Source: Patescibacteria group bacterium (GTDB lineage Bacteria > Patescibacteriota > Patescibacteriia > UBA2591 > JAQUPP01). From it: 64,000 nucleotides of DNA. The notes beneath the pieces were generated by a model. The model worked only from the letters and a program-made list of their open reading frames with translations. It was not told where the DNA came from and did not search any database. Position numbers and translations under genes: made by a program. Each line of letters begins with the position of its first letter. Positions within the stretch are counted from its first letter, which is position 1. The stretch lies in contig JAQUPP010000001.1 in assembly GCA_028716665.1 (NCBI GenBank), positions 349,046 through 413,045 of the forward strand. Direction: 5' to 3'. This document shows positions 1 to 64,000 of the stretch, one piece after another.

Positions 1-3000
1 GTTGGTCATTCACAGGGCACATTTTACACCAATGAGTTATATAATTATCTGATAAACAATGGCATTCCTAAAGAATCAATCGCCGTGTACAATGTAGCCA
101 CACCGGCTGATTTCGTTGCGGGTAATGGTCTGTATCTTACCTCTCAAAACGATAAGGTTGTTAATAATGTTCGTAATGTCGCCAAAAACGTTAAGGCAAA
201 ACAACCACTTCCCCAAAACATTAACATTCCTTTAAACGAACAAAATGATCCCAAGGGTCATTCATTTAGCAGTGTTTATCTTAACAGTGCTCCTAAAAGA
301 ATAATATCAGAAATCAATAATGTTCTAAAAAATTTGGATAATACACAACAAGTAACCAACACTTCTGACTCCGGTTGTTTTAATTTACCGGATCAAAATT
401 TTTCTTATAAAACACAGAAATTAATTTATTTAGTTGCCGATCCTGTAAGCAATGGCATTGTAAAAGCAGGTGTTGTTACATACAATGGTGTTGCTTTTGC
501 CGGCAATGTTTTATCTACCGGCGTGGCGGTTGTTTTAGATCCGATTTTTAATCTTTTTCAGAAAAAAACCGTCGCCAATATTCATAATTTTCAAGCGTTG
601 ATTGGCGGAATTGGCCAATTATTTAATAGACAAGATGGAGATTCTCCATCATCGCTTCAAGAATTATCAGAACAACAATCTCAACAGCTCGAAGATGCTT
701 TAAATGAATTGCAAAATTCAAAAAATTTAATTACTGAACCGATTAATTCAGAAGAACAATCAGAATCATTAAACCAAGAAGATATTGAACAAAATCAAGA
801 ATTGGAAAAACCTCAAGAAGAAATAGAAAAAGATAAAGAACTGGAAGAAGAAAAAATACCCGAGTCACAATACTTTGCCAGCGACGTGGTGATTAATGAA
901 TTAATACCTAATCCAGCAGATGATCAGAACGAATTAATTGAATTATATAATCGTACTGATAAATCCATAGATTTAACTAACTGGACAATTGAAGATAATA
1001 CTGCTCATCCTAAAAATTTAAAAGGAAAAATTATTTCCAGCCATAGTTGGTTGGCGCTTAATGGAGGCAATGATTTTTCTTTTCAATTAAATAATTCAGG
1101 GGATACAACTATTTTAAAATATAACGGAAATTTAATTGATCAGATTGGTTATGGTGATTTTAATGATGGCAATATCCATGATAACCCTGATACACCCTCA
1201 AAAGGAGAATCTTTAATTCGTTATCCTGACGGTCAAGATAAAAATCAAGACGATCAGGATTTTTTAATCACCGCGACTCCAACTCCCGGTTTGGCTAATC
1301 TTTTTACTGAACAGGTGGTTCTAATTTCTAAAACACTAAACCCTGATAAGACGATTAATAATATTTCTTATCAGTCTTTCCAATCTCAAGACGTGGTAAT
1401 TAATGAAATTGCTTGGGCGGGCACTAAAGCCGACTCCACTGATGAATGGATCGAATTTTATAATAATTTGGACAAACCGATTAGTTTGGCCGGTTGGCGA
1501 TTAAAAGCGGCTGATGGCTCTCCGAATATATTATTAACAGGTGAAATTTCGGCTCACGGTTATTGGTTGTTGGAGAGAACAGATGATGAGGTAATTAAAA
1601 ATATTTCCGCCGATCAAATTTACAGCGGAGTATTAGAAGATTCCGGTGAAACCTTGGAATTAATTGATGGAAATGGTAATCGTATTGATTTTATCAATCA
1701 AGAAAATGGTTGGTTGGGCGGCGGCAACGAGACAAAAGCTTCAATGGAAAGAATTAATTCTACCCTAACAGGTGTTGATACTAATAATTGGCAAACCAAT
1801 AATGGACAAAATTTTTTATGGTTTGACGCCAAATATAATCAAATTTTAGGTACGCCTAAATATAAAAATAGCCAACAAGTTGTTAAAGCACAAGACCAAC
1901 ATGACAAATCTTATTTATCATATAAGGCGCTAGACGTGGTGATTAATGAGATTGATTGGACGGGAACCAAGGCGGACACCAATGACGAATGGATCGAACT
2001 TTATAATAATTTGGATCAAGAAATTGATTTATCCGGTTGGACATTAAAAGCCGAAGATGGTTCGCCTGATATTGTTCTCTCGGGTAAAATAGCGGGGAGG
2101 GATTTTTTTATTTTAGAAAGAACAGATGATGAAGCAATTAAAAATGTCACTGCTGATCAAATTTACAGCGGAGTTCTGGGAAATTCAGGGGAAGATTTGG
2201 AATTGAGAGATAAAAATAATAATTTAATTGACGAAGTTGATTGTACTGATGGTTGGTTTTTTGGCGATAATACCACTAAAGCGACAATGGAAAGGATAGA
2301 TTCTTTAGTTTCTGGTAGCTTAAAAGATAATTGGCAAACCGCTTATTTTCAGGATCAAACCGCTCAAGATACAAAAAATAATTTAATTTTTGGCAGTCCT
2401 AAAAATAAAAACACGGGAAAGCCAGAAGGGAATACTAAAGATACAATTCCGCCGGAAATTAAGTTAACTCAAAAACCGGCAACATCAACTAATTTGACTA
2501 TAGCTAATTTTGAGTTTTCTATTAACGAAGAGGGAAATTTTCTTTGTAAAATTGACGATCAAAATTTAGAATCTTGTTCGTCACCGAAAATTTATTCAAA
2601 TCTCGCCGAAGGAAATCACATTTTTTATATTAAAGCGGTTGATCAGGCAGATAATTTTTCAGAAATAACTTATTCTTGGACTATTGATTTAACCGGATTA
2701 ATTTCTTCTCCAACTACTTCTGGTATTTTTAATTTTTCAACTTGGCCTAATCAAATCAATGGAATCGCCTCGTCAAATGTCAGCTCTACTGATTTGTTGT
2801 TGGTAGAAGTTAAAATTCAAAATAAATCAGAAAATAAATATTTAGGTTATACTACTTCTACTATAGGTTGGATTGATGAACCGACCTGGCTGGAAACAGT
2901 TTTAAATGAAAATAACTGGCATTTTGATTTGCCGGTTTCTTTATTGACCGAATTACCAGATGGTTTATATTCTATTTCTTCTCAAGCTACTGATTTGGTT

Positions 3001-5688
3001 GGTAATATTCAAAATACAACTTCCACGACTGAATTTATTTTTGATTCTATTTCACCGGAAAAAATTAATAATTTAAAAACAGAGAATTTAGGCGGACTAA
3101 ATTTAAAACTTTCTTGGGATAAGGCTATTGATAATTTATCGGGAATAGATCATTATGAAGTCAATTGGGGGCACAATATTATATCTACGATTGCTAATCA
3201 TCTTGAATTAAATGTTGAGGACGGGGAAGAATGTAATTTCCAAGTTAGAGTAATAGATAGAGCAGGTAATTCAGGAGATTGGTCAGAACCGATTTCATAT
3301 TTTATTAAATTGCCTTCAGTGGTAATTAGTGAAGTTCAAATTACCGGTCAGACAGTTAACGATGAATTTATTGAACTTTATAATCCAACAGAAGCCCCAA
3401 TTGATTTAACTGGTTATATTTTAAAAAAGAAAACTAGTGGTGGTAGCGAAAGTAACTTGATAGTTAATAGTCGATTCGTAGATAAAATTATTCAGCCTAA
3501 AGGTTTCCTATTGTTGGTGCCAGAAGAAAATTATTTAGGATCAGTAACACCAGATATTCGTTGGCCTAAAAGTTATTCTTTAGCCCCAGCTAATACTTTA
3601 ATTCTTTATAATCCAGAAGAAAAAATTATTGATAAGGTTGGTTGGGGGCAAGCAATAGATTTTGAAACCGTTGCAGCGTCAGAGCCAATAGTAGCTAGTC
3701 AATCAATTGAAAGAAATAATTTTCAAGATACAGATAATAATTTTAATGATTTTATTGTTCAGGCGATTCCAAGTCCAATAAGCTCAAAAGGACTATGGTT
3801 AAACGGTTGGCAAAAAAGAAAATTATTAGTGATTGACAATACTCAAAATAATAATGATTTAATTGATTTCGAGATTAATATAGGGATTGACTATGAGTCC
3901 GAAATGAATCATGACTTTTCTGATATCCGTTTTACCGATTCTGATAAGACAACTCTTTTGAATTACGGTTGGGATATTAATGACGACGGCACTGACCAAA
4001 AACAAAATGAATATTCCGCTACGGCAGTAGTTAAAATTCCTTTTATCCCAAAACGCGCTCAAAAAATTATTTATCTTTATTATGATAATCCTTCAGCCTT
4101 ACCAGTCGCCAATTTAGAAACGACTCTTACTTGGTTTGATCATTTTACAACCGATAGAAGCAGTGAATATGAAAATTTTAATATTGAATGGGATACAACC
4201 GATTCAGCAATTTATGCTCATTATGGCTGGGCGGCAAAAATATATCCGAAAGATTTAAATATCAAAAATGCTTTAATTAAAACAAAATTTTATCAAAATG
4301 ACGGTGGTTATTTTGAGGATAGATATATGGGGCTTGAATATAGATATATAGATGATAATAATTTATTTAGGATAAGTGGTAGGTCAGAAATTAATTATGA
4401 TGATCCGCTGAGCAAGGGAATTAGGTGGGAGAAAATAATAAATGGAACTAAAACTTTAAAAAAATTAGATGACAACGCCGACGTTATTAGGAAAGAATGG
4501 CAAAACATTACAATATCTTCTTATGAAGGTGAACATAATATTCAATGGAAAAGTGCTAATTGGGATTTAAGTTGGTCTGATATTGAAAATCAACAAAATG
4601 TAGCCGGTAATATTGGTATTTGGTTTTGGAAATATAATCCTGGTGGTTGTCCAACTCCAAAAGCCGATTATTTTTATATTCGCCAAAATACAAAATCTTG
4701 GCCAACTGTTTTTGAGGTCGCAGAAAATTATCAGCCGATTATTTTAGGGAATACTCCATATTTAGAAATTCCGGGTTGGGAAAAAAGAAAAGAAATAATT
4801 ATTACTAATAATAATACTAAAGATTTAGTTAATTTTGAAGTCAACGTAAATATTTCTCATGATTCTGTAATGAATCCTGATTTTTCTGACATCCGTTTTA
4901 CCGATTCTGATAAGACAACTCTTTTGAATTACGGTTGGGATATTAATGACGACGGCACTGACCAAAAACAAAATGAATATTCCGCTACGGCAGTAGTTAA
5001 AATTCCTTTAATACCTGCTTCTTCTGAAACAAAAATTTATATGTATTATGGAAATAAATCTGCGTCGACTGTCGCCAATTTAGAAACCACTCTTACTTGG
5101 TTTGATCATTTTAAGACTGATAGAAGTAGTGAATATGAGGTTTTTAATATGCTTTGGAATACTTCTAATTCACAAATTGTTTCTCATTATGGTTGGGCTA
5201 ATTCAATATATCCTAAAAATTTAAACATTAAAGACGCAATTATTAAAACGTATTATCAATTAGGTGGCGGGGGTCAATTTGAAGATAGACAAATAGGGCT
5301 TCAATATCGTTATACAGATGATAATAATTTTTGGAGAATTTATGGTGAAGGTCCGAGAAATTATAATCCACCAGAAAAAGGAATATATTGGAAAAGGGTA
5401 ATAAGTGGGAGCTATACTATAAAAAATTCAGATATTAGTCAGTGGTTCTCACAATCACAATGGCATAATTTAAAAATAACTCTTTTAGATATTAATCATC
5501 ACATAGAATGGTTAGGGGAAACTATAAATGAAAATTGGTCAGATATTGATACTTATCAGAATGTGGCGGGCAGGGTAATGATTTGGTTTGGAAAATTAAT
5601 TCCAGGAGGATGCCCGGATGCTTATGCGGATTATTTTTATATCCGCCAAAATGCGTCAGTAATGCCAACAGTAAGTTTTGAAGAATAA
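1..5688 (+). CDS. Giant surface/secreted multidomain protein, 5'-truncated: alpha/beta-hydrolase-like N-terminal part, acidic linker, 4 lamin-tail domains, Ig/FN3-like domains, 2 DUF2341+lectin-like modules
   Basis: Frame 1 is open from base 1 (VGHSQGTFYTNELYNYL...) into the 85..5688 ORF, so the true start lies upstream. LTD starts VVINE/VVISE..DE(W/F)IELYN occur at ~886, 1393, 1936 and 3319. An Ig-like segment reads DTIPP..EGNHIFYIKAVDQADN. DUF2341 motifs W.KRK.I.I.N..DFSDIRFTDSD..IY.YY start at ~3800 and ~4770. Confidence 0.8.
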   Translation, partial: VGHSQGTFYTNELYNYLINNGIPKESIAVYNVATPADFVAGNGLYLTSQNDKVVNNVRNVAKNVKAKQPLPQNINIPLNEQNDPKGHSFSSVYLNSAPKRIISEINNVLKNLDNTQQVTNTSDSGCFNLPDQNFSYKTQKLIYLVADPVSNGIVKAGVVTYNGVAFAGNVLSTGVAVVLDPIFNLFQKKTVANIHNFQALIGGIGQLFNRQDGDSPSSLQELSEQQSQQLEDALNELQNSKNLITEPINSEEQSESLNQEDIEQNQELEKPQEEIEKDKELEEEKIPESQYFASDVVINELIPNPADDQNELIELYNRTDKSIDLTNWTIEDNTAHPKNLKGKIISSHSWLALNGGNDFSFQLNNSGDTTILKYNGNLIDQIGYGDFNDGNIHDNPDTPSKGESLIRYPDGQDKNQDDQDFLITATPTPGLANLFTEQVVLISKTLNPDKTINNISYQSFQSQDVVINEIAWAGTKADSTDEWIEFYNNLDKPISLAGWRLKAADGSPNILLTGEISAHGYWLLERTDDEVIKNISADQIYSGVLEDSGETLELIDGNGNRIDFINQENGWLGGGNETKASMERINSTLTGVDTNNWQTNNGQNFLWFDAKYNQILGTPKYKNSQQVVKAQDQHDKSYLSYKALDVVINEIDWTGTKADTNDEWIELYNNLDQEIDLSGWTLKAEDGSPDIVLSGKIAGRDFFILERTDDEAIKNVTADQIYSGVLGNSGEDLELRDKNNNLIDEVDCTDGWFFGDNTTKATMERIDSLVSGSLKDNWQTAYFQDQTAQDTKNNLIFGSPKNKNTGKPEGNTKDTIPPEIKLTQKPATSTNLTIANFEFSINEEGNFLCKIDDQNLESCSSPKIYSNLAEGNHIFYIKAVDQADNFSEITYSWTIDLTGLISSPTTSGIFNFSTWPNQINGIASSNVSSTDLLLVEVKIQNKSENKYLGYTTSTIGWIDEPTWLETVLNENNWHFDLPVSLLTELPDGLYSISSQATDLVGNIQNTTSTTEFIFDSISPEKINNLKTENLGGLNLKLSWDKAIDNLSGIDHYEVNWGHNIISTIANHLELNVEDGEECNFQVRVIDRAGNSGDWSEPISYFIKLPSVVISEVQITGQTVNDEFIELYNPTEAPIDLTGYILKKKTSGGSESNLIVNSRFVDKIIQPKGFLLLVPEENYLGSVTPDIRWPKSYSLAPANTLILYNPEEKIIDKVGWGQAIDFETVAASEPIVASQSIERNNFQDTDNNFNDFIVQAIPSPISSKGLWLNGWQKRKLLVIDNTQNNNDLIDFEINIGIDYESEMNHDFSDIRFTDSDKTTLLNYGWDINDDGTDQKQNEYSATAVVKIPFIPKRAQKIIYLYYDNPSALPVANLETTLTWFDHFTTDRSSEYENFNIEWDTTDSAIYAHYGWAAKIYPKDLNIKNALIKTKFYQNDGGYFEDRYMGLEYRYIDDNNLFRISGRSEINYDDPLSKGIRWEKIINGTKTLKKLDDNADVIRKEWQNITISSYEGEHNIQWKSANWDLSWSDIENQQNVAGNIGIWFWKYNPGGCPTPKADYFYIRQNTKSWPTVFEVAENYQPIILGNTPYLEIPGWEKRKEIIITNNNTKDLVNFEVNVNISHDSVMNPDFSDIRFTDSDKTTLLNYGWDINDDGTDQKQNEYSATAVVKIPLIPASSETKIYMYYGNKSASTVANLETTLTWFDHFKTDRSSEYEVFNMLWNTSNSQIVSHYGWANSIYPKNLNIKDAIIKTYYQLGGGGQFEDRQIGLQYRYTDDNNFWRIYGEGPRNYNPPEKGIYWKRVISGSYTIKNSDISQWFSQSQWHNLKITLLDINHHIEWLGETINENWSDIDTYQNVAGRVMIWFGKLIPGGCPDAYADYFYIRQNASVMPTVSFEE
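3925..5009 (+). repeat. 119-bp exact direct repeat (3925-4043 = 4891-5009) within the duplicated DUF2341 modules
   Basis: Base-by-base comparison shows atccgttttaccgattctgataag...gtagttaaaattccttt is identical in both copies. The offset is 966 nt (322 codons). Confidence 0.9.
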
Positions 5689-5701
5689 ATTTTACCACAT
5701 C

Positions 5702-5730
5702 TTGTTCAAAAAGGCGGAATGCTGTAAAAT
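5702..5730 (+). promoter_or_regulatory. Putative sigma70 promoter
   Basis: TTGTTC-17 nt-TAAAAT just after the stop of the surface protein gene. Confidence 0.45.
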
Positions 5731-5748
5731 TGAGATAGAGTAAATATC

Positions 5749-5778
5749 ATTCATTCTAGACGGCTGTCTAGAATGAAT
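5749..5778. other. Perfect 13-bp stem-loop (terminator, leader structure or operator)
   Basis: ATTCATTCTAGAC-ggct-GTCTAGAATGAAT, with no clear U-tract. Confidence 0.6.
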
Positions 5779-5823
5779 TAGTGATTATTTTAGATTATTC
5801 TCTGTTTATTATTAAATGAAAAC

Positions 5824-7470
5824 ATGTTAAGGAATAGAGCGGGGAGAGAGTTAGGTCTCTCCCACTATATAATCTTACTCGCTCGGAAATTCAAAAATTT
5901 CATTTTTGATTTCCTTACTCGCTTCGATTATAAAAAAATATTTTTAGCCGGCATTATTTTGATTTTTGCCATTTTTCTGTTTTTAAGATTTTATAATTTA
6001 TTGGCTCTGCCCATTTTTAATGACGAGGCGATTTATTTAAATTGGGCCAAAGACATTCATTCTAATTGGTCGGAAAATAAATTTACTTCTCTTGTGAGTA
6101 TTGGCGGAAAGCCACCACTGCACTATTGGATTTTAGCCATGGGTTATCATTGGTTTAGGGATCCGCTTTATTCCGGTCGATTTATCTCCATTCTTGCGGC
6201 TATTTTGAGTTTTTGGGGCGTATTTTTGCTGACACAGAAGATTTTTCATTCAAAATTAACCACCCTAATCGCTCTCAGTCTTTACACTTTTTGTCCGTTT
6301 GTTTTGCTTTATGAAAGGATGGCTCTGGCGGATGTTTTTATTTCCATGATTGTGATTTATATTTTTTATTTCAGTTGGCTGATTCTTTTAGAAATAGAAA
6401 AAAATAAAAGACCCCAAAATTTGCAATGGATTTGGCTGGTAATAATTTTGGGGCTTCTTTTTACTCTAGGCCGTTTGTTTAAACAAACGATTTTTATTTT
6501 TATTTTAGTCATGGGATTAATCTTGCTTTGGAGTATTTTAAAAAATAAATTTCAATTTAAAAAAACTTTTTTTCTTGCTTTAGAATTTATTTTGGCTTAT
6601 GCGTTAAGTGAACTGATTTGCCGTTTAATTATTCCGACTAAACTTTTAGCCGGAAGTAATTTTCTTACCAGTTTTTTTATTTTTAATTTTAAAGAATTCT
6701 CAGGATCATTTTTAGACGGTTGGTTTAAAAACTTGAGAATAATAGGAGAAGTTTTTATCAAATATTTTACATGGCCGATTTTAGCAGTTTTTATAATCGG
6801 CTGTTTTAGAAATAAATTTTGGCGAGAATTGAAAATTCAATGGCTGATATTTTTAATTTTTTTGCCTTTGATAATTTTTATTTTAATATCCAATATTTTT
6901 TATCCGCGTTATTTTCTTTTTATTGCGCCATTTTTAATTATTTTAATCGCTTTTTTCATCGCCAACCTCGGACAAGATTTGGCAAGATTTAGATATTTCA
7001 AGACAACTGTTTGTTTATTGCTTTTTCTATTAATTCTTTTGCCGTCTTTTTATCAAGATTATCAACTTTTAAAAAATCCGTTAAAATTTAATTGGGCTAA
7101 AATTGATGATGACTTTGTTAATCAGTGGAGCTCGGGCTATGCCATAACCAATGTGGGCGATTATTTGGTCAAAAATAGTACAAACGATCAACTTATTTTT
7201 TTGGACACATCTTTGGGTTATCCATTTGCTTATTTATATTTATACGAAGAAAAATTGCCCCATTTAAAGTTGGCTCAAATAAATTTTAATTTGGCCGAAT
7301 ATGTAGAAATTGCCCGAAAAACAGAATCTGTTAAACCGATTTTTATTTTATTAAATCCTGATCGGCGGCCAGAAGATAGAGAATTTGAAAAAAGCGATAT
7401 CTGTCAAAATCAAAAAAAATTTTACCAACCGAATAATATTAGTCACTACACACTTTGTTTCATTGATTGA
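5824..7470 (+). CDS. GT-C fold membrane glycosyltransferase (PMT/ArnT-like); start uncertain
   Basis: Multi-TM protein with LPIFNDEAIY (DE motif in the first loop), KPPL..W, YERMALAD and YPRY motifs. Confidence 0.8.
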   Translation: MLRNRAGRELGLSHYIILLARKFKNFIFDFLTRFDYKKIFLAGIILIFAIFLFLRFYNLLALPIFNDEAIYLNWAKDIHSNWSENKFTSLVSIGGKPPLHYWILAMGYHWFRDPLYSGRFISILAAILSFWGVFLLTQKIFHSKLTTLIALSLYTFCPFVLLYERMALADVFISMIVIYIFYFSWLILLEIEKNKRPQNLQWIWLVIILGLLFTLGRLFKQTIFIFILVMGLILLWSILKNKFQFKKTFFLALEFILAYALSELICRLIIPTKLLAGSNFLTSFFIFNFKEFSGSFLDGWFKNLRIIGEVFIKYFTWPILAVFIIGCFRNKFWRELKIQWLIFLIFLPLIIFILISNIFYPRYFLFIAPFLIILIAFFIANLGQDLARFRYFKTTVCLLLFLLILLPSFYQDYQLLKNPLKFNWAKIDDDFVNQWSSGYAITNVGDYLVKNSTNDQLIFLDTSLGYPFAYLYLYEEKLPHLKLAQINFNLAEYVEIARKTESVKPIFILLNPDRRPEDREFEKSDICQNQKKFYQPNNISHYTLCFID

Positions 7471-7509
7471 AAAATAATTTATGGTTTTTGAAAGTGTAGG
7501 ATAAACAAC

Positions 7510-7538
7510 TGGCAATTTAATAGCTTTTGTGGTATAAT
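7510..7538 (+). promoter_or_regulatory. Putative extended -10 promoter of ftsK
   Basis: TGGCAA-17 nt-TATAAT with TG-n before the -10. It implies a start at ATG 7549 rather than 7540. Confidence 0.55.
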
Positions 7539-7539
7539 A

Positions 7540-9651
7540 ATGAGTAATATGAAGAAAAAAGAACTGAAGAAATCAAAAGAAAAACTTAATTTTTCATCTT
7601 TATCGCCGACGCGTCGGCTGGTTTTGGCCATAGTTTTGTTTACTTTGGCCATTATTTTATTATTGGGATTATGCGGTTTAGCCGGAGTGGCGGGCGAACT
7701 CTTGTCTGTCGGCCTTAAAATTATCTTGGGCTGGGCGAGTTGGACAATTCCAATTGCTTTGGCGATTGTCGGAATAATGTGCCTTAATCATGAAAAAATT
7801 CAGGAGATTTATCCTAAAAGACCTTTTGGGATAAGATTGGCCGGATTATTTTTCTCAGTTATTATGTTGGCGGCCATTTTTCATATTCATTTTGTGGATA
7901 ATAAATTAGCCCTTGCGGCCTACAAAGGAGGCGGATATATCGGTTATGGAATAGGTTATGTGATTGTTAACACATTTGGAATTTGGGCGAGCTGGGTGAT
8001 TTTCGTCTGCGCTTTCGCAATTGGCGGAATTATCGCTTTTTCAAATTTAAAGAAAAAATTATCAAAAGAAGAATTGGAAGCGGAAGCGGAAAAAAAGAAA
8101 GAAAATCTTGCTCAGGCGGGTTTTCAAAGTTTGAAGGCGATTCTGGCCAAAAAAGATAAATTGGTTTTAAAACCTGATAATGAAAAAAATAAAATTTTAG
8201 AAAAAACTGAAGACAATTTAAAATTGTCCAAAGGAATTGCCGGTTTTGGTTCAACAAAAATTCGTCCCAAGATTGAACTGCCTTTGGATTTATTGGATTC
8301 CAGTTCTGAGAAACCCAATTCAGGGGATATAAAAAATAATAAATTGATTATTCAAAAAACTTTGGAAAGTTTTGGCATTCCGGTGGAAATGGGAGAAGTG
8401 AAAACCGGTCCGACGGTCACTCAATATACTTTAAAACCGGCTGATGGCGTAAAAATTTCGCAAATTACGGGCTTGCAGAATGATTTGGCTTTGGCCCTAG
8501 CCGCTCATCCGATTAGAATTGAAGCGCCGATTCCGGGTCAATCTTTGGTTGGAATTGAAATACCGAACAAGCAAAAAGCAGTTGTCAGATTAAGAGAAGT
8601 TTTTGAGAGCGCTGAGTTTAGAAAAAATAAAACGAATTTATCGTTAGCCATAGGCAAAGATGTGGCGGGCGATATATGGTTTGGAGACTTGGGAAAAATG
8701 CCGCACTTGTTGGTGGCCGGTTCAACCGGAAGCGGAAAAACCGTAATGCTTAATTCGGTTATCGTAAATTTGATTTATCAAAATACTCCCGAAGATTTGA
8801 AATTTATTTTCATTGATCCAAAAAGAGTGGAACTTACTTTATATAATGACTTGCCTCATTTGTTGACGCCGGTTATCACCGATGTTAATAAAACCATTAA
8901 CGCTTTAAAATGGTCAATCAAAGAAATGGAGCGACGTTTTGAAGTGATGAGTCAGGCTCAAAAAAGAGATATCTTTGCTTACAATAAAGATGCCAAAACA
9001 AAAATGCCGTTTATCGTGGTGGTGATTGACGAATTGGCTGATTTAATGATCACTTCGCCACAGGAAGTCGAAGCTTGCATTATCAGGCTGTCTCAGATGG
9101 CCAGGGCGACCGGAATTCACTTAATAATGGCCACCCAGCGTCCGTCAGTGGATATTATCACCGGTTTGATCAAGGCCAATATTACTTCCAGAATAGCTTT
9201 CTCAGTGGCCTCAATGACTGATTCAAGAACAATTTTGGATTTCTCAGGCGCGGAAAAATTATTGGGCCGCGGCGACATGTTGTTTATTTCATCGGAATTA
9301 TCCAAACCAAAAAGATTGCAAGGTGCTTATGTCTCAGATGAAGAAATCAAAAGAATTGTTGAATATTTAAGAAATGTCGCCAAACCGGAATATCAAGATG
9401 AAATTGTTGCGCCTCCGCAAAACGAATCGGGAAATAATTTAAGCGATTTAGTGGAAGATGAAATGCTGTCAGACGCCAGAGAAGTGGTTATTCAAGCCGG
9501 CAAGGCCTCTGCTTCGCTTTTACAAAGAAGATTGAGAATCGGTTATGCCAGAGCGGCGAGATTATTGGATTTATTGGAAGAAGAAGAAACAATCGGACCC
9601 GGTGAAGGAGCCAAGCCGAGAGATGTTTACAAGAAAATGCCTAATGACTAA
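7540..9651 (+). CDS. ftsK: DNA translocase FtsK/SpoIIIE
   Basis: N-terminal TM helices, PHLLVAGSTGSGKT Walker A, IDELADLM, ATQRPS, and the gamma domain LQRRLRIGYARAARL. Confidence 0.97.
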   Translation: MSNMKKKELKKSKEKLNFSSLSPTRRLVLAIVLFTLAIILLLGLCGLAGVAGELLSVGLKIILGWASWTIPIALAIVGIMCLNHEKIQEIYPKRPFGIRLAGLFFSVIMLAAIFHIHFVDNKLALAAYKGGGYIGYGIGYVIVNTFGIWASWVIFVCAFAIGGIIAFSNLKKKLSKEELEAEAEKKKENLAQAGFQSLKAILAKKDKLVLKPDNEKNKILEKTEDNLKLSKGIAGFGSTKIRPKIELPLDLLDSSSEKPNSGDIKNNKLIIQKTLESFGIPVEMGEVKTGPTVTQYTLKPADGVKISQITGLQNDLALALAAHPIRIEAPIPGQSLVGIEIPNKQKAVVRLREVFESAEFRKNKTNLSLAIGKDVAGDIWFGDLGKMPHLLVAGSTGSGKTVMLNSVIVNLIYQNTPEDLKFIFIDPKRVELTLYNDLPHLLTPVITDVNKTINALKWSIKEMERRFEVMSQAQKRDIFAYNKDAKTKMPFIVVVIDELADLMITSPQEVEACIIRLSQMARATGIHLIMATQRPSVDIITGLIKANITSRIAFSVASMTDSRTILDFSGAEKLLGRGDMLFISSELSKPKRLQGAYVSDEEIKRIVEYLRNVAKPEYQDEIVAPPQNESGNNLSDLVEDEMLSDAREVVIQAGKASASLLQRRLRIGYARAARLLDLLEEEETIGPGEGAKPRDVYKKMPND

Positions 9652-9690
9652 TTTCTAATTTCTAATCAAATCCCAATAACTAATGTTCAA
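9636..9690. repeat. Left arm: AATnnCT heptad array, inverted partner of 10046-10097
   Basis: AATGCCT AATGACT AATTTCT AATTTCT AATCA AATCCC AATAACT AATGTTC. Bases 9655-9669 are the exact reverse complement of 10063-10077. Confidence 0.75.
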
Positions 9691-10047
9691 ATGGCTAAAA
9701 ACAAATACGATTTAGAAGAAAGAACAGCAAAATTTGGCGAAGAAATCATTAAGTTTGCTAAGAAAATTCCAGAAAATGCGGTTAATAAACCTTTAATACC
9801 GCAATTAGTTAGAGCAGGAACTAGCGTAGGAGCAAATTATTGTGAAGCTGATAATGCTGAATCTAAAAAGGATTTTAAACACAAAATTGGAATTTGCAAA
9901 AAAGAATCAAGAGAAACCAAACATTGGTTGAGAATAATAGTTATTGCTGCGCCCGAACTAAAGGAAGAGGCAAGAATTTTATGGCAAGAAGCAAAAGAAT
10001 TAAATTTGATTTTTAATGCCATTGTTCATTCAATAAACAATAAATGA
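9691..10047 (+). CDS. Four-helix-bundle protein (23S rRNA IVS protein / Avd-like family)
   Basis: DLEERT..F, QLVRAGTSVGANYCEA..AES.KDF.HK..I.KKE.RET.HWL and EA.EL..IF.AI are typical of the family. Confidence 0.9.
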   Translation: MAKNKYDLEERTAKFGEEIIKFAKKIPENAVNKPLIPQLVRAGTSVGANYCEADNAESKKDFKHKIGICKKESRETKHWLRIIVIAAPELKEEARILWQEAKELNLIFNAIVHSINNK

Positions 10048-10097
10048 TTTGGTTATTAGACATTGATTAGAAATTAGGTCAATTAGAAATTAGATAT
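10046..10097. repeat. Right arm: AGnnATT heptad array
   Basis: TGGTTATT AGACATT GATT AGAAATT AGGTCAATT AGAAATT AGATATT, the reverse complement of the left-arm pattern. Confidence 0.75.
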
Positions 10098-10104
10098 TTT
10101 TTTT

Positions 10105-10776
10105 ATGGCTTTTAGAACTCAATCCATTAAATTTGAAAGTTTGGGCACCATTTTGCGCGATAAAAGAATATCAGAAAGTTGGAGCTTGGAAGATGTTGAA
10201 AAAAAAATAGGCGTGCCGGCTAAATATTTACAATGCATAGAAGAAGACGAATTTTATAAATTGCCCAGTCCGACTTACACCAGAGGATTTTTATTGCAAT
10301 ATGCCGAATTATTGAGATTTAATCCGGAGGAAGTTGTTAATTTGTGGAAAAAAGAATATTCTTATTCGGCTATAAAAGAAACAAAAAACAAGAGAGTCAG
10401 AAAGTTGCCCTTGGTTGAATTCGGCAAAGAAAAATTTTTTGATATTTTCAATTCAAGATATTTTTTTATAGGTTTGGTTTCGTTGGGAGTTCTTCTTTAT
10501 CTTTTTTTCGGTATAAAAAAATTAATGTTTCCGCCGGAGATTCAGCTTTTTTCGCCCAGAACAAATTTGGTTACTCAAGAAACTGCCTTGGTGATTGAAG
10601 GGAAGGTGGGCGAAGGAGTGGATGTATTTATTAACAAGCAAAAGATTGAAGATATGACAGATAATTATTTTAAGGTGAAATTGGAACTTGAGAGAGGCAT
10701 AAATAATATTGAAATTTCGGCCAAAAAGAAATATTCAAGAGAACGAATCATTAAGCGCCAAATTATTGTAGAATAA
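10105..10776 (+). CDS. RodZ-like HTH membrane protein with C-terminal Ig-like domain
   Basis: LG..LR..R....SLEDV..YL..IE...LP...Y.RGFL..YA..L HTH, one TM helix, and a position downstream of ftsK. Confidence 0.8.
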
Positions 10777-10781
10777 AATAT

Positions 10782-11780
10782 ATGAAAAATAAAAAAATAG
10801 CTTTTATTACCGGTATAACGGGCCAAGACGGCTCTTATTTGGCGGAATTGCTTTTAGACAAAGGATATGAAGTGCATGGATTGGTTCGTCGAAGCAGTAA
10901 TTCCAATTTGGAAAGAATTCAATATTTATTGGATAATCCTATTTATCAAAAAAGAATTTTTCTTCATTGGGGTGATTTATCTGATGCCAGCCGTCTTTTT
11001 CATTTAATTCAAGATATCAGACCGACTGAAATTTATAATTTGGCCGCTCAAAGCGATGTTAGAATCAGTTTTGACATGCCGGCTTATACAGCCGACGTAA
11101 CAGCGGTCGGAGTTTTAAGAATTTTGGAAGCTATCAGAAAAATAGATAAAAAAATTAAATTTTATCAAGCCAGTTCAAGCGAAATATTCGGTAAAATTAA
11201 AGAATTTCCTCAAAGCGAAAAAACCGAATTTCATCCGCGCAGCCCTTACGGCGTGGCGAAACTTTACGGTTATTGGATAACAAAAAATTATCGCGAAAGT
11301 TATGGTATTTTTGCTTGCAATGGCATTTTATTCAATCATGAATCTGAGCGCAGGGGAGATAATTTTGTTACGCGGAAAATAACTAAGGCCGTGGCCAGAA
11401 TCAAATTGGGATTGCAAAAAGATTTAATAATGGGAAATTTGGATGCTCAACGCGATTGGGGTTATGCGCCGGAATATGTCAAAGCGATGTATTTAATGCT
11501 GCAACAGAAAAAAGCGGATGATTTTGTGATCGCGACAGGCGAGACACATTCGGTTAAGGAATTTATTGAAGCAGCATTCAAATCCGCGGGGTTAGATTGG
11601 AAAAAATATGTTAAGCAAGATAAAAAATATTTGCGTCCGGCTGAAGTTGATATTTTGTGCGGCAATATTGCCAAAGCAAAAAAAGTTTTAAATTGGCAGC
11701 CCAAAATTAAATTTAAAGAATTGGTGAAAATAATGGTTGAGTCAGACATTGAATTAGCAAAAAAAGAACTTAAAAAATAA
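10782..11780 (+). CDS. gmd: GDP-mannose 4,6-dehydratase
   Basis: [58 protein letters not shown]. Confidence 0.96.
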
Positions 11781-11802
11781 AATTAATAATTTAAAATAAT
11801 AT

Positions 11803-12828
11803 ATGGTTAAAAAAGAAGAAGAAAAAAAAGAAGACAAAACAACTGATCGTCAAAAAGCCGCTCAATCGGCGATTGAACAAATACAATCCAGATTCGGCGA
11901 AGGATCAATTATGAAATTGGGTGAGGCCAGAAAAATGGACGTAGAAGTTATTCCTACCGGATGTTTATCTTTGGACTTGGCTTTGGGCGCGGGCGGAGTG
12001 CCAAAAGGAAGAATAATTGAAATTTTTGGTCCGGAAATGTCAGGTAAAAGCACTCTAGCACTTTATGTGGTGGCTGAAGCTCAAAAAATGGGCGGAGTTG
12101 CCGCTTATGTTGATGCTGAGCACGCTTTAGACCCGGAATATGCCAAAAAAATAGGAGTTAAAATTGATGATCTTTTAATTTCTCAACCAGACACCGGAGA
12201 ACAGGCCTTAGAGATTGTTGAGACCTTAGTTCGCTCTAATGGCGTAGATGTGATTGTGATTGATTCTGTGGCTGCTCTGACGCCGCAAAAGGAGATTGAG
12301 GGGGAAATGGGCGATTCGCAAATGGGCTTGCAAGCGCGGTTAATGAGTCAGGCTTTAAGAAAATTGACAGCCATTGTCAGTAAAACTCACACTTGCGTTA
12401 TTTTTATCAATCAAATCAGAATGAAAATTGGCGTATTTTTCGGCAATCCGGAAACCACTACCGGTGGAATGGCTCTTAAATTTTATTCTTCAGTGCGAAT
12501 TGAATTGCGTCGTTTAGCCCAACTTAAAAGAGGCGAAGATGTGATAGGAAATAAGGTCAGGGTTAAAATAGTTAAAAATAAAGTTGCTCCGCCGTTTACG
12601 ACCTGTGAATTTGAAATTATGTACAATGAAGGAATTTCGCGAACAGGAGATTTGATAAATCTCGGTTTGAAATATAATTTGGTTAAAAAGACAGGTAATA
12701 CTTTGAGTTATGGCGATATCAAACTTGGCGTTGGCCAAGAAGCTCCTAAATTATTTTTGAAAGAAAATCCAAAAATCGCTCAAGAGCTGAAAAAGAATAT
12801 TATTCAGGCGGCTAAAGAAAAGAAGTAA
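11803..12828 (+). CDS. recA: Recombinase A
   Basis: [56 protein letters not shown]. Confidence 0.99.
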
Positions 12829-12855
12829 GCAAATAAGCTTACCAAGAAATAAGTT

Positions 12856-12901
12856 AAATAAATAAAAATATCCGGGATTAACCGGATATTTTTATTTATT
12901 T
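12856..12901. terminator. Bidirectional intrinsic terminator between convergent recA and wzz
   Basis: Perfect 20-bp arms AAATAAATAAAAATATCCGG-gattaa-CCGGATATTTTTATTTATTT. Confidence 0.85.
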
Positions 12902-12915
12902 TGTCTATTTTTTAT

Positions 12916-13848
12916 TTATGCTTGTTTGCTTTTACTGAAATATTCAGCGCCAAATGCCCAGAGAAGGCTAATAAATAATCCAAGAATTCCGGCAATCGCC
13001 ACGTTTTGCGTTCTTTTGGGTGCGATTCTTATATCGGGCGGGGTGGCAGGCACTTCAATGGTTGTTGACTTTACTTGATAAGTTTTTTCGTATTCTTTTT
13101 GTTGAAGATTTTGATTAAGACTGATTAATTGCTGTTCAAGATCAGAAATTTGCTGTTCTTTTTGATCTTTTTGGTTTTTAGTATTTGCTAAAAGTTGAAT
13201 ATAGGCCTCAGTTATTCGGCCTTGACCCTCAGATTGCGCTTCGGCTCGCTCGCTGATTTCTTTGGTATAAAATTTTACATCATTATTAAGGCGGATTATT
13301 TCTGTTTTTGTTTGTTCAATATCTTTTTTAATTTTTTCTTGATTAGCGGCAATAGTTTTTATTTCCAGATTAAAAGTTTTTTCGGCTTCTAAAAATAAGT
13401 TTTGATGTCGTTGAATCAATAATTCCGCGATTAGATTGGACACCTCCGCCGCTTTTTGCGGTGTTTGTCCAAATCCTTTTATTTTTAAAAAAGATGATCC
13501 GTCTCCCTGTTCTATGGAAAACATTTTAGCCACTTTTGCTTGCGAAATCGTAGATGGAAAATTTAATTTTGTGGCAATTGTTTCTAAAATAGTTTTGCGA
13601 GAAAAAATATCTTTAATATCAGCTACATTTTCTAAATTAACCAATGCATCTTGATTTTTTATCTGTCCCAATTTAACCAAGGTCACCGCCTCAAAAGTTT
13701 GGGGGAGCCGCAGGTTGATTATTACCGAAACAATGGCTATAACGAGGAAAATAGTAATAATTGCCCATTTTCTTTTTAGGACAACATTAATATAATCTCT
13801 TAAATCAATTTTTTCTTCATTATTGTAATTTTTTTCTTGATTTTCCAT
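12916..13848 (-). CDS. wzz: Wzz-type polysaccharide chain-length determinant
   Basis: EKIDLRDYINVVLKRKW, two TM helices flanking a coiled coil, and a Pro-rich PATPP..PKR segment before TM2 (GxxxG). Confidence 0.85.
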   Translation of the reverse strand: MENQEKNYNNEEKIDLRDYINVVLKRKWAIITIFLVIAIVSVIINLRLPQTFEAVTLVKLGQIKNQDALVNLENVADIKDIFSRKTILETIATKLNFPSTISQAKVAKMFSIEQGDGSSFLKIKGFGQTPQKAAEVSNLIAELLIQRHQNLFLEAEKTFNLEIKTIAANQEKIKKDIEQTKTEIIRLNNDVKFYTKEISERAEAQSEGQGRITEAYIQLLANTKNQKDQKEQQISDLEQQLISLNQNLQQKEYEKTYQVKSTTIEVPATPPDIRIAPKRTQNVAIAGILGLFISLLWAFGAEYFSKSKQA

Positions 13849-13862
13849 ATTTTTAATTTTTG

Positions 13863-15722
13863 TTATTTATACGTCGGAATAATTTCTTTTAATATTTTAA
13901 TTATACTATTTTTATCCATTTTATCAAGGGCTTGTTTAAATTTTTCTAATCCCCGGATTATTTTTTGTTCATCAAAATTAGAAAGTTTGGCCATGAATAT
14001 TTTTTCATGTTTGGTCGGTATTTCGGAATTTGTTAAAATTTCTTCAAATAATTTTTCACCCGGACGCATTTGAGTAAAAACAATAGGAATATCAACATCA
14101 GATTCATAACCTGCTAAACGGATCATTTCTTTTGCCAGATCCACTATTTTAATCGGTTGACCCATGTCTAAGACAAAAACTTCACCACCTTGACCCAGCG
14201 CGCCGGCTTGCATTACCAATAAACAAGCCTCGGAAGTGACCATAAAATATCTTTTCATCTCCGGATGTGTGACTTCAACTGGACCGCCTTTTTTAATTTG
14301 TTCTTCAAAAATTCCAACCACATTGCCTTGACTATCCAGAACATTACCAAAGCGAACAGCGCAGAATTTAGTCAGATTTTTTTTATTTAACCAAAGACAA
14401 ATCATTTCTCCGACTTGTTTAGTTGCGCCCATAACAGAGGTAGGATTAACAGCTTTATCGGTAGAAATGAGAACAAATTTATCTACTCCATGTTTTGTCG
14501 CTGCTTGAGCCAATGTTAACGTGCCAAAAACGTTATTTTTAATAGCTTCTAATGGATGTGATTCCATTACCGGTACATGTTTATAAGCCGCAGCGTGAAA
14601 AATAACATTTGGTTTTTCTGTTTCAAATAGCCAATTTATTTTTTTTTCATCGCAAATATCGCCAATTTCAAAACTTTTTGCAATATTCGGAAATTCTTTA
14701 TTAAGGTTTCTTCCAAGATGAAAAAGTCCGGTTTCATTTTGATCAAAGGCGATAAGGCGGGCAGGATTAAATTTTAAAATTTCTTGACAAAGATGCGAGC
14801 CGATAGAACCGGCAGCGCCGGTAACCAATATTGTTTTTCCACTAATAAAATTTTGAATAGCTTGGGTGTCAATTTTAATCGCTTCTCTGCCCAGTAAATC
14901 TTCAATTGAGACATCGCGCAACTGATTTAAGCTTACTTTTTCAGCTAAAATTTCTCTTGTACCGGGTAAAATTTTAATTTTTTGAATACCGGCTTCGCGG
15001 GCTAATTTTACGGTTTCTCTGATAATTTCTTGCGGAGCTGATGGCGAAGCAATAATTAATTCTTTAATTTCGTGTTTTTTAACGATTTTCGGAATATCAA
15101 TTCTTTTGCCTAAAACTTTTTTCCCATGAATCAACACTCCTTGCTTCATAAGATTATCATCAATTAAGCCGACAATAGCATAAGGGCTGTCTTTGGAGGT
15201 AATAATATGTCGCACTAATTGTTCAGCAGCGTCATCGGATCCAACAATTAAAACAGGCCTGAGACGCGGAGCGCTGCGTTGAAATTCTTGAAGATAAATT
15301 CTCTTAGAAAAACGTAATCCGCCGGTTAAGAAAAATGTTAAAAAGGCGGTAATAAAAATAATAGAACGGGGGAATCCTTCAAAAAGAGGAAAAATTTTTA
15401 AAATATAAATAGTTGTTCCAATTAAAAGGAAGCTGATTATTACGGCTCGTCCAAGTTTAAAAAGTTCTGAAATACTAACAAAAGACCAACTAATGGCATA
15501 AAGTTTTTCCAGCCAAAAAAAGAAAATAATTAACGGAATAGTCAGTTCAATAAATCCTTTTATCATTGGAATATATTGAACCGGAATCTTGCCGTCAAAA
15601 CGCAGTAAAAAACTTAGCCAACAGGCTAGTATTATAAAAGCAACATCGCCAAGCAAAAAGAAAAACGTTCTTTTGGCTGTTGTACGCGCAAAAATTTTTT
15701 GTTTAAGTTTTTCTAGAACCAT
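13863..15722 (-). CDS. PglF/CapD/WbpM-type membrane UDP-GlcNAc 4,6-dehydratase
   Basis: 4 N-terminal TM helices, IEDLLGR, TGAAGSIGS, FHAAAYKHVP, ISTDKAVNPTSVMGATK, VRFGNVL, RPGEKL. Confidence 0.93.
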   Translation of the reverse strand: MVLEKLKQKIFARTTAKRTFFFLLGDVAFIILACWLSFLLRFDGKIPVQYIPMIKGFIELTIPLIIFFFWLEKLYAISWSFVSISELFKLGRAVIISFLLIGTTIYILKIFPLFEGFPRSIIFITAFLTFFLTGGLRFSKRIYLQEFQRSAPRLRPVLIVGSDDAAEQLVRHIITSKDSPYAIVGLIDDNLMKQGVLIHGKKVLGKRIDIPKIVKKHEIKELIIASPSAPQEIIRETVKLAREAGIQKIKILPGTREILAEKVSLNQLRDVSIEDLLGREAIKIDTQAIQNFISGKTILVTGAAGSIGSHLCQEILKFNPARLIAFDQNETGLFHLGRNLNKEFPNIAKSFEIGDICDEKKINWLFETEKPNVIFHAAAYKHVPVMESHPLEAIKNNVFGTLTLAQAATKHGVDKFVLISTDKAVNPTSVMGATKQVGEMICLWLNKKNLTKFCAVRFGNVLDSQGNVVGIFEEQIKKGGPVEVTHPEMKRYFMVTSEACLLVMQAGALGQGGEVFVLDMGQPIKIVDLAKEMIRLAGYESDVDIPIVFTQMRPGEKLFEEILTNSEIPTKHEKIFMAKLSNFDEQKIIRGLEKFKQALDKMDKNSIIKILKEIIPTYK

Positions 15723-15736
15723 TTTAAATTGTTTTA

Positions 15737-16906
15737 TTATTTCTGATAAAATTTTTTAATATTTTCAACCACCCAATCTATTTGAGTATTGGTTAACTCA
15801 GGATACATTGGCAAAGAGATAACTTCATGGCAGATTTTTTTCGTTTCCGGAAGTTCTACGGCAATACCTTTGGTTGATACTAATTTAGGCATTCCGAATT
15901 CTTGATTAAATTTAGAACTAGCAAATACAGGTTCTTTATAAGTTGGCGAGGGCCAAGAAATAAGCGTTTCAATGCTTTGTTTTTCTAAATATTTTTTAAG
16001 TTCATCGCGGCGTTCGGCTCGAATTACATAATTGGTATAAATGTCGGAAAAACGATTATCGTCAAAATGAGGGAGTTTGATTTGCGGAATATTAGCCAAT
16101 CCTTGTTGATATTTTTTAGCGATTTCCTTGCGCCGTTTAAGCCATGTCGGAAAATATTTGAATTTTACATTTAAAAGTGCAGCGTGCAAGTTATCCATTA
16201 AAAGATTGTGGCTGTGATAATAAAAATGGCGTTTTCTCCGATCTTCGCCATTATAGCGCATTAATTTTACTGCTTCGGCGATTTTGGAATCATTGGTAAC
16301 CAACATACCGTTATTGCCCCAGCCACCCAAGGTTTTGGCCCAATAAAGACTAAAACAACCGGCTGTACCGAAAGAACCGGCTTTTTTATTAGTACCATCC
16401 GACATTTTTAAAGTGGCACCCAGAGCTTGTGCGGCATCTTCAATAACCATAAGTCCTTTTCGTTTGGCAATATCCATGATTACTTCCATATCGCATAAAC
16501 GGCCGTTCAAATGGACGGGCTCAATAGCTTTTGTTTTTGGCGTTAAAGCTTTTTCAATTAATTTTGGGTTCATATTAAAGTCGTTGCCGACATCAATAAG
16601 AACCGGTTTGGCTCCGGTCAAATAGACACAAGAAAGGCTGGCAATGAAAGTGTGGGCGACGGTTATTACTTCGTCATTTTTTTTAATACCAGCTGCTTTT
16701 AGCCCAAGATAAACGGCTGAAGTTCCAGAATTAACGCCAATCGCATATTTAGTGCCGACAAATTCAGCAAAATCTTTTTCAAATTTTTCCAAATCTTTGC
16801 GCATTACAATATCACCACGCGAAAGAACATCGTCAAAAGTTTGAATAAATTCTTTGCGATGGTCTTGATATTGTTTTTGTGGATTGGCGAAACGAACTTT
16901 ATACAT
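15737..16906 (-). CDS. DegT/DnrJ/EryC1/StrS sugar aminotransferase
   Basis: VNSGTSA, IEDAAQALGA, PLP Lys in FSLYWAKTLG, ISLPMYPEL. Confidence 0.9.
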   Translation of the reverse strand: MYKVRFANPQKQYQDHRKEFIQTFDDVLSRGDIVMRKDLEKFEKDFAEFVGTKYAIGVNSGTSAVYLGLKAAGIKKNDEVITVAHTFIASLSCVYLTGAKPVLIDVGNDFNMNPKLIEKALTPKTKAIEPVHLNGRLCDMEVIMDIAKRKGLMVIEDAAQALGATLKMSDGTNKKAGSFGTAGCFSLYWAKTLGGWGNNGMLVTNDSKIAEAVKLMRYNGEDRRKRHFYYHSHNLLMDNLHAALLNVKFKYFPTWLKRRKEIAKKYQQGLANIPQIKLPHFDDNRFSDIYTNYVIRAERRDELKKYLEKQSIETLISWPSPTYKEPVFASSKFNQEFGMPKLVSTKGIAVELPETKKICHEVISLPMYPELTNTQIDWVVENIKKFYQK

Positions 16907-17909
16907 AGTTTAAAATATTTTTTACCTTTTTAATTACATCTTTAGATGTTAAATAATAAGCTTGTTCTAATATTTTACTGACCGGTGCAGGACAATCAGG
17001 CAGGCAAAGTCTTTCAATTGGTGCTTTAAGATATTTAAAAGATTGCCTTGCTATCTGACTATTAATTTCACTACTAATACTACCGCTAGACCAAGCAGCT
17101 TCGGTGATAAGCAAACGGCCCGTTTTTTTAACCGATTTAATAATTAGAGGAATATCTATGGGCCAAGCGCTTCTTAAATCAATTATTTCAGCATCGATTT
17201 TTTGTTTTCTTAATTCTGCTGCCGCTATTAGCGCTTCTTTGACCATATAAGAAATGGCTACAATAGTGATATCTTTCCCGATTTTTCTGATTGCGCCCTT
17301 ACCGATGGGTACTGAGTATATTTTTTGCGGTACATGATCTTTGACATCATAAAGCCAGCGATCGTCAATATAAATGACAGGATTAGGGTCACGAATAGCA
17401 GAAATCATTAATCCTTTGGCGTCATAGGCAGTTGCCGGCATTACTACTTTTAATCCGGGAATATGAGTGAATAGAGATTGAAGGGCCTGAGAATGTTGAG
17501 CACCTTGTTCACCGCCACGATTAATAATAGCACGAATAACTACATCTGCATTAGCTTTTCCTCCAAACATATAGTGCCAATTTGCTGCTTCATTTATAAT
17601 CGGATCAAGAGCATACATCATAAAATCCATTCGAGGAAAAATAACAATAGGTTTCATGTTAACCATTCCAGCTCCTATTCCTACACCCGTTGTTACATTT
17701 TCAGAGATTGGTGTGTCCATAACCATTTTGGGACCGAATTTTTTTAATAGATCACGGCAAGTATTACCGACATACCAAGGACTTTTTACCCCCTGACCAA
17801 TAACAAAAACAGATTTATTTTTTGACATCATTTGATAAACTGCTTCATTAATAGCCAAGCTATATGAGAGAAATCTTTTATTTATTTGTTTTTTATTTTT
17901 TAAAAACAT
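16899..17909 (-). CDS. TPP-dependent dehydrogenase/transketolase E1 beta-like subunit
   Basis: DTPISE, GAQHSQ, PGLKVVMP, DPNPV, IDLRS, VKKTGRL. Confidence 0.9.
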   Translation of the reverse strand: MFLKNKKQINKRFLSYSLAINEAVYQMMSKNKSVFVIGQGVKSPWYVGNTCRDLLKKFGPKMVMDTPISENVTTGVGIGAGMVNMKPIVIFPRMDFMMYALDPIINEAANWHYMFGGKANADVVIRAIINRGGEQGAQHSQALQSLFTHIPGLKVVMPATAYDAKGLMISAIRDPNPVIYIDDRWLYDVKDHVPQKIYSVPIGKGAIRKIGKDITIVAISYMVKEALIAAAELRKQKIDAEIIDLRSAWPIDIPLIIKSVKKTGRLLITEAAWSSGSISSEINSQIARQSFKYLKAPIERLCLPDCPAPVSKILEQAYYLTSKDVIKKVKNILNYV

Positions 17910-18882
17910 ATTTTAATAGTTCATTTTTTTTAGGATAAGGACTGTGACGAGAAAAGGTTTTAGCTTGCTCAATTTTTTTATTTATTTTTTGATAATTTTT
18001 TTTAATTTTAGATTGATCTAAAAATTTATTTTTGATCAAAAATTTTTCCATTTTTTTTATAGGATCCCTTTTTTTCCATACTTCAATTTCTCTTGATTTC
18101 CTTATATCAGTGTGCGTTCCTTGAATATTGTCGTCTGGTCCAACATGACCACGCATACGGTAGGTTAAAAATTCGATAAAAGCCGGCCCCTTATGTTTTT
18201 TAATTTGAGTAATCATTTTTTTGGCGGTTTCAAAAACTTTAATTACATCATTTCCATCAGCACGTACTGATTTAATGCCATAAGTTTTTGGCTGAAGATA
18301 AATTTTTGGATTAGCCAATGATTCTGTAATCGGCATATGGGTAGCATATAAATTATTTTCGCAAATAAATAAAATTGGTAATTTATGTAAAGCGGAAAAA
18401 TTAAATGCTTCCGAAATTACTCCTTCGGCCGTTGCCCCATCACCAAAAAAAGTAACAGTTAAACGATTCTTTTTTTTAATTTTTAAAGCCAAGGCCGTAC
18501 CAACAGCAAGGGGAACAGTACCTGCAATAATTGGGGTGGCTCCTAAAAAACCAGCCTTTTTGTCAATAATATGCATTGATCCTCCTCTGCCTCGCGAGCA
18601 GCCAGTTGATTTACCAAAAATTTCGGACATTAAAGCTTTTAGGTCTCCACCTTTAGCTAAATAATGACCGTGTGAACGATGATTGCCAAAAGCATAGTCT
18701 TTTTTATTTAAAGCCGCACAAACCCCGACTGCAACGGCTTCTTCTCCGGTATAAAGATGGCAGGGTGTTTTAATTTCACCACTTAAAATTGGCTCAATTA
18801 AACTCTCTTCAAATAAACGAATTTCCAACATTTGCTGATAAAGTTTAAGTAAAAATGATTTTGAATATTTTGATTTTGTCAT
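17893..18882 (-). CDS. TPP-dependent dehydrogenase E1 alpha-like subunit
   Basis: HLYTGEEAVAVG, HRSHGH, GRGGSMH, TPP motif GDGA...ENN, TYR.RGH. Confidence 0.92.
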   Translation of the reverse strand: MTKSKYSKSFLLKLYQQMLEIRLFEESLIEPILSGEIKTPCHLYTGEEAVAVGVCAALNKKDYAFGNHRSHGHYLAKGGDLKALMSEIFGKSTGCSRGRGGSMHIIDKKAGFLGATPIIAGTVPLAVGTALALKIKKKNRLTVTFFGDGATAEGVISEAFNFSALHKLPILFICENNLYATHMPITESLANPKIYLQPKTYGIKSVRADGNDVIKVFETAKKMITQIKKHKGPAFIEFLTYRMRGHVGPDDNIQGTHTDIRKSREIEVWKKRDPIKKMEKFLIKNKFLDQSKIKKNYQKINKKIEQAKTFSRHSPYPKKNELLKYVFKK

Positions 18883-18995
18883 TTTGTTTTAGTTAAATAA
18901 AAATTATTTTCCCTTAATGTATTCAGTTTATTCTTTAATAATATTAGAGAATTATAGCGATTTGTCAAGTTTGTTTGGTTATATGAATTTATTCA

Positions 18996-20258
18996 TTATA
19001 ATTTAAAATTATTTTTTTTCCAATAATTTAGCCATTTATTAAGTCGTTTAAATCCTGTTTTAATATTTTTAGGATTACCAGCAAAAGAAAATCTAAGATA
19101 TCCTTCGCCTTGTGGACCAAAAGCAGCACCGGGTATAACAATAACCTTGGCTTCATTTAAAATTTTTAAAGCCATATCAAATGAATTAATTTTAGCTCCT
19201 TTGACCTTAGCCATAATATAATAAGCTCCTGCCGGTTTTTGATATTCAAAAAATTCTTTTAATTTATCTAATTCTTGACACATTAAATTGCGATTTTTAT
19301 CCATCTGTTTGACTAATTCAACTGTTGATTTTTTTGATTCTTTTTGATTTTTCAGGGCATAAATTACCGCCTTTTGAGAAATAGCCGGCGAACAAATCGC
19401 CAAAGCATCGTGAACTTTGAGCATATGATCAATAATTCCTTCGTCCGCGAAAGCATAACCGACGCGATAACCGGTCATACGATATTTTTTAGAAAAACTT
19501 CCGCAGAGAATGACGCGGTCGCGAATATTTTTAACGGATGCCGGCGAAAATAATTTTGCGTCATCATAGAGAAGAAAATCGTAAGTTTCATCAGCAATTA
19601 AAATCAAATCATATTTTTTGACAAAATTAGCCAATTCTTGTATTTCTTGTCGGTTAAAAACCGCGCCAGTCGGGTTAGAAGGATTGCATAAAATTACAAC
19701 TTTGGTTTTGGAGGTGCGGGCTTTTTCAAAATTTTTAATATTCAGATGCCAGCCGTTTTTTTCAATTAATGGAACAAATTTTGGAACGCCGCCAAATTGT
19801 AAAATTTGTTCTATTTCAGAGGCATAGGTTGGTGAAGGCAACAAAATTTCGTCACCTTCGTCAATAGTTGAAGCCAAGGCGCAAGCCATGGCTTCTTGGC
19901 AACCGACAGTCACCATAATTTCTTTCTTTGGTTTTATATTTTTTATTTTTTTTGAGGACTCTAAATTTTTAGCGATTAATTTTCTTAATTCCGTAATGCC
20001 GGGCTCAAGGGTGTATTTTGAAGTATCTACTTTTTTAATTGATTGAATAATTCCTTTTTTAATATATTGAGGCGTGTCTAAATAGGGGATTCCTTGCCCA
20101 AAAGAAATGATTTTATTAAGACCAATTTTTTCTTCCAATTGGTCGGCCAGAATTGACATTTCCTTAATTGGGGAAATGACAATTTTTTTGACTCTTTGAG
20201 AAATATTTTTTGTCCGAAATTTTTTTCCGGCGGCAGCGATAACTGAACGATATTTCAT
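18996..20258 (-). CDS. Class I/II PLP-dependent aminotransferase
   Basis: NPSNPTG, DETY, SFSK.Y.MTGYRVGY, PGAAFG..GEGYLRFS. Confidence 0.92.
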   Translation of the reverse strand: MKYRSVIAAAGKKFRTKNISQRVKKIVISPIKEMSILADQLEEKIGLNKIISFGQGIPYLDTPQYIKKGIIQSIKKVDTSKYTLEPGITELRKLIAKNLESSKKIKNIKPKKEIMVTVGCQEAMACALASTIDEGDEILLPSPTYASEIEQILQFGGVPKFVPLIEKNGWHLNIKNFEKARTSKTKVVILCNPSNPTGAVFNRQEIQELANFVKKYDLILIADETYDFLLYDDAKLFSPASVKNIRDRVILCGSFSKKYRMTGYRVGYAFADEGIIDHMLKVHDALAICSPAISQKAVIYALKNQKESKKSTVELVKQMDKNRNLMCQELDKLKEFFEYQKPAGAYYIMAKVKGAKINSFDMALKILNEAKVIVIPGAAFGPQGEGYLRFSFAGNPKNIKTGFKRLNKWLNYWKKNNFKL

Positions 20259-20268
20259 AGAATTAAAA

Positions 20269-21402
20269 TTAATTACCCTTTTTTAATAATATCATCTCTA
20301 AATTTTTAACAATATATTTTATTTCTTTTTCAGTTAAATTATTGTAAAATGGCAAGGCGATTGTTTTGCCAGATACTGATTCGGCGATTGGAAAATCACC
20401 GCTTTTATGATTAAATAAGCGACGATAAAATGGCTGTAGGTGGATACATTGGAAATAATTATTACATTGAATACCAGTTTTTTGTAATTTTTTCATAATT
20501 TGGTCTCGGTCTCTTCGAGTGAAATTTTTTGTAAGTTGAATTACATAAACAAACCAAGAAATTTTGGCCCAAGTGGCAACATAAGGTAGTTTAATTAGTC
20601 CTTTTTTTTCTAAATTAGAAAGTTTTTTATTATACATTTTGGCCACTTTTTCTCTCTTTTTTATAATTTCTTTAATTCTTTCGAGTTGAGTTATACCAAT
20701 TGCTGCTTGTATATCACTCATTCGATAATTAAAACCCAGTCTGATATGTTCAAGCCATTTTCCATCTTTAACTTTGCGACCCTGATTATGCATACTTTGG
20801 CACATCTCGGAGATTTTTTTATTATCAGTCACAATTATGCCTCCTTCACCAGTAGTTATTTGTTTATTAGGGTAAAAGGCAAAAACAGCCGCATCCCCAA
20901 AATTTCCACATTTTCTTCCTTTATATTCCGCCCCCAAAGCTTCGCAAGAATCTTCAATAATTTTTAGTTTATATTTTTTAGCAATTTTTAAAATTGAATC
21001 CCAATCTGCCGGATGGCCAAAAATATCTACGGTTATTATAGCTTTTGTCCGTTTAGTAATGGCTTTTTCTATTTTTTGCGGATCAATATTTAAGGTTAGA
21101 GGATCAATATCAACAAAAATCGGTTTAGCGCCTTCATACAAAATGCAATTTGCCGAAGCAATAAAACTAAAAGGGGTGGTAATTACTTCATCACCCTTTT
21201 TAATTCCTAGGGCGCGAACAAGTAAGTGTAGGCCGCTGGTGCCGGAATTAACCGCTATGGCATATTTACTGCCAATATAAGCGGCAAGTTTTTTTTCAAA
21301 CTCTTTGAGTTTTGGCCCTAAAGCTAAATAAGGAGTTTTTAAAACCTTTAAAACACTATTTATTTCTTTTTTTGTAATATCTGGTTTGGATAAATTGATC
21401 AT
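20269..21402 (-). CDS. DegT/DnrJ/EryC1/StrS sugar aminotransferase
   Basis: VNSGTSGLHL, IEDSCEALG, FYPNKQITTGEGG, GFNYRMSD. Confidence 0.93.
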   Translation of the reverse strand: MINLSKPDITKKEINSVLKVLKTPYLALGPKLKEFEKKLAAYIGSKYAIAVNSGTSGLHLLVRALGIKKGDEVITTPFSFIASANCILYEGAKPIFVDIDPLTLNIDPQKIEKAITKRTKAIITVDIFGHPADWDSILKIAKKYKLKIIEDSCEALGAEYKGRKCGNFGDAAVFAFYPNKQITTGEGGIIVTDNKKISEMCQSMHNQGRKVKDGKWLEHIRLGFNYRMSDIQAAIGITQLERIKEIIKKREKVAKMYNKKLSNLEKKGLIKLPYVATWAKISWFVYVIQLTKNFTRRDRDQIMKKLQKTGIQCNNYFQCIHLQPFYRRLFNHKSGDFPIAESVSGKTIALPFYNNLTEKEIKYIVKNLEMILLKKGN

Positions 21403-22328
21403 AAATTATATATTAAGATACCTATACTTACTATTATAAACTGAATTATAGAATAAATAAAGACGGTTTTGGGTATAGAAATACCTTTTTGATGAATGAG
21501 ATCATATAAATGACTGCGGTCGCCCAGAAAGAGCGGTTTTCTTTTAATCAATCGACGAATAATAACTAGGGTTGTGTCAATAATTGGTAGGCCAATAATC
21601 AAGATAGGTCCTATAAATTGTTTTAAATTATGACCGGTGAACATTATAGCTAAAATAGCTAAAATAAAACCCAAGAAGTGGCTGCCATTATCGCCCATAA
21701 AAATAGAGGCCGGATGCCAATTGTAAATTAAAAAACCTAAAATTCCACTTAATGTTCCTAAAGAAATAATTAAGGTGAATAAATTATTTTCTTTTACGGC
21801 CAAATAAATAAACCCCATTAAAGAAATAATGGTAATACTGCCAGCCAGGCCGTTGAGGCCGTCTTCCATATTTATCGCATTCATGGCGCCGACAATGTAA
21901 ATTCCGGCAATTAAACTGGCAATTATAGAATTAATGGAAAAGTGAAGATTAACGCCGATTTTGATTAAAATAAAAACAATTAAAAATCCAGCGATGAATT
22001 GACAAAGAAATTTAATCATCGGTCGGCCGACTTTTTTCCACTTTAAATCATCCCAAAAACCAAGGAAAATTATAATTATACTGCCAATAATTATTCCCAA
22101 TGATTGTAATTTAGAAATTTGATGGAATAATTGGGAAAAAATCAGACTGGCAATTAAACCGAGAAATATCCCTATTCCACCTAAATGGGGGATAGGTTTT
22201 TGGTGAATTTTTAAATCACCTACCGACGGTTCATCATAAAGATGATATCTAAAAGCAAGTTTTTTAAGAAAAAAAATAGCAATTAAAGAAATAAAGAATG
22301 ATATAATAATGAGCAAAAAGTAAATCAT
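21399..22328 (-). CDS. WecA/TagO/MraY-family polyprenyl-phosphate sugar-1-phosphate transferase (initiating)
   Basis: KIH..PIP.LGGI, GFWDD, NAINMEDGLNGL, IFMGDNGS, DRSHLY, and multiple TM helices. Confidence 0.92.
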   Translation of the reverse strand: MIYFLLIIISFFISLIAIFFLKKLAFRYHLYDEPSVGDLKIHQKPIPHLGGIGIFLGLIASLIFSQLFHQISKLQSLGIIIGSIIIIFLGFWDDLKWKKVGRPMIKFLCQFIAGFLIVFILIKIGVNLHFSINSIIASLIAGIYIVGAMNAINMEDGLNGLAGSITIISLMGFIYLAVKENNLFTLIISLGTLSGILGFLIYNWHPASIFMGDNGSHFLGFILAILAIMFTGHNLKQFIGPILIIGLPIIDTTLVIIRRLIKRKPLFLGDRSHLYDLIHQKGISIPKTVFIYSIIQFIIVSIGILIYNL

Positions 22329-22340
22329 ATTATTGTTTTT

Positions 22341-22931
22341 TTATTTGATGTTATATAAATAAATTTTTGAAGATTTGCCTTGATGGACAGAAGTTAAAGA
22401 ATGAAATTTAAACCCCATTTTTTCGTAAAATCTAATTGCTCGCGAAAGATTTTCGCCGACCAGCACTTTAAACTCTTTTATTTTTCGTTTTTTCATTTCT
22501 TGGAGGAAATGTTCAAATATTTTCGGAGCAATATCCTGACCGTGGAATTCTTTCAGGACGGCAATAGTTAAGAGTTCCGCTTCGGGTATTTTTTCTTCTT
22601 TTTGTTTGGAATATTTTAGAGTTTCAAAAATTTTTTTAAGATTAGAGAAATTAAATATTTTTGGCAACAAAATAAAGAAAGCACTGATTGCATATTTTTT
22701 ATAAAAATTTTTATAAAATTTGCCCACATCAGTGCAACCGCCGACAAAACCAATAATTTGATCATTTTTATCGGCCACAGTAACAAAAGCAGAGTCAGAA
22801 TTTATCATGGATTCATATAATTTTAAAAGGAATTTTGGTCCCAATTGACCCAAGAATCCCTGGTTTATCTCTTGTTGATGGATCTTGGCTATTTGCGCCG
22901 CATCTTTTAAATTAGCTAGACGAATATTCAT
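22341..22931 (-). CDS. GNAT N-acetyltransferase
   Basis: ELLTIAV..EFHGQDIA and N.RAIRFYEKMGF. Confidence 0.85.
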   Translation of the reverse strand: MNIRLANLKDAAQIAKIHQQEINQGFLGQLGPKFLLKLYESMINSDSAFVTVADKNDQIIGFVGGCTDVGKFYKNFYKKYAISAFFILLPKIFNFSNLKKIFETLKYSKQKEEKIPEAELLTIAVLKEFHGQDIAPKIFEHFLQEMKKRKIKEFKVLVGENLSRAIRFYEKMGFKFHSLTSVHQGKSSKIYLYNIK

Positions 22932-24157
22932 ATTATTTCTTGAATAATTTTTTCTAATTTATTCACTAGAACGGGAATACTATGGTATTTTTCCACATAT
23001 TCTTTACCATTTTGGCCCATTTTTTCTCTCTCTTCAAGTGACGTTTGGCAGAGATGGACAATAGCATCAGCCATTATTTGAGGGTTTTCCGGTGAAATTG
23101 AAATACCGCAATCAGCTTCTTTAACTGGATTATTGGCGGCATTAACTGAGAAAATTATCGGTTTAACAGCTGCCATATAATCAAATAGTTTATTAGAACT
23201 AATGCCATATTTAAAAACTTCAGTTTTTTTGAGATTAAAGATTAATGTATCAGCTTCGTTAAGAGAAGTATAAACTTCGTCTTTGCTTAGGGAATCGCGA
23301 AATTCAGTATTTTTAAGCTGAAGTTCATTTTTATATTTTATAAGATTTTTTTTCTCCGATCCATCGCCGATAAATATAAATTTTATTTTTTCGTATCCCG
23401 TGTCCTGAATGATTCTGGCTGCGTCCAAAACATAATTTAAGGCATTTGCCAAACCGTGAGCGCCAAAATACATGACTTTAAATTTTTCATCAGTTGTTTC
23501 TTTTTTGGAAATATTTTTGAATTTTGTTAAATCAACCCCGTTAGGAATCCAAACAATTTTTTTTTCATCTATGCCCAAGGCGGTTATGTATTTTTTGGCC
23601 AAAGGCAATAAGGTAATTATTTTTTTGGCCTTTTTATATAAAAATTTTTCTAAAATTCTAAGGGTTTTAACAATTAAATTATTTTCTTTTAAATTTCCCA
23701 TATCAACCAGTGTTTGGGGCCAAAGATCCCTTACCTCCATTAAGAATTTTGCTTTGTAATATTTTGTCAGCCAATATGCCGAGAGGACGGCCAGTAAATG
23801 AACCGAAGAGCCGATAATAATATTCGGTTGTTCAATATTTTTGTTTATTTTGGTTATTTTTTTTCCGAGGCAATATGTTCGACACATGTACGAAAACATA
23901 TTTATCACTCTTTGCCAATCATTTTTTTGATAGGGAAAAGTTTTTATCCAAACAAAATTTATTCCATCAATGTTCTCTATAAGATATTTTTCATTTTTAG
24001 TTAATTTAATTTCCCGGCGTAAACTAAAATGAAAGCTAGAGGCGAATATGGTCACCTCGTGTCCTCTTTTTACTAATTCTTTGGCAAAATCATAATGCCT
24101 GGTGCCGCTGGGCATATCAGGAGTAACAGCATAATGATTTAATATCCAAATTTTCAT
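22928..24157 (-). CDS. GT4 glycosyltransferase (WbuB-like)
   Basis: EVRDLWP, IPNGVD, YFGAHG.AN.L, KLFDYMAA.KP. Confidence 0.92.
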   Translation of the reverse strand: MKIWILNHYAVTPDMPSGTRHYDFAKELVKRGHEVTIFASSFHFSLRREIKLTKNEKYLIENIDGINFVWIKTFPYQKNDWQRVINMFSYMCRTYCLGKKITKINKNIEQPNIIIGSSVHLLAVLSAYWLTKYYKAKFLMEVRDLWPQTLVDMGNLKENNLIVKTLRILEKFLYKKAKKIITLLPLAKKYITALGIDEKKIVWIPNGVDLTKFKNISKKETTDEKFKVMYFGAHGLANALNYVLDAARIIQDTGYEKIKFIFIGDGSEKKNLIKYKNELQLKNTEFRDSLSKDEVYTSLNEADTLIFNLKKTEVFKYGISSNKLFDYMAAVKPIIFSVNAANNPVKEADCGISISPENPQIMADAIVHLCQTSLEEREKMGQNGKEYVEKYHSIPVLVNKLEKIIQEII

Positions 24158-26016
24158 TTTTGATAATTATAGATAAACTTTCTTCCCCACAATTCTAAAA
24201 TATAAAAACGCAAAAATATAGTTTTGTTGTAAAAAAATCGCTGGCCCATTTTGTATTTTTGGAACGAATCAAGTAATTTTTCCGTGTTGACATAATCGGC
24301 AATAAACAGAGGATTCTTAAATTTTAATTCAATATCTTCGGTTAAATATTTTTTATACCACATTTCTTCGGGAGTAACAAAGCCGAGTTTGCTTTTTCTG
24401 AGCCTTATTTTCTCCGGCAGGATATTTTTCATAGCTTCTCTTAATATGAATTTCGTCCAACCAAGCCGCATTTTTTGATCAAGAGGCATTTTGGCGGCTT
24501 GTTCTACCAATCTATAATCTAAAAACGGCAATCTCGCCTCAAGGCCGAATGTTCCGCTATTTTTATCTTCATATCGGAGAAGAACCGGCAAGCTCCATTT
24601 GGTTAAATCTTCTTTAAGACGCTTGCCGAGATTATTTTGATAACCGAATTTTAATTTTCTATCAGTGAAATTTTTTGAAAAGACAGGATTTAAAAGATTA
24701 TCAATGCTGTCGTTTTTTGATATTTTAAACAGATATTTTAATCCGCTTTTTATGTACAATGTTTTTAATATTTCAATGGAGGTAAAGAAAGGCAGAGCTG
24801 TTTCAAGGCACTTAATAAATTTTTTATTTCTAAAAAGCTTTAATAAATAAAAGAAATAAAATTTTCTATAGCCAGCCAATAATTCGTCCCCCCCTTGGCC
24901 ATCCAGCAATATTTTTACTTTTTCTCTGGCTTTTTTGAACACCATTCGTTGGGCAAACATACTCGTTCCAGAAAATGGTTCTTCTTGGTGCCAAATTAAA
25001 TTATCTAATTCTTTAAGGAATTCTTCGGGCTTCGGGAATATATAGTTTTTTTCAGCTCCGGTATGTTTAATGACTTCCTCAATATATTCTCTTTCGTCAA
25101 ATTTTTTATTTTCAAAACAAGAAGAAAAAGTTTTTTGTATTTCTCCAATACTCGGGACATTTTTTTCTTTAAGGAGTTTATTAACCGTGCAAACAATGGA
25201 AGAGGAATCTAAACCTCCGGAAAGACAGGAACCGATTGGAACGTCGCTTCTCAGGCGCAGTTTTATGGTATCAATGAATAATTCACGAAATTGTTCGGTA
25301 TATTTTTGGTCAGGAACTTTATCTTCTATTTTATCAGAAACTTCGAAATCCCAATATTTTTCAATTATTATTTTACCATCTGACGTAAGTTTGAGCCAGG
25401 AGGACGCCGGAAGTTTATAAATATTTTTAAAAAATGTTTCATTCGTATGGTCAAGCATTCCAAATTTTAAAAAATCATAAATTAATGCGTCGGTCGGTTT
25501 TTGAGGGATACCTAATTCTAACAGGGCTTTTATTTCCGAAGCAAAAGTAAAAATTTTACCATCAAAAAAATAATAAAACGGTTTTATGCCAAATCTATCC
25601 CGGCTGCAAAATAATTCTTTTTTATTTTTATCCCAAATAGCGAAAGCCCACATTCCGTTGAATTTTTCAAGACATTTTTCACTCCATTCTTTATAAGCGT
25701 GCAAAATAACCTCCGTGTCGGTATTTGATACGAAAATATGACCGCATTTCTCCAATTCTTTTCGCAATTCAAGGTAGTTATAAATCTCTCCGTTAAAGAC
25801 AATCCACAAAGTTTCATTTTCGTTTGTCATTGGTTGATGTCCGGCCATGGAAAGATCAATTATAGATAAACGACAATGTCCCAGGCCAACATTTTTATCA
25901 ATAAAATACCCCTCATCATCCGGGCCGCGATGTTTTATAATTTTGACCATTTTTTCTATATCTTTTTTGTCCACCAATTTTTGGTCCAAATTGACGGTTC
26001 CGACTATTCCACACAT
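24154..26016 (-). CDS. asnB: Asparagine-synthase-family glutamine amidotransferase, probably a glycan uronamide-forming enzyme
   Basis: MCGI (Ntn Cys), HRGPD, FNGEIYN, LSGGLDSS, DGQGGDE, EARLPFLD. It lies inside the glycan locus. Confidence 0.93.
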   Translation of the reverse strand: MCGIVGTVNLDQKLVDKKDIEKMVKIIKHRGPDDEGYFIDKNVGLGHCRLSIIDLSMAGHQPMTNENETLWIVFNGEIYNYLELRKELEKCGHIFVSNTDTEVILHAYKEWSEKCLEKFNGMWAFAIWDKNKKELFCSRDRFGIKPFYYFFDGKIFTFASEIKALLELGIPQKPTDALIYDFLKFGMLDHTNETFFKNIYKLPASSWLKLTSDGKIIIEKYWDFEVSDKIEDKVPDQKYTEQFRELFIDTIKLRLRSDVPIGSCLSGGLDSSSIVCTVNKLLKEKNVPSIGEIQKTFSSCFENKKFDEREYIEEVIKHTGAEKNYIFPKPEEFLKELDNLIWHQEEPFSGTSMFAQRMVFKKAREKVKILLDGQGGDELLAGYRKFYFFYLLKLFRNKKFIKCLETALPFFTSIEILKTLYIKSGLKYLFKISKNDSIDNLLNPVFSKNFTDRKLKFGYQNNLGKRLKEDLTKWSLPVLLRYEDKNSGTFGLEARLPFLDYRLVEQAAKMPLDQKMRLGWTKFILREAMKNILPEKIRLRKSKLGFVTPEEMWYKKYLTEDIELKFKNPLFIADYVNTEKLLDSFQKYKMGQRFFYNKTIFLRFYILELWGRKFIYNYQK

Positions 26017-26031
26017 AAGTTTATAATTTTT

Positions 26032-27570
26032 TTAATGACTTTTAAGTAATATTTTTGTAAGCGCTATTATATTTCTTTGATCCATCTCATATTTATCGAC
26101 AAGGCACTTATTTCTTTCCCACTGACTAAAATAATAATTTTTGGCAATATCATTAATTTCAGGATTAAAACGAGATAGTTCTGTTAAGTGCCATATTGTT
26201 AAAATACGATTATAAATTTCTTCTTCTCCATTTACTAATTTATGAAATAATGGATTTTCCATGTCTCCATTCCATAAATTTTTAATAAAAATATTTGCCA
26301 AATTCATCACATCATCTTTCGTAAATATAATATTATTTTCATAAGCCCTTATTATAAAATCTATATCTAAATTGCCATGCGAAATATCTTCAATGTTGTC
26401 TTTCTCGACTATTATCGCAGAACTGTTTTCAAAATAACCAGAATATGGCCAGATTATATTATTATCTTTAATTGTTATCGTATTTTTAAATCCCGCAGCT
26501 ATGTCAACGGCGATTTGTTCATAATTCGGATTATTGAAAATTTGTGAAGCATAAATATTAGCCGTTCCCAATGTTGCCGCAACATTCAATATGGTTCGTT
26601 TTTTTTCTTCATTAGGCCCTTCTTTACTAAACACATAAAATTTTAAATCGGGGTCGTAAAGTTTATTCATTTCGTCCAGCCAATTTTGAGTTATATTTTT
26701 ATCTATTTTTGCCCCAAGAGTAATACCTCTTAATAAAGTTTTTAATATCATTCCATAATGGGCTGAGTGTTCTGAATAACTTTGTACGCTGACCAAGTCA
26801 ATCAACATATCTTTCGATCCTTCAATTATAATTGTATGCTGATTTTGATAAGATTGATTAATTTCGAAATCAGAAGTAAAAATAGTCCATTCATTATTGG
26901 TCGTTTGGAACTCAGATAGGGGAGTATTATCCAATGACACTTTAATTTTAGAGCCCGATGGTGCTTTAAACCAAAACTTCATGAGATATAAAGGATGACT
27001 TTCGGAATCAGTGAATGAAATTGATAATCCTTTTTTATTTAAAAATTCTAAAGCCCTTGATCCGAAATCGATAAGGATATTGTCATTGCAATCCGTAAAA
27101 ATTGGGGGAGCAACTTGTTGAACAGTTTTAAAATTTTTATCTATCACATCTTCAGTATTTTCAAAACTGCCATTTTTTATTAAATTTTCAGAATATCTTG
27201 ATGAAAGTAATTTTTCTTTTGTATATTTTTTAGTTGCTTCTAATATCCCGTTTGTACGATTTTCAAATTTTTCTAAATATATTTTTTTATTGGTAATTTG
27301 ATATAGATCCAAATAGGCATCAAGGATATAACTTTCTTTCCAGGATAGAATCGCCGAATCATAAGACGGGTAGAAATCTGATTCAAAAAATTCTTTATGC
27401 AACGAATAGGGCGATATTTTTTGTTCAATATAATTTATCTGATTGAAAATTTTTTTATTATCTTCCGAAAAATTTATTTTTTCTCTTACTTTTTGAAAAA
27501 TAAATCCGCAAAAGCCGATAACAAAAAGTAAAATTATTATAAATATAACAATTATTTTTTTATTTTTCAT
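26032..27570 (-). CDS. Membrane-anchored protein, possible alpha/alpha-barrel carbohydrate-active fold with an inserted CBM-like beta domain
   Basis: N-terminal TM helix, then helical SW.ESY.L.AY..LY..T...YL, then a CBM-like NLIKNGSFE...IDLVSV insert, then WPY and EDISHG..D motifs. Confidence 0.5.
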   Translation of the reverse strand: MKNKKIIVIFIIILLFVIGFCGFIFQKVREKINFSEDNKKIFNQINYIEQKISPYSLHKEFFESDFYPSYDSAILSWKESYILDAYLDLYQITNKKIYLEKFENRTNGILEATKKYTKEKLLSSRYSENLIKNGSFENTEDVIDKNFKTVQQVAPPIFTDCNDNILIDFGSRALEFLNKKGLSISFTDSESHPLYLMKFWFKAPSGSKIKVSLDNTPLSEFQTTNNEWTIFTSDFEINQSYQNQHTIIIEGSKDMLIDLVSVQSYSEHSAHYGMILKTLLRGITLGAKIDKNITQNWLDEMNKLYDPDLKFYVFSKEGPNEEKKRTILNVAATLGTANIYASQIFNNPNYEQIAVDIAAGFKNTITIKDNNIIWPYSGYFENSSAIIVEKDNIEDISHGNLDIDFIIRAYENNIIFTKDDVMNLANIFIKNLWNGDMENPLFHKLVNGEEEIYNRILTIWHLTELSRFNPEINDIAKNYYFSQWERNKCLVDKYEMDQRNIIALTKILLKSH

Positions 27571-28690
27571 TGGCGAAAATTATTTCGTAAATTTTTAATA
27601 ATTTTTTGGCTTCCAAATCCCAGTTGTATTTTTCTAAAATTGCTTTTTTGCCGTTTTCTCCCATTTTTTTTGCTTCTTCGGGATGTTTTATTAAATATTC
27701 AATCGCTTCGCCAATCTCTTTCGGATCCAAAGGATTAACACAAATTCCACAATTATTTTTCTCAATGATTTCTTTCCATAAAGGAAAATTTGAAGCAATG
27801 ACGGGCAAACCGGCCGTCATATATTCAAACATTTTAACCGGCAAACTGCTTAAAAAGCATCTATTAGGGTGAAGACAAACAATGCCAATATCCGCTTTGG
27901 CAATTTCTTCAAAAACCTTATTTAAAGAAAGTTCTCCCAAAAAATTTACTTTTGTATATTCTTCAGAACATGCGATTTTCTGTTTTAAAATTTCATTTGA
28001 AAATCTCCCCATCAAATTTAATGAAATTTTGTAATGGCTATTTATTAATTCCATGGCTTTTATGATTTCTTCAATGCCTCTGTTTTTTCCGATTGTTCCG
28101 GTATAGATTAAAACGCATTCATTATTCGCGAAAAAATTATTTTTCGATGTTTTGGAATTAAATTTTAAGAGCGGGTAATTTTTTATCTCAATAACGTTAT
28201 TATTGTATGGTTTAAATTGATCTTTGATATATTCAGTGGCGACGATTATACAATCAAAAAATTTAGATATATTTTTTTCTATAAAATTAACAGTGGAAGA
28301 TAGGGGATGCTTAAAAATCACCGGAATCCATTCTTTGTACAAAATGTCCTTTGGTACATCTTCGTGCACATCATAAATAATCTTGGCTTTTGTAAAAATT
28401 TTTAATAAAACGCCGACTAATATTAGTTCCGGATCATGAAAGTGATAAACGTCCGCTCTTTGTTCCAGCGCTTTTTTGAAAATTAAAAAATCTGTCTTTA
28501 AAAATCTTTCAAGGCGATTTTTTAATTTTGGCAGAGCGATAATTTTAATTCCGTCCACTGTTTCGTTTTTGTCATGTCGGGCGATTAAAGTAACATCATA
28601 ACCAGCCCCAGCTAGAGTTTTGGCTTCTTTGTGAAAAATACGAACATCAAATACGGAGTGGACGGCGGTTATTTGGCAGCATTTTTTCAT
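27560..28690 (-). CDS. GT4 glycosyltransferase
   Basis: H..FDVRIFHKEA, YHFHDPEL, YDVHED, KMFEYM.AGLPVIASNFP. Confidence 0.92.
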   Translation of the reverse strand: MKKCCQITAVHSVFDVRIFHKEAKTLAGAGYDVTLIARHDKNETVDGIKIIALPKLKNRLERFLKTDFLIFKKALEQRADVYHFHDPELILVGVLLKIFTKAKIIYDVHEDVPKDILYKEWIPVIFKHPLSSTVNFIEKNISKFFDCIIVATEYIKDQFKPYNNNVIEIKNYPLLKFNSKTSKNNFFANNECVLIYTGTIGKNRGIEEIIKAMELINSHYKISLNLMGRFSNEILKQKIACSEEYTKVNFLGELSLNKVFEEIAKADIGIVCLHPNRCFLSSLPVKMFEYMTAGLPVIASNFPLWKEIIEKNNCGICVNPLDPKEIGEAIEYLIKHPEEAKKMGENGKKAILEKYNWDLEAKKLLKIYEIIFANEK

Positions 28691-31600
28691 ATTTTTATTA
28701 AAAATAACAATAATTCCAGAAATATAAATACCAGACCGATATTAAGACAGAGCACCACCATGTCATGCCAGTGCGGTTTGTTTTTAATAAATTCGCGAAC
28801 AAAAAATTTAGATTTATATTTAGCCCATTTTTCGCATGCCTCCAAGAAAATTTTTTCACCGGTGATATCATATAACTCTTTCATAAGTTCCGAATGCAGG
28901 AGATGATATGATTTGGTGGCCATTACGCCCAGTTTATCGTAATAAGTCCACCAGCCAGTATCAAAATCCCAAACATGCTGTTTAAGGTTTATTACTCCTT
29001 TCTCAAGAAGTTCTTTTGCTTTTATATCTTTTGTATTTTTGTAGTATTCATTAACACCGATTAAAGCGTAAATCATACCATTCAAAACCAAACTTTTTTT
29101 GGCGCCTTCACCAACATATTCTTCGTACCACCATCCGCCATCTTCGTCTTTATAGGTTACTCCTCCATCTTTTACTTCCACAAAAAGAGCGTTTAAGGCT
29201 AGTTTTGCGGCTTCCAAATATTTTTCTTCGCCCGTAATTTTATAAACCCTACTGAGAAATTGCAGTCCCACTCCTTGGGCTAGCGCCGAGATCCACGGAG
29301 GAGTTAGATTATATGTCCACGGATAATAATATTCCCAAACCCCAAAAATCAATCCTTTAAAATTTCTCATTTTTAAATTATCCACCAACCAATCAGCGCA
29401 ATTTTTAAAATATTTAAAATATTTTTCTTCTTTCTTTTTTTGCCACTTATCATAATAATCAAATCCGGCCATAGTTACGGTCACGGGGTTATAATATTTT
29501 CCACCTGATCTGCGGATAATAGCTATCGGAATGCCCCTGTCATCGCTTTCCACGTCTCCTTTAAAACCAAAGCCCAAGACGAGATTCATAAGCATCTCGG
29601 CCGGTTTATAAAATAAATCCGCTGTAAAATTTGAAAGAATTATTCCTCCCAGAATGGCCAAAATAAGTAAAATTAATTGGAAGCAGAGAAAATCTTTTTT
29701 TAAAAACCATGGTTTTTTTTCAATTTCAAATTTTACTGAATCAGGAATTGATATTTGGTCTCCGGGTCCTGCCACAACCATAGTATATGTCTGATAACCT
29801 TTTTCATCGGTCGGAAAATCAGAAAGTTCTAATTTTTTAGAATCTGCCCGTTCAAGGGTAAACCAGCCCTTGTCTATGGTTTTTAGCCATCCTTGTGCTT
29901 CAAAACGGCTGTTAAGAACAGTTGTACCGGGTTGAGCAAAATAGGAAGGCATTTGAGAAATTATTTTATTATCAGAAGGTACAACTTCTTCTACTAAACC
30001 CCTGGCTATTTTTAAATCTTCATTGCCAATGGAGAGGTGAGCACTATCAATAATTTTTTCAACGGCTAAGCTGTCTCCGCGTCCATTGGATTCTAAAATT
30101 AAAACTTGTCCTTTTTGCAAAGATTGATTAAGAATCGGATCAGCTAATTCTATAATTCCTTTTTCGTAATCCACTGATGCAATTTTTGTTTTTTGAATGC
30201 CATTACCTTCTAATGAAAAATTGCCGAAAGAAAGACCCTTCCCGTTTAAAAGTGTGGCTTTTTGGATTTGGCCTTTGGAGTTTAAAATTAAAGAAGCTGT
30301 TTGTCCTTTTGCCTTAATTTTCCCGTCAATAATATATTCTTTATCCGGATTAAGAGAGTGAAAAAGATAATGGGTTTCTCCGATATTTAATTCAACTTTT
30401 ACGGCTATTGCCTCGTCGTCAACAGGGTTTACAGAAACAGCCGAAACATTCTTTACCCATGTTTTTTTATTATAAGACTCAAATAAAGAAACAAAAATAC
30501 TGTTTAAATTTTTTCCTTGTTCGCGTCTTATCAAAAATTTTACTGTTTCCGGCAAATCTTTTCTCGTCTGAGGTTTTCCGTCGCAGGCAATAATTTCTTC
30601 ATTATTATTGGTTAAGAAATGAGCCCTTAAACCAATATTTTTATCAGATCCGGTAAGCTGCCAGCCGCAAACCATATTATCTTTAGGTTTGGTTTTTTGA
30701 ACATTAAATAAAAATTGATAACCGCTTCCTTTATATGAAGTATAGTTTGCTTCTCCCCAAGGTTTATTTTTAAGTTCAGGATCGTCATAAAATTTACCAT
30801 ATGGTATGTCGGCTCCGGCCAGAGTTCCTTCTTTTTGAACAGGACCAAATGGAGTTTCACAAGAAAAATTAGCTTGAGTTCCGTGAATTATGTAATCGTG
30901 CTGTTCTCCTCCTTTTACATAAAAAATATCAAGAAGATAACTTTGACCGGGACTTGTTTCAACCAACATATTCACTCGGCGGTAAAGACTGACTTTTTCA
31001 GGGTATGCGTCTTCGCAAGAAACATCCGCTATTTTAATAAAGCTGCTGCTGTCAAAATTATGTAATTTGCAATTCGTGTTATATTCTTGCTTGGATGCAT
31101 TAACTACGACGGTATTGTGAGCCACGGAATTTGCAAAAAAACCAGGCCAACGTGGATCAGAGGCATCTAAGGTTTCGGGATAGCCAAAATCCGTTAAGAG
31201 ACCGTTTCCCTGAGAAAATAAAACCATGTTTAATTTGTCATAGTGATGATGGCCGTAATATGCTCCGTAAAATATGGAACTGGCCGTAGGATTTTTTTTA
31301 TCATTTATTTGAAGAGTAGCCAATCCATAACCGGGAAGATTTACTGATTGGGTGCATAAAGATTGAACGGGTTTTGCCTTTATGGATTTTAACACTTCTT
31401 CAATTGGTTTTTCAAAGAGGTCGCGAGGAATATTTTTTACAGAACCAAGAGCTTGGGCTAAGCGGGGATCTGGAAAATGTCTCAGAGCTGTGGCCAATAT
31501 TTCAGGTTGAGAATTCCATAAAGTATTAACAGCGAACATGTCTCCGGAATCTCCCATTGAAGGCATAAATTTTTCGGCCAAACAAACATTAAAATGCCAT

Positions 31601-32871
31601 GTTAAGAGTTTTTGAAATCTCGGATTTTCAAAAAGATTAATCCCTCTGTCCAAAAGAGCTTCTGCCACTTCAACTAAAGAAGCGGTCCATTCAGAATAAT
31701 TGTAAATGGGTGATTCAAACGGCACGCCATCGCGAGATACTATATTAATTAAGGCGTCTTCTACTCCCATATCAAGGAAAATTTTTACATTCTCTCTTTT
31801 CAACACCCAATCTATCATTTCTTGACTTGTCGGATGTTTTTCTTTTTCATCCAAAACCACGGCTAAACGAATTAATGCTTTCTGGTGGCTGCCGTAATTT
31901 CCATAAATACGATAAGAACCGTCGGTTATGGAACGAGCTATTTCTAAAAGTAATTTTTCTCTAATTTGACTATCTATTTTTGTTGGATTTTGTCCGGTTA
32001 ATTTTTCAAGCTCATTGTCTTTTTGAATAAAAGGATAAATAGCATCATAAGCCAGGGCGTATGTCTCGGCTGGCGGGGGAAACTTTTCGTCCGGTGAAAT
32101 TGATGAGACCTCCCAGGTATGATAAAAAAGTTTTCCTAAAAGTTCTTTATCTACTTCTTTTCCTTCTCGGGACTGTTCTTCATATCGATAATCGGGATAA
32201 TATTGAGATAATTGCCATAATAATAAGGCCGCCTTGTGAGCATATGTATTATTTTCCGTAATTAAAGCAGCCTGACTTAAATTCCAAATGGCCGGTAATA
32301 AAAATTTACGGGCGCTCCAATGGTTATAATAACCGACAAACCAATATTTCTTTCCTGTTTCCGGGTTTGTCCAGCCCCAGCCATCATCCGGATAATTGCC
32401 TGTTAATAAAGAACGGTCATTCATTCCTGATTTTAAAAACTCTGAGAAATTATTTGATGGATACTCTTCGCCGCCCACCGGGCATTTTATTTTTCCGGGA
32501 TTGTTGAAATCAATAATCCATTTATATGAACCCTCTTTATTAATTTCCAGACCGTGAACAGGGCAACCAAAATCACTGATTGTTATAGCTCGCGGTTCTG
32601 AGGGAAGGGGAACTAATGTTTTTAATTTTTCATCCGAAAATTGAGCCCAATAATCCGCTTCATTGACAATTTTATCTCGCATTTCTTTGGCCCACTCATA
32701 TGTTTTTATATTTTCTTTCAAAATAACCAATTTTTCTTCAGTGTAATACGTGCGCCCATCTTTTGCGAAAGTTATGGAAGGTATAAATAAAAAAATACAA
32801 AATAAAACAAAAATGGTTATAGGGGATAATTTTTCACAAATTTTTTTTATTTTAAAATCAAAATCGTTCAT
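28687..32871 (-). CDS. Fusion of a heparinase II/III-like polysaccharide lyase, a TM helix, a D-glucuronyl C5-epimerase domain and a C-terminal TM helix
   Basis: Signal-like N-terminus; lyase motifs GHHHYDKL..LLTDFGYP and SVAHNTVVVN; TM FQLILLILAILGGIIL; epimerase motifs YNPVT, WISALAQG, WYEEY, VLNGMIYALIG, DTGWWTYYD, SYHLLH. Confidence 0.75.
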   Translation of the reverse strand: MNDFDFKIKKICEKLSPITIFVLFCIFLFIPSITFAKDGRTYYTEEKLVILKENIKTYEWAKEMRDKIVNEADYWAQFSDEKLKTLVPLPSEPRAITISDFGCPVHGLEINKEGSYKWIIDFNNPGKIKCPVGGEEYPSNNFSEFLKSGMNDRSLLTGNYPDDGWGWTNPETGKKYWFVGYYNHWSARKFLLPAIWNLSQAALITENNTYAHKAALLLWQLSQYYPDYRYEEQSREGKEVDKELLGKLFYHTWEVSSISPDEKFPPPAETYALAYDAIYPFIQKDNELEKLTGQNPTKIDSQIREKLLLEIARSITDGSYRIYGNYGSHQKALIRLAVVLDEKEKHPTSQEMIDWVLKRENVKIFLDMGVEDALINIVSRDGVPFESPIYNYSEWTASLVEVAEALLDRGINLFENPRFQKLLTWHFNVCLAEKFMPSMGDSGDMFAVNTLWNSQPEILATALRHFPDPRLAQALGSVKNIPRDLFEKPIEEVLKSIKAKPVQSLCTQSVNLPGYGLATLQINDKKNPTASSIFYGAYYGHHHYDKLNMVLFSQGNGLLTDFGYPETLDASDPRWPGFFANSVAHNTVVVNASKQEYNTNCKLHNFDSSSFIKIADVSCEDAYPEKVSLYRRVNMLVETSPGQSYLLDIFYVKGGEQHDYIIHGTQANFSCETPFGPVQKEGTLAGADIPYGKFYDDPELKNKPWGEANYTSYKGSGYQFLFNVQKTKPKDNMVCGWQLTGSDKNIGLRAHFLTNNNEEIIACDGKPQTRKDLPETVKFLIRREQGKNLNSIFVSLFESYNKKTWVKNVSAVSVNPVDDEAIAVKVELNIGETHYLFHSLNPDKEYIIDGKIKAKGQTASLILNSKGQIQKATLLNGKGLSFGNFSLEGNGIQKTKIASVDYEKGIIELADPILNQSLQKGQVLILESNGRGDSLAVEKIIDSAHLSIGNEDLKIARGLVEEVVPSDNKIISQMPSYFAQPGTTVLNSRFEAQGWLKTIDKGWFTLERADSKKLELSDFPTDEKGYQTYTMVVAGPGDQISIPDSVKFEIEKKPWFLKKDFLCFQLILLILAILGGIILSNFTADLFYKPAEMLMNLVLGFGFKGDVESDDRGIPIAIIRRSGGKYYNPVTVTMAGFDYYDKWQKKKEEKYFKYFKNCADWLVDNLKMRNFKGLIFGVWEYYYPWTYNLTPPWISALAQGVGLQFLSRVYKITGEEKYLEAAKLALNALFVEVKDGGVTYKDEDGGWWYEEYVGEGAKKSLVLNGMIYALIGVNEYYKNTKDIKAKELLEKGVINLKQHVWDFDTGWWTYYDKLGVMATKSYHLLHSELMKELYDITGEKIFLEACEKWAKYKSKFFVREFIKNKPHWHDMVVLCLNIGLVFIFLELLLFLIKI

Positions 32872-34229
32872 ATAATTTTTTCTTCTTGAGGCTCGCTTAA
32901 TTTTATAAGCAAACCGGAGGGCATAATCATTAGATAAAAGAGAGCGATATCTATCGGATCAGTAATAAATAGCCACACGAAACTCAGAAAAAGAGCAAAC
33001 AAAAGAATTCCTTTTCCAACGGCTCTTTTTGTAAATAAAATTTTGCGAGCAGTAAGTAAAAAATTCATCAATAAGAGCAAGAGTCCGGTCAGTCCGGTTC
33101 CGACATAAATTGCGGGAAATCCTATTTCGGACAAATAATTTGAAACCGATTTCGCTATATCCGGTCTGCCATATTCAATCCATAAATTAACGAAATAGGG
33201 ATGGGTTATGATGGCGGACTTTCTAAAACCATAGCCAAAAAAGAAATTTCCCCAATTTGAATTTTTCATAGCCTCAAAAGCTGCTTGAATATGAAATGTA
33301 CGGCTTACATCGCCCATATCAAAGGCCTCGGCGGGCGGTTTCCAGATAACATAAAAAGTTTTCCATAAAAGTTCGCCTAAACCTTTAAAAGTGTAGCTTG
33401 ATGGTGAAAGTATTGTGATAAATATAATTAAAACAAGCAGAAAAATAATGGAATACAGAAAGAATTTGCGAAAACCGATTATTGGCAAGGCCATAATTAA
33501 AAAACCGATAATACAAAGTTGAGTAAGTCGAGAATTATAATAAAAAGCGGAAAATAATATTACTATCAAAGTTATCCAGCCGATTCTTCGATAAAGAGAA
33601 CTCTTGTCTTTAATCAGAAAAAATATGGCAGGCAGGGCAATGAGCAGGGGAAATGCCGCATATGTAGTGCCTCCCCAAAAAAGATTTTGAATGGCCCATC
33701 TTCCTGTTTGCAACCAAAATAGTCCTTTTCCGGCAATACTATCATAGAATACACCAACTAAAATATATGCTGCAAAATATACCAAAGAACTGTTGGCGAT
33801 TATTAATGATAATTTTCTTTTTGAAAGCAAAAAGGGCGTTCTTGGAAGGCAAAACGCAAAAATACCCAACATACCGAAATAAACCATCCACCGGAATTTT
33901 CTTAAGCTCTCCATTTCCACCATTCCATAGAAACTTTGGAAAACCATATAAATAATCATTGAGAAGAAAAACAATTCATGAAGCTGATCCCAAATATCTT
34001 TTTTGTCTTTATGGAGATGAAATTTTTGGATTGAAATGGCCAGAAAAATTCCGATTAAAATACAACCCAGAAGATATTCGTCCGGCAGGCCGATTTTTTG
34101 AATAACTATACCGCTGGCTCCTATGGAAGCCATAATTAACAGAGGCCAAAAATAATTTGGTTTTAAAGCCGCGATTATTAAAAATACAAATCCGATTATT
34201 CCAATTAAACTTGTTAAAAACAAAACCAT
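32868..34229 (-). CDS. Putative Wzy polymerase / O-antigen-ligase-like membrane protein
   Basis: Many TM helices, SR motif after a TM, a large loop ending FFGYGF, and a position inside a wzx/wzz locus. Confidence 0.65.
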   Translation of the reverse strand: MVLFLTSLIGIIGFVFLIIAALKPNYFWPLLIMASIGASGIVIQKIGLPDEYLLGCILIGIFLAISIQKFHLHKDKKDIWDQLHELFFFSMIIYMVFQSFYGMVEMESLRKFRWMVYFGMLGIFAFCLPRTPFLLSKRKLSLIIANSSLVYFAAYILVGVFYDSIAGKGLFWLQTGRWAIQNLFWGGTTYAAFPLLIALPAIFFLIKDKSSLYRRIGWITLIVILFSAFYYNSRLTQLCIIGFLIMALPIIGFRKFFLYSIIFLLVLIIFITILSPSSYTFKGLGELLWKTFYVIWKPPAEAFDMGDVSRTFHIQAAFEAMKNSNWGNFFFGYGFRKSAIITHPYFVNLWIEYGRPDIAKSVSNYLSEIGFPAIYVGTGLTGLLLLLMNFLLTARKILFTKRAVGKGILLFALFLSFVWLFITDPIDIALFYLMIMPSGLLIKLSEPQEEKII

Positions 34230-34269
34230 ATTAGATTAGAAATGACTTATGTTAAAATTAATTTTTTCG

Positions 34270-35445
34270 CTATTTAATCCAGATAATATTTTTTATTTTA
34301 GGTATTCCCCAAAACCAAACACCGGGAATTGGATGATTGAGAAGATATTTTTTAATTATATTTTTTGAACCGAAATTCACAGTAGGTTCCGGGGAAGTGT
34401 ATTGAGAAATCCGATAATCATCAATATAAAAATTTATCGTGCCCGAAGAAGTCGCGCTTATTGGTCCGAACGATCTCAGATTATCAGAGGTTGCAATTGG
34501 CGTTTGATCGTTATATTCAAGAGGAATATCTCCCAGATCATCTCCGTCCACATAAGTTTTTTGAACAGAGTTTTTAAAATCTAAAATCACTTCAGCTTCA
34601 TACCAAGTATTATAGGAATATTTTTTGTCATTGGGAAAGGCGATCGGACCGGCTGGTTGGCAGCGATGCCTGAATGAACCAAGCCCATCACCATTCGGTC
34701 CGCCAAAAAATAAATTGCATGAATAGTTTATGGTATTATCATGAGAATCATGGCTGGTAAAAACTATAAATCCCGCTGAGCACGATTCCACCGATCCATT
34801 ATCGGTTCTGGCCCAAGTTTGAATGCGAATATTTTGTTTTTGTCCGGTATAACCTGTGAGCATATACCCGCCCGGCTGATCCGCTTCAGTGGTAGTGCAT
34901 TTGCCTGAATGCAGTCCTTTTTTAACAATGGAATTTTCAATACTCCATTCATCGTCCGGCACGCCCCATCTACTGAAATTTTTTGATTCAAAATCGTCAA
35001 AAAAGATAAACGTTTTAGGTCCGCTACTCCTGCTTTTTGCTTTTAAATTTCCATAATACATATAGATTATTTTTTTTGAATATGCGGAAATATCAGGTAT
35101 TTCTACCCAAAAAGTCGCCAAAGTTGAATCAATCTTTGATTCTAACCAATAATCTATTAGTGAGGTTCCATCAGAATCAGTGAATCTGATGCCATCAAAA
35201 TCAGATTGCATGCCCAAATCATAAGCAACAGGAATTTTGATTTGGTAATTTATTAAATCAGAAGAATTATTAGTATTGTCAATTGTTATTGATTCTCTAT
35301 AGCGCCAATGACAAAAAATTTCAATTTGTATTATTATAATAATACAAATTAATACAAAGGCCAAAAGAAAAATTTTTAGAAGTATTTTTTTCAGCTTAAT
35401 TTTTGGTTTATCTTGTTGGGGCGAATATTTTTTACCGAATATCAT
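34270..35445 (-). CDS. Membrane-anchored DUF2341 + lectin-like beta-sandwich protein
   Basis: TM helix, then WRYRESITIDN..DFDGIRFTDSDG..FWVEIP..IYMYYGN..FIFFDDFE. Confidence 0.8.
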   Translation of the reverse strand: MIFGKKYSPQQDKPKIKLKKILLKIFLLAFVLICIIIIIQIEIFCHWRYRESITIDNTNNSSDLINYQIKIPVAYDLGMQSDFDGIRFTDSDGTSLIDYWLESKIDSTLATFWVEIPDISAYSKKIIYMYYGNLKAKSRSSGPKTFIFFDDFESKNFSRWGVPDDEWSIENSIVKKGLHSGKCTTTEADQPGGYMLTGYTGQKQNIRIQTWARTDNGSVESCSAGFIVFTSHDSHDNTINYSCNLFFGGPNGDGLGSFRHRCQPAGPIAFPNDKKYSYNTWYEAEVILDFKNSVQKTYVDGDDLGDIPLEYNDQTPIATSDNLRSFGPISATSSGTINFYIDDYRISQYTSPEPTVNFGSKNIIKKYLLNHPIPGVWFWGIPKIKNIIWIK

Positions 35446-35453
35446 AACATTTT

Positions 35454-36743
35454 TTATTTTTGAGGAGTTGCAATTATTGAATTTAAAATTTCAGCAAATT
35501 TTTTTGCCATTTCCTTATAATTATATTTATTGATTTTCTCTATATTTCCCTTAAAGTCAACTCTTCCTTTTTCTTCATATTCTGAATAAAATTGAAGAAG
35601 AACTTTTTTAATATCTTCAACCTCCGGACAATAAAATCCAGCATTTGTTTCAGAAAGCATTTCTTTTATTACCAGATCTTGCCCCGAGCCGCCAGTCGCG
35701 ATTATTGGTCTTCTGGCGGCCAAATAATCAAAAAATTTTCCCGAAAAAGCTCCTTTTTCTTTTTTATTTTCCCAGTTTAATTGAAGCAATAATTGAGATT
35801 CTGTTTGTTTCTTGACGCATTCATCCCAGGGAATCACTCCTTTTTGTTCCACCACTTTTGATAAATTTTGTTCTTTTATTTCTGTCTCTATCCAATCTCG
35901 TTGAGGACCGTAAAACCTCACTTTTGTTTTAGCCGGATCAATCAGTCCTTCAGAAATCAGGCGGCTTAAAGCCATAAAAAATTTCAGAGGGTCCCGTTCT
36001 CTGCCGTGCCAAAGAGCGGTATAGGTAATAGTAAATTCTTTTGTCAGATTTTGCGGCGGCTCATTTATTTTATCTGGATCATAACCGAAAACAACTGTTT
36101 GGACCTCTTTTTCTTTATGCAGCCTCTCAAGAACTTCAGCTTGAGGCCAGCAAGAAGTTGTTACAAAATCCGCCAATTTAATTGTTTTTTTCTCCAATCT
36201 TCTGTCAAAGAATTTTCTTACAGAATCATAACTGTAAGCATAGGTCTCTGACCAAAGATCCGGAAAATCTGCAATCCATGGAATTTTATATTCTTTTTTT
36301 AATTTTTTCGCGATAAGATGAGCCGGTATCGGCCAAACACTGATCATCGCATCTACCTTTTCATTTTTTAAAAAGTTTTTAGCCGCTTTAATGGCAACCG
36401 GTATCCAGCCCCTCTCAACATCCGGGTAGGCAATAACACCTTCAAAAAGTTTTATTATTTTGGTAGTAAGACTTTTTCTATCTCTGATTTTAGTGGGAAT
36501 TCCTATTTGTTCTTGAAGTCCTATGGTAGGATTCAAATGAAATTTTCTTTTCAAAGAAATTATAATATTAGAAGTTGGAGCTTCTATAACTCTAAATTTG
36601 AAATCTGGATTTTTCTGGAGGGGAGTGGTAAGGCAAATCGGTTCCCATCCAAATTCAGAGAGATATTTTGCAAGACCCAATATTCTTTTACTGCCTCCCG
36701 GCGCGTAAGGCCAAAAATGACCGACGATTAAAACTTTTTTCAT
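35454..36743 (-). CDS. GT4-like glycosyltransferase
   Basis: GGSKR...AKYL.EFGW, PWIADFPDLW, GKFFDYLAARRPI. Confidence 0.85.
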   Translation of the reverse strand: MKKVLIVGHFWPYAPGGSKRILGLAKYLSEFGWEPICLTTPLQKNPDFKFRVIEAPTSNIIISLKRKFHLNPTIGLQEQIGIPTKIRDRKSLTTKIIKLFEGVIAYPDVERGWIPVAIKAAKNFLKNEKVDAMISVWPIPAHLIAKKLKKEYKIPWIADFPDLWSETYAYSYDSVRKFFDRRLEKKTIKLADFVTTSCWPQAEVLERLHKEKEVQTVVFGYDPDKINEPPQNLTKEFTITYTALWHGRERDPLKFFMALSRLISEGLIDPAKTKVRFYGPQRDWIETEIKEQNLSKVVEQKGVIPWDECVKKQTESQLLLQLNWENKKEKGAFSGKFFDYLAARRPIIATGGSGQDLVIKEMLSETNAGFYCPEVEDIKKVLLQFYSEYEEKGRVDFKGNIEKINKYNYKEMAKKFAEILNSIIATPQK

Positions 36744-36745
36744 AA

Positions 36746-37834
36746 TTATTTTATTATTAATTTTTTATAAATATTATTCATTTTTGACATTTCTTCGTAA
36801 TAATCATTTTCCTCTATAATTTTTTGTCTGGCGAGGATTCCAAATTCTTTTCTTTTATTTTCATCTTTTAATAAATTGATAATTTTTTCCGCTAAAATTT
36901 CAGGGTTTCTTATTGAAATCAAAAACCCATTTTTTCCTTCTTCTATCCATTTTTCATTTTCGCCGGTATTCGTAATGACTACCGGAAGCTGACAAGACAT
37001 TGCTTCAGCGGTAGAAGCTGAGATTCCGGCGTCAGACAAAGCCGTTGAGATATAAATATCGGATGTTTTTAAATACTTCGGCAATTCATTGTTTTGAATC
37101 GAGCCGACGAATCTAATGTTATTCAAAATTTTTAAATCTTTGGCCAAATTTTTTATTTTATTTTCTTCCGATCCTTCTCCGGCAATAATAAATTTAGTTT
37201 CGGAAAATTCTTTTAAAACCAGGGGTATTGCTTTAATTAAAGTTTCAATATCATAGATAGGCTTAAAGTTTCTTAAACTTATTATGATCGGGCAATTTTG
37301 AATTTTTAATTCACTGATTAAATTCTCATCCTTTGGTCCCGGACTGAATTTTTTAGTATCTATTCCAAAACATATCTTTATAATTTTAGAAGAATTTGCT
37401 CCTAATTTTATCATTGCTTCTCTAATATGCCAGGCGTCGCAAGTAATGAGGTCAGCCCGTTTTAAAGCTAATTTTATCAAAGGTTTTTTTAATTTTGATT
37501 TAGGCGCCAATAAAATATCAGATCCCCATGCCGTCAAAACAAGGGGATGAAAATTTATTAAAGCTCCTATTGCTCCGGCCATCCAAACTTGATGAATATG
37601 GAAAATATCCGGTTTTATTTTGTTTAAAATATTTTTAATTTCAAGGGTATAAATGAGCGGTCTTAATAGTTTTAGGGGACTTTTTCTAATTAGATAAAAT
37701 TTAATACCTTCAGGTATATCGTTGCTGCCGATTCCCAAGGATAACCAATAGACTTCATGACCTTGTTTGGCGAAGTATTCAATCCATTTTTTTGAATGAA
37801 TGGAGTCTGCTGTTGCCAAAAAACATATTTTCAT
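36746..37834 (-). CDS. GT4 glycosyltransferase
   Basis: SIHSKKW, TAWGSDI, EAMSCQLPVV.T. Confidence 0.9.
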   Translation of the reverse strand: MKICFLATADSIHSKKWIEYFAKQGHEVYWLSLGIGSNDIPEGIKFYLIRKSPLKLLRPLIYTLEIKNILNKIKPDIFHIHQVWMAGAIGALINFHPLVLTAWGSDILLAPKSKLKKPLIKLALKRADLITCDAWHIREAMIKLGANSSKIIKICFGIDTKKFSPGPKDENLISELKIQNCPIIISLRNFKPIYDIETLIKAIPLVLKEFSETKFIIAGEGSEENKIKNLAKDLKILNNIRFVGSIQNNELPKYLKTSDIYISTALSDAGISASTAEAMSCQLPVVITNTGENEKWIEEGKNGFLISIRNPEILAEKIINLLKDENKRKEFGILARQKIIEENDYYEEMSKMNNIYKKLIIK

Positions 37835-37841
37835 ATTTTTA

Positions 37842-38699
37842 TTATATTTTCGATTTTATTTTTGAAACCAAATTTATAAATTTTGTTTTAATTAAGTTTA
37901 TGGGGATTTCATAAATATATTCGGTTTTAATCTCCCCCATAAAACTTTTTTTAAAGCGGCTTGAGCCGTCTTTTTCATCAAAACTGATTCCACCTAAATC
38001 CAATAATTGGAATCCCTTTTCCTTTAAAGAAAGCATTGTTTCCCAAATATTAATATGGCCCGGCGCATAATCTCCAAATTTTTTATCAAATGCCCCCAGC
38101 CAATACATTGGATATTCATCTAATAAAAAGAATGTTCCTCCAATAATTTTATTATCCTTTATTGATAAAAAAAGTCGGGATATTTTTTTATCTTTAAAAA
38201 GTTTTTTCACAAGCAGTAATTTTTGTCTTCCAAATCCCTTTATTTGAGTTGCCCTAGAATATACCCCCCACCATTGATTGAATTCTTTCTCTGTTTCTGC
38301 CAATTTTATTTCCACACCCATTTTTTCGCCCTTACGAATCATATTTCTCGTTTTTTTGCCGATTTTTTCCCAAAGCAATTCTTTATTACCCGTAAGATCT
38401 ATCACAGAAGTGAACAGTTTTTCTTTAAAAAAATTATTTAAATCCTCCAAAGGATTGATGCTGTAAATCAAAATTTTAGCCACTCCTAAATTTTTAGCCA
38501 AAGATTTTAATTCATTTATCCATTTTTCCTTGGACGGAGCACAATATAAATATAAGGTGGTATTGCCAATTAGCGGCCGAAAGGAAACAAAAAGCTGGAA
38601 ATCATCAAGAAAGTATAATTTTAGGTTGTTAAACCTTGCGTATATTTTGCCAAAGTCCTTATTCTGCCATATTTTAAATGTTCCTTGCCAAATATTCAT
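37842..38699 (-). CDS. FemAB/FemX-like GNAT-fold acyl or aminoacyl transferase
   Basis: TSVIDL....LW.KI.KKTRNMIRKGEK.GV, LDLGG, RFKKSF.G. Confidence 0.8.
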   Translation of the reverse strand: MNIWQGTFKIWQNKDFGKIYARFNNLKLYFLDDFQLFVSFRPLIGNTTLYLYCAPSKEKWINELKSLAKNLGVAKILIYSINPLEDLNNFFKEKLFTSVIDLTGNKELLWEKIGKKTRNMIRKGEKMGVEIKLAETEKEFNQWWGVYSRATQIKGFGRQKLLLVKKLFKDKKISRLFLSIKDNKIIGGTFFLLDEYPMYWLGAFDKKFGDYAPGHINIWETMLSLKEKGFQLLDLGGISFDEKDGSSRFKKSFMGEIKTEYIYEIPINLIKTKFINLVSKIKSKI

Positions 38700-38706
38700 T
38701 TTATAT

Positions 38707-39600
38707 TTAAGAAATTAATTTTTTATAAAAATCAGTCGCGTCACGATTAGATTTGCAAAGATACAGATGTTTGTTGTTTGCCGCAAAATCAAAAATTTTG
38801 AACCAAAAATCAAGCGTTCCTTTTGAAAAATTGCCGATATGAGTCATATAACTGTGAACGGGTAAATTTAAAAAAGATTTTTCAATCCTTAATCTAGTAA
38901 AAAAATTTTGTGGAATAATGTGGCATTCAACAAAATCAAGAAGTGATTTTTCGGGAAAAAATTTAATTTTGCGATTCATTGATAAATCCAAATTGTAATC
39001 ATTGCCCGAAAGACCAAGACTGGTTCGGGGCAAAAATTCCAAATATTTTGATCCGGACCAGTGGTATTTGTATTTATCAAATGTAATTTTTTTGCAAGAA
39101 ACCAGATATTTAATATTATATTCCGAAAGAATCTTATCAGTAACTCCTTCTTCCCAAGCATGATAAGGGGGGACAAACAATTCCGGAAAATTTAATCCCC
39201 AATAATTGAAAATTTTTTTACTTTTTTCAATATGTTCTCTTTGAGTTTTTTCTGACACGGGCTTATTTTCTTCAAAATGGTAAAACTCACCAATATGGCC
39301 GTCATCTTCGTGCGTTAAACCATGATAACCTATTTCAATATATTTGCTGTTTTGTTTTAAAAAATCAATCAATTCGTCAATATATTCCAAGGGTGTTCCG
39401 GCGCCGGAAACATTTTCTTTGTCTAAATATCTCATTGTAAAACAAACAGGGATTTTAATATCAAATTTTTTGGCAATTTTTAAGATATTAACATACGCCT
39501 CCATTGTTATTTTTCCTTCTTTTTTTTCTGGGAAAAGATAATCAAATCCGCCATCATCAACGATCAAGAAAAATGGATATTTTTTGAGATTATTTTTCAT
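38707..39600 (-). CDS. Polysaccharide deacetylase-like (NodB/DUF2334-type) protein
   Basis: IVDD, EIGYHGLTH and FVPPYH motifs. Confidence 0.75.
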   Translation of the reverse strand: MKNNLKKYPFFLIVDDGGFDYLFPEKKEGKITMEAYVNILKIAKKFDIKIPVCFTMRYLDKENVSGAGTPLEYIDELIDFLKQNSKYIEIGYHGLTHEDDGHIGEFYHFEENKPVSEKTQREHIEKSKKIFNYWGLNFPELFVPPYHAWEEGVTDKILSEYNIKYLVSCKKITFDKYKYHWSGSKYLEFLPRTSLGLSGNDYNLDLSMNRKIKFFPEKSLLDFVECHIIPQNFFTRLRIEKSFLNLPVHSYMTHIGNFSKGTLDFWFKIFDFAANNKHLYLCKSNRDATDFYKKLIS

Positions 39601-40929
39601 TTATTTTGAAAAATTAAAATATTTATTCTTAATTAAAATAATCAGATTTTGATATAATTTTATATCAGCTTTTTTAAGAAACAAAAGATCTTTAATATTG
39701 TTGCCGGAAATTTTAATATAAACTACGGAGGTTATAAAAAAACTAATTGTGTAAGAAATTGAAGTGGCAGTGGCGGCTCCGATAATACCGAATTTTGGAA
39801 TCAAGATAATATTTAAAACAGTGTTTATAACAAGGGCGCTTGCCGTAATGTAAGTATTTAACATTGGCTTGCCGCGTCCAAAAAAATCATGAGCCAATAT
39901 TATTCTGCCGCTAAGCATTACCATTCCTATCAGTAATATTTGAAACGGCAAAACTGAATTGATAAATTGTTTGGAATAGAGAAGTGTTATTAACCAATGA
40001 CCAATCAAGAAAAGAAAAGCGGCTAATAAAAACATAATAAAGAGGGTATTTCGACAGACCAGAGGAGTGAATTCTTTAATTTTTTTTTCGTCTGTTTCAG
40101 ATGACACTCGCGGAAAAAGAACCGTACTGATTGAATCGGGGATCAGCCAAAGCTGTTCCGATATGCCGGTAGCGATTGAATAAAGGCCAATTGCCATCGG
40201 GTTTAAAAAAATATTAATCAAAAAAGTATCTATTCTGGACTGCCAGACGGAAAAAAGATTGCTCGAATAATTTTTTATTCCGTATAAAAAAAAGTCTTTA
40301 AAAATATCTTTATTTAATGAAAAAATCGGCCTTCCTATTTCTTTTTTGATTTGAAAAAATAAAATAATGCAAGGAACAAACCAGGAAGCTATCAGGGCTA
40401 TCATTATTGTGCCGACAGTGATACAGTGTTGCCATAGAAAAATGACCATTAAGGTCAGAAATAAAATCGGTTCTATCAAATTAATTAAATTATATTTTTT
40501 GAAATTTTGAATTCCAGAAAAAATACAAATTATATATTTTAAAAAAAACCAAGAAGGAATCAAAAATAAAACAGACAAAAGATATTCACGGGGTACATGA
40601 GGGAAAATTTTATTTCCAAAAAAGAAAATAATAATCAGCCCGATTAAAATTGTAAAAATACTAATTAAAATTGAAAATAAAATGTTTGCGCCAAAAATTT
40701 TATTTAATGAATATTTCTTTTTCCCTATATAAAAAACCGAAGATGATCCAATTCCAAAATCAGTAAAATTTATCAAAATTACTTGAAATAGAATTATCAG
40801 AGAATAAATTCCTTTTTTTTCCGGACCAAGAGTTCGAGCAACAATAACAGAAATCACTATTCCCAAAATAACATTTAAAAATCTGGCGACAAAGGTGATT
40901 AAACTGTCTTTTGTAAATTTACCAATCAT
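39601..40929 (-). CDS. wzx: Wzx flippase
   Basis: Multi-TM MOP-family motifs ARTLGPE.KG.Y, RID.F..N.FL...IGLYS.A, LIPKFGIIGAA.ATS. Confidence 0.9.
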   Translation of the reverse strand: MIGKFTKDSLITFVARFLNVILGIVISVIVARTLGPEKKGIYSLIILFQVILINFTDFGIGSSSVFYIGKKKYSLNKIFGANILFSILISIFTILIGLIIIFFFGNKIFPHVPREYLLSVLFLIPSWFFLKYIICIFSGIQNFKKYNLINLIEPILFLTLMVIFLWQHCITVGTIMIALIASWFVPCIILFFQIKKEIGRPIFSLNKDIFKDFFLYGIKNYSSNLFSVWQSRIDTFLINIFLNPMAIGLYSIATGISEQLWLIPDSISTVLFPRVSSETDEKKIKEFTPLVCRNTLFIMFLLAAFLFLIGHWLITLLYSKQFINSVLPFQILLIGMVMLSGRIILAHDFFGRGKPMLNTYITASALVINTVLNIILIPKFGIIGAATATSISYTISFFITSVVYIKISGNNIKDLLFLKKADIKLYQNLIILIKNKYFNFSK

Positions 40930-41966
40930 TTTTTGTAAACAATATTTTCTTTTTTAAATACGAAAAGCAAATAATGAAATAAAAATTTAGGCAGAAAAAA
41001 ACTGAACAGATAATCTAAAAAGGCAATGATTTTGGCGAATCCATTGCCTAAAAGATTTGAAAGGTATGCCCCGAAATAAATTCCATGAAGCCTTACAGAG
41101 AAGTCGACATTTACTTCCTTTAATATTTTTTTCAGTTCTTTTAATTCATAGAGTTTGTAAAAGAAACCGTTTTTGTAATAAGACTTACCTTCTTGTCTGA
41201 TAATTTTACGATGCCTAATTTCTGAAGCATTCCAGGTATTCATTATTCCCATGCCATTATTATTAAGAATTCTTTTAAGATCCAAAAGCATAAGTTTGGG
41301 GGCGTTAATATGTTCAAATAATTCAAGGGCAAAAATAAGATCAACAGATGATTCTTGAAATGGCAGAAATCTTACATCAGCTTTAACCAAAAATACTCTT
41401 TTTTTGTCTTCGTCGCTTAATTTTTCATATCCGTATGACATTAATTCTGGAAGAAAATCAATTGCGATAACTTGTTCGAACCCCATTTTCAATAATGCTT
41501 TAGTTACTCTTAATGTTCCACAACCTATATCCAACGCGATATTTTTATTTTTAATTTTGGAAATATATCTCATGGCGCTGATAATGTGAAGATCATTTTT
41601 ACTTTGGTGGAAAATAAGGTTGTCATATCTCTCTCCTATGTTAATACCTTCTGAGATGAATTTTTTATTGTATTCATTAATTTCCTTCAAATGTGGATCA
41701 AATAACGCCTCAAAATATTCTACAGGGGACAGACAATTGAATACTTGAGTAAACCATTCAGAAGATTTATTATTCAGAATCAATTGCTCAAATTTTTCTT
41801 TATGATTTTTATCTTGGTCATCAACTTGTACTTGAAAATCATAAATATTTTTGTTTTTTGTGAATTTTTCCCCGCAAAAAGTGCAAGAAAAGACTTCCGA
41901 ATCAAAAGTTAAGCGGTTTTTGCAAATCGGGCAACATAATAAATTTTCAATTGATAAATTTGCCAT
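40926..41966 (-). CDS. Class I SAM methyltransferase with N-terminal Zn ribbon
   Basis: CPIC...CTFC, LDIGCG, ADVRFLPF..SVDLI..LFEH. Confidence 0.85.
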   Translation of the reverse strand: MANLSIENLLCCPICKNRLTFDSEVFSCTFCGEKFTKNKNIYDFQVQVDDQDKNHKEKFEQLILNNKSSEWFTQVFNCLSPVEYFEALFDPHLKEINEYNKKFISEGINIGERYDNLIFHQSKNDLHIISAMRYISKIKNKNIALDIGCGTLRVTKALLKMGFEQVIAIDFLPELMSYGYEKLSDEDKKRVFLVKADVRFLPFQESSVDLIFALELFEHINAPKLMLLDLKRILNNNGMGIMNTWNASEIRHRKIIRQEGKSYYKNGFFYKLYELKELKKILKEVNVDFSVRLHGIYFGAYLSNLLGNGFAKIIAFLDYLFSFFLPKFLFHYLLFVFKKENIVYKK

Positions 41967-43055
41967 TTATTTTAATTTATTCAATATATTTTTAACAATT
42001 TTTTTTGCAGTTCTACCGTCGCCGAAACAATTAATTTGTTTTTCTTTAGGGTTAAAGAATTTAATTGCTTTGATAATTTTTTTCTTATTATTGCCGACTA
42101 AAATATTCCAACCATATTTGCGTGTTTCTATCCATTCAATAGTATCTCTCAGGGTGATACAGGGAGTTTTGGCAAAATAAGCTTCTTTTTGAACTCCCCC
42201 GGAGTCGGTTAAAATTTTTTTTGCATTTTTTTCGAGCCAAAGCATATCCAAATAGCCCACCGGAGTTATAATTTTCAATTTGCATTTTTCAATTTTCAAT
42301 TTGAGTTTTTTTAATTGTTTCTGCGTGCGGGGGTGGATTGGAAAAATAACTTTTTCATTGCTTTCTTGAATTGCCTCAAGAATTTTTTTTAAATTTTCGG
42401 GGTTATCCACGTTTGAAGCGCGATGAATGGTTAAGAGACAATAAGCTTTTGGTTTTAAATCTAAGATTTTTAAAATTTTAGATTTTTTTTGCGCGATTTT
42501 AATATTTTTTAAGAAGACGTCATACATCAAATCTCCCGTGTTATAAACATTTTTAATGATATTCTCTTTCTTTAAATTTTTTATCGCGGTTGGAGTCGGG
42601 CAAAAAAGAATATCAGAAATATGATCGGTTAAAATGCGATTGATTTCTTCCGGCATATTCATGTCTCCGGAGCGCAGTCCCGCTTCAATATGGGCGACTG
42701 GAATGTGTAATTTTGCCGCCACAAGAGCTCCGGCCAAGGTAGCATTAACATCGCCAACCACAATTACTAAATCAGGTTTTTCTTTCAAGCAAACTTTTTC
42801 AAATTCAATCATCGTTTTGCCGGTTTGCTCGCCATGAAGACCAGCCTTAATGCCCAAATTGTAATTTGGTTTAGGGATATTTAATTCTTTAAAAAATGCA
42901 CCGGACATTTTATAATCATAATGCTGTCCGGTGTGAACAAGAATTGGCTTGATTTTCTGATATTTTTTAAATTCTTTAAACAAGGGGGCAATCTTGATAA
43001 AATTAGGCCTCGCGCCGACAACGCACAATACTTTTATTTTTTTATTTTGAGGCAT
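41967..43055 (-). CDS. wecB: Non-hydrolysing UDP-HexNAc 2-epimerase (WecB/WbpI-like)
   Basis: VGARPNFIK, HTGQHYD, HIEAGLRS, PEEINR, TDSGGVQKEA. Confidence 0.95.
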   Translation of the reverse strand: MPQNKKIKVLCVVGARPNFIKIAPLFKEFKKYQKIKPILVHTGQHYDYKMSGAFFKELNIPKPNYNLGIKAGLHGEQTGKTMIEFEKVCLKEKPDLVIVVGDVNATLAGALVAAKLHIPVAHIEAGLRSGDMNMPEEINRILTDHISDILFCPTPTAIKNLKKENIIKNVYNTGDLMYDVFLKNIKIAQKKSKILKILDLKPKAYCLLTIHRASNVDNPENLKKILEAIQESNEKVIFPIHPRTQKQLKKLKLKIEKCKLKIITPVGYLDMLWLEKNAKKILTDSGGVQKEAYFAKTPCITLRDTIEWIETRKYGWNILVGNNKKKIIKAIKFFNPKEKQINCFGDGRTAKKIVKNILNKLK

Positions 43056-44145
43056 AAAATTCCTTGATTTTTTGGATGATATGACTTTGTTCTTTTTGAG
43101 AAAGTTCCGGATAAATAGGCAGTGACATTACTTCTGTTGTCGCTTTTTCAGTTTGAATGAAATCGTTTTCTTTATAACCTAAATTTTTAAAAACAGGCTG
43201 GAGATGAAGCGGTACCGGATAATATATCACAGAAGGAATATTATTTTTGGTTAAATACTGTTGGAGTTCATCGCGTTTTTGCGCCCGAATGGTGTATTGA
43301 TGATAAACATGTTCGTTATTTTTGGCGAGATAGGGGACGGATATTCCTTTTATTTTCGCCAAACTCTGATTATATTTTTTTGCTTTTTGTTGGCGTCCTT
43401 TTACCCATTTATTCAGATATTTTAATTTAACTCTCAGAATTGCCGCTTGAAGAGCATCTATGCGGCTGTTGACCCCGAGAGTTTCGTGATAATATTTTTT
43501 CCTTGAACCATGCTGGCGAAGCATTTTTATTTTTTCAGCCAATTTTTCGTTATTGGTCAAGACCATTCCGGCATCGCCGTAAGCGCCGAGATTTTTTGAA
43601 GGGAAAAATGAAAGACAACCGAATTCGCCGAAGGATCCGACATTTTTTCCTTTATATTTGGCGCCAATGGCTTGAGCGCAATCCTCAATAACATAAAGTT
43701 TATGTTTTTTTGAGATTTCCATTATTTTGTCCATTTCACATGGTTGGCCGTAAAGATGAACCGGAATTATGGCTTTGGTTTTCGCGGTAATTTTTTCTTC
43801 AATTTTATCAGTATCAATATTAAAAGTTTTAGGATCAATATCAACAAAAATCGGTTTGGCGCCGCGGACAGCGATTACTTCAGCTGTGGCAAAAAAAGTG
43901 AAAGGAGTGGTAATAACTTCATCTCCAGGACCAATATCAAGAGCCATTAATGCGAGAAGGAGAGCATCTGTTCCGGAATTAACGCCAATGGCATATTGCG
44001 TTTTGCAATACGCGGCAACTTCTTTTTCCAATTCAGTCACTTCTTCACCTAAAATAAAATGAGCATTGTTTAATACTTTGCTAACAGCCTTGTTAATTTC
44101 TTTTTTAATGGATTTATATTGAGCGGTAAGATCTAAAAATTGCAT
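43042..44145 (-). CDS. DegT-family aminotransferase (WbpE-like)
   Basis: NSGTDALLLAL, IEDCAQAIGA, SFFPSKNLGAYGDAG, NSRIDALQAA. It is adjacent to wbpA/B/D-like genes. Confidence 0.92.
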   Translation of the reverse strand: MQFLDLTAQYKSIKKEINKAVSKVLNNAHFILGEEVTELEKEVAAYCKTQYAIGVNSGTDALLLALMALDIGPGDEVITTPFTFFATAEVIAVRGAKPIFVDIDPKTFNIDTDKIEEKITAKTKAIIPVHLYGQPCEMDKIMEISKKHKLYVIEDCAQAIGAKYKGKNVGSFGEFGCLSFFPSKNLGAYGDAGMVLTNNEKLAEKIKMLRQHGSRKKYYHETLGVNSRIDALQAAILRVKLKYLNKWVKGRQQKAKKYNQSLAKIKGISVPYLAKNNEHVYHQYTIRAQKRDELQQYLTKNNIPSVIYYPVPLHLQPVFKNLGYKENDFIQTEKATTEVMSLPIYPELSQKEQSHIIQKIKEFYASK

Positions 44146-44173
44146 ATAAAAATTAAATTATTAAGTTGATAAA

Positions 44174-44761
44174 TTATATTTGCTTGACTGTCTTTTTTTC
44201 TTTTAAATATTTTTTGCCGCAAATTTTACAAACGGATTTATTGTTTTTAAATTGCAACTTGTTGCCGCAATCGCAAACCCAATCATGAACAGCAGCCGGT
44301 ACACCGTAAGCCAAAGCGTAATCAGGGATATCTTTAGTAACAACCGAACCGGCACCGATAAAAGCGCTTTTGCCGATGGTGGCGCCGCAAACAATTGTGG
44401 CATTGGCGCCGATTGATGCGCCTTCTTTAACCAAAGTGGATTTCCATTTGCCGTATTCCGGATATTTTTTCTTTGGAAATTTTGCGCGCGGATTAGGATC
44501 ATTGGTGAAAACCGCCGACGGTCCGACAAAAACATAATCTTCCAAAGTAACTAAATCCCAAGCGTCAACATTGGATTCCAATTTAACGCCATTGCCCATT
44601 TTTACTTGGCCGCCGACAAAACAATTATGTCCGACCATGCAATTTTCGCCGATTTGCGCGCCGGCTAAAACCTGGCTGTTTTGCCAAATTTTTGTCCCGG
44701 AACCGATTTTTGCTCCCGGTGAAACTTCTGCTGATGAATGTGTCCAAAATTTTTTTTCCAT
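44174..44761 (-). CDS. Hexapeptide-repeat N-acetyltransferase (WbpD-like) with C-terminal Zn ribbon
   Basis: Left-handed beta-helix repeats, GPSAVFTND..PRA, GASIGANATI, CDCG..CKICG. Confidence 0.92.
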   Translation of the reverse strand: MEKKFWTHSSAEVSPGAKIGSGTKIWQNSQVLAGAQIGENCMVGHNCFVGGQVKMGNGVKLESNVDAWDLVTLEDYVFVGPSAVFTNDPNPRAKFPKKKYPEYGKWKSTLVKEGASIGANATIVCGATIGKSAFIGAGSVVTKDIPDYALAYGVPAAVHDWVCDCGNKLQFKNNKSVCKICGKKYLKEKKTVKQI

Positions 44762-44768
44762 ATTTTTT

Positions 44769-45767
44769 TTATGATAATTTAATTATTTTACCTTTTTTAT
44801 CTAAAGATTCTTGGCAAGCATTTAAGATTTTTAAAACACTTAATGCTTCTTTTCCGTCGCTTTTAGGATTTTTGCGAGTATTGATGCAATCAAGGAAATG
44901 CTGGCATTCTTGACGCAGCGGCTCAGATGGCGGCAGAGAAATTATTTCTCCTTCCGCTTTTTTCGCTTCCGGAATTTTGCCGAGCCATTCAACTTTATGA
45001 GGATAAACAACCAATTTATTTTCTGTTTGATCGTCAAAAACAGCCATTTTTTTCTCGCCGATTACGGATAATTTTTGTTCTTTAAAAGGATTAAGCCAAG
45101 AAACAAAAATATGAGCGGCTTGATTTTTATCAAATTCAAAATAACTTAAAGTGCTGTCTGCCACGTCTTTATTCAGCCAATCCATGCCATGGCTGCAAAT
45201 TTTTTTAGGCAATTTTCCCATTAAATCAATAATGACCGCGATATCATGCGGAGCAAACGACCAAAGAATATTTTCTTCAGTGCGAAGTTTGCCGAAGTTA
45301 AGACGATTGGAATGAATATAGCGGATTTTTCCCAGTTCTCCCTGTTCAATCAATTCTTTTAATTTAATCACGGCCGGATGATAAAGAAGAAGATGCCCGA
45401 CCATTAAAATGCATTTTTGTTTTTCGGCTAATTTCACCAATTCCTCGCCATGCTTGATATTCAAAGCCAAAGGTTTTTCGACAAAAACATCCTTGCCGGC
45501 CAGAAGAAATTTTTTAACCACTTGATAATGGGTGGCGGCCGGCGTGGCAATGACCACGCCTTTGATATTTTTATCAAGCGCCACGTCTTCAAATTTTTGC
45601 GTAGTATTAATTTCCGGATAATTTTTTTTCAGAGCATCAAGCGCGTTTTGATTAAGATCACTAACGGTTTTTAAAACGCCTAACTCATAAAAATTTCTAA
45701 CTAAATTTTTACCCCAGTAACCACTGCCGATTACCGCGATATTTTTTTTTGATGATTCTATAACCAT
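44769..45767 (-). CDS. Gfo/Idh/MocA oxidoreductase (WbpB-like)
   Basis: IG.GYWGKNL.RNF, VFVEKP, FAPHD. Confidence 0.9.
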   Translation of the reverse strand: MVIESSKKNIAVIGSGYWGKNLVRNFYELGVLKTVSDLNQNALDALKKNYPEINTTQKFEDVALDKNIKGVVIATPAATHYQVVKKFLLAGKDVFVEKPLALNIKHGEELVKLAEKQKCILMVGHLLLYHPAVIKLKELIEQGELGKIRYIHSNRLNFGKLRTEENILWSFAPHDIAVIIDLMGKLPKKICSHGMDWLNKDVADSTLSYFEFDKNQAAHIFVSWLNPFKEQKLSVIGEKKMAVFDDQTENKLVVYPHKVEWLGKIPEAKKAEGEIISLPPSEPLRQECQHFLDCINTRKNPKSDGKEALSVLKILNACQESLDKKGKIIKLS

Positions 45768-47056
45768 AATACATTTTTAAATTTTCTATTTTTAATAGCG
45801 TTGCGCGTGTCAACCACTAAAAGCGATTTTTTAGCCACTTCATCATAATTGAGATTAGAGTGATCGGCTAAAATTAAAACGCAATCATAATGTTTAAGAT
45901 TTTTTGGTTGATATTCAATGGATTTTAAATTTTTATTGTCAATTCTAAATTCCGGAATATATGGATCAAAATATTCCACATTGGCTCCTTTTTTCCAAAG
46001 ATCGCGAATGACATGATAAGAAGCTGACTCTCTTGGGTCGGCCACGTCTTTTTTATAAGCAACACCCCAAACTAAAACCTTGGCTCCGTTTAAAGATTTC
46101 TTATGCTGATTAAGTCCGGAAATAACTTTTGTTACGACAAAATGGGGCATTCCATCATTTATTTCACCGCCCAATTCTATAAATCTTGTATAAAACCCGT
46201 ATTCTTTGGCTTTCCAGGAAAGATAAAACGGATCAAGTGGAATGCAGTGTCCTCCGATTCCAGGTCCGGGATAAAATGGCATAAATCCGTAGGGTTTTGT
46301 TTTGGCCGCTTCAATCACTTCCCAAATATCAATACCCATTTTCCCGCATAAAAGAGCCAATTCGTTAATCATTGAAACATTGACTATTCGGAAAGTATTT
46401 TCAAGAATTTTTGTCATTTCCGCGGCTTCAGGCGAAGAAACTTTAAAAACTTTTTCCAAGAATGATCTATAAACTAAATTTGTAAGTTTGGTGCATTTAG
46501 GAGTAATACCGCCAACTACCTTGGGAACATTTCTGACGTTGAATTTTTGATTACCCGGATCAATTCGTTCCGGCGAAAAAGCCAAGAAAAAATCTTTTCC
46601 CACTTTTAAACCGGATTTTTGAAGAACAGGCAAAATAACTTCGCGTGTTGTTCCGGGATAAGTGGTGCTTTCTAAAATTATTAATTGCCCTTTTCTGATA
46701 AAACGGGCAATTTCTTTAACCGTGGATTGAATATAAGTAATGTCAGGCTGTTTGTATTTATCCAAAGGAGTGGGAACACAGATAATAATCACATCGGCAA
46801 GCTTTAGAATTTTTTTATCCGTGGTGGCTGAAAATTTTTTAGATTTAAGAACCCCTTGCAAATCAGCCGAAGAAATATCGGCGATATAAGAATGACCTTG
46901 ATTGACCAACTTAACTTTATTTTTTTGAACATCAAAACCAAAAACTCTGAATCCTTGCTCGGCTAATACCACGGCCAGCGGAAGTCCCACATAACCGAGT
47001 CCGATGATTGTAATTTTAGCTTTTTTGTTTTTAATTAATGTTTCTAAATTTTTCAT
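45758..47056 (-). CDS. UDP-GlcNAc 6-dehydrogenase (WbpA-like)
   Basis: GLGYVGLPLA, CVPTP, ESTTYPGTT, SPERIDPGN, KILENTFR.VN, GGHCIPLDP. Confidence 0.93.
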   Translation of the reverse strand: MKNLETLIKNKKAKITIIGLGYVGLPLAVVLAEQGFRVFGFDVQKNKVKLVNQGHSYIADISSADLQGVLKSKKFSATTDKKILKLADVIIICVPTPLDKYKQPDITYIQSTVKEIARFIRKGQLIILESTTYPGTTREVILPVLQKSGLKVGKDFFLAFSPERIDPGNQKFNVRNVPKVVGGITPKCTKLTNLVYRSFLEKVFKVSSPEAAEMTKILENTFRIVNVSMINELALLCGKMGIDIWEVIEAAKTKPYGFMPFYPGPGIGGHCIPLDPFYLSWKAKEYGFYTRFIELGGEINDGMPHFVVTKVISGLNQHKKSLNGAKVLVWGVAYKKDVADPRESASYHVIRDLWKKGANVEYFDPYIPEFRIDNKNLKSIEYQPKNLKHYDCVLILADHSNLNYDEVAKKSLLVVDTRNAIKNRKFKNVLWL

Positions 47057-47086
47057 ATTTTTAATATTATAAATATTATGAAAGAA

Positions 47087-47114
47087 ATTATACCATCTTT
47101 TTAGAATCAGACAA
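47087..47114 (-). promoter_or_regulatory. Putative promoter of the glycan operon
   Basis: On the minus strand, TTGTCT-16 nt-TATAAT with a TG-n extension. Confidence 0.55.
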
Positions 47115-47118
47115 GGGC

Positions 47119-47146
47119 TTGTCCACTGTTATAAATGTGATATAGT
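47119..47146 (+). promoter_or_regulatory. Putative divergent promoter of the flippase/ligase genes
   Basis: TTGTCC-16 nt-TATAGT with a TG-n extension. Confidence 0.5.
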
Positions 47147-47193
47147 GTTATCGTATCTATTGAATTTTTTCAGATAATTAAGAATATTTTTTT

Positions 47194-48648
47194 ATGTCTT
47201 CAACAGCCAAAAACACGTTATATCTTTTTTTTGCCAGAATTTATCAAAAATTAACCGCTTTATTTTATTATTTTTTATTAGCCAGATATTTAGGGGTGGC
47301 GGATTTTGGTAAAATTACTTTTACACTTTCCTTTGTTGCTATTTTTGCCGCTTTTATTGATTTTGGATTAAATGCTCTTTTAGCTCGCGAGACAGCCAGA
47401 GAAAAATCAAAAACCAAAATTTATTTGGGGAATATTTTGGGCATTAAATTTATTTTCAGTATTTTAATTTTTGCCGTTGTTTTTATCGTCATTAATTTGC
47501 TTCACTATCCGATAATTACCAAAAATTTAATATATTTGGGAACCATCTTTATAATTTTATGTTTATTCGCCGATACTTTATATTTCGCTTTTCGCGGTTA
47601 TTTTAATTTTAAATACGAAGCAGTCGGCATTATCATCAATCAAACAATTGTTGTTGCTGCCGGTTTGATTTTTATGAAATTAAAATTCGGATTGCTTTTG
47701 ATATTTATGCCTTATATTTTTGGCAGCTTGTTTTATTTGATTAATGCTCTTGTGCTTTTTAAAAGATGTACGGGTTTTAAATTGAAATTATTTTTTGATC
47801 AAAGTTTTATTAGAAATTTATTAAAAGTCAGTTTTCCATTTTTTATTGCCGGATTGATTGGTGTCCTATATATTAATATTGATACAGTCCTTCTCTCTCG
47901 CTTGGCTGACGATCGAGCTATGGGCTGGTATAATGCCGCCAAAAGGTTGATTTTAAGCCTTTTATTTTTAATACCCATTCCTTTGAGCGCGGCTATTTAT
48001 CCGACTCTCAGTCGTCATTTTATTTCTTCTCGTCAAGATTTTTCCCGAGTTTTTCAGGAAGCGATTTTTTATCTTTTTTTAATTCTTTGCCCGATTTTTT
48101 TAGGAACATTAATTTTAGCGCGGCCAATAATCAGTTTGCTTTACGGAAACGATTATTTGAATGCAGTCGCAGTTCTTCAAATTTTAATTTTGGCTATGCC
48201 CTTGATGTTTTTTGATAATTTGGTGATCAGCTTGCTTAATGCTTCCAATCGGCAAAAAAATAATATGATTAATCAGGGAATAGGACTTGTGTTATTAATT
48301 ATTTTTTCTTTTATTTTAATTCCTTTATTTTCTCAGCGTGGAGCAGCGATAGCTTATTTACTCAGTTATATTATTCTTTTCATTTTAGAAATTTATTGGG
48401 TTTTAAAATTGGTTAATTTCAAAGAAAAATATTTTTTCAAAAAAATGTCTAAAATTTTATTGTCCGGTCTGATAATGGCTGGCGGACTTTTAATTTTTAA
48501 GACAAGATTGAATGTGGTTTTCTCGACTTTATTGGGAATAATAATTTATGGCGCATTTATTTATTTTTTGGGAGTAATAAAAAGAGGGGACATTTTAGAA
48601 ATTAAAAATTTAATTTTTTCTAAAAATATTCCTCAAAATTTAGAATAA
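47194..48648 (+). CDS. Second Wzx-like flippase
   Basis: Multi-TM protein with ARYLG.ADFG, DFGL, NIDTVLLS, GWYNAA. Confidence 0.9.
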   Translation: MSSTAKNTLYLFFARIYQKLTALFYYFLLARYLGVADFGKITFTLSFVAIFAAFIDFGLNALLARETAREKSKTKIYLGNILGIKFIFSILIFAVVFIVINLLHYPIITKNLIYLGTIFIILCLFADTLYFAFRGYFNFKYEAVGIIINQTIVVAAGLIFMKLKFGLLLIFMPYIFGSLFYLINALVLFKRCTGFKLKLFFDQSFIRNLLKVSFPFFIAGLIGVLYINIDTVLLSRLADDRAMGWYNAAKRLILSLLFLIPIPLSAAIYPTLSRHFISSRQDFSRVFQEAIFYLFLILCPIFLGTLILARPIISLLYGNDYLNAVAVLQILILAMPLMFFDNLVISLLNASNRQKNNMINQGIGLVLLIIFSFILIPLFSQRGAAIAYLLSYIILFILEIYWVLKLVNFKEKYFFKKMSKILLSGLIMAGGLLIFKTRLNVVFSTLLGIIIYGAFIYFLGVIKRGDILEIKNLIFSKNIPQNLE

Positions 48649-48660
48649 TTGATTAAAAAT

Positions 48661-50916
48661 ATGTCTAAAATATCAGAAAAAATTTGTCTGACCATTATCC
48701 ACTATGGATCTTATTTGATTTTATTTTTGCCGCTTTTAGTTTATCAATATACTTTATATCCTTATATTTTCGGCAAAATTATATTTTTCAGGATTTTAGT
48801 GGAAATTATTTTTGCCGCTTGGTTGTTTTTGGCTATTTATAATAAAAATTATCGACCTGATTGGAAAAATCCTTTGGTTTTCAGCTTAACCGCATTCATG
48901 GGTGTTTTGGTTCTAACAATGTTTACGGGTATTGATATCTCGCGTTCTTTTTGGTCAACCCAAGAAAGGATGACTGGTGTTTTAACCCTGCTTCATTTTT
49001 GGGCATGGTTTTTAACTTTAACCAGTTGTTTTAAAAAGTGGCAAGATTGGCGAAAATTAATTTGGGCAAGTTTGATTTGTTCTTTTTTGGTCGGACTCTA
49101 CGGATTGGGGCAAAAAATAGGGTTAAAATTTTTATTACAGAATGATGGTGCTTCGCGCATGGCCGCAACTTTGGGTAATTCTATTTTTTTGGCAGTTTAT
49201 GCCATGTTGCATATTTTTTTAGCCGGTTCTCTAATAATTTTAGAAAAAGTAAAATTGGGGAAAATTTTTTCTTTTTTGATTTTACTCCTTAATTTTGGGA
49301 TCATGCTTTGGGCTGCTAGTCGCGGAGTCTTAGGAGCTTTTGGTTTGTCATTTTTATTATTATTGAGTTATCTAATATTTACTCTGCGAACCAAAAGATT
49401 AAAATTAATTTTCATTCCAATTTTTATTTTATTGATTTTAATTTTAGTCGGCGGAGTATTTTTTTGCCAAACTCAAAAAGGAAAACTTTGGACTGTTAAA
49501 GCCCCGGTTTTTATCCATAGAATAGTTTATTTGACTGGCGGTGTCGAAGAACGAACTATTGCTTGGAATGCCGGTTGGCAAAGTTTTAAAGAAAAACCGA
49601 TTTTGGGTTGGGGTTGGGAAAATTATAATATAATTTTCAACAAGTACTATAATCCTTATTATTTAAGTTTAGGCCAGGGAAATACCTGGTTTGATCGTTC
49701 GCATAATCAAGTTGTGGATTTGTTGGCTTTAACCGGTGGTGTCGGTATAATGGCTTATTTAGCGGTGTTTGGAGTGATTTTTTGGTTATTATTACGGAAA
49801 CGCAATACAAATAAATATAAGATTTGTGGGGTGTTATTTGCTTGCATGTTTTTTGCGTATTTTATTCAGAATTTAACTGTTTTTGATACGCCGGCACCAC
49901 TTATTGTCTTTTATTTTAGTTTAGCTTTGGTCTATTTTATAACAACGAATAAGAATTTAGAAAAACCCGAAGCACGAAACTCAAAATTCGAAACAAATTT
50001 AAAACTCAAAAATCAAAATTCAAAATCAAATCAGCTTCCGCTCCCGATTTTTATTTTTCTAATTATTATTTTTTTGCCGTGGTCAATTTATAAATTTAAT
50101 CTTGAGCCTTTTATTCAGAGTAAGGCGGCGGTAGTCGGTATTTCCGCTTCCAGGGTTGATTTAAAAGCAGGTCTTGATTGGTATAAAAAATCTTTGGATA
50201 AATCGGTTTTTACCAATCCGGAAATCAGAACGCAGTTGGCCAAGACTATTGTTGAATTTCCGGGCCAATCAAATCTTGATCCGATGATTTTGCAAAATGG
50301 TACGGATTTTGTAATTAAAGAATTTGAAAAAAGTATTCAAGAACATCCTCGCGATGTGAGAAATTATTTATATTTAGGTCAGTTGTATAATTTAGGTTCA
50401 AAATATAATAAAACATATCTTGATAGAGCGGAAGAAATTTTAAAAAAAGCGACAGGGCTCTCACCAAAACGCCAGCAAGTTTATTTTGAATTAGGCAGAA
50501 CTCATCTTTATAAAAAAGAATACGAAAAATCAGCTAACACTATTCAAGAAGCGGTTAATTTTGACAATAAAATAGGGGAGTCATATTGGAATTTAGCCAC
50601 AACCTATTTAATTTGGGGGAAAAATCAGGAAGCTGCTGCGGCAATAAATAAAGCATACGGAGAATTACATTATTATAAAGAAGGCATGGATTTTAATATT
50701 GCTCGGGCTTATGCCGAAATTAAAGATTTTGAAAATGCTTTTATATTTTGTGGTAAGATTGTCGATCAACAATCGGATAATTTAACTTCTCAATTGGGTT
50801 GCGCTTTGATTTACGCCAAAGGCGGTAATCAAGGAATGGCTGAAAAAATTTTTGATGAAATAGAAAATAAAAATCCGCAAGCGGTTCAGCAGGTTAGGCA
50901 ATTATTGGAACAATAA
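48661..50916 (+). CDS. O-antigen-ligase (Wzy_C/PglL-like) membrane protein with C-terminal TPRs
   Basis: R..ATLGN, SRG, R..AW..GW..FKEKPILGWGWENY, FDRSHN, and a TPR-like tail. ATG 48661 is preferred over TTG 48649. Confidence 0.85.
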   Translation: MSKISEKICLTIIHYGSYLILFLPLLVYQYTLYPYIFGKIIFFRILVEIIFAAWLFLAIYNKNYRPDWKNPLVFSLTAFMGVLVLTMFTGIDISRSFWSTQERMTGVLTLLHFWAWFLTLTSCFKKWQDWRKLIWASLICSFLVGLYGLGQKIGLKFLLQNDGASRMAATLGNSIFLAVYAMLHIFLAGSLIILEKVKLGKIFSFLILLLNFGIMLWAASRGVLGAFGLSFLLLLSYLIFTLRTKRLKLIFIPIFILLILILVGGVFFCQTQKGKLWTVKAPVFIHRIVYLTGGVEERTIAWNAGWQSFKEKPILGWGWENYNIIFNKYYNPYYLSLGQGNTWFDRSHNQVVDLLALTGGVGIMAYLAVFGVIFWLLLRKRNTNKYKICGVLFACMFFAYFIQNLTVFDTPAPLIVFYFSLALVYFITTNKNLEKPEARNSKFETNLKLKNQNSKSNQLPLPIFIFLIIIFLPWSIYKFNLEPFIQSKAAVVGISASRVDLKAGLDWYKKSLDKSVFTNPEIRTQLAKTIVEFPGQSNLDPMILQNGTDFVIKEFEKSIQEHPRDVRNYLYLGQLYNLGSKYNKTYLDRAEEILKKATGLSPKRQQVYFELGRTHLYKKEYEKSANTIQEAVNFDNKIGESYWNLATTYLIWGKNQEAAAAINKAYGELHYYKEGMDFNIARAYAEIKDFENAFIFCGKIVDQQSDNLTSQLGCALIYAKGGNQGMAEKIFDEIENKNPQAVQQVRQLLEQ

Positions 50917-50959
50917 AGTATTGACAAAAAATAAGAGTAAAAAAAGAAGTAAAAAATGT

Positions 50960-50993
50960 AAAAAGGGGATGGAAATAATTTCACCTCCTTTTT
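50960..50993. terminator. Probable intrinsic terminator
   Basis: Imperfect hairpin AAAAAGGGGATGGAA-ataa-TTTCACCTCCTTTTT. Confidence 0.55.
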
Positions 50994-51004
50994 ATATTTC
51001 AAGC

Positions 51005-51033
51005 TTGTAGATGATTGGTTTTTATGTTATAAT
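51005..51033 (+). promoter_or_regulatory. Putative promoter of the pgk-eno-gpmI operon
   Basis: TTGTAG-17 nt-TATAAT with a TG-n extension. It supports the start at ATG 51047. Confidence 0.6.
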
Positions 51034-51046
51034 AATATATAAAATT

Positions 51047-52234
51047 ATGAAGTTAAAAACAATTAAAGAAATCAAAAATTTAAAAGGAAAAAGGGTGCTG
51101 GTAAGGGTTGATTTTAATTGTCCGATAAAAAACGGCCGGGTTATTGATGATACTCGCATTCAGGCCAGTTTGGAAACCATTAAATATTTAATTCAGCAAA
51201 AAGCCATTATTATTTTAATAAGCCATTTAGGAGACCCCAAGGGTAAAAAGAATTTGAAATATAGCTTGAAGCCGGTTTATAAAAATTTATCCGCTCGGCT
51301 TTGCGAGCGGATCCGCTCATCCCAAAGGGGCTGTAGCGGAAAATCAAAGGCTAAAAATTTGAAATTTATTAATGATTGCGTTGGCGGAAAAGTCAAAAAA
51401 GAGATTGCGACAATGAGGCCAGGGGAAATTATTTTATTGGAGAATCTTCGTTTTTATGTGGGAGAAGAAAAAAATGATTTGAAATTTGCTAAGCAATTAT
51501 CCGAATTGGCTGATTTATATATTAATGACGCTTTTTCGGTTTGCCATCGGGCACACGCTTCAGTTTCAGCGATTTCCAGATATTTACCAGTTTGCGCCGG
51601 TTTTTCTTTAATTAAAGAAATTGAAAATTTAAATCAGGTTTTAACAAAACCGACCCATCCATTCGTAGTTTTAATGGGCGGAATCAAAATTTCTACCAAA
51701 ATAAAACCCATAAAAAATTTAGCAAAAAAAGCAGATCAGATTTTAATCGGAGGAGCTTTGGCTAATAATTTTTTAAAAATAAAAGGAATTAATATCGGGG
51801 TTTCATTTTATGAACCGGCGATGTTGGGCGTTACTCGAAAATTATTGAAAAATAAAAAAATTATTTTACCATTAGACACTAAGATTAAGGGTAATGGTGA
51901 TAATTTTAGAATTTTTGATATGGGCCCTAAAACCGTTGCATTATTTCAAAAATATCTTAAAACTGCCAAGACAATTGTTTGGAATGGTCCAATGGGTTTT
52001 TTTGAAGAAAAACCCTTTGATCAGGGAACAAGGGAAATGGTTAGAATAATTTTAAATAATCGCAAGGCCAAAATTATTATTGGCGGTGGAGAAACCATTG
52101 CCGCGTTCAAAAATCAATCCGCCAATTGGCGGATAAAAATCAAAAATAATATATTTATTTCAACCGGCGGAGGAGCAATGTTGGAATTTTTGGAAGGAAA
52201 AATATTGCCGGGAATTAAGCCATTGATTAATTAA
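51047..52234 (+). CDS. pgk: Phosphoglycerate kinase
   Basis: RVDFN.P, LLENLRF, NDAF..HRAHAS, VWNGPMG.FE, GGGET, ISTGGGA.LEFLEG..LPG. Confidence 0.96.
   Translation: MKLKTIKEIKNLKGKRVLVRVDFNCPIKNGRVIDDTRIQASLETIKYLIQQKAIIILISHLGDPKGKKNLKYSLKPVYKNLSARLCERIRSSQRGCSGKSKAKNLKFINDCVGGKVKKEIATMRPGEIILLENLRFYVGEEKNDLKFAKQLSELADLYINDAFSVCHRAHASVSAISRYLPVCAGFSLIKEIENLNQVLTKPTHPFVVLMGGIKISTKIKPIKNLAKKADQILIGGALANNFLKIKGINIGVSFYEPAMLGVTRKLLKNKKIILPLDTKIKGNGDNFRIFDMGPKTVALFQKYLKTAKTIVWNGPMGFFEEKPFDQGTREMVRIILNNRKAKIIIGGGETIAAFKNQSANWRIKIKNNIFISTGGGAMLEFLEGKILPGIKPLIN
51289..51340. repeat. Tandem ATCCGCT..AGCGGA(T) palindromic insert, in frame in pgk
   Basis: ATCCGCTCG-gctttg-CGAGCGGAT is followed, sharing the AT, by TCCGCT..17 nt..AGCGGA. 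Confidence 0.7.
52117..52134. repeat. Perfect 18-bp palindrome, in frame in pgk
   Basis: ATCCGCCAATTGGCGGAT embedded in CAAAAAT units. Confidence 0.8.
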
Positions 52235-52245
52235 TAAAAAAAATT

Positions 52246-53526
52246 ATGTCAAAAATTACATCAATCAGAGCTTGCGAAATTTTAGATTCAAGGGGTAATC
52301 CGACTCTTGAAGTTAGGGTTGTTTTGGAAAATGGTTTGGAATCCAAAGCAGCGGTTCCTTCCGGGGCTTCAACCGGCGTTCACGAAGCGCTTGAATTAAG
52401 AGATAATAATTCAAATCGTTATGGCGGTAAGGGCGTACTCAAGGCTTGTGAAAATGTGGAAAAAATAATCGCTCCGGCTTTAATCGGTTTAGAACTAAAT
52501 CCTCAAGAAATTGACAAATTAATGATAGATTTAGACGGAACGCCAAATAAAAGCAAGTTGGGCGCTAATGCCATTTTGGGAGTTTCTTTGGCTTGTACTC
52601 GGGCCGGCGCTAAATCGCAAAATATTCCTTTATACAAATATATTCGCGAAACTTATCAGCTTACCAACTTATTGACTTATCAACTTCCTATTCCAATGCT
52701 TAATGTAATCAATGGTGGAAGACATGCTGATAATAAATTAGATATTCAAGAATTTATGATCGTGCCCTTGGCTGATAGTCTTAAAAATCAACCCAATAAA
52801 TTATTTAAAGAAAGAATAAGATTGAGCGCGGAATTTTTTCAAATTCTTAAAAATATTATTAAAAGCACTTATGGTTTTTCAATAGCCGTGGGAGATGAGG
52901 GCGGTTTTGCTCCAAGTTTTAAAAACAACGAAGAAGTTCTAAAAGTTTTAATGTCCGCGGCTCAAGAAGCAAAATTAAAAATCGGTCAGGATATAGTTTT
53001 TGCTTTAGACGCGGCGGCTTCCGAATTTTATGATGTTAAAGAAAAAAAATATATTTTTGAAAATAAAAAATTGTCGTCTCAAGACATGATTGATTTATAT
53101 CAAACTTGGATTGAAAAATATCCGATTATTTCCATTGAAGACGGTTTATCAGAAGATGACTGGTCGGGCTGGAGAGATCTTCACGCGCGTTTGCAAAAAA
53201 TCATGATTATTGGTGATGATTTATTTACTACTAACATTGATCATTTGAAAAAGGGTATTGAAGAAAGAGCGGCAAACTCTATTTTAATCAAACCAAATCA
53301 AATTGGCACTTTAACCGAAACGATAAATTGCATTAAATTTGCCCAGGCGAATAATTATAAGGTTGTTATTTCTCATCGTTCAGGGGAAACAAGTGATGAT
53401 TTTATTTCCGATTTGGCCGTGGCCGTTAACGCCGATTTTATCAAAGCAGGCGCGCCAAACAGAGGAGAAAGAGTGGTAAAATATAATCGATTAATGGAAA
53501 TTGAAGAAGAATTATATCAAATTTAA
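52246..53526 (+). CDS. eno: Enolase
   Basis: ILDSRGNPT, VPSGASTG.HEA.ELRD, GDEGGFAP, SHRSGET, ERV.KYNRL. Confidence 0.98.
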   Translation: MSKITSIRACEILDSRGNPTLEVRVVLENGLESKAAVPSGASTGVHEALELRDNNSNRYGGKGVLKACENVEKIIAPALIGLELNPQEIDKLMIDLDGTPNKSKLGANAILGVSLACTRAGAKSQNIPLYKYIRETYQLTNLLTYQLPIPMLNVINGGRHADNKLDIQEFMIVPLADSLKNQPNKLFKERIRLSAEFFQILKNIIKSTYGFSIAVGDEGGFAPSFKNNEEVLKVLMSAAQEAKLKIGQDIVFALDAAASEFYDVKEKKYIFENKKLSSQDMIDLYQTWIEKYPIISIEDGLSEDDWSGWRDLHARLQKIMIIGDDLFTTNIDHLKKGIEERAANSILIKPNQIGTLTETINCIKFAQANNYKVVISHRSGETSDDFISDLAVAVNADFIKAGAPNRGERVVKYNRLMEIEEELYQI

Positions 53527-53600
53527 AATTGAAAAATCAAAATGGAAAATGACAAATTAAAATGTAAAATTTTTAATTTTGATATTTAAATTTTGATTTA
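53519..53600. repeat. Inverted heptad array between eno and gpmI
   Basis: AAATTTA AAATTGA AAAATCA AAATGGA AAATGAC AAATTA AAATGTA AAAT is followed by TTTT AATTTTG ATATTTA AATTTTG ATTT. Confidence 0.6.
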
Positions 53601-53632
53601 AACATAACGAAAAAATTAATGAATTATATTGT

Positions 53633-55210
53633 ATGAAAAAAAATATTGATAAAGTTAATCCAGCTATTTTTATAGTTCTCGATGGCTGGGGAGTAGCGCC
53701 GGAAAGCAAAGGCAATGCCGTTACTCTGGCTAATACGCCCAATTTTAATCATTACAAAGAAAAATATCCCTATACCGAAGTTTGCGCTTTTGGAGAATGT
53801 GTTGGTTTGCCCAAAAATCAACCCGGAAATTCAGAGGCCGGTCATTTGAATTTGGGCGCCGGACGAGCTGTCAAAGATGACGCGGTTTATATTTCCGAGA
53901 GCATTAAAGATGAAACATTCTTTAAAAATCCGGCTTTTTTGGAAGGAATTTCGCATCTCAAAAAATATAAATCAAAGATTCATTTGATAGGTTTGGTGAC
54001 AGAGGAAAATAGTGCTCATTCTTCACCGGAACATTGGTTGGCAATGTTAAAACTTTTAGAAGAACAAAAAGTTGAAGAAGTATTTTTGCATCTTTTTACT
54101 GATGGTCGTGATTCTTCACAGCATGCAGCTATTCGTCTGGTAGAAAGATTTGAACAAAAAATAAATCATGATAATCATCATTTAAAAGTTAATATCGCTA
54201 GTATCTCAGGAAGATTTTATGCCATGGACAGGACTAAACAATGGGACAGGGTTGAGAAGGTTTACAATCTTTTGGTTTTGGGTAAAGGATTTCAAGCCCC
54301 AAATCCCAAAGAAGCGATTGTTCAGGCTTACAATCGACAAGAAACAGATGAATTTATTTTGCCGACCATTATCAAAAAAGATCATCAACCAACAGCCACT
54401 ATTGACGACAATGATTTGGTTATTTTTATGAATCTGAGATCAGACCGAGCCCGTGAATTAAGTAAAGCTTTTGTTCAAAAAGAATTCAATCAAAAAAATC
54501 CAGGTTCATTTAAAAGACAAAAATGGCCGAAAAATTTGTTTTTTGTCGCTTTGGCCGATTTCGGTCCTGACTTGGATCATATTAGAACCGCTTATCCCAG
54601 TAGAATAGTAAAGAATAGTTTGCCGGTAATTATAGATGGTTCACCGCAGCTTTATATCACTGAAACTGAAAAATTCGCTCATGTCACTTTTTTCTTCAAT
54701 GGCGGTTATGATCATTCCGTATCAGGGGAAGAAAGAATAATTGTCCCGTCACCGGATGTTTCTCATTACGATTTGACACCAGAAATGAGCGCGCGAAGAA
54801 TAACAAAAATAGTTTTGGGAAAAATTAAAAATGAAACATTTTCTTTTATTATGATGAATCTTTGTAATCCCGATATGATTGGTCATACCGGTAATTTACA
54901 AGCAACAGTGAAAGGGATAGAATGTGTTGATGAAAGTTTGGGGAAAATAATCAAGGCGGGTAAAAAACACGGTTATTCGATTATTGTTACAGCCGATCAC
55001 GGCAATGCTGAAGAAATGATTAATCTAAAAACCGGAGAAGTGGATACAAAACATTCCATTAATCCTGTTCCGTTTATTTTAATTAACTCTGCTTACAAAG
55101 GTAAAAAATTAAGAAAAGACGGCGTTTTGGCCGATGTGGCGCCAACTATTTTAGAATTAATGGGTCTTAAAAAATCAGAAGAAATGACAGGTGTTAGCTT
55201 GCTAAAATAG
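53633..55210 (+). CDS. gpmI: 2,3-BPG-independent phosphoglycerate mutase, copy 1
   Basis: LDGWG, GNSEAGH, TDGRD, GRFYAMDR, ETEKFAHVTFFFNGG, DMIGHTG, ADHGN. Confidence 0.95.
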   Translation: MKKNIDKVNPAIFIVLDGWGVAPESKGNAVTLANTPNFNHYKEKYPYTEVCAFGECVGLPKNQPGNSEAGHLNLGAGRAVKDDAVYISESIKDETFFKNPAFLEGISHLKKYKSKIHLIGLVTEENSAHSSPEHWLAMLKLLEEQKVEEVFLHLFTDGRDSSQHAAIRLVERFEQKINHDNHHLKVNIASISGRFYAMDRTKQWDRVEKVYNLLVLGKGFQAPNPKEAIVQAYNRQETDEFILPTIIKKDHQPTATIDDNDLVIFMNLRSDRARELSKAFVQKEFNQKNPGSFKRQKWPKNLFFVALADFGPDLDHIRTAYPSRIVKNSLPVIIDGSPQLYITETEKFAHVTFFFNGGYDHSVSGEERIIVPSPDVSHYDLTPEMSARRITKIVLGKIKNETFSFIMMNLCNPDMIGHTGNLQATVKGIECVDESLGKIIKAGKKHGYSIIVTADHGNAEEMINLKTGEVDTKHSINPVPFILINSAYKGKKLRKDGVLADVAPTILELMGLKKSEEMTGVSLLK

Positions 55211-55233
55211 TGAATAAAATTAAATTTTAAAAT

Positions 55234-56814
55234 ATGGCAGAATCTATAAAAAAAATCCAGCCAGTTATATTGATAATTTTGGACGGTTGGGGAATTGCTC
55301 CACCAAGTCAAGGTAATGCTGTCACTTTGGCCAATTTACCAATATTTAATAAATTGGTTTCTTCTTATCCTACTTCAACCTTGCAATCATCGGGTGAGGC
55401 AGTTGGTCTTTCTTGGGGAGAACCCGGTAATTCAGAAGTCGGACATTTGAGTTTGGGAGCGGGAAAAATTATTTGGGAGAATTTGCCAAAAATAAACAAA
55501 TCGATTATCGACGGAAGTTTTTTTAAAAATCAAGCATTCTTGAAAGCAATAGAACATGTTAAAAAAAATCAATCCAATTTGCATTTGGTTGGATTATTGT
55601 CAAATGGAGCTGTTCATTCGTCAAATGAACATTTATATGCGCTTCTGGAATTGGCCGCTAAAAATGATTTTAAACAAGTTTACATTCATCCTATTTTAGA
55701 CGGAAGGGATACGCCAAGAGACAGTGGAAAAAGTTTTTTAATTCAATTGTTGGAAAAAATTAAAATTATAGGAGTTGGACAAATTGCAACGCTTACCGGT
55801 CGTTTTTGGGCAATGGATCGCGATAATCATTGGGAAAGAATTGAACAATCTTATTTGGCCATGGCAAAGGGTTTGGCTGAACAAGAATTTACAGATCCGT
55901 TGGAAGCGATTGAATCTTCATATAAAAAACAAATTTATGATGAGGAATTTAAGCCGGTTATAATAACAAAAGATTCTCAACCCTTGAGTAGAATTCAAGA
56001 AAATGATGCAGTGATATTTTTTAATTTCAGATCTGATCGCGGACGTGAGTTGACCAGAGCTTTCATTTCAGATGATTCTAAGGGTTTTAAAAGAGAGAAA
56101 ATAAAAAATTTATTTTTTGTCACCATGACCGAATATGAAAAAGGTTTGCCGGTTGAAATAGCTTTTCCCCCGGAAGAAATTAAAAATTCATTAGCCAAAG
56201 TTATCAGCGATCAGGGCTTAAAACAACTCCATGTCGCCGAAACGGAAAAATACGCCCATGTCACTTTTTTCTTTAATGGCGGACGTGAAGAACCGTTTCC
56301 CGGAGAAGATCGCATTTTAATTCCTTCGCCGCGCATTTCTTCTTATGATCAAAAACCTGAAATGTCGGCTTCCGAGGTAACTCATCAAATTTTATGGGCG
56401 ATTGACAGCAATAAATATCAATTTATTGTGGTAAATTTCGCCAATGCTGATATGGTCGGTCATACCGGAAATTTATCGGCCACAATCAAGGCGTTGGAAT
56501 TTCTAGACGAAGCAATAGGTCAAATTATCAGCTTGGCTTTAAAAGAAAATTGGGTTAGTATTATTGTCGCTGATCATGGCAATAGCGAAGAATTAGCCAA
56601 TCTTCGTACCGGTGAAATAGATAAAGAGCATTCCACTAATCCGGTTCCGTTTATTGTGATAGATAAAAATTCAGAAAATAAATCTACTGTCCAGACAGCG
56701 AAAGAATTGAATTTATTGGCACCAAGCGGAGTTTTGGCCGATGTCGCTCCGACTATTTTAAAAATTATGAAATTAGAAAAACCGGCCGAGATGACAGGGA
56801 TATCATTAATATAA
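55234..56814 (+). CDS. gpmI: 2,3-BPG-independent phosphoglycerate mutase, copy 2
   Basis: LDGWG, GNSEVGH, LDGRD, GRFWAMDRD, ETEKYAHVTFFFNGG, DMVGHTG, ADHGN. Confidence 0.95.
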   Translation: MAESIKKIQPVILIILDGWGIAPPSQGNAVTLANLPIFNKLVSSYPTSTLQSSGEAVGLSWGEPGNSEVGHLSLGAGKIIWENLPKINKSIIDGSFFKNQAFLKAIEHVKKNQSNLHLVGLLSNGAVHSSNEHLYALLELAAKNDFKQVYIHPILDGRDTPRDSGKSFLIQLLEKIKIIGVGQIATLTGRFWAMDRDNHWERIEQSYLAMAKGLAEQEFTDPLEAIESSYKKQIYDEEFKPVIITKDSQPLSRIQENDAVIFFNFRSDRGRELTRAFISDDSKGFKREKIKNLFFVTMTEYEKGLPVEIAFPPEEIKNSLAKVISDQGLKQLHVAETEKYAHVTFFFNGGREEPFPGEDRILIPSPRISSYDQKPEMSASEVTHQILWAIDSNKYQFIVVNFANADMVGHTGNLSATIKALEFLDEAIGQIISLALKENWVSIIVADHGNSEELANLRTGEIDKEHSTNPVPFIVIDKNSENKSTVQTAKELNLLAPSGVLADVAPTILKIMKLEKPAEMTGISLI

Positions 56815-56839
56815 TTTAAATAATTTAATAATAACAATT

Positions 56840-57229
56840 ATGGAAATAAAGTATTTTTTTCAAAATATTACTCTCTCCGGAGAATTGAAAGATTATCTGG
56901 AAGAAAAAGTTAAAAAATTAAATCGTTTTTCCGACAAAATTTGGGAGGCGAAAATTGATTTAAGTTTTAATGACAGTCACGCTAAGTCGGAAGCTTTCAG
57001 ATTGGAATTGGCTTTGAAAATGCCGGATAGATTATTGGAAGCTTCAGTTCGCGCGGCTAATATTCAAGAAGCCATAGATAAAGTTGAAGAAAAAATCAGA
57101 AAACAATTAGAGCATTATCGGGGTATTCGCGAATCTAAAAAACGTTTGATTAATAAATTTGTCAGAGGCACGAAAGCGATTTCTTCCTTATTTTTTAAAA
57201 AGGGAGAAGAGAATGAAGACGAAGAATAG
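56840..57229 (+). CDS. hpf: Ribosome hibernation factor HPF/RaiA
   Basis: LS.ELKDY.EEK..KL.RF and AID.V.EK..KQL, in the usual position upstream of secA. Confidence 0.85.
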   Translation: MEIKYFFQNITLSGELKDYLEEKVKKLNRFSDKIWEAKIDLSFNDSHAKSEAFRLELALKMPDRLLEASVRAANIQEAIDKVEEKIRKQLEHYRGIRESKKRLINKFVRGTKAISSLFFKKGEENEDEE

Positions 57230-57242
57230 AAGCAGTTTAATA

Positions 57243-57333
57243 TAGTTTCTGGTTATTAGTTTTAGTTTATTGGTTTTTTGTTTTTAACTAATAACTGAAT
57301 AACCATAACTATCAACTAAAAACCATAAACTAT
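57243..57333. repeat. Inverted heptad array forming a long imperfect hairpin directly upstream of secA
   Basis: TAGTTTC TGGTTAT TAGTTT TAGTTTAT TGGTTTT TTGTTTT is followed by TAACTAA TAACTGAA TAACCA TAACTAT CAACTAA AAACCAT AAACTAT. Confidence 0.75.
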
Positions 57334-57334
57334 T

Positions 57335-60055
57335 ATGTCACTTTTTAAAAAAATTTTTGGCGACCCCAATAAAAAAGAAGTTCAAAAACTTCTGCCAATC
57401 GTGGAAAAAATAAATTCTTTGGAATCGGAATTCGAAAAATTAACAGACAATGGTTTGATTGAAAAAACAAATGAATTAAAAGATGAATTGAAAAATGGAA
57501 AATCAAAGGATCAAATTTTGCCAAGAGCTTTTGCTTTGACAAGAGAAGCGGCCAAGAGGACATTGAAACAAAGGCATTTTGATGTTCAATTAATGGCCGG
57601 TATTATTCTTCATAAAGGACAAATCGCTGAATTAAAAACCGGTGAAGGAAAAACTTTAGCCGCCACCTTAGCGGCTTATTTGAATGCTCTGGACGGGAAG
57701 GGGGTGCACATTATTACGGTTAATGATTATTTGGCTCGCCGAGACACCGTTTGGATGGGTCAAATTTATTATGCCTTGGGATTGAGTGTCAGCTGCATTG
57801 TTCACGATGCGGCTTTTATTTATGATCCGAATTATCAGCCGCCAGTTGAGGAAAATTCCGAGCCGAATAAAAATGAAGAAAATAAAGAAGTGGAAGCTTT
57901 TAAAATTATTAAAAGCTATTTGAGACCGGTCAAAAGAAAAGAAGCGTATCAGGCGGATATTACTTATGGCACGAATAATGAATTCGGTTTTGATTATTTG
58001 AGAGATAATTTGGTTTACAGTTTGGATGACATGGCTCAGCGAGAATTTAATTACGCCATTGTTGATGAAGTGGATAGTATTTTAATTGATGAGGCTAGAA
58101 CACCTTTGATTATTTCTTCGCCGGCTGAAGAATCGGCGGACTTGTATTTTAAATTGGCGCGCTTGGCTAAAAATTTTAAAAAAGAAGAAGATTATATTGT
58201 TGACGAAAAAATGCAAACTGTCATTTTAACCGAAGGCGGACAAAATAAATTAATAGCTTGGCTGGGCGAAGATCCGTGGGCGAACAGTAATTTCACTTTA
58301 GTTCATCACATTGAATCCGCATTAAAAGCTGAAAGTCTTTTTACTTTGGATCGCAATTATGTTGTTAAAGACGGAGAAATAGTAATTGTTGATGAATTTA
58401 CCGGAAGATTGATGTTCGGCCGCCGTTATTCCGAAGGATTGCATCAAGCCATTGAAGCCAAAGAAAATGTGGCGGTTCAACAGGAATCAAACACTTTGGC
58501 CACGGTCAGTTTTCAAAATTATTTTCGTCTTTATAAAAAATTAGCCGGTATGACCGGTACGGCCCTGAGCGAAGCGGAAGAATTTGATAAAATTTATCAT
58601 TTGGAAGTAGTGGCTATTCCCACCAACAAACCCGTGACCAGAGAAGATTTCTCGGATAAAATTTATCGCACTGAACAGGGAAAATATAATGCTTTGGCTG
58701 AAGAAATTAAAAAATGTTATGAAAAAGGCCAACCGGTTTTGGTCGGTACGATTTCAGTGGATAAAAATGAATTAGTTTCCCAATTATTGGAACGCAAGGG
58801 AATTCCTCACGAAGTTTTAAACGCCAAGAATCATGAGAGAGAAGGGCAAATTATCGCTCAAGCCGGCAGAATGAAAGCAATAACCGTAGCCACCAATATG
58901 GCCGGTCGGGGAGTAGATATTATTTTAGGCGGCAATCCGCCGAATCCAGAAGAACAAAAAAAAGTTATTGAAGCCGGAGGTTTGCGCGTGATCGGCACAG
59001 AACGGCACGAATCTCGCCGCATTGACAATCAGTTAAGAGGAAGAAGCGGACGTCAAGGCGATCCGGGTTCAACGGAATTTTTTATTTCCCTGGAAGATGA
59101 TTTAATGAGAATTTTTGGCGGTAATCGCATTTCAGGTTTAATGCAAACTTTAAAAATTCCGGAAGATTTTCCAATTGAAAACAGAATGGTTTCTCGAGCC
59201 ATTGAATCAGCGCAAAGAAAAGTTGAAGAATTTAATTTTGACATGAGAAAACATTTACTTGATTATGATGATGTTTTAAACAAGCATCGCGAAACGATTT
59301 ATGGCCGAAGAAAAAAGATTTTGGCCATGGACAAAGAAGGTTTAAAAGCGAAAATTTTAAATGTTATTGAAGAAGAAATTAAAAAAATAGTCGCTTTTCA
59401 TACGGCCGGCGACGCAGAAAATCAATGGGATGTTAAGGGTATTGCCAATTTAATTAAAAATATTTTTCCGGTTCAGGAAAATTTGGAAGAAGCTTTAAAT
59501 GATATTTATAATCAAGCCGGTGATCGTTCACAAGATATTTACACTCGCGACAGATTGATAAAATATTTGGAAGAATTAGCTCGTGAAGCTTATAATAAAT
59601 TGGAAGCGACAGTTGAAGCGTCGGGCAAATCATTATCAATTCCGGAACCGAATTTATTTGAAAAAATTGAAAAATCAATCTTACTTCAAAGTATTGATCG
59701 TTATTGGATTTATCATTTGGAAATTATCAATAATCTTAAAGACGGCATCGGATTAAGGGCTTATGGCCAGCACGATCCTTTAGTGGAATACAAAAAAGAA
59801 TCTTTCCAAAAATTTAATCAGCTTCTTGATGCGATTGACAAACAAGTGGTTTATTCCATTTATAAAGTCGGCTTGGTGGAAAGAGCGCCAATACAGCAAT
59901 CCAAACAGATGAAATTAAGCGGGGCGGAAAAATCAACAAATAATGCAGAGCCGATAGATAGTAAGCAAAAAGTCGGGCGCAATGATCCGTGTCCTTGTGG
60001 AGCAAAAAAACCAGATGGAACTCCGATAAAATATAAACATTGTCACGGGAAATAA
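57335..60055 (+). CDS. secA: Protein translocase ATPase SecA
   Basis: KTGEGKT, TVNDYLARRD, VDEVDSILIDEARTPLIIS, ATNMAGRG, QLRGRSGRQGDPG, GRNDPCPCG...KYKHCHG. Confidence 0.99.
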   Translation: MSLFKKIFGDPNKKEVQKLLPIVEKINSLESEFEKLTDNGLIEKTNELKDELKNGKSKDQILPRAFALTREAAKRTLKQRHFDVQLMAGIILHKGQIAELKTGEGKTLAATLAAYLNALDGKGVHIITVNDYLARRDTVWMGQIYYALGLSVSCIVHDAAFIYDPNYQPPVEENSEPNKNEENKEVEAFKIIKSYLRPVKRKEAYQADITYGTNNEFGFDYLRDNLVYSLDDMAQREFNYAIVDEVDSILIDEARTPLIISSPAEESADLYFKLARLAKNFKKEEDYIVDEKMQTVILTEGGQNKLIAWLGEDPWANSNFTLVHHIESALKAESLFTLDRNYVVKDGEIVIVDEFTGRLMFGRRYSEGLHQAIEAKENVAVQQESNTLATVSFQNYFRLYKKLAGMTGTALSEAEEFDKIYHLEVVAIPTNKPVTREDFSDKIYRTEQGKYNALAEEIKKCYEKGQPVLVGTISVDKNELVSQLLERKGIPHEVLNAKNHEREGQIIAQAGRMKAITVATNMAGRGVDIILGGNPPNPEEQKKVIEAGGLRVIGTERHESRRIDNQLRGRSGRQGDPGSTEFFISLEDDLMRIFGGNRISGLMQTLKIPEDFPIENRMVSRAIESAQRKVEEFNFDMRKHLLDYDDVLNKHRETIYGRRKKILAMDKEGLKAKILNVIEEEIKKIVAFHTAGDAENQWDVKGIANLIKNIFPVQENLEEALNDIYNQAGDRSQDIYTRDRLIKYLEELAREAYNKLEATVEASGKSLSIPEPNLFEKIEKSILLQSIDRYWIYHLEIINNLKDGIGLRAYGQHDPLVEYKKESFQKFNQLLDAIDKQVVYSIYKVGLVERAPIQQSKQMKLSGAEKSTNNAEPIDSKQKVGRNDPCPCGAKKPDGTPIKYKHCHGK

Positions 60056-60072
60056 AAAACAAGCAAAGCGCA

Positions 60073-60108
60073 GCCCCGTACTGAACCAGCAGGTTCAAGT
60101 ACCGGGGT
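60073..60108. repeat. GC-rich bulged stem-loop (REP-like element or terminator)
   Basis: CCCC-GTAC-T-GAACC-agca-GGTTC-A-a-GTAC-c-GGGG, with no U-tract. Confidence 0.55.
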
Positions 60109-60133
60109 ATAAGAAATGTTGTGGGAAATAAAT

Positions 60134-60436
60134 ATGAAATATAATAAATTAGTCAGAGATAAAATTCCGGAATATATAAAAAGCAAAAACGGTGTGCCGA
60201 TTATCCATATTGCTGGCAATAAAGAGTATTGGCAAAAATTGAAAGAAAAATTACAGGAGGAGATAAAAGAATTTTCTGAGAGCGAAACCATTGAAGAAAT
60301 GGCGGATATTTTGGAGGTAATCAACGCGATTTGCGATTTTAAGAAATTTGACAAGAAAAAACTTGAAGCAGTGAGAAAGAAAAAAGTAAAAGAAAGAGGG
60401 GCGTTTAAAAAGAAAATTATTTTAGAAGAATCATAG
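60134..60436 (+). CDS. MazG-like / PRA-PH all-alpha NTP pyrophosphohydrolase
   Basis: [37 protein letters not shown] 60134 is preferred over 60116. Confidence 0.85.
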
Positions 60437-60454
60437 TATATAATAATAAAATTT

Positions 60455-60901
60455 ATGGAACAACAAGTTAAGAAAAAAGTGGGAGTGGGATTTGGAGTAA
60501 TGTTAATAAAAGAAGGAAAAATTCTTTTGGGAAAAAGACACGTTGATCCTGAAAAGGCTGACTCAGAATTACACGGAGAGGGAACATGGACAATGCCCGG
60601 AGGCAAACTTGAATATGGTGAATCATTTGAAGATGGAGCAAGACGTGAGGTTTTGGAAGAAACAGGAATTCAATTGAATGAAATGAAGGTTATCTGTATT
60701 AATAACGACAAAAATGAACATGCCCATTTTATTACTATTGGATTATTTTCTGATAATTTCAGCGGAGAACCGAAAGTTATGGAACCGGATGAAATTGTTG
60801 AATGGAAATGGTTTGATGTCAATAATCTGCCTGCGCCGATGTATTTTCCAAGTAAGAAAGTTTTAGAAAACTACAAGAAAAATTTATTCTATATCCCATA
60901 A
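60455..60901 (+). CDS. NUDIX hydrolase (NUDT15/MutT-like)
   Basis: Intact Nudix box GGKLEYGESFEDGARREVLEETGI, and EP.....W.WF. Confidence 0.93.
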   Translation: MEQQVKKKVGVGFGVMLIKEGKILLGKRHVDPEKADSELHGEGTWTMPGGKLEYGESFEDGARREVLEETGIQLNEMKVICINNDKNEHAHFITIGLFSDNFSGEPKVMEPDEIVEWKWFDVNNLPAPMYFPSKKVLENYKKNLFYIP

Positions 60902-60926
60902 AATTTTTATTGATTTTAAAAATAAA

Positions 60927-61433
60927 ATGAAAAAAATTAATAAAGTTTTGGAAATAATTTCGGAAAAATTAAAAAGCGTTGATTACGCTTTTATTGGTTC
61001 GGTGAATTTATATATCCAAGGTTTGAAAATTAAACCAAGAGATATTGATATTTTAACCACCCCGGAAATAATAAAAGAAATAGATGAAATTTTAAAAGAA
61101 TATCTGACGAAAGAAATTTATTTTGATGAAAGCGAAGGGAGAAATTCGTTCAGAAGTTTCTATGAAATTGATGGCATGGAAATTGAGGTTTTGGGAAATG
61201 TAAATAATATTTCCAGAAAACCGGATAGTTTGAAAGATAAAATTTATATAGAGTTTGATAAAATTAAACTTCCCTGCATGCCCTTAAATAATGAATTGGA
61301 TATGTATGAAAAAATCGACCGCAAAGAAAAAGTTGAAATGATTAAAAAATTTTATGAAAAAGAAAAAGTCGCAGATCTATTGACTCATCAAAAGGATAAA
61401 GAATTTTTTTTACAAATTAAAAACAAAATATGA
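60927..61433 (+). CDS. Nucleotidyltransferase-fold protein
   Basis: YAFIGS..L..QG....PRDIDI, a GS plus DxD pol-beta-type motif. Confidence 0.7.
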   Translation: MKKINKVLEIISEKLKSVDYAFIGSVNLYIQGLKIKPRDIDILTTPEIIKEIDEILKEYLTKEIYFDESEGRNSFRSFYEIDGMEIEVLGNVNNISRKPDSLKDKIYIEFDKIKLPCMPLNNELDMYEKIDRKEKVEMIKKFYEKEKVADLLTHQKDKEFFLQIKNKI

Positions 61434-61651
61434 AAAATAATATGCTTAAATTAGGAAAATATAGACATTACAAAGAGAAAGAATATGAAGTAATTGGTAT
61501 CGCCAAACACAGTGAAACACTTGAAGAATTAGTGGTGTATAAAAAACTTTATGGAGACCATGATTTATGGGTGCGACCATTAAAAATGTTTATTGAAAAT
61601 GTTGAAGTTAATGGAAAGAAAATGCCGAGGTTTAAATATATTGGAAAATGA
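61430..61651 (+). CDS. DUF1653 protein
   Basis: YRHYK..Y.V..IA.HSET.E..VVY..LYG...WVRP..MF...PRF. Confidence 0.9.
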   Translation: MKNNMLKLGKYRHYKEKEYEVIGIAKHSETLEELVVYKKLYGDHDLWVRPLKMFIENVEVNGKKMPRFKYIGK

Positions 61652-61654
61652 GTT

Positions 61655-62128
61655 ATGAAATATAAAATAATAGAATTTAAACCAAAACCGGGCCAGATTG
61701 ACTATACAAAAGCGCGTTGGGCACCGGTGATTAATTGCGTGATTAAATATAAAGATAAGTTTCTCTTGGTTCAGCGAAGCGAGAAATTGAATTTTTATCC
61801 CGGATATTGGAATGGAATTTCCGGATTTCTGGATGACCACAAAACCTTGGCGGAAAAAGTAGAAGAAGAATTAAGGGAAGAATTAGGCATTAACAAAAAA
61901 GATATTTTACAAATTCGGCTCGGAGAAATTTTTGATCAAGACGAATTAAAATATAAAAAAACTTGGATTGTTCATCCGGTATTGGTAAAAGTTAAAACAA
62001 ATAAAATAAAACTTGATTGGGAGGCGAGAAATTATAGATGGGTTGACTTACAAGAAGCGAATAAGTTAAAATTATTGCCGGGTTTTGGCAAAGTTTTGGA
62101 AAAGCTGTTATCCTGGTTAGAAAAATAA
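61655..62128 (+). CDS. NUDIX hydrolase with a degenerate box
   Basis: LLVQRS..YPG.W.GISG.....LAEKVEEELREELGI and LDWE. Confidence 0.8.
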   Translation: MKYKIIEFKPKPGQIDYTKARWAPVINCVIKYKDKFLLVQRSEKLNFYPGYWNGISGFLDDHKTLAEKVEEELREELGINKKDILQIRLGEIFDQDELKYKKTWIVHPVLVKVKTNKIKLDWEARNYRWVDLQEANKLKLLPGFGKVLEKLLSWLEK

Positions 62129-62151
62129 AAGTATTTTAACTGCGAATAATA

Positions 62152-62178
62152 AAATCAGCCCTTTTCAAGGGCTGATTT
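62152..62178. terminator. Bidirectional terminator between convergent genes
   Basis: AAATCAGCCCTT-ttc-AAGGGCTGATTT, a perfect 12-bp stem. Confidence 0.85.
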
Positions 62179-62200
62179 AAGAAAAAACTTTTAGGACGAT

Positions 62201-62419
62201 TTATCCTTCAAAATGAGGGCAACGAGTTATGATTAGGGCAACATTTTCTTTTTTACAAATTTCATAAAGCATTTGTGCAATAGGGCAATTATTTTTTTCT
62301 CCTGGGTTAGATTTACAGCAATTGAAACAAAGACATTCTTTATTCCGCAAAGATTCGGTTGTCGGGTTAACCCAAACTTCTGTGTTATAGTGAACTTCTT
62401 TTTTGGGTTGTTCTTTCAT
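62201..62419 (-). CDS. Small Cys-rich hypothetical protein
   Basis: 72 aa with CLCFNCC..CPIA..C..CP. It has a strong SD (GGAGGTG-AAAA-ATG), its own promoter and a terminator. Confidence 0.75.
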   Translation of the reverse strand: MKEQPKKEVHYNTEVWVNPTTESLRNKECLCFNCCKSNPGEKNNCPIAQMLYEICKKENVALIITRCPHFEG

Positions 62420-62456
62420 TTTTCACCTCCTTTTTATTTAGAAAAGATCTGATTTT

Positions 62457-62485
62457 AGAATATCATAATTTTGTGAAAGCGTCAA
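62457..62485 (-). promoter_or_regulatory. Promoter of the Cys-rich ORF
   Basis: On the minus strand, TTGACG-17 nt-TATTCT with a TG-n extension. Confidence 0.6.
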
Positions 62486-62542
62486 GCTAATGAATAAAAT
62501 TTAGGAGGGTTTGATCAGTAGGTTAATCCTGGGTATAAATAG

Positions 62543-62570
62543 TTGACTATTTTTTTGTTAATGTTAGAAT
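62543..62570 (+). promoter_or_regulatory. Putative secD promoter
   Basis: TTGACT-16 nt-TAGAAT with a TG-n extension. Confidence 0.55.
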
Positions 62571-62613
62571 AATCATATATTTATTTAAATTAAATTGTTA
62601 GAAAAAAGACATT

Positions 62614-64000
62614 ATGACTCGTAATAAACTTTGGACAATTTTTTTAAGCATCGTTGTTTTAACCGTTTTGTCTCTTTTAGTTGATATTCCGCGTCTTCCA
62701 TCTTGGGTTCCGGGACATCAATGGTTCACCAAGCAAAAAGTTCACTTGGGACTTGATTTGCAAGGCGGCACGCAATTAATTTATCAAGCCAATACTTCGC
62801 AAATTCCCGATGATCAAAAAGTTTCAGCGGTTGAAGGAGCGCGCGACGTAATTGAGCGACGGGTAAATGTTTTTGGCGTTGCCGAACCTTTAATCCAAAC
62901 TGCTAAAGTGGGAGAAGATTGGCGCGTGATCGTAGAATTGCCGGGTATTAAAAATGTCAGTGATGCCATTAAAATGATTGGCGAAACGCCGACCTTGGAA
63001 TTTAAAGAACAAGCTCCGCAAACAGGTGCAAGTGATCCGGCGGCAATTGCGCAATATAATCAAATGGCCAAACAAAAAGCGGAATCAATTTTACAGCAAG
63101 CGCTTCAGCCTAATGCTGATTTTAGTAAATTAGCCAAACAATATTCTGAAGATCCGGGTTCAAAAGATAAAGGCGGAGATTTAGGTTGGTTTGCCAAGGG
63201 GATGATGGTTCCTGAATTTGAAACAGCGGTTTTTGATCAATTGAAAAAAGGAGAAACGACAAAAACATTGGTCCAGACATCTTTTGGTTATCATATTATT
63301 AAAAAAGTTGATGAACGAACAAATGATAAGGGCGAAATGGAAGTAACAGCCAGCCATATTTTAATTTTAACTCAAGCTCAGACGGCTCCGCAAAATACTG
63401 ATTGGCAATATACCGGTTTAACCGGCAAACAATTGAAAAGTGCAACAATGACTTTTGATCCCAATTCCAATGAACCGGAAGTTTCTTTGGAATTTAATGA
63501 AGAAGGAACAAAACTTTTCGGAGAAATTACCACCAGAAATGTTTCCAAACCTGTGGCGATATTTTTAGATGGCGTTCCTTTAAGTATCCCGACAGTTAAC
63601 GAACCGATTACCAGTGGCAAGGCTGTGATTACCGGAAAATTTGATATGAAAGAGGCCAAAGAGTTGGCGACAAGACTTTCTGCCGGTGCTTTACCAGTAC
63701 CAATAACATTAATCAGTCAGCAAAATATTGGACCGAGTTTAGGTAAACTTTCAGTGCAAAACAGTTTACTTGCCGGATTATTGGGTCTTTTGATGGTTAT
63801 GTTATTTATGACTATTTTTTATCGCGGACGGGGATTATTAGCTAGTATTATTTTAATTATTTACGCTTTAATCAACTTGGCTTTATTCAAATTAATCCCG
63901 GTTACTTTAACCTTAGCCGGTGTAGCTGGTTTTATTTTATCTATTGGCATGGCGGTTGACGCTCAAGTTTTAATTTTTGAACGCATTAAGGACGAGGAAA
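62614..64000 (+). CDS. secD: Protein translocase subunit SecD with an inserted parvulin PPIase domain (3'-truncated; absent from the ORF track)
   Basis: Manual translation from ATG 62614 gives a TM helix, [74 protein letters not shown]. The frame is open to the window end. Confidence 0.95.

Follow-up and report, generated by a model that had tools for sequence, protein, structure and literature searches.

A mobile, hairpin-armed four-helix-bundle gene cassette behind ftsK in a Patescibacteria genome, and silent changes confined to upstream gene ends at such sites

Certain intervening sequences (IVS) of 23S rRNA genes, such as those of Coxiella burnetii and Leptospira, carry an open reading frame of the S23p family (PF05635). 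According to the accessible portion of PMC4990558, this frame sits in the loop of a terminal stem, heptamers precede it, and the elements have spread horizontally in a sporadic manner. The cassette described here, which separates ftsK from a rodZ-like gene in a Patescibacteria genome (G000), shares these features and encodes a protein of the same family; a terminal stem around the S23p frame is predicted for it. Unlike the IVS, it lies between protein-coding genes and not in an rRNA helix, it overwrites the end of a gene, and it has many paralogues as well as gene-less copies per genome. The cassette is real, mobile and IVS-like, and ORF-bearing 23S rRNA IVS are its closest known kind.

Other described systems resemble the cassette in part. 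Its protein has the four-helix fold of Avd from diversity-generating retroelements (DGRs), as judged from a predicted model compared with 4DWL, but no reverse transcriptase (PF00078) was found in G000, and the window's profile has no sequence match to bAvd. Group I introns as well as homing endonucleases reuse sites and co-convert only 5′ sequence from diverged donors (PMC2504315, in the part available). Homing-type co-conversion of flanking host sequence is seen statistically for the cassettes, although not in all arm families. However, no nuclease or intron fold was detected in the cassette, and in contrast to group I introns it occupies many unrelated targets at positions outside reading frames. 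RAYT/REPIN and Ssn/SRM elements, as far as the available portions of PMC3337134, PMC3116915 and PMC11893778 describe them, likewise place a small gene between its own repeats and leave many gene-less intergenic hairpins. Their proteins are HUH or GIY-YIG nucleases, whereas the cassette protein has no known catalytic fold; unlike theirs, the cassette arms are tandem arrays of 7- and 9-nt units, and no HUH Y1 transposase was found in G000. Finally, the heptamer repeats TAACTGA of Beggiatoaceae and GGGAATC of Xanthomonas form intergenic arrays that lie near start codons or occur as convergent pairs, like the arms (excerpts of PMC4679880 and PMC4692102). The term “four helix” does not occur in either text, so they draw no link to the gene family under that name, and PMC5524665 and PMC3936711, in their accessible parts, only list such four-helix-bundle genes within operons and cas loci. 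In the openly accessible literature, no report was found that joins the TIGR02436 family to inverted periodic arms outside rRNA.

The window, which is the whole stretch of 64,000 nucleotides analysed here, belongs to a genome of 974 kb in two contigs that is 98.9% complete. Two genomes of the same genus, G001 and G002, were used as comparators. All features of the locus are on the forward strand. The host part of ftsK that is common to the same-genus relatives occupies 7540..9621 and encodes Pfam FtsK domains, and the C-terminal 249 amino acids of FtsK are 98-99% identical to those of G001 and G002. The following codons D-V-Y-K-K (9622..9636) are synonymous variants unique to G000 and form a candidate co-conversion tract, the last one or two of which may be part of the A-rich end of the arm. 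The left arm (9636..9690) then leads into the four-helix-bundle gene (9691..10047), which encodes 118 amino acids, and this is followed by the complementary right arm (10048..10097). Seven T (10098..10104) separate the right arm from the start codon of the rodZ-like host gene (10105..10776), a start that the insertion left unaltered. This gene contains an HTH_25 domain, while its match to the RodZ model stays under the cut-off of that model. Metagenome contigs span the left junction (9277-9677) and the ORF with the right junction (9648-10278) without differences; the runs that match both junctions are possibly the window's source and are not independent support. A promoter and terminator scan gave results at chance level, and an Rfam search of the ftsK/rodZ-like locus gave no match.

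The first-pass annotation of this DNA had described a gene enclosed by inverted repeats, and the arms bear this out. Their inverted-repeat score is 44, compared to a maximum of 36 in 5000 dinucleotide shuffles, none of which matched the arms. The exact 15-bp inverted pair that it had placed at 9655-9669 and 10063-10077 is present, extends to 29 nt at 83%, and arose in none of 1000 shuffles. By flank complementarity, the cassette gene ranks third among the 916 ORFs of G000. Both flanks had been read as built from heptads, which holds for the left arm, whose CTAAT cores (9641, 9648, 9655 and 9662) have a 7-nt periodicity matched by 0/1000 shuffles, but not for the right arm, whose ATTAG cores are spaced 11, 7, 9 and 7, a pattern matched by 13/1000. 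Across 77 homologues, cores 7 nt apart and cores 9 nt apart occur with similar frequency (83 vs 110 upstream, 95 vs 89 downstream). As had been noted, the left array supplies the end of ftsK, namely four codons and the stop (9637-9651), such that the ftsK ORF now spans 7540-9651, and the right array ends 7 nt before the next ATG. The proposed pairing of the arms agrees with a predicted stem (z -3.9) that can form on either strand and contains 36 arm-to-arm pairs with probability >0.5. G-U wobble mismatches do not favour the mRNA strand (93 vs 100).

The cassette protein matches PF05635 (E 5e-15) and TIGR02436 (E 3e-21), with scores of 56 and 75.6 bits compared to curated cut-offs of 33.8 and 24 bits. 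Its predicted structure (pLDDT 95) has four long helices and is closer to 2RLD and 2GSC (TM 0.76-0.82) than to bAvd (4DWL, TM 0.68). Both of these solved family members have five chains, and by analogy with them the cassette protein is predicted to form a pentameric ring. It is under purifying selection, with dN/dS of 0.04-0.20 in five unsaturated pairs (three further pairs were saturated and ignored), and residues Q38, N49 and E75 are invariant across 41 aligned sequences. No known catalytic fold or nuclease family appears among its top profile and structure matches. Its closest homologues are mostly records labelled as Patescibacteria groups; a search of viral contigs with this single protein returned 5 candidates, none confirmed as relatives.

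Empty sites between ftsK and rodZ, which the first-pass annotation had suggested looking for in relatives, were found in both same-genus genomes. In G001 and G002, ftsK ends in an acidic five-codon tail with its stop 6-7 nt before the rodZ-like start, and this empty site has neither arms nor a duplication. The codons of the left arm stand in place of the acidic tail. Since the empty alleles hold the tail and the 6-7 nt spacer at this position, the insertion replaced the last five codons of ftsK, its stop and the spacer, with loss of ~20 nt of target and no target duplication. The cassette is a recently acquired replacement of the ftsK tail and the gap before the next gene. The empty alleles recur in contigs of one groundwater run and in two metagenome records, none of which were counted as independent. 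In 29 other genomes, the rodZ-like gene comes after ftsK in 24, and the cassette protein had no match at any of the ftsK loci; by eye, several of these loci hold gene-less periodic arrays, one of them of the window's own type. The suggestion that the arms pair to loop out or excise the ORF was not supported at the DNA level, as no clean excision joint is present among the joints listed for the window site or for the site of a recent duplicate, in contigs of four metagenome runs each. Joints between the arms had extra letters inside, and one matches a gene-less copy elsewhere in G000. Nor could excision bring back the empty allele, given that ~20 nt of host sequence were lost to the insertion.

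Seven TIGR02436 genes over the cut-off are found in G000, each with flanks that are periodic by eye. Five of them fall within the top 24 of the 916 ORFs for flank complementarity, and the other two ranked low with ORF predictions that were fused or frameshifted. Two copies at unrelated sites differ by only 7 coding differences, 6 of them silent, and their common stretch starts with the final 7 nt of one host gene. This would fit capture of an upstream flank, judged from sequence, and microhomology explains it equally well. Another copy, which belongs to the window's subfamily and lies at C1:328914-329277 of G000, is split by a frameshift at an A run, and the G002 site is empty. At C1:315563-316621 (L002) and at a second locus (L041), in G000 and G001, a four-helix-bundle gene and the gene downstream form one in-frame fusion joined by the right arm of the former, and the downstream gene has what we take to be a prepilin-like motif. 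Arrays resembling the L002 arms occur inside predicted ORFs at ~20 sites of G000, while arms of the window's family contain stops instead.

Across the order, 30 of 44 genomes have 1-19 TIGR02436 matches each, a few of which are true Avd genes; 14/44 have no match, and several copies contain stops. Of 80 homologous loci, 77 were usable, three being left out for short flanks, and inverted arms are present in 57 of the 77 at p<=0.01. The 72 upstream genes fall into 64 clusters, and no ftsK or rodZ match occurs among the 80 loci. Because the homologues carry inverted arms and are not syntenic, they resemble neither genes with ordinary AT-rich flanks nor a stably placed host gene. The upstream gene is co-oriented in 72 of 74 homologues with a called upstream neighbour, and the downstream gene in 63 of 72 with a called downstream neighbour. 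Arms end <=15 nt from the downstream start in 26/45 homologues and from the upstream stop in 37/53. Arms are missing from three true DGR Avd genes that neighbour reverse transcriptases. In G001, G012 and G031, Avd-like genes adjoin reverse transcriptases (L053, L044 and L177), and these are likely DGRs.

Arm-only hairpins also occupy stop-to-start gaps in G000. Three of these in G000 and one in G002 have a common internal loop at different sites, which indicates that gene-less hairpins moved as units; two of ten aligned gene-less copies are inverted relative to the host genes. In G001 (C28, L073), the remains of another family's hairpin enclose a gene-less hairpin of the window's family. Among the three same-genus genomes, orthologous slots are frequently occupied by a different armed family in a relative, and one slot holds three different four-helix genes in the three genomes, one of them with 70% DNA identity to the window's cassette. 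In another slot (G002 C1:29816-30142, L180), a GxxExxY-like PDDEXK_3 gene with inverted periodic arms of its own is found where G000 has a four-helix cassette. Reuse of slots by a different family is above chance in G002 (9 vs 10/11/192, p=3e-6) and in G001 (5 vs 18/9/233, p=0.004), in 511 gene-pair comparisons between genomes that are related. These figures come from only three related genomes, with ~0.70 and 0.74 Mb covered of roughly 0.9 Mb in each comparator, and from slots labelled with an arm library by BLAST of AT-rich arms, in which labels can err and one library arm is empty. An unrelated inverted-repeat element of ~210-330 bp behaves otherwise. Its insertions at start codons are clean and duplicate 3-4 nt, the ATG among them, as at C1:44438, C1:119084, C1:439020, C2:144910 and C2:234051 of G000, and it differs at 10 slots within the genus.

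What is new here is an excess of silent changes at armed-element slots that is restricted to the upstream gene. In ftsK, the last 5 of 409 conserved codons are all synonymous variants unique to G000, compared to 42/409 overall, in a near star-shaped trio of G000, G001 and G002. Of the last 10 upstream codons at the recent duplicate, 9 differ silently from G002, and G001 mostly agrees with G002; at these two full cassettes, the altered tract is derived in the cassette-bearing genome. Over the last 8 conserved upstream codons, 52 slots with an armed-element change differ silently at a rate of 0.286. Unchanged slots (178) have a rate of 0.168 (p=1e-6), and slots otherwise changed (143) one of 0.216 (p=0.003), the latter with a smaller excess of their own. 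The clean-inserting element, used as a control at 10 slots, gives no upstream excess (0.156), and the first 8 codons of the downstream gene show none (0.125 vs 0.121; paired test of upstream against downstream, p=1.6e-4). The upstream excess persists when only alignments extending to both stops are used (36 slots, p=1.6e-6), when the three sites that prompted the test are removed (49 slots, p=9e-6), and against long unchanged spacers (38 slots, p=0.005). The window's family and three others (9, 14, 3 and 2 slots) account for it, whereas two arm families (20 and 7 slots) show no excess, and neither do slots retaining the same family. Stop codons differ in 15/40 comparisons vs 8/203, and five silent changes in a row occur in only 37 of 27545 gene-body windows. 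Any genus can be scored for such a one-sided silent tract, which as a footprint restricts the mechanism to routes of the homing type.

For a silent tract that leaves the protein intact, the simplest explanation is recombination with a diverged homologue, which is also the argument made for 5′-only co-conversion at group I introns (PMC2504315, in the part available). Such cassettes, in which no known mobility enzyme is encoded, likely spread when recombination brings them in along with part of the adjoining gene of another lineage. The specific reading preferred for this locus, which we give about an even chance of being right, is that a mobile hairpin-armed cassette replaced the ftsK end and the gap through homing-like recombination of DNA, the diverged donor having had the cassette behind the same gene end beforehand. 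The incoming DNA would consist of the gene end plus the element and would pair by short, imperfect homology with the gene end of the recipient. Recombination would then replace roughly 15-30 nt of the gene end together with the former spacer, reaching close to the following start codon. New slots may be seeded by rarer events at microhomologies; short-patch double illegitimate recombination is a known process. In the weakest step, the pentameric protein would bind its own periodic arms as single-stranded nucleic acid and promote or protect recombination, that of gene-less copies included. We infer such binding from the linkage of gene and arms, the selection on the protein and the ring shape of the family. 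A donor of gene end and element would jointly explain target replacement, slot reuse, family swapping and the sense orientation. This step is only inferred, since one metagenome pattern scan for a donor with the same gene end and element gave only two empty alleles. Eight distant pairs with a common upstream gene show no clear convergence at the gene end; in one of the distant pairs, similarity is much higher for the cassette than for the upstream gene, yet the downstream gene is alike too. Given the co-orientation with the upstream gene in 72/74 homologues, a DNA route must invoke homing or selection.

The silent changes could also be thought to have come from local error-prone repair or relaxed constraint beside a long hairpin and not from donors, the cassette itself moving by some other illegitimate recombination. 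This would account for the donor not being found and for the excess in otherwise changed slots. In addition, part of the silent contrast is relaxed constraint, because unchanged short spacers depress divergence at the gene end (-0.06). However, the excess remains against long unchanged spacers, the tracts of 5/5 and 9/10 silent changes leave the protein intact, runs of five silent changes are as rare in gene bodies as given above, and no excess appears in same-family slots or on the downstream side; we regard this explanation as distinctly improbable. A retro-mobile parasite would reach the same one-sided tract in another way. Here, the Avd-like protein would bind armed RNA and borrow a reverse transcriptase in trans, and cDNA primed near the downstream start would co-convert only the upstream gene end. 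Group II retrohoming may co-convert on the upstream side only, which the accessible parts of PMC2504315 and PMC8393795 do not confirm. The retro route is attractive because of Avd, since the predicted fold resembles that of bAvd, which is a pentameric reverse transcriptase partner that binds an RNA stem-loop (10.1101/2023.10.23.563531, in the part available), and the sense orientation and the reverse transcriptases in 14/44 genomes of the order agree with it. Even so, the 98.9% complete G000 has no PF00078 match despite its recent duplicate, and copy number is independent of the presence of reverse transcriptases (3.1 on average in the 14 genomes with one vs 2.7 in the other 30, p=0.81). Moreover, the changes in two tracts are by eye not adenine-specific, gene-less copies can be inverted, G-U pairs are without strand bias, and DNA homing also yields one-sided tracts (accessible part of PMC2504315). 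A retro route is thus unlikely.

The cassette might instead be a post-transcriptional module useful to the host, with mobility secondary, in which the protein binds intercistronic arrays or RNase III cuts the stem and so tunes downstream translation. Purifying selection on the protein would be expected of such a module, and heptamer arrays right before start codons have been proposed as regulator sites (PMC4679880, available part). Coxiella RNase III cleaves the IVS stem (PMC4990558, available part), and the presence of an RNase III gene in G000 makes IVS-like cutting of a putative mRNA stem possible. The closeness of the arms to starts and stops also points this way, but it is partly expected, because the median co-directional gap is only 44 nt. 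Against a host role, unrelated arm families replace each other within the same slots, the neighbouring genes are functionally arbitrary, and the family lacks a match in nearly a third of the order (14/44) and includes copies with stops, which leaves the module quite unlikely. Finally, the element could be an ordinary MITE or mobile insertion cassette whose gene is carried along passively while a DDE or HUH transposase acts in trans. Gene-less copies do move as units, one of them can be read as flanked by a TAA duplication, and the GxxExxY-like gene has arms of its own in one slot. At the ftsK site, however, target was lost without duplication, whereas a different element in G000 does insert cleanly with a short one. 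The first-pass description of the cassette as transposase-free is supported for the families searched, as Y1_Tnp was not found in G000 and the IS1595 transposase was not found in 3/3 genus genomes, and we consider passive transposition very unlikely.

Homing-like recombination with a diverged donor, the preferred reading, invites a wider proposal, which we offer tentatively and with the balance of probability against it. TIGR02436 genes would be a widespread, undescribed class of mobile element without a transposase, integrase, nuclease or reverse transcriptase of known kind. Their pentameric ring would read its own 7/9-nt arms, drive homing onto gene ends, co-convert the last codons and mobilise gene-less hairpins. 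These hairpins would account for many unexplained bacterial heptamer repeats, and rRNA intervening sequences would be one landing site and DGR Avd a domesticated relative. To a very large protein family of unknown function, the findings assign a role that can be tested and a candidate ligand, and they offer an origin for unexplained heptamer repeats and a route for the spread of rRNA intervening sequences. Such elements also rewrite the C-termini of core-gene proteins and start-codon contexts in small-genome bacteria.

Two further features of this genome were observed. In G000 alone, ~250 nt interrupt a tRNA at its anticodon (C2:203.3-203.6 kb; L057, about 4360-4615); the interruption had no ARAGORN or Rfam match and is group I intron-like by eye, and the tRNA is Asn by its anticodon in G001 and G002. 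In the window, positions 85-5688 hold a low-complexity ORF of 1867 amino acids with repeated segments, which is probably surface-associated and lies 5′ of a PMT-type glycosyltransferase gene.
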